A stretch of DNA of 64,000 nucleotides. Source: Octopus bimaculoides (Eukaryota). Shown here in pieces: positions 1 through 64,000 of this stretch (positions are counted from its first letter, which is position 1; every line of letters begins with the position of its first letter). The notes beneath the pieces were generated by a model that did not search any database, had not been told where the DNA came from, and worked only from the letters and a program-made list of their open reading frames with translations. The DNA lies in contig NC_068992.1 of assembly GCF_001194135.2 (NCBI RefSeq), positions 27,167,278-27,231,277 of the forward strand, read 5' to 3'. A program made the translations under genes and the position numbers.

Positions 1-689
1 ACTGAATCCGTCTCACGGTGAGAAAATAAACAGATTTTCATTAAGTAATATCCTTTTCACTCCCATATCTTTTATTGCCATGTTGATACTACTGCTATAT
101 ACTAGACAAAAAAAGATTCCAATTCAATGCAATTTTACTCGCTTTTTCCTTTATCAGGTTTCCAATCTCAAAACTTGTTTTATGCAATATTCTTCAAACG
201 ACAGAAATCACTCTTGGTTATGAAACTCACAATCTATTTTTCGAAGGTAACACATGGTAAGTGATGTCTGTGCGACATGTGAGGATGATTCAGGTGTTGC
301 ATACACAAATGTTGAATAGTGGTTTGCTTTTATCTTTCAGAATAGATGTTTCAAAACGAGATTGGAGCAAACAGAAGTAAATTTATTTTGCGATTCAACT
401 GACAATAATGTTGCTTACATATTTTCTCTTTTCTGCTGAATTTCTTTGATCTTACTGACATGGATTTCTAGTACAGGGTTCCAAAGAGACAAAAGTTCAA
501 CCAGCCGAAGGAAGTTACTGTTGTGAGCATTTTCAATCAGATGAGAACTACCATAGAAATCCAACCAAAATTTAACCAAAAATAAAATAAAATCAGTTAA
601 ATCGTGTAAAATATTACTCCATTTAGCTTTTCTTTACTACAATTTTGTTTTTCTAGAAAATTCCATGCTCAATTTGTATGAATATGTTG

Positions 690-1390
690 GCTTTCTTGAG
701 TGGGAGTAGTTCTCTTCTTCACACATCGTCATTGCTATGTATCGTATGCCTGCAGCGCATTGATAACACTGCAACCAAAGTCTTCTCCGTTAAGCGGGAG
801 TTCTCCAACTGCCTTGCCACTCTTGTCCAACCAGCTCTTGATATTGCTCATCCACAGCGTTTTTTGCTTGCCTCTTGATCTACTACCCTCTCCCCTTCCT
901 TCCATGAAATGCTTCCCAAACCTTTGCTTCTTCGAACATGGCTATAATAGATGATCTTTTGTTGCTTCATAATGTTCAGGAGTTATCGTTTTTCACCTAC
1001 TTGTTGTCCGATGACCCTTGTAAAAGATTTATAGCATTCTCCAATACACTTACATTTCAAACTCATTGATTATGCTCTCTTCAAATTTGTTCAGAGTCCA
1101 TACTTCACAACTATAAATACCTATTGGTCATATGAGCACTCGCTCAAACTTTGTTTTTAACTTAGTTAGGTCACTTTTGCTGGTCCACATGTTATTAAGC
1201 TTTTCCCTGAGCGTTCTAGCCATGGCTAGCCGTGTCCTAATTTCTTTCTTACATGTAGCTTCATCAGAGATTTAGGCCCCTTTATAGATATTTCAATTTA
1301 TGTTGTTTATTACATATTCAGGTTCAGAAATTCCGTCACGATTTCTCTAATTTTCTGTTGTTGGCCATTATTTCTCCGTTGGTAAAGCTG
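690..1390 (-). mobile_element. Decayed RTE-clade LINE, 3' part (end of RT domain and C-terminus)
   Basis: Minus-strand translation with stops and frameshifts gives EIRTRLAMAR...NMWTSK...CEVWTLNK...INEFE and then FMEGRGEG.RSRGKQKTLWMSNIKSW. These match the RTE motifs YGCExWTL and EGxxEGxRxRGRxxxxWxDxIK. Confidence 0.75.
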
Positions 1391-1642
1391 ATGAATTAAA
1401 TCCACCTTTTCCAGAGAGTTAAAAGGATAAAAGCAGAATGGATTTATTCTTGATACTCTACAGCGATTATTGTGAGTCCTGTGTTTAAGGCAGATAAAAA
1501 TAATTGTTACTCATTGACATTAGGAAATGTTTTGGGCAACGAAATATATCCTTCCGCCCTCATTTTTCAATGCTTTCTGTACTTAACAATATTAAATTGA
1601 TGTTATCTCTCCTAACTTTATTTGAAGTTATTGTAAGTCATT

Positions 1643-1763
<121 letters not shown>

Positions 1764-1824
1764 CGCGCAACCAAAAGAGAGAAATAAATGAGTGTGTGTG
1801 TGTCTTGGTATATAATAAGGGTTT

Positions 1825-1935
1825 CAAATTTTGCCACTAGAACAGCTATTTTGGAGGAGAAATAAGTCGATTACATCGACTCCAAAAAGAATAAAAGGCA
1901 AAGTTGACCTCAGTGGAATTTGAACTCAGATGCAT
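1825..1935 (-). mobile_element. Partial SINE family C (Meta-domain type)
   Basis: Contains aaaggcaaagttgacctcagtggaatttgaactcaga, the reverse complement of the family C core seen at 51336-51560. Confidence 0.65.
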
Positions 1936-2119
1936 TATTTGTGAGTCACAGATCCCTCGTAGGCCCCTCGCCGCTGCTGCATCTTTTTCAATAGCTACAG
2001 AGCCTTGTAATCTTGAATTAATTAATCTAATATTGCCCAATCTCGCTCGATGTGGTAAGAAAAAAAGCAAGAAAGGATGATTCAAAGGATATTCTAATAT
2101 TGTTTAAGGTTCAAGGTGG

Positions 2120-2285
2120 TTTTTGTTCGGGGTCACCTACAGTGCACTCAGCACCACAGGGTCTGCCTGTCTTATATCGATGTTGTCAGCCATGTCCGCT
2201 CTCATGAGAAACAATGTTCTGGGGGCGAAGGAGGATGAATGTCTTGGATCGATACTGTCAAAGACTTTGATGTTCCGTCATAAGC
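2120..2285 (+). mobile_element. Possible RTE LINE 3'-terminal remnant (zinc-finger-like end)
   Basis: Frame reading HLQCTQHHRVCLSYIDVVSHVRSHEKQC resembles the RTE C-terminal CxxCxRxCxSRIGLxSHxRxH motif. The match is short and weak. Confidence 0.3.
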
Positions 2286-3199
2286 AAGTAAACTAAGCAC
2301 TCGAAAATTTATTTATTGATTTCTAACATAGGAAAAAAACCTTAAATCTTGAACAGGAGTAAAGTCGAAATTTTCATTTCAGTGCCAAACTAATTTTATT
2401 GAGTGCAGAATAATGAAAATTAAAGTCGATATTAGCGAGATTTTTCTTCTCTGAACGTGAAGACGTGTGAATAAATACGCAAAGCGATCAGTCCAACGCT
2501 CTAGTGGTTATTTGAATCCACCGCACTTCTAATAGTTAATTATTTAATCAAATATGACGCTAAGTGGTTGGAGATCATGTCAGACAAAATATTGCTTTGA
2601 ATAATATACACTTTTTTTTTTAAATTTAAGTTGATATTTTCAATTTAATATCACAATATCACTGACACAAAAGTTTTTACTTTATAGTAACAAGAATGCT
2701 TTTACCAGCCATAATCGCAGCTTTTGTTTTGGAAATATGTGGAATAATGTATGTTAAAATGTGTGAAACTATCATTTAGAGCATATAACCAAAAGAGATA
2801 GGAAATATAGAGATAAATACACTTTATAACTCCTTTTCAATGTTTATATCCAGAGGCTAGGTTTTCGCAATTACAATTCTGTCTTCGTGTATTACATTCC
2901 CAGCATGATTTGAAATTAATTTATGACTCTACTTTATCCCCCAGGATTAGATACCATAAGATCACTAGTTGTTATGCATAACAATTTATTGTCCTAATTT
3001 AATTTCCTCCATTTTTCAAATATTTCTCAGAGAGAGGTTAAGTGTTTTAAAACATACTGCCGAAAGATAATGGTTTCAAGCTAGAACACTCCGTGAAGCC
3101 TCTTACAAGAAATTAAAGTTATCTTTAAAAATTTCATTACATATACACAGCATAAATTATATGAATATATAATCATGTAAATATGTGTGCTTATGTGTG

Positions 3200-3281
3200 T
3201 AAAGAGAGAGAGTCGAGATATATAGATAGATAGAGAGAGAGATAGAGAGAGAGAGATAGGTAAGTAGAAAGATAGATAGAT

Positions 3282-3314
<33 letters not shown>

Positions 3315-3339
3315 GAGAGACAGACAGAGAGAGAGAGAC

Positions 3340-3378
<39 letters not shown>
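3200..3378. repeat. Compound (GATA)/(GACA)/(GA)n microsatellite
   Basis: Direct reading. Confidence 0.95.
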
Positions 3379-3380
<2 letters not shown>

Positions 3381-4621
3381 TTTCTTTATTAGCCACACAG
3401 GGCTCAACATAGAGGGGACAAAATACAAATGTAGAGTTTTTCTTTTCGAGGGGGGCGAAAACAAAGCAGAAAAAAAAACAAAAGTGGGGACAACGATGAA
3501 AAAAAATACAACGCAAAACGTTTGGGGTATTTACACAAAATACGAAATAATACAGAAAATTCCCAATAAATGGGGAGGTTATCCGTGGAAAGAAAAACCT
3601 ACGANNNNNNNNNNNNNNNNNNNNNNNNNNNNNNNNNNNNNNNNNNNNNNNNNNNNNNNNNNNNNNNNNNNNNNNNNNNNNNNNNNNNNNNNNNNNNNNN
3701 NNNNNNNNNNNNNNNNNNNNNNNNNNNNNNNNNNNNNNNNNNNNNNNNNNNNNNNNNNNNNNNNNNNNNNNNNNNNNNNNNNNNNNNNNNNNNNNNNNNN
3801 NNNNNNNNNNNNNNNNNNNNNNNNNNNNNNNNNNNNNNNNNNNNNNNNNNNNNNNNNNNNNNNNNNNNNNNNNNNNNNNNNNNNNNNNNNNNNNNNNNNN
3901 NNNNNNNNNNNNNNNNNNNNNNNNNNNNNNNNNNNNNNNNNNNNNNNNNNNNNNNNNNNNNNNNNNNNNNNNNNNNNNNNNNNNNNNNNNNNNNNNNNNN
4001 NNNNNNNNNNNNNNNNNNNNNNNNNNNNNNNNNNNNNNNNNNNNNNNNNNNNNNNNNNNNNNNNNNNNNNNNNNNNNNNNNNNNNNNNNNNNNNNNNNNN
4101 NNNNNNNNNNNNNNNNNNNNNNNNNNNNNNNNNNNNNNNNNNNNNNNNNNNNNNNNNNNNNNNNNNNNNNNNNNNNNNNNNNNNNNNNNNNNNNNNNNNN
4201 NNNNNNNNNNNNNNNNNNNNNNNNNNNNNNNNNNNNNNNNNNNNNNNNNNNNNNNNNNNNNNNNNNNNNNNNNNNNNNNNNNNNNNNNNNNNNNNNNNNN
4301 NNNNNNNNNNNNNNNNNNNNNNNNNNNNNNNNNNNNNNNNNNNNNNNNNNNNNNNNNNNNNNNNNNNNNNNNNNNNNNNNNNNNNNNNNNNNNNNNNNNN
4401 NNNNNNNNNNNNNNNNNNNNNNNNNNNNNNNNNNNNNNNNNNNNNNNNNNNNNNNNNNNNNNNNNNNNNNNNNNNNNNNNNNNNNNNNNNNNNNNNNNNN
4501 NNNNNNNNNNNNNNNNNNNNNNNGGTCATGGAGACGAGCTGCGGGAAAGCGCGTCGCACAAACGGCGACCACACCTGCTCACCGTCGTCTACGTAGAGCC
4601 GGAGATGTCGCAGTCTCAGCG

Positions 4622-4692
<71 letters not shown>

Positions 4693-4701
4693 AAGGTAAG
4701 T

Positions 4702-4765
<64 letters not shown>
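4622..4765. repeat. (GATA)n microsatellite
   Basis: Direct reading. Confidence 0.97.
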
Positions 4766-4768
<3 letters not shown>

Positions 4769-6422
4769 CTTGTTAGTACATACAGATAAATATACATAAA
4801 TACAATTATTTATGTACGCTGACACATATAGAAGTGCTTTTAACACGTACGTTTATAATTGCATATATGTCACAAGGTTTTTTATTGTAGATCTATACCT
4901 TTACACATCTACATTTCTGCATATTTGCCTTTATTTTTGCATATTTGTTTATTAATTTGTTTGCCGTGTATCTGCCTGATTATTCATGTTACTGTATGAA
5001 TGTTTGCACTTGTCACTATCCTGCCAAGCGTAACTCATAAACATTTTAAACCTGTTTTTTTTTTTTTTCTCTTTTGTTTTTAGGTTGGCTTTTTTTTTTT
5101 TGCTTCTTTTGTACTTTTTTACTGGTTAAACATAATCCATCATTTGAAAAACAACTTCATGAAATTTTAGAAATTGATATAACAAAAATATATAAGCAAA
5201 CGATACCTCCATCCCTAACTCCACTCCACCTCCCCCACTGAATAATTCATGCAGCAAAATATTTATATGTTCGCACGCGCGCGCGCGCGCGTGTGTGAGT
5301 GTGAATGTGTGTGAATATGTGCGTATGTGTGTGTGCGCGTGCGTACATATGTATCCTACTCAGTACACATGGTGGCCTTCATTTTACGAAAAGGAAGAAA
5401 ATAACCAGCACATTTCGTTACATACAAACGTTATTATACGGTTTAAATTACAATTCCTTCAGTCCTAACACGTTTTACTTTACCGAGATCTACTCACAAT
5501 TCCCTGACAATGACAGAATACTCTGTCAAAAATTCAGAAGGCGTAAACTTAAATGACATGTAAGATTATTAATTCATTTATTTTTTATATTCATTTCTTT
5601 TTCATTTTCTCCGTTCTAGGATCATTATTGAATATTAAAGAACCAATATATGGAAGAAACGGAAGAAGTTTCTGCAGTGATTTAATTAGAAAAGGAAATG
5701 TAAATAAATAAAGATAGACAGAAATACATCTGCCTTCATATGTATGTACTGTTAAGTAGATTTAGTTGACATATCTCACTTACAAAAGTTTACTTTATGT
5801 TTTGGCGAATAGAGAAAAAAAAAACATGACGTCTAGATGTAGTCAAAGGAAAACAGCAGCGAAAGAATAACATATGCGAGGTGATAGAATGTAAGACAAA
5901 TGAATCCAAAGAGTCAGTCTTCGGTACGATGGTAGTAAATTTATTAAAAGGCTTCGGGTTTTCAGAATCTTTTGTGAGCGCAACCCCTTTCTCCAAACTA
6001 AACAGTAAAATCACCGATAATCTGTCAACTAAGGTTTTATTAGTCCCTCTATTGGAGATTATTTCATTATGAGCATAACATTAAACTGCATCTAGTAGGG
6101 AGGCTCCAATTAGGGAATGTGGATTCACCCTCTAATAACCATTAGTCCCAGGTCCGTTCTGATCTGGAACACTAATATCTGTCAGGATCCTAACTATGGG
6201 TTAAATATACTTCCCAGGCGTAGAGGAGACTCCTATTATTTCTGAAAAAAGCCGTGGGAAATTAAGCTCTTCTAAGAGAAATATACTCTGACATAAAACT
6301 TGCAATCAAAACAGTACCAGTCATTCAGTTCTATATTTAAGACATGAGGAATTATGTATATTATTTACATTATTTACATTACTTACGTTTAACGGATATT
6401 TGTCCTCATCTTGTTTGTTGTT

Positions 6423-6468
6423 AACACAACGTTTCGGCTGATATACCCCCCAGCCTTCATCAGGTGTC
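6423..6468 (-). ncRNA. Minimal type I hammerhead ribozyme, intact (copy A)
   Basis: Minus strand reads GACAC-CTGATGA-A-GGCTG-(GGGGGTATAT)-CAGCC-GAAA-CGTT-GTGTT. It has the core CUGAUGA/GAAA/UH, a 5 bp stem II, stem I GACAC:GUGUU and a palindromic ACGU stem III. Confidence 0.85.
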
Positions 6469-6515
6469 TTGGGGGAAATTTCGAACCTGGGTTCTCATTC
6501 CTAAGGTATTTTCGC

Positions 6516-6551
<36 letters not shown>

Positions 6552-6581
6552 TATTATTATTATCATTATTCAGGTCACTGC

Positions 6582-6645
6582 CTGGAATCGAAATCGGAAT
6601 CATAGGGTTAGTAGCCCGTGCTCTTAACCACTACGCCAAATGCCC
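6582..6645 (-). promoter_or_regulatory. tRNA-like Pol III internal promoter in the left arm
   Basis: A box TGGCGTAGTGG (reverse complement of 6628-6638); B box TTTCGATTCC with one mismatch (reverse complement of 6584-6593). Confidence 0.7.
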
Positions 6646-6651
6646 GTAGGC

Positions 6652-7206
6652 ACCGGATGCAGTGCCCGGCAATGGCTCTCATGGCTTCACATCTTAACTG
6701 ATTGGAAGTGTTATCATGTACATTGTTTTGTCTTGGTATAAAAAGATGGGCTACAGCAAATATTCTGCTCAATACCACAGATTTGCTTGTCAGTTGCTTG
6801 ACCTTAACCAGTTGAGCATGTCCCTTGGTGACTGATGATATGTGCATCTCTCATCAGGAGCAGGAGTAGTGGGAGAGCATCATAGCCATGTGCTGAGAGG
6901 AATTCTTTGGTGTTTGAATAATTCACCTTTGTAAACATGGGTGTTTTGCTCAACATTCTTAAACAGCCCTTTATTCAGGGACCTTTTGAGCGGGATGGGC
7001 TACTCGACCTGATGAAAATTCTAACTGGGCTCCACCTGCGAGGTCATGCGCTGTTTATCTTGATATGAGATCACCATGTCGTGCACATGTGGTTGTGATG
7101 CATGTGCCTGGTGTACCCTTATCAGACGGGTAGTCATGATGGGTGTACTGGGCTTCGTATATTTTTCCCCAGTGTCACTTTGATGGCATGCACTGCTCTC
7201 TCGCTC
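6652..7206 (+). mobile_element. Interspersed 555 bp non-coding repeat ending in (AAT)n; family unassigned
   Basis: A second copy lies in reverse orientation at 50679-51112. Both copies abut TAA-type microsatellites. Confidence 0.8.
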
Positions 7207-7238
<32 letters not shown>

Positions 7239-7329
7239 TAATAATAATAATAACAATATTAATAATAATAATAATGACAACATCGAAAAATACCTAAGGG
7301 ATGAGAACCCAGATTCGAAATTTCCCCAA

Positions 7330-7375
7330 GACACCTGATGAAGGCTGTGGGGTATATCAGCCGAAACGTTGTGTC
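7330..7375 (+). ncRNA. Minimal type I hammerhead ribozyme, intact (copy B)
   Basis: GACAC(7330-34)-CTGATGA(7335-41)-A-GGCTG-(TGGGGTATAT)-CAGCC-GAAA(7363-66)-CGTT-GTGTC(7371-75). Stems I and II are perfect; predicted cleavage is after 7370. Confidence 0.87.
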
Positions 7376-7939
7376 AACAACAAACAAGATGAGGACAAAT
7401 ATCCGTTAAATGTAAATAATCTAAATAATGTATATAAGAGTACCAGTCATCTTGCAATGCTTGTCACTGGATCCTACTATGACAACTGAGAGAGTGGCAA
7501 AAGTGTTGTGAAAGTTTTTGTCATTTAAATCCAATGGTGTACGGATGTCTCACTATCCATTTCATCCCTTGAAAATGTGTCAAGGCCAACAGGAAACGGT
7601 GTTTCCTAGGGCTAAATAGCAGTAGCATTTTTTCCCTTTCATGAGACTGTCACTTTAAGTTGACAACACACCATCACTTTATTGTGCTGCTACTGTTTAA
7701 ATCTCTCTGAGATATTTAGAAATGTATTATTTCTATCCCATGGTTTGTTTTGTATTTTATAAAGTTCTGTGGAAATTGATGCGTGGAGAGGCAGCGCCAC
7801 ATGATTGCCTTTGTCACTGACAAGCGAGAAAAGTTATATTTGCGCACATGCTAGGATGAAAATAAAACGGAACGATGGGATCTAATGGGAAACTGGTATC
7901 GTGTGACAAGATGAGGCAATCATATTCTCCGTTTTTTTT

Positions 7940-9180
7940 CTCTGTCCTTGTTTTCGTATACATTCGCTGCTTTCTTCCAAGGAATCTAATGCTCTTAGCT
8001 TGGTTTTTCCTGGCTAGATTGGAGCAATCTCGAGTATAACCAGCTGAAATTCTGGGCTAGTGGAGTACATTAACTGGTAATATGCTATACGATTTCACCA
8101 TTTGGTTCACAAATTCTGCACTTATAACTTTCTGTTGTGTTGTCTATTCTGCATTTGATTTAATTCGTTCTTAATGCTTGTCCTTGGGTAGCACAGATTA
8201 GAACCTCTGTTTCCGGTTTTAAATCACCTTTAGTCATCCATAGCCATCTGTTTTCTCTGCCTGTCTTATCTTCAACATCCCTATGAAATTGACCATTCTT
8301 TTTTCTTTATCCACTTCAAGTATTTGTACAGTGCTTTATCTTTACTTACAATCTTCCATCCTACACAAGCCTTACCTTCTTACTTCCAATAATAGTGGTT
8401 CTGTAGCATTTTTTACATACCATGCTATGTTGTTTTCTTCTGCTCTAATGCTGTATTCGCATCCAATCAGTCCTCTTCCCATCTTTTTCTTGCTACATAC
8501 AATCTGTCTGTGTCACTTTTTGGGTGGAGCATCCCATACCTAGTCAGCAAATTCCTTGTCTTTCTTTCTAAGCTATTTAGTTCGTCTGCTGTCCATGCGA
8601 TTGCCCTTGCTCCATATCTAAGGAGTGAAACCACTCAGGTGTTGATAGCCTCCATCTTATTCCGTCCGTTTAATTTCGACTTAAGTAGCTGTCTCAGTTT
8701 GCGCAAGTATTCCACTTTAAATTTTTCCGTCATTTCTTGTTCCATCAATTTATCCATTTATCCAATATCCCCAAGTACTTATAGCCCGCCTCTTCTATCT
8801 GCTTCATAACCTCTCCCAACGGTATCTCTTGTCCGTCCATATATTTAATTTTTGCCTCTCTTCAAGACTAACACTCCACACTTTTTCAGTCCGAACTCCA
8901 TTCTGATATCAGCACTGAAAGTATACACCGTATCAACGAGGGAACAGACTTGGGATTCATCTTTACCATAAGGTTTGAGGTCATCCTTGAATAACAAGTG
9001 GTTCACATTTTGTTGGCGACTTTTGAATACATACCTAGCTTTTGCTTTCCTCAGAATCAGTGTTAGTAGTATCATGCACAGTACAAAGATCAGTGGAGGA
9101 CGGCAATCCCCTTGGAAGATGCCTCTCCTGATCACTATTGTCCTTCTTCCATATGCTGTCAGTTCCGTCCTCCACTACCT
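7940..9180 (-). mobile_element. Decayed Dong/R4-clade non-LTR retrotransposon (RT plus CCHC finger)
   Basis: ORF 8845-9135 gives IRRGIFQGD...NHLLFKDDLK...MEFGLKKC. It is followed by YKYLGI, KSKLNGRN..EAINT, HPKSDTDRLY and CRICEP...HITS.C, all typical of R4/Dong ORFs. Stops and frameshifts are present. Confidence 0.8.
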
Positions 9181-9219
9181 TTTTCAAGCAATCGCTCAAC
9201 ATTCGATGCAATACCAAAT

Positions 9220-9700
9220 TGGAATCGAACTCGGAATCTTGGGGTTTGTAGCCCGCGCTCTTAACCACTACGCCATATGCCCGTGGGCAATTATGGAGTG
9301 AATTTTTAAGGCTTATAAATTTAATCCCTTTCTATCCTTCCTTATTACTGGTTCCCATATGCTATTAATATCTGCACTCGGTCTGCTTAGGAGGTCGTTG
9401 TGTCCTAGTATATGTGCTGCTGCTTTTAGTTTCGTATTTTCCAGTGGTGTTCTCTGTCTATTATTTTAACTTCATCACACAGAGGGAGGTGGTCTCCATT
9501 TTTCCATACATGATCAGCTATACCTGATTTATAAATATCTCCTCGTATCATAGCTTTGCGATGTTCGTTTACCCTTATTTTGAGGGGGTGACATGTTTCA
9601 CCTTTGTATAACCTACCACAGCTGCATAGGATGGAGTACACGCAGTCTTTGGTCATATTCACTTCTATTGGTGGTTTTACTCAAAGGAGATATTTGCGAA
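9220..9700 (-). mobile_element. Penelope-like element 3' fragment: GIY-YIG endonuclease followed by a tRNA-like segment
   Basis: ORF 9426-9662 reads CVYSILCSCGRLYKGET...R.NEH...KSGIADHVW...H...DEVKIIDREHHWKIR, a GIY-YIG EN of Penelope/Poseidon type. It is followed by a perfect A box (9265-9275) and B box (9221-9230). Confidence 0.85.
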
Positions 9701-9817
9701 GTTTCCCCAAGACACCTGAAGAAGGCCGGAGAGTATATCAACCGAAACGTTGTGTTAACAACAAGATGAGGACAAATATCTGTCGAATGTAAACAATATA
9801 AATAATGTAAATAATGT
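9697..9817 (+). mobile_element. Inverted short arm with degenerate hammerhead (copy C, 9711-9756)
   Basis: GACAC-CTGAAGA-A-GGCCG..CAACC-GAAACGTT-GTGTT. The core is intact but stem II has two mismatches; the AATGTAAAT tail follows. Confidence 0.75.
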
Positions 9818-10697
9818 GATGTTTTTTGTTTTGATGCATTTCAGAATTTCATTCACATTTTTCATTTCCTGGTTCAATTTCCACCGATCAAATAATGTCG
9901 CTATCGTTCTCCTATAGCCTTGTCTTTATTCTATCGTAGATTGCCTTTTGTCCATCAGTCATGCCACCATCAGTTTTATTGCCTTCTTCCAAACCATCTA
10001 TATTTCTCTCATCGAGCAAGCTATCACTGTTCCTTTCCTGTGGTTTATTATGATTTCACCTCTGTTTACTGCTTTGAGAGTACGTTTATCAGTAGGAACT
10101 GTATGTTAATCGTTTCCTCTGCTACTGTTTTCCAATGTCCGTCTCTTGATAGCTTCGATCTCTACCTATTAATATTATTATTATAATTATCATTATTATC
10201 ATCATTTTATTATTTAATGAACAATTAATGTCTACAAATTAATTAGACAATTATTACAATCTTGAAACTGCTCTACTTCTTTGCTATATGTATTTCATAG
10301 TAAATACATTAATATAACTACATTGATACTTCAAAGCAATATGTTTCTGCTAGAAATTATTCCAGAGAAGTAATATTATACGTAGAAAGTAGAAGGAACA
10401 CATGTCATAACCATTTACCATCATTTTCACCTCTACCACCATCACCTGTACCATCACCACCACAATCATTACTATCATCATGATTATCAATATCAACATC
10501 ATAATTTTTTCTCCTAATACGCATCGCCATTTTCCTCATTATCATTACAATCAGTCTTCTATTTTAATTTGGTTTCTAAATCCTATACTGACAGAGCTTC
10601 GTTTTTAAATATGGCGGCCAATAATTGCTTTAATGTTCCACTTTACTCTTTCCTGTCATGGAAGGTACTTGAGTGAGATTACTAAAAGGAAGAAAGC

Positions 10698-10704
<7 letters not shown>

Positions 10705-10761
<57 letters not shown>

Positions 10762-10805
10762 AAGAAAGAAAGAAAGAAAGAGAGAAAGAAAGAAAGAAAG
10801 AAAGA
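10705..10805. repeat. (GA)n/(GAAA)n microsatellite
   Basis: Direct reading. Confidence 0.95.
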
Positions 10806-24300: not shown

Positions 24301-25009
24301 AGAAAGTTAGAGGTTGTGAATCCAACCAACTATGGGATAATATCTATCCAATATACTGCTGGTAGAATACCCAATTATTATTACACAAGTGTTTTTTCAT
24401 TGCATGACAATTACATTACCAAGTGTAATAAATGGATATATGTATGTATATATATATATGTATGTATGTAACAATTACAGCGTGGAAAATACATGTTTGC
24501 CATTCATACCACACGATGTCTGTTAACTTCTGTTGTTACAATTTTCGTCGCACCAACTGTAACCTGACTATTGATGCAATTCCTCCACATATCAAACACT
24601 ATCAGAGAATCTTTCTTGTTTTATCACTGATAACATCGTCACAATTTCTGTCTTCTTTAGTACAACCTTTTTAGAAATCAATCGGAACCAACGTGTAATT
24701 ATCGCCACAATCGTAAATCATCCGCAGAAAGCATTTACATACTTTACAAACAAAGCATAGAACGGATAATTTCACTCCCGATGCATCATGTCCACATAGA
24801 GGATGGGTTGTTTAAGATTGTAATGCCTTTGACCATATATCTACTTGCTTTGATTCTTCACTTTTTTTATACTTAATAGTTCTTGTGTTCTTAATAGTTC
24901 TTAATAGTTCTAGATATCAGGCCTCCTTGATATCTAGTGAATATGATGGTTTGAAAGAAGGTCCTGTAGCTTTTCAAGATGAGAAAACGACAAATGTTTC
25001 TTTGGTCTT

Positions 25010-25960
25010 AATTGATATATTAAATCAAGACAATATTTCCTCTCATTACTGATAACGTAATCCCAACTATTTGACAAGGTGTTGATCTCTCGGGCAAAAC
25101 ATTCTTCAGGTTTCGAAGCAAAGAAACGCTCAGTTTATAAACTGAAAAGAAACTAAAAAGTTATTAGTCGGGAGAGTTAGGGAGATGCAACAAAACTTCC
25201 AATTCAGTGACATAGTGTTTTTCTGGGTGACTTGGGCAATAGGTGATCTTGCAAAATCGTGTAAGAGCAACTCGCTTTACGATTGACCAATGATGGACGC
25301 TTCTCATTCAAATTTTTGTGCAGTACTTCCAAGGACGACAATGCTTCTCCGCATCAGTTGTTTCGTTTTGGCTCAGCACTTCATGACAGTCGACACTCTT
25401 CATATCCTATCAAACACGGAGTATAACATTTTTGGGTGTAGTTCTAGCTTGGGGATGGATTCTCCTTTTTCATTGTATGTGATTATAGGGAAACTATTTT
25501 TCATAACTTGAGATGATTCTACCCAGGAAAGATTCGACAGCAATTCTACTCTTCAATGACAAGCAGAGCAGAAGTCAATATTTTTTAGTTAAGCTGAGAA
25601 GCAGTTAGATGATGAGAGACCCATTAACCAAGTCTAGACACTTCTAATTCGTGAAGGCATTTTAAGATCGACGTGTAACTTAAGTTTAATTGTTTTGTTA
25701 ATTTTCGTGCAGCTTGCTTTGGATTTTCCTCACATATGGTTTTCAGAAGCTCAATATTGACAGAACTTTGTCATTCAAACAGAGATGGCTCTGCGAGAAA
25801 AATATTTGTGGAGCAAAATTGACCAAACCATTGTTGGCATGTCCAGGTACTTAATGTTTCATTTCCATAGACATAATGACTATTTTTGGCAGCTTTCATT
25901 GCTGGGGAGCCCACTTTGGATTCATACAGCATGCAGTGTCTGAAACAGGTTTGATATAAG
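25010..25960 (-). pseudogene. Decayed mariner transposase, nearly full length
   Basis: Minus strand gives RHCMLYESK.G..A.KAA...YG....S..TCQQWF (N-terminal HTH), LG*WVSH (WVPH motif), FLGRIISSYEK* (I.TGDEKW) and EVLLHLPNSPD (HPPYSPD motif). Many stops. Confidence 0.8.
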
Positions 25961-26513
25961 CTAATTTTAAAGGAGTAAAATCGTTGAGAAACTAACCACT
26001 ATGGTATACAGTAATTTGGAAAGCAACAGAAAACATTAGAATATAAAATTAAATGCTTATTTTACCGTTAAGTATTGAAAAAGTACTGTCATAATAATCA
26101 TGTCAAAAATACAAGACTTTCTTTCTAACCAAACATTTCTGAAAATATTTACTTTTATTATAATAAAATCATTTATGCGTTTTCTTTTATTTAAATCTCT
26201 TTTCGTGGGGTGAAATATTTTATACATTATTTAATTACGTTATTGTATAGATAAAGGATTATATATATATACACAGTTCTTTAATGTCATCTTCATCGCT
26301 GTTGTTATTGCTGCTGCTGCTGCTTCTGTTGTTGTTGTTGTTGTTGTTGTTAGACACAAGTGGAGTTAAATGACTTAGAACGTATCAAGTGAAGTATGAC
26401 AAAAAAATATATAAAAATATACCATGGCTGGTTGCATACATTTCATTGACTTTTAAGACGAATCCAAAATGAAAATATAATATATTTGTCAATGGTCGTT
26501 TAATAATGATTAT

Positions 26514-26572
<59 letters not shown>

Positions 26573-26714
26573 TGATAAAGTCTAAAACTGTTTCTTTATG
26601 TTTTCTTTCTATAAAGTGTATCGATACTGTTGGTATTGATTTGTTTAGTATATAAGGTCGACTGTTTTCAAAAAGTAATACAATACTGATATTAAGCAGT
26701 ATACCACTAATATT

Positions 26715-26860
26715 ACGTGGTGAATTGGTAGTATTGGTAGAGCATCGAACAAAAAGGTCTGTAGTATTTGTTTCGGATCCCTGTTCTTTAAATTCAGATC
26801 CCTCTGGGGTAAGTTTTGCCTCTCACCTTTTCGGGACGAAAAAAATTACCAGTACCAGGG
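26715..26860 (+). mobile_element. SINE family C, diverged
   Basis: tgaattggtag.attggtagagca...ttcagatccctctggggtaagttttgcctctcacc.tttcgggacgaaaaaaattaccagtacca. Confidence 0.65.
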
Positions 26861-26869
26861 TCGGTCCTC

Positions 26870-26902
<33 letters not shown>

Positions 26903-27469
26903 CTTTTAGATTTCTTTCTCGCATTGTGTAAACTGGTTCGACCTGAGAATTGTGTTAAAGGTACACACGTTTGTGGAATATTCAGTTGCTTACACATTAA
27001 TTTCATGAATACGAATTCGGTTAGTTCAATGATTGAACGTTCACTGTTGATATAACTAATAATATTATTAATTTTTCCAATAAATACTGAGAGAGCAAAA
27101 ATAAACATGGCAGTGGGCTTAATACGACGTAAACATTCTTATTAATATCTACTCTGATGCTATGAAAATGACCGTGCAAATCTTTTTATTGGTTATCTGA
27201 ATTGGTTAAGATCCTACAGTGATGAACCTCACCATAAGTTAAACCACTTTGAACTTAAACCACTTCCATAATACACTGGGTATTCCGCCATCAGAGACAA
27301 GGTGAGTATGTTTAAAAGGAAGGTGTTTGTCCTACATTTCTGTAAAAGCTGTTACATGTGTAAAAACAGCATCACTGTCAATGCCAAGATTGTTCTGGCT
27401 TAAATGCAAAGCTTGAACCTGTTACTTAACGCCTAAATACGCGGATACGTAGCCTATTATGCATACATA

Positions 27470-27903
27470 GGCGCAAGTGTGGCTATGTTTTGAGCTTGCT
27501 TCCTGATCACATGGTTCCAAGTTCAGTCCCATTACATGGCACCGTCACCAAGTGTCTTATACTATAGCCTCGAGTCGACCAAAGTTTTGTGAGTGGATTT
27601 GGTAGACGGAAACTGAAAGAAGCCCATTGTATACGTGTGTGTGTGTGCGCGTGTGTGTGCGTGTGTGTGTTTATGAGTGTGTTTATATGTGTGTTCATAT
27701 ACGTGTGTTTATGTGTGCGCGTGTGTGTCTTTATGTCTGTGTTTGTCCCCCGTCACCGCTTGACAACCGGTGTTGGTGTGTTTATGTCCCCCTAAAGATA
27801 CCGTTAGAATAAGTATCAGGTTTAGTACTGCGGTCGATTCCTACGACTAAATATTTTTCATGGTGGTGTCCCAGCATAGCCGCAAGTAAAAGATAAAAGA
27901 TAC
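27470..27903 (+). mobile_element. SINE family A, near full length
   Basis: Head, CORE-like segment, central (GT)n and 3' half all align with the other copies. Confidence 0.85.
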
Positions 27904-28139
27904 GAGCAGCAAGGAATATTGATGGGGGTGGCCATTCTAGTCAAAACTTTCGTTAAGTGCAAACATAGAAGGTTCGATATAATTGTTTTGGAGAGAAGAT
28001 AAATATCGTGTGCCCTTATAGGGGTCAGCTTCTCTGTAGATGTGATTATTTTTTCCAAAATTAGTGAATAAGAAATTATTTGTGAGCAAATCAAATAGCA
28101 GGTTCATTCTCTTTATTCAAGCCAGAGCAGACGTAGCTT

Positions 28140-28436
28140 TGGTAGACGGAAACTGAAAGAAGCCCGTCGTATATGTGTGTATGTGCATGTGTATGTGTGT
28201 GTGTATGTGTGTATGTGTGTGTCTTTATATCTGTGTTTGTCCCGCGTCAACGCTTGACAACCGGTGCTGATGTGTTTACGTCCCCATAACTTAGTGATTC
28301 GGCAAAAGAGATCTATTGAATAAGCACTAGACTTAAAATATATGTCTTACGGTCAATTTGTTCCACTAAAACCCTTCAGGGTGGTGCTCCAGCATGGCTG
28401 CAGTCCAATTACTGAAACAAGAAAAAGGTAAAAGAG
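28140..28436 (+). mobile_element. SINE family A, 5'-truncated
   Basis: ggtagacggaaactgaaagaagcccgtcg...ggtgctccagcatggctgcagtc. Confidence 0.85.
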
Positions 28437-28456
28437 GGATATATGCATACTGTATG

Positions 28457-28757
28457 ACGGAGCGTGGCTCATTGATCAAGGTATTCGGCTCACGATCTCA
28501 AGGTTGTTTTTTCGGTTCCCAGAGTAAGACACGTTAGTTTTCATTGCTCCAATCCACACAGCTGGCAAAAGGGGTTTTACCTGTAATTCAAAAGGCCAGT
28601 CTTTTCACATTTGGTGTCACGCTGAATTTCCCTGAGAACTCCGTTAAAGGTACTCCTGTCTGTGGAGTGCTCAGCCACTTATACACTAATTTTACGAGCA
28701 AGCTATTCTGTTGATCAGATCAACTGAAACCCTCGTCGTCGTAACCGACGGAGTGCT
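28457..28757 (+). mobile_element. SINE family B variant
   Basis: ctcacgatc..aggttg... head; cacgctgaat.tccctgagaact.cgttaa.ggta...ctgtggagtgctcagccactt...cgtaaccgacggagtg tail. Confidence 0.8.
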
Positions 28758-29012
28758 ATATATATATATATGCATACACATAAATATATCAATGCAAGCA
28801 TACATATATGCAAATACATGCACACAACAAATGCTTGGAAGGAAAAAGATGCTGCATACAGAGGTAAAAATTAATGCTTCTCCAGCCATTTAATTGCTGA
28901 TTGGTTCAATTATTCGATCGATAACAATATCTAGAGATTGAAGTGGCTGAATGTCAGAGACATACGTAATTTTAAATTAATTCTTCCAGATCTTTGTTCT
29001 GTATATACACGA

Positions 29013-29054
<42 letters not shown>

Positions 29055-30129
29055 GGCAGGAATGGCAACAAAAGAAAGAAAGAGATCTCGATATTATGCA
29101 AATAGAGGAATGTATCTGTAAAAATATGTGACACTTATTCAGTAGCCATGNNNNNNNNNNNNNNNNNNNNNNNNNNNNNNNNNNNNNNNNNNNNNNNNNN
29201 NNNNNNNNNNNNNNNNNNNNNNNNNNNNNNNNNNNNNNNNNNNNNNNNNNNNNNNNNNNNNNNNNNNNNNNNNNNNNNNNNNNNNNNNNNNNNNNNNNNN
29301 NNNNNNNNNNNNNNNNNNNNNNNNNNNNNNNNNNNNNNNNNNNNNNNNNNNNNNNNNNNNNNNNNNNNNNNNNNNNNNNNNNNNNNNNNNNNNNNNNNNN
29401 NNNNNNNNNNNNNNNNNNNNNNNNNNNNNNNNNNNNNNNNNNNNNNNNNNNNNNNNNNNNNNNNNNNNNNNNNNNNNNNNNNNNNNNNNNNNNNNNNNNN
29501 NNNNNNNNNNNNNNNNNNNNNNNNNNNNNNNNNNNNNNNNNNNNNNNNNNNNNNNNNNNNNNNNNNNNNNNNNNNNNNNNNNNNNNNNNNNNNNNNNNNN
29601 NNNNNNNNNNNNNNNNNNNNNNNNNNNNNNNNNNNNNNNNNATATATATATATATATGTACGTCAACCAATAAGTGAAAAGGTTAGTCCTTTAATTCAAA
29701 GGCAGAAATATAGGATGGGCTTCTACACAGTTTTTGTCTACCTGTACGATACGGTTTCACACATGTGATACAGGCATTTGAAAGAACTCCGATTACTGGA
29801 GATTATCATTGCAAATAGTTGAGGTGGAAATTCCTTCCAAACGAGTTTGAAATATGAAACACAGGCAAGAGAGATGACTCTAATAAACGAAATTTTCAGC
29901 AAAGGCGATGCAACTAAGGTGAATATTCTATCAATACAAATTCATTCACAAAACGCTGGTGTATCCAATGTTACGGTATTAGATACTTGCCTCATGTGCA
30001 ACGAAGTAGTATCGAACATGAAATTCTTTGATTCTCAACCAATATTGTTAACCTTATTGCCATGTACATACGGCTATTCAGATATAGAGTGATGCAAAAT
30101 ATAATACACGGACCGTAAAGGAAATCATT

Positions 30130-30133
30130 GACT

Positions 30134-30220
<87 letters not shown>

Positions 30221-30417
30221 CGATAGACAGACGGACAGACTGACAGAGAATTTCTGTTTATGTAAACAAACATACAGACAGATATAAATATATGTATATA
30301 TACATATATAATGAATACATACACACACATATGTGCGTACATGCATATATATACACCAAGACATACATACATACACACGTATAGAGACACACATACATAC
30401 ATACATGCAAATATACA

Positions 30418-30449
<32 letters not shown>

Positions 30450-30650
30450 CAGACACATACACACATACATATATAGAAGTACATGCATATATACATATAC
30501 ACATATGTTCATACATACAATACACACATGCATGCATACATACATGCATACATACGTACATGCATAATAACACACAAATACACACATACATAAACATACA
30601 TACACACACACATACATACATACATACATACATACATACATACATACATG
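30130..30650. repeat. Compound (GA)/(GACA)/(TACA)n low-complexity tract
   Basis: Direct reading; it is the source of several spurious ORFs. Confidence 0.95.
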
Positions 30651-30803
30651 CGTAATGATTACCTTCAGCATAACTACTGTTGAAGTAATTAATGCGTAAT
30701 AACATTTTTCACTGCGCCCTTTGCTCTGTCAAGAAAAGCTATAAAAAAGAAAGCATTCAATTTCTCTCTCTCCATCCTCTCTCTTTCTCACTCTCTGTCT
30801 CTA

Positions 30804-30835
<32 letters not shown>

Positions 30836-31023
30836 TTCCGGACTAACAGACAATTACCTTTATTTTTATTTCGTCAAATACGACATCGGTTATAGAGTGC
30901 AGATGTCAGAACACTTGATGCTAAACGCAATTTATTTCCCATGCCAACGAAACATTATTTTCTTCCATCCTAAGAATTTATAAAATTGTGGTTTGTGGTT
31001 TGTCGCAGTCCATTAGAGAGATT

Positions 31024-31059
<36 letters not shown>

Positions 31060-31682
31060 CATACATACATACATACATACATACATACATACATACATAC
31101 ATACATACATAGACAGATAGATATGTGTGTGTGTATGTGGATACATACATACACACACAAACGTGCGCACGCACACACACACACAAATATATTTCCGTAT
31201 ACATAAATATATATATATATTTAAGAATACGTTTATATGTTTCCGTATATATAAATATATATATATACACACGCATATGTACCAATGTACAGATCTTTGT
31301 CCGAATACAAATACACATACACACATATATGTATGCTTACGCACACATGCTCACAATTCAATATGGCGACAAGATGAACTGGATATTCAGGTAGTGTAAG
31401 AAAAAGTTATATAAGTCTTGAAAATTGTGATCAATTCTATACCCGTCCAATCATAGAGAATTAAAGATATCTATCATGAGATATAAAATTCTCTGACCAC
31501 CTGATTATTGTACACGTACGTATAGTAAATACATAGAAAATAAAAGGATATATATGTAATAGTATAGATGTGTGTGAGCCTCTGCTTGTGCATTTATAAA
31601 CATATATACATACATATATATATACATTTATAGACATATATACATACATATATATACATATACATACATATATATATACATT

Positions 31683-31755
<73 letters not shown>

Positions 31756-32539
31756 TTCACGAAACGTTTGTGTTTGAAGATACAAAAAGTAAAATATACA
31801 CTCATTACACGTAATAGAGTATATTTTAGTTTAATATATAAACTCATAGCATCGTGTGCTTATCAGAGAAAACTCCTGTAGCAGACTCCGCTAACAGACC
31901 ACATAGTAATCCAATACAGAGGCGTATATTGCAGACTTCCATGCAGTTGAAATCTAGGAGAACTGACCGGTGAAATTATTTCACGAGGAGTAAATAAACT
32001 ATAGAAAGTCAGGAGGTATGAAAGGTGAATAAATTGCTTACATGTCTACACTAATACGTATTCTACACATTTGTTGTTCTGGATGTAAGTCTTCTTTCAT
32101 CTTAACTCAAATTTCTCCTTCATCATTAAACCACACATGATTTTAAATAACGAAAAAAATAAGGAAAAATTACGAAAACTTTAGAAACTGAAATCACCGA
32201 AACCGGATCCAGGTCAGTTAAATATGACTTTTTTCCTACACTGCAAAAAAAAACCCTTTTAGCTGCAAAACTCATAAAGATATGTACTAATACCTTTTTC
32301 TATACAAAAGACTCAAAGTAACATCTGGCTACTTATTTTTGCTTGTTCCCATATATTTATATTAATTATATGTTAAACTCACCTTAAAAACATGTATACC
32401 AATATAATTTAAGTTGAACTACGATACAAAAACATTTATTCTGTGAAAACGTATAGTTGTTTTTATTTTTCATACGTATGAATAAATATAATAACATTTT
32501 TCTCCATTTGTTTCAATTGCACAATATATATATTTTTGT

Positions 32540-32835
32540 TAAGGCGCATGGCTTTGTGGCTAGGATATTGCATGCACGATCGCGAGATCGTGGGTTCGAT
32601 TCCCACACCGGGCGTTGCATTGTGTTCTTGAGCAAAGCACTTCATTTCACGTTGCTCTACAATCATTTTGTCATCTAACATGTGGCACACGGTGCACCTG
32701 TAGAGGTAATGTCGATTTCATGGCGGAAATGAGCTTATGTGAAAACAATCATTTGATCACTATAAACAAATTATCTGTGTGGTTGTTCAACAAGAAATTG
32801 CCGAACCCTCATACGTCGTCTAACTGAAGAATCCA
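32540..32835 (+). mobile_element. SINE family B-related element with a different 3' part
   Basis: ggcgcatggct..gtgg.tagg.tattgc..cacgatcgcgagatcgtgggttcgattcccacaccgggcg (B box GTTCGATTC) and ttgagcaaagcacttcatttcacgttgctc. Confidence 0.75.
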
Positions 32836-33031
32836 TTATATATGTGTGTGTGTGTGTGTGTGAGAGAGGGGGGGGGGGATTCTGATGTATTTTTAATTTT
32901 TTGGTAATATTTTTCATGTGTGTGTGTGGGCATGCGCGCCTATGCATGCAATGCTTGCATGCATGTATGTATGTATGTATGTATGTATGTATGTATGTAT
33001 GTATGTATGTATAACCTAGAAATTTCAGGAT

Positions 33032-33905
33032 TTGGGAACTTGTGATTGCGAAGTTGGGCATGTCTATACGGGATATTTAGATATTATTGGAAATCAGGAT
33101 TTGATGAGGATTATGGGGGATGGTACAAAATACAAGGAACCGCATAGGATAGGTAGATATATATTAGAGGAGATTATTTTAAAATCAATTAACGATTGCA
33201 TGGTTATGTCTTGAATACAAAGTTAAACTGGCGGAATTTGAATACTGGGGGAAAAGAGTTATCAGTTTGTCACCGGAACGTATTCGAAGGATAAAAGAGA
33301 CGACAGGAAGTAAATCTGTTTTAAATAAACCTGACGTTAAGATTTACGAGGGGATTACTGAAAAGTTCCTGGCTTTAAGGGTATCGCGAAAGACCTGGTT
33401 GGAGGCCCAACCTGCCGAGTTCTTTTACAGGGCTTAGAAAAACTGAAGGACCGCTGCAATATGTGTTTGAATCTGAGAGGGTATTGTGTTGAATAAAATC
33501 CTAATTAACTGATCCTTCTGTATTTTCTTGTACCAAAAGTCAGGAACTTTTCAGCACCCTCTAGTATATTAGTGCGTCGTGTAAGTACGTTATAGTACCG
33601 GTGAATTAAGTAGCAGTAATTTTGTTATCTGTAAAACGGATTATCTAGTGGTATTAAGTTATAAATTGGGATTAGGTTGTGACTTTAGCTTTAAAAGAAA
33701 TAGTACATATATGGTTGTACATGATAACGCTAACAGGGTGATAAGAAATTGACACCTGAGATAGCAAAGTTGAGTGTTTCCAACGTGGAAGAGAAAGATA
33801 TCGTTATCCCTAAGTATTTTTGGATTCAAAAATTACACATGGTCTCATATAAAGCTAGAATTATTGCAGGTGCCAGAAAATGTCCTAACAAACAGCTGTC
33901 TTTGA
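33032..33905 (+). mobile_element. Penelope-like retroelement fragment (N-terminal part of RT region), interrupted by a mariner MITE
   Basis: GHVYTGYLDIIGNQDL...GDGTKYKEP (family motif GHxxTGDLxIIxNxxLRxLxxKGPKYREP); KYVIVPV..A.N.VIC K.DYL...LG; PKYFWIQKLHMVSYKARIIAGARKCPNKQLS (motif PxxYWxPKxHKxPxxxRFIxxSxxCxTKxLS). Confidence 0.75.
33347..33564 (+). mobile_element. 218 bp mariner-derived MITE, TA TSD
   Basis: TIRs CGAGGGGATTACTGAAAAGTTCCTGGCTTT and AAAGTCAGGAACTTTTCAGCACCCTCTAG, flanked by TA. Internal FFLQGLEKLKDRCNMCLNLRGYCVE* is a mariner transposase C-terminus. Confidence 0.85.
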
Positions 33906-34387
33906 GGCTTAATGAAGTGGTAAGAATGTGAGATTTGCATGTCTGCTCATTAGGCTTTCTCAGTAGCATGTACTCACTGTCAACCGCATGCTAAAACTGA
34001 ATCCGTTACTACTGATATGTAAAAACAGCGCTTACGTAGGACGTTTAGTCAGCCGGACGGCAAATTGCAACACCAGAAATTTGTCTTTTAACGATGTGGC
34101 TATTTTAATCTAATACAATTTCTGTTGTATATGACGGACTTTTAGAAATTAGATAATATCTGAACTTCCATAATTTGTTAATAAATAAATGTTCCTCTCT
34201 GCCCACAGACGAAGGATCTCACTTTCGAATGAACACGAATTTACTGTAATCTATCAAACGAGAAAACATATCCTTGCTGCAATATATTGTTATTGTAATA
34301 GAGAAGCAGGTTTTCTGTATTATATAGACACACATAAACATTTACAGTAAAAGGAAATTGGAGATGGTCTACGTCTATCAAATGTGC

Positions 34388-34880
34388 AAAAATAAAACTC
34401 ATAGAATAATTTCAATCCTGCTTGAAACACCAATATATATACATATTTCTGTGGCACACAAAAATGTGGGACCATTGCTCATAGAACTAGGATGGTGCTG
34501 CTGCTAAATAAAAAGTCTCACGTAACTGTTTAGATAAAGCCACTCATGAACACTATCCAGCAACTGGCTCTCAAACACTCTGTGACCTCGCTGTTCTTTT
34601 TCTATCGTTACTACATTGACTACTACTCTTCTACACCGGTCAGGATCGAGCCATCTCTATTCAAACATTTCCGATTCATTCGACTTTCCTCTTCCCATCA
34701 CCTTTACTCGGCCTTATCCCCGTGCTATGCAATGCACACTACTCCCAGTCCTTACTTTCGAGAACGTGGACCTCTGGATCTCCATTTCTGCTTCCGTATT
34801 ACCCAGAGGTGTTCACGTCCAACGGTTCAAGAGGAATATCAACGGCATCGAACCCGACGGTCTCGCAGCACCTTCAAAAA
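34388..34880 (+). mobile_element. CR1/Zenon-like LINE 3' end, decayed
   Basis: LFFFYRYY....SS and LWISISASVLPRGVHVQRFKRNIN match the C-terminal motifs LSLFYRYYxGxCS and LWNSLPxSVFPxxYNLQxFKxxIN. Confidence 0.65.
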
Positions 34881-36249
34881 GATATGAACACTGCCCCTTC
34901 ATCCAAAACAAGCAAACAAAAATATCTTTAAACGTATTTTATTGAAGCATTCATATTTTCTGTATTTGTTTTCAAGAGTGGCTGCCACGAAATTTGATTG
35001 TCAAAAAGACTGTTGAAAGAAACCAAACAGCATCTGTTTAATCAGTGTCTTGTCAGTCGGTAGTAATTCGGTTGGGTATACTGAGTGAGTTTAAAAGAAA
35101 TATTTCATTACTGAGGCAAGAAATTTTACCTAGTTTATGTTACGTTGTCAATAGTTTAAATAAAATGAAAAAGAAGCTTGAGCATACATCTCATGAGGTT
35201 TCACCGAGAAAAGCGAAGTTCTTTCTGTTTACACTTGTTTTTATACAGAATCTTCTAAAATAATGTTTACCTTCTCTGCATCTCCCAAGACGATATTTTA
35301 ATAATATCAACAACAATGACAACAACTAAATCTCTCGACATTAACATGTAACACAATTTCTGAAACTTCAGACTATAAATTAAATACAGGGAATCATTTG
35401 CTAAAAACTTTAATTATTTGGCTATTTATTCTCTTGTTTATTTTTTGCTCTTATTGATTCCAGATTGTAAACTTAGTTGCTTGGTTAAGTGTATGCCCGG
35501 TTTCTTTACATGGTTGTTTTCTATATGTGAATGCACGTACGTCTGTATGTGTATATAATGATGCGTATGTATAACTGCTTTATAACGTCGGTGTGTTTAT
35601 GTGTGAGTCTTATGTAGGTATGATCTCATTACTATACAATACTGAGAAAAATATAGGTTGATTAAGTTGTTTAGGATGAGGTATATATAATGATATGTCC
35701 ATCTATATGAACTTTTAGACTTATTAGTTTATATGTAAAGTATATTTTGTATGTCCGTGTGTAAGTGTGAATGTTTGTATAATGTGCGACCAAAAGATAC
35801 GCTCAACCATAATGTAATATTATCATAACTAACAGGTCAAGGGACCTTCGTTTGAATTACGTTTCCATTAAAAGCAACGAGATGTAAGGAATGCTTATCT
35901 CGAGGGGACACTGAAACCAATCTGAGATCCATCTAGTGTATCCATGTTATTCTGTGTGTTTTTGTGGCTTAATCCCAGGGCAACTCTAATTGAGGAAACC
36001 TTTGATCGAAAGCACTCCAACTATGATCAACTACTTTTAGGGATATTTCGTAACTACATTACCACCACAAGGTCTAGTCCTTGTTGCCGTGTGGTGGCTT
36101 GTATCACTGATGACCCTGGGAGCAATGCCTGACGAGTGCAAATTCCTAATAGGACGTTCCGTGCAGGATAGATCAACAGACTAATGTGGACCACCTCTTA
36201 GGAGTAAAAATAAGTTTGTGTAAGGCCAGCATTCCTACCCACGTAGAAG

Positions 36250-36600
36250 TGAAGGCACGTGGCTTAGTGGTTAGGGTATTCGACTCACGATCGTAAAGTC
36301 ACAAGTTCGATTCCCGGCAGCGTGTTGTGTCCTTGTGCAAGACACTTTATTTCACGTTGCTTCAATCCACTTAGCTGTCAAAAATGAGTAGTACCTGGAT
36401 TTCAAAGGGTCAATAAAACTCAACTAATATGATTAACTTGTCACATTCTATATCACGCTGAATCTACTTAAGAACTACGTTAAAGGTATGCATGTCTGTG
36501 AAGTTCTCAGTCACTTGGACTTTAATTTCAGTAATTTCAGGAGTAGGCTGTTCCGTTTCAACTGGAACCCTCGTCATCGTTACCGACGGAGTTGAGTTAC
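36250..36600 (+). mobile_element. SINE family B variant
   Basis: ggcacgtggcttagtggttagggtattcgactcacgatcgtaa...agttcgattcccggcag head; caactggaaccctcgtcatcgttaccgacggagt tail. Confidence 0.8.
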
Positions 36601-36679
36601 CTACGTACAACAAAAGCAAACTTATAGAAGCACTGATGACAATTCAAAACCAACAAGACCTGCAGGGAGAAGGCCTTCT

Positions 36680-37004
36680 CTCAGGGCATGGAGATAAAGC
36701 AGCGAAGGTGAAGGGAAGAGGAGAGTCGAATGAATCGGAAATGTTTGAATAAAGATAGCTCGATCCTGGCCAGAGTTGAAAAGTAGAGGCCAATATAGTA
36801 ACGATAGAAAAAAAGTGGTCAGAGTGTTTGGGAGCCAGTAACTGGATAGTGTCCATGGGTGGCTTTATTTAAACAGTCGTGTGACCCTTTTTTATTTAAC
36901 AGCGGCATCATTCTAGTTCTATGAGAAATGGTCCCACATTTTTGTGTGCCACAGAAAGATGTATATATTGGTGTTTCAAGCAGGATTCTATGAGTTTTAT
37001 TTTC
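36680..37004 (-). mobile_element. Second copy of the CR1-like fragment, inverted relative to 34388-34725
   Basis: The reverse complement aligns over about 320 bp with 34388-34725 (atcctgcttgaaacaccaata...ttcaaacatttccgattcattcgact). Confidence 0.8.
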
Positions 37005-37388
37005 TCTCAGGGAAACATGATGCGGCACCCTAACCACTAGGCCATGCGCCCTTACTAGTTAGAGATAATAGTTACATAATGACATGCATCTGAAAAATAC
37101 ACTAAGTTCTATAAGTTACACAGTATTTCCGCGTATTAAATTCCAACCAGACAATGCTCCAATACTGTGGCGAAGAATTTTGTTTGTCAGTTCTCTTTAG
37201 GGTGTATTTGGGAAGGTTTTTAATTTTGTTTATTTTTGTTTTCTTCTCAGTTTTATTCCTTTTTGTCTTATTTGGTATCTTCCTTCTCTTAATTGGTAAT
37301 TAATATCTAGATTTTGATTTTAAGTTCAATTAACTCAACAGGAAACAATTTATCATCTGCGCACATACGTATATACGTGTGCGAACAA

Positions 37389-37449
<61 letters not shown>

Positions 37450-64000: not shown

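What the first reader, a model, noticed from the sequence alone, without database searches (positions are those of the whole stretch)
6423..7375. Intact minimal hammerhead ribozymes in a dispersed repeat family (six copies in 64 kb)
Seen: copies A (6423-6468, minus) and B (7330-7375, plus) read GACAC-CUGAUGA-A-GGCUG-loop-CAGCC-GAAA-CGUU-GUGU(C/U). This is the full catalytic core with stem I, stem II, an extra A after A9, and a stem III reduced to the palindrome ACGU, which cannot close as a monomer. Decayed copies lie at 9711, 12595, 12955 and 40223. Established: minimal type I hammerheads with a palindromic helix III occur in the terminal repeats of Penelope-like elements and are proposed to cleave as dimers; an extra A after A9 is tolerated in a viroid hammerhead. 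Inference: this is an abundant self-cleaving retroelement RNA in a cephalopod genome. I do not know whether this particular family has been described.
Basis: partly seen in the sequence, partly recalled or inferred. Interest (0 to 1): 0.85.

Follow-up and report, generated by a model that had tools for sequence, protein, structure and literature searches.

The report
Octopus Penelope-element minimal hammerhead ribozymes
The two intact hammerhead ribozyme motifs are real, but they are the ordinary "minimal" hammerheads that Penelope-like retrotransposons carry in their terminal repeats, here in an octopus family whose terminal repeat also holds a tRNA-derived segment.

Summary
Two intact minimal type I hammerheads lie at 7330-7375(+) and 6423-6468(-). 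Four decayed copies lie at the stated positions. Chance expectation for the pattern is about 0.01 hits.

Two copies (39814-40337+ and 9215-9707-) directly follow the C-terminal endonuclease reading frame of a Penelope-like element (PLE). An Octopus vulgaris locus and loci from a second assembly show the same order: RT, endonuclease, stop, tRNA-derived segment, spacer, hammerhead.

The copies also show known PLE insertion features. These are head-to-head inverted 5'-truncated pairs, a ~27-nt "tail" at one end only, and a 12-bp target-site duplication around the whole A-X-B unit.

Between the two species, BLAST aligns only the hammerhead and an adjacent AAGATGAGGACAA box of the HHR-bearing part of the terminal region. 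Helix II covaries (U-A/C-G, G-C/A-U).

Every ribozyme feature matches the PLE min-HHRs described by Cervera and de la Peña in 2014. So this is a new member of a known kind, not a new ribozyme.

Two things are less expected: a tRNA-Arg-like, A/B-box-bearing segment inside the terminal repeat, and hints of SINE-like derivatives. Cleavage itself is untested.

The parts
7330..7375 (+). Intact minimal type I hammerhead (copy B). Helix I GACAC/GUGUC, core CUGAUGA+A, helix II GGCUG/CAGCC, GAAA, palindrome ACGU, U17. Predicted cleavage after 7370.
   Evidence: 75.8 bits
6423..6468 (-). Intact minimal type I hammerhead (copy A). Helix I closes with G-U. Predicted cleavage after 6428 on the minus strand.
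   Evidence: 79.2 bits
6313..6324 (.). Left copy of the 12-bp target-site duplication AGTACCAGTCAT that flanks the whole A-X-B unit.
   Evidence: An exact 12-mer sits at both element ends. A match of >=12 nt occurred in 0.28% of random 61-nt segment pairs from this window.
7439..7450 (.). Right copy of the 12-bp target-site duplication.
6325..6351 (-). 'Tail' of copy A (sense TTCCTCATGTCTTAAATATAGAACTGA). It is absent from partner copy B.
   Evidence: alignment. The tail is present in A, C, E and two O. vulgaris copies, and absent in B, D, F and one O. vulgaris copy.
6352..6512 (-). HHR-bearing body of copy A. It includes the invariant AAGATGAGGACAAATATC box and the GTAAATAAT 9-mer repeats.
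6513..6572 (-). Internal (AAT)n microsatellite of copy A.
6573..6652 (-). tRNA-derived segment of copy A, with A-box-like TGGCGTAGTGG and B-box-like GATTTCGATTCC. Copy A's 5' end falls a few nt upstream of tRNA position +1.
   Evidence: ARAGORN and Rfam do not call it a tRNA.
6656..7206 (+). Unrelated ~550-nt repeat X, enclosed between A and B and inside the target-site duplication. A second X copy lies at 51103-50673(-). X ends in its own trinucleotide microsatellite.
   Evidence: No PLE protein similarity.
7207..7438 (+). Copy B: (AAT)n at 7207-7276, then the HHR body, ending without a tail.
9313..9707 (-). 5'-truncated C-terminal endonuclease reading frame of a PLE (..CVYSILCSCGRLYKGETCHPLKIRVNEHRKA..KGLNL*). 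It carries one frameshift and one in-frame stop.
9215..9290 (-). tRNA-derived segment immediately after that reading frame. This copy stops after GCATCGAA and lacks (AAT)n and the HHR body.
9697..9817 (+). Copy D: a 5'-truncated body joined head-to-head to the 9.3-kb PLE fragment, through ~8 nt of microhomology (CGAAGTTT). Its HHR at 9706-9762 has a broken helix II.
12544..12778 (-). Copy F: the last ~23 nt of the tRNA-derived segment, (AAT)n, then a body with the HHR 3' half deleted and no tail.
12780..13100 (+). Copy C: head-to-head with F at a palindromic junction. It has the last ~18 nt of the tRNA-derived segment, a long (AAT)n, and a body with tail. Its HHR at 12950-13006 carries C3->U.
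39814..40337 (+). Copy E, a 5'-truncated PLE 3' end: endonuclease reading-frame end (39814-40013), tRNA-derived segment (~40045-40121), (AAT)n, and a body with tail. The HHR remnant is at 40213-40269.

Best explanation
The motif is the minimal, helix-III-less type I hammerhead ribozyme found in the terminal (pseudo-LTR) region of an octopus Penelope-like retrotransposon.

The element's 3' region reads: RT, GIY-YIG-type endonuclease reading frame, stop, tRNA-Arg-like segment, (AAT)n, ~190-nt body with the hammerhead, and an optional ~27-nt tail.

The six window copies are dead, 5'-truncated insertions. Two of them are young enough to keep the ribozyme intact.

Shown here:
- the motif;
- its position in the element;
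- the PLE-type insertion architecture;
- preferential cross-species conservation, and covariation of helix II.

Inferred from published PLE and hammerhead work:
- In a transcript or complex holding two sense copies, the ACGU palindromes and the swapped helix I strands pair to form a double hammerhead.
- Each RNA is cut after GUU, leaving a 5'-OH and a 2',3'-cyclic phosphate. This trims the element RNA out of longer co-transcripts and perhaps allows circularisation.
- A lone copy, or an inverted pair such as A/B, should not cleave.
For: Motif:
- Exact core, both helices, G10.1-C11.1, A15.1/U16.1, H17=U.

PLE context in the window:
- Endonuclease reading-frame ends lie directly upstream of the tRNA-derived segment at 9313-9707(-) and 39814-40013(+).

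Same order elsewhere:
- O. vulgaris L001: reading frame 6001-6363, tRNA-derived 6410-6469, HHR body 6500-6648.
- ERZ21867824 loci L002 and L037.
- RVT_1 upstream on the same strand: 30.2 bits in L002, E 7.8e-6 in L037.
- More than 300 RT homologues in that assembly.

Endonuclease identity:
- One homologue is named 'predicted GIY-YIG superfamily endonuclease' by JGI.
- The AlphaFold core (pLDDT 72-86) has I-TevI as its best Foldseek match, probability 0.82.

PLE insertion hallmarks (PMC8557442, PMC11167929):
- Head-to-head inverted 5'-truncated partners: A/B, F/C and 9.3k/D in the window, and also in L001, L037 and L041.
- A tail at one end only.
- A 12-bp target-site duplication.

Constraint:
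- Between octopus and the second species, BLAST aligns only the HHR plus ~25 nt downstream of the HHR-bearing part of the terminal region.
- 85.7% of helix cells pair, against <=49% when partners are slid.
- Pair 10.4-11.4 is C-G (5), U-A (5), U-G (2). Pair 10.5-11.5 is G-C (6), A-U (2), G-U (2).
- The 15.2/16.2 palindrome is kept as C-G (8) or U-G (4).

All motif peculiarities are those listed for PLE min-HHRs (PMC4209133).
Against: - No cleavage data exist. Published PLE min-HHRs cleave poorly in vitro, even as dimers (PMC4209133; PMC6765202).
- No direct-tandem (pLTR-ORF-pLTR) copy was seen in any of the loci examined, so the cis-dimer substrate is not documented for this family.
- All insertions extend 75-105 nt past the predicted cleavage site. 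The reverse-transcribed template was therefore uncut or religated at that hammerhead.
- Within octopus, genomic copies do not keep the HHR better than the flanks. The most conserved block is AAGATGAGGACAAATATC, not the core.
- Pfam does not recognise the endonuclease, and the structural match is weak (E 0.18).
- The covariation set is small (13 sequences) and its members are related.
- ViennaRNA favours the dimer only slightly (-34.8 against 2 x -15.0 kcal/mol) and predicts a competing pairing of the core.
Confidence: 0.85

Rival explanations
1. The unit is mainly a pol III-driven SINE: a tRNA-Arg-derived head, (AAT)n and a PLE-derived 3' body. This would make it an octopus counterpart of the schistosome Sm-alpha/Sj-alpha hammerhead SINEs. 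It would be mobilised in trans by the PLE, with the hammerhead inherited from the PLE terminal repeat.
For: - The segment keeps A-box-like and B-box-like sequences. It aligns to a tRNA-Arg(ACG) sequence written from memory with scores of 38-46, against a shuffle maximum of 29-33.
- Copy A, and both members of an O. vulgaris pair (L001 ~8062-8079 and 8075 onward), have 5' ends within a few nt of tRNA position +1. That is about 3 of 11 copies, which is unexpected for random 5' truncation of a ~3-kb element.
- 11.6% of the O. vulgaris genome is SINE, mostly unclassified (PMC13282606).
Against: - The same segment sits inside bona fide PLE 3' ends, directly after the reading frame, in two species. 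It is therefore part of the autonomous element.
- ARAGORN and Rfam do not recognise it as a tRNA.
- Only three 5' ends support the idea, and no transcript data are available.
- This rival complements the main explanation rather than excluding it.
Confidence: 0.35
2. The conserved block is a protein-binding or reverse-transcription-initiation signal of the PLE RNA. It only resembles a hammerhead, and no cleavage occurs in vivo.
For: - The most invariant stretch is the AAGATGAGGACAA box just 3' of the motif.
- Insertions always run through the predicted cleavage site.
- PLE reverse transcription starts at internal RNA sites (PMC11167929).
- Published min-HHR activity is very low (PMC4209133).
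Against: - All of the core nucleotides required for catalysis are present in the intact copies, and almost all are retained across two species and several sub-families, while the helix II sequence changes in a compensatory way.
- A binding site would not need the CUGANGA/GAAA/UH arrangement.
- PLEs of plants, fungi and protists carry fully active canonical hammerheads at the same position (PMC4209133).
Confidence: 0.1
3. The copies are non-LTR 'retrozymes': tandem arrays of short hammerhead-bearing units that propagate as small circular RNAs.
For: Type I hammerheads with a palindromic helix III are the retrozyme hallmark in animals (PMC7229834). Retrozymes are now argued to derive from PLE pLTRs (bioRxiv 10.64898/2026.07.22.740005).
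Against: No head-to-tail array exists here. The six copies are dispersed or in inverted pairs. Two are physically continuous with a PLE reading frame.
Confidence: 0.05

Closest known systems
Minimal hammerheads (min-HHRs) of metazoan Penelope-like elements (Cervera and de la Peña 2014, PMC4209133; Lünse, Weinberg and Breaker 2016, cited via PMC6765202)
   Same: - Type I topology, helix I of 4-5 bp, G10.1-C11.1.
- One unpaired nucleotide between A9 and 10.1.
- No helix III hairpin, but a palindromic 15.2/16.2 (ACGU).
- Location in the PLE terminal repeat.
- Mostly solitary, truncated copies.
- Frequent pairs 100-700 bp apart on opposite strands.
   Different: - Helix II is 5-6 bp here, against the 7-8 bp reported for schistosome families.
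- The host lineage (octopus) is not named in the papers I could read.
- The terminal repeat also contains a tRNA-derived segment and an internal (AAT)n.
Sm-alpha / Sj-alpha SINE-like hammerhead elements of Schistosoma (Ferbeyre 1998 and Laha 2000, cited via PMC6765202)
   Same: A tRNA-type pol III promoter region lies upstream of a hammerhead in a short, abundant retroposon.
   Different: The schistosome elements carry canonical hammerheads with a real helix III, and are active in vitro. Here the hammerhead is the minimal kind, and the tRNA-like segment is also part of the autonomous PLE.
Animal non-LTR retrozymes (Cervera and de la Peña 2020, PMC7229834)
   Same: Type I hammerhead with a weak, palindromic helix III that needs a second copy. 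Proposed PLE ancestry.
   Different: Retrozymes are tandem arrays that give small circRNAs. These copies are dispersed or inverted, and are joined to PLE coding sequence.
Poseidon PLE of Anolis carolinensis (PAc), studied in vitro (Frangieh 2024, PMC11167929)
   Same: HHR in the pLTR. The endonuclease prefers ATT-rich DNA. Reverse transcription starts at two adjacent internal sites, which explains a genomic 'tail'. Here there are two discrete 3' termini about 27-30 nt apart, and (AAT)n lies at the junctions.
   Different: No biochemistry exists for the octopus element. I did not determine its PLE clade.

Membership tests
Hammerhead ribozyme, type I minimal (PLE min-HHR) | Catalytic core C3 U4 G5 A6 N7 G8 A9 ... 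G12 A13 A14, A15.1/U16.1, H17 not G | tested here: met
   A and B carry every core position, with H17=U. C, D, E and F each have disabling changes.
Hammerhead ribozyme, type I minimal (PLE min-HHR) | Helices I and II flank the core, with G10.1-C11.1, and are supported by covariation | tested here: met
   85.7% of cells pair, against <=49% for slid partners. There are double changes in 4 pairs. 10.1-11.1 is G-C in 9 sequences and G-U in 3 of 13. The sample is small.
Hammerhead ribozyme, type I minimal (PLE min-HHR) | No helix III hairpin; palindromic 15.2/16.2, so that two copies can pair | tested here: met
   ACGU in octopus; AUGU (still self-pairing through G-U) or ACGU in the second species.
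Hammerhead ribozyme, type I minimal (PLE min-HHR) | One unpaired nucleotide between A9 and 10.1 | tested here: met
   All 13 aligned copies have it: A in 12, U in 1.
Hammerhead ribozyme (Rfam models RF00163, RF00008 and relatives) | Match to a curated covariance model | tested here: not met
   No hammerhead hit at the gathering threshold in the whole window, nor at E<=10 in 6200-7600. The Rfam models require a helix III hairpin.
Hammerhead ribozyme | Site-specific self-cleavage | not testable with these tools
   Needs in vitro transcription or RNA end mapping.
Penelope-like element (EN+) | Reverse transcriptase reading frame | tested here: met
   Not present in the window itself. It is present upstream of the same endonuclease and terminal region in L002 (RVT_1, 30.2 bits) and L037 (E 7.8e-6).
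Penelope-like element (EN+) | C-terminal GIY-YIG endonuclease | tested here: inconclusive
   Pfam and PDB sequence searches were negative. The best fold match is I-TevI at probability 0.82, E 0.18. JGI names one homologue a GIY-YIG endonuclease. The motif VYSIxCSCGxxYKGET..R..EH reads as GIY-YIG with the PLE-type cysteines (my knowledge).
Penelope-like element (EN+) | Pseudo-LTRs from partial tandem copies | tested here: not met
   No same-strand pair flanks a reading frame in the window or in L001, L002, L037-L042. All copies with a reading frame are 5'-truncated, so this is a sampling limit rather than evidence of absence.
Penelope-like element (EN+) | Inverted 5'-truncated copy abutting the insertion, and a 30-40-bp tail at one end | tested here: met
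   Pairs A/B, F/C and 9.3k/D in the window, plus L001, L037 and L041. In A/B, C/F and the O. vulgaris pair, one member has the ~27-nt tail and the other lacks it.
Animal non-LTR retrozyme | Head-to-tail tandem array of short HHR units | tested here: not met
   The copies are dispersed or inverted.
tRNA-derived SINE | tRNA-related 5' head with pol III boxes, at the 5' end of independent copies | tested here: inconclusive
   The head is tRNA-Arg-like by alignment to a sequence recalled from memory, but ARAGORN and Rfam do not call it. Three copies start near +1; the others are continuous with the PLE reading frame.

The most novel reading that the evidence does not exclude
This PLE lineage has built a tRNA-Arg-derived pol III promoter module into its terminal repeat, between the endonuclease stop codon and the hammerhead.

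The module is conserved in position in two cephalopod species. It could spawn short pol III-transcribed derivatives (tRNA head, (AAT)n, hammerhead body) that make up part of the very large 'unclassified SINE' fraction of octopus genomes.

That would be a second, independent origin of hammerhead-bearing SINEs after the schistosome Sm-alpha elements. It would also link SINE amplification in octopus to PLE machinery rather than LINE machinery.
Probability: 0.3. Interest if true: 0.55.

Novelty: new member of a known kind. Interest (0 to 1): 0.3.

Why it matters
On its own, this adds one more animal lineage to the long list of genomes whose Penelope-like elements carry minimal hammerheads.

Its practical value is for annotation:
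- These motifs are invisible to Rfam.
- The inverted pairs with microsatellites are likely to break short-read assemblies. This window has nine N gaps.
- A sizeable share of octopus 'SINE/unknown' repeats may really be PLE terminal regions.

If the tRNA-derived module proves to be a working pol III promoter, the family would be a useful system. It could show how PLEs generate non-autonomous offspring, and whether the hammerhead is needed for their mobilisation.

Tried and rejected
- **Rfam scans.** The whole window at gathering threshold, and two sub-regions at E<=10, gave no hammerhead and no tRNA family.
- **Public collection scans.** I scanned JGI metagenomes and IMG/VR for the invariant 18-mer AAGATGAGGACAAATATC. 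There were 27 and 7 hits, all chance matches with no surrounding homology.
- **Microsatellite-targeting idea.** I considered that the HHR body is a separate element that targets the (AAT)n tails of a tRNA SINE. I did not adopt it. The order reading frame, tRNA-like segment, spacer, HHR recurs in a second species that has no (AAT)n at all. The idea is not fully excluded: two copies end right after (AAT)n/ACAT without a body.
- **Known octopus SINEs.** I considered that the unit is OR1, OR2 or OK. The literature files OR1/OR2 under CORE-SINEs, and Ceph-SINEs are reported only from squid and cuttlefish. I could not see those sequences, so this stays open.
- **Repeat X as PLE coding sequence.** tblastn with PLE proteins gave no match.
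- **Target-site duplications for other copies.** None was convincing for F/C, 9.3k/D or E.
- **RNAcofold.** The dimer is only ~5 kcal/mol better than two monomers, and the predicted pairing is a full domain swap. This is not informative about the tertiary fold.
- **Endonuclease identity by sequence.** Pfam and PDB sequence searches, single-sequence and profile, were negative.
- **Papers not held.** Lünse et al. 2016 and Albertin et al. 2015 are not in the library.
Full report
**1. The observation**

Reading 6300-7500 confirms the two motifs letter for letter. Copy B at 7330-7375(+) is GACAC-CUGAUGA-A-GGCUG-UGGGGUAUAU-CAGCC-GAAA-CGUU-GUGUC. Copy A at 6423-6468(-) differs only in the loop and in a terminal U.

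All hammerhead core positions are present: C3-A9, G12-A14, A15.1/U16.1, H17=U. Helix I has 5 bp and helix II has 5-6 bp, starting with G10.1-C11.1. One extra A follows A9. Helix III is reduced to the self-complementary ACGU.

The core-plus-GAAACGTT pattern occurs twice, against 0.01 expected. A stricter structural descriptor of my own finds exactly these two sites, and none in 100 shuffles.

BLAST, MAFFT and a covariance model find the same six family members and no more. The four others, at 9711, 12595, 12955 and 40223, are disabled:
- D by helix II mismatches;
- C by C3->U;
- E and F by deletions.

No Rfam hammerhead model matches. That is expected, because those models need a helix III hairpin.

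**2. What the repeat unit is**

Aligned in the ribozyme's sense, the unit reads as follows:
- a ~75-nt tRNA-related segment (GGGCAT.TGGCGTAGTGGTTAAGAGC...GATTTCGATTCCAGGCAGTGACC);
- TGA(ATA)n;
- a ~190-nt body that starts ACATCGAAAAATACC;
- the hammerhead about 60 nt into the body;
- an invariant AAGATGAGGACAAATATC box, and one to three GTAAATAAT repeats;
- in about half of the copies, a further ~27 nt (TTCCTCATGTCTTAAATATAGAACTG).

The decisive context lies upstream. In copy E (39814-40013+) and at 9313-9707(-), the tRNA-related segment is preceded, about 15 nt after a stop codon, by a reading frame. It reads ...CVYSILCSCGRLYKGETCHPLKIRVNEHRKA...IADHVWKNGDHLPLWDEVKIIDREHHWKIRKLKEAAH...LSRPSADINSIWEPVIRKDRKGLNL*.

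A protein search gave 41 relatives:
- one from Octopus vulgaris chromosome OX597819.1 (85% identity);
- one named by JGI as a GIY-YIG superfamily endonuclease;
- most of the rest from one ENA assembly, ERZ21867824.

**3. Related loci**

In O. vulgaris (L001) the order is the same: reading-frame end at 6001-6363, tRNA-related segment at 6410-6469, a short (AAT)n, then the HHR body at 6500-6648. A further intact hammerhead lies at 7878-7925(-).

In the second assembly the endonuclease proteins are ~65-70% identical to the octopus fragment. The order is again reading frame, stop, tRNA-like segment, spacer (no AAT repeat), hammerhead (L002, L037).

On the same strand, just upstream, lie RT fragments. 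They score RVT_1 at 30.2 bits in L002 and E 7.8e-6 in L037. The RT has more than 300 relatives in that assembly.

The endonuclease is not recognised by Pfam or by PDB sequence searches. An AlphaFold model has a confident beta-beta-alpha-alpha-beta-alpha core (pLDDT 72-86). Its best Foldseek match is the I-TevI GIY-YIG catalytic domain, with probability 0.82 and E 0.18. That is weak, but it points the right way.

RT plus a C-terminal GIY-YIG-type nuclease plus a hammerhead in the terminal region is the definition of an EN+ Penelope-like element (PMC4209133, PMC8557442).

**4. Insertion architecture**

The window holds three head-to-head inverted pairs: A/B, F/C (palindromic junction at ~12778) and the 9.3-kb PLE fragment/D. 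The junction of the last pair shares ~8 nt of microhomology. The same arrangement recurs in L001, L037 and L041.

In the three pairs where both ends can be read, one member carries the ~27-nt tail and the other stops about 27-30 nt earlier.

The whole A-X-B unit (6325-7438) is bracketed by an exact 12-bp direct repeat, AGTACCAGTCAT, at 6313-6324 and 7439-7450. Matches this long occur in 0.28% of random segment pairs from this window.

These features match published descriptions:
- "An inverted 5'-truncated copy... adjacent" and "a 30- to 40-bp extension (tail)... only at one end" are the published hallmarks of PLE insertions (PMC8557442).
- The two discrete 3' termini fit the two adjacent internal initiation sites of PLE reverse transcription (PMC11167929).
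- The (AAT)n at the junctions fits the ATT preference of the PLE endonuclease (PMC11167929).

Cervera and de la Peña also reported [quoted passage not shown] (PMC4209133).

**5. Is the ribozyme under constraint?**

Within octopus, the copies decay like neutral DNA. The hammerhead is no better kept than its flanks, and the best-kept block is the AAGATGAGGACAA box.

Between species the picture differs. Of the HHR-bearing part of the terminal region, BLAST aligns only the hammerhead plus ~25 nt downstream.

On 13 hammerheads from both species (alignment A2), 85.7% of helix cells form pairs, against 19-49% when partners are slid by 1-3 columns. Specific pairs behave as follows:
- Pair 10.4-11.4 is C-G in 5, U-A in 5 and U-G in 2.
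- Pair 10.5-11.5 is G-C in 6, A-U in 2 and G-U in 2.
- The inner palindrome pair is C-G in 8 and U-G in 4.
- The extra nucleotide after A9 is present in all 13.

One sub-family (L037 10897-10941) has helix II GGCCA/UGGCC instead of GGCUG/CAGCC, a doubly compensated change.

The set is small and its members are related, so this is support, not proof.

**6. Mechanism**

Shown: sequence, position, architecture and conservation.

Inferred from established hammerhead and PLE work (Forster 1988 via PMC6765202; PMC4209133):
- A single copy cannot close helix III.
- Two sense copies can pair ACGU with ACGU and swap their helix I strands, giving about 14 intermolecular base pairs and a double hammerhead.
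- Each RNA is then cut after GUU.

In an active pLTR-ORF-pLTR element, this would trim unit-length RNA from longer transcripts.

Against a simple version of this:
- No same-strand tandem was found in any locus.
- Every insertion runs 75-105 nt past the cleavage site, so the copied template was uncut or religated.
- Published min-HHRs are slow in vitro.
- Thermodynamic folding is uninformative.
- An inverted pair such as A/B would instead fold into a ~120-bp hairpin in any read-through transcript.

**7. Comparison with what is known, and novelty**

That includes the extra A, the short helix I and the palindromic helix III.

I found no paper in the library that reports hammerheads in octopus. 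A 2026 O. vulgaris repeat annotation lists 31 recently active PLE families and 11.6% SINEs, but does not mention ribozymes. So this is a new member of a known kind.

The one feature I did not find described is the tRNA-derived segment inside the terminal repeat:
- It resembles tRNA-Arg(ACG), which I wrote from memory. Alignment scores are 38-46, against a shuffle maximum of 29-33.
- It keeps A-box-like and B-box-like sequences.
- It is not called by ARAGORN or Rfam.
- Three of about eleven octopus copies begin within a few nucleotides of its +1.

This hints at pol III-driven, SINE-like derivatives comparable to schistosome Sm-alpha. It is a lead only.

**8. Verdict**

The feature is real, but of a well-described kind, so interest is modest.

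Noticed in passing
window 6656-7206(+) and 51103-50673(-): An unrelated ~430-550-nt repeat (X) sits between the inverted copies A and B, inside their shared 12-bp target-site duplication. It ends in its own trinucleotide microsatellite and has no PLE protein similarity. One possibility is a chimeric retrocopy made by template switching at (AAU)n. Another is a later insertion.
   Followed up: partly
window 7384-7401, 6397-6414 and the equivalent position in all copies; L002 6974-6986: The box AAGATGAGGACAA(ATATC), about 13 nt 3' of the hammerhead's helix I (about 18 nt past the cleavage site), is invariant in all six window copies. It is the best-conserved part of the terminal region across the two species, better kept than the ribozyme core in the decayed copies. 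Its function is unknown; it could be an RT-binding or initiation signal.
   Followed up: partly
window 9200-9225(-); L001 8075-8300(+): Two copies end right after the tRNA-like segment/(AAT)n, at ACAT(CGAA), with no hammerhead body. This suggests a third class of 3' end, or that the unit boundary lies at the (AAT)n/ACATCGAA junction.
   Followed up: no
window 9697-9707: The head-to-head junction between the PLE reading-frame fragment (-) and copy D (+) shares ~8 nt (CGAAGTTT) that fit both partners. This microhomology is consistent with template switching.
   Followed up: partly
L038 9324-9375(-); L039 3736-3785(+) and 3186-3235(-); L037 2697-2745(+): The second species holds further, different minimal-hammerhead families. 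One has an extra U after A9 and the helix III palindrome GUAC. Another has helix II GGUUC/GAACC. One of these families again occurs as an opposite-strand pair ~500 nt apart.
   Followed up: no
window 3605-4523, 17172-17195, 29151-29641, 39174-39284, 45461-46151, 47521-47970, 52370-52553, 59320-59390, 61982-62183: There are nine runs of N (3143 bases in all). The window comes from a gapped scaffold, and G+C is 34%. Inverted PLE pairs and long (AAT)n tracts are the kind of structure that breaks short-read assemblies.
   Followed up: no
window 50400-50700(-): Downstream of the second X copy lies a long compound trinucleotide tract: (AAC)(AGC)n(ACC)n(AAC)n(ACT)n(GCT)n, then GAT/GAC-rich repeats.
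   Followed up: no
L001 1-4237: The O. vulgaris locus that carries the related PLE copies lies next to a gene with a pyridoxal-dependent decarboxylase domain (PF00282). The elements sit close to ordinary genes.
   Followed up: no
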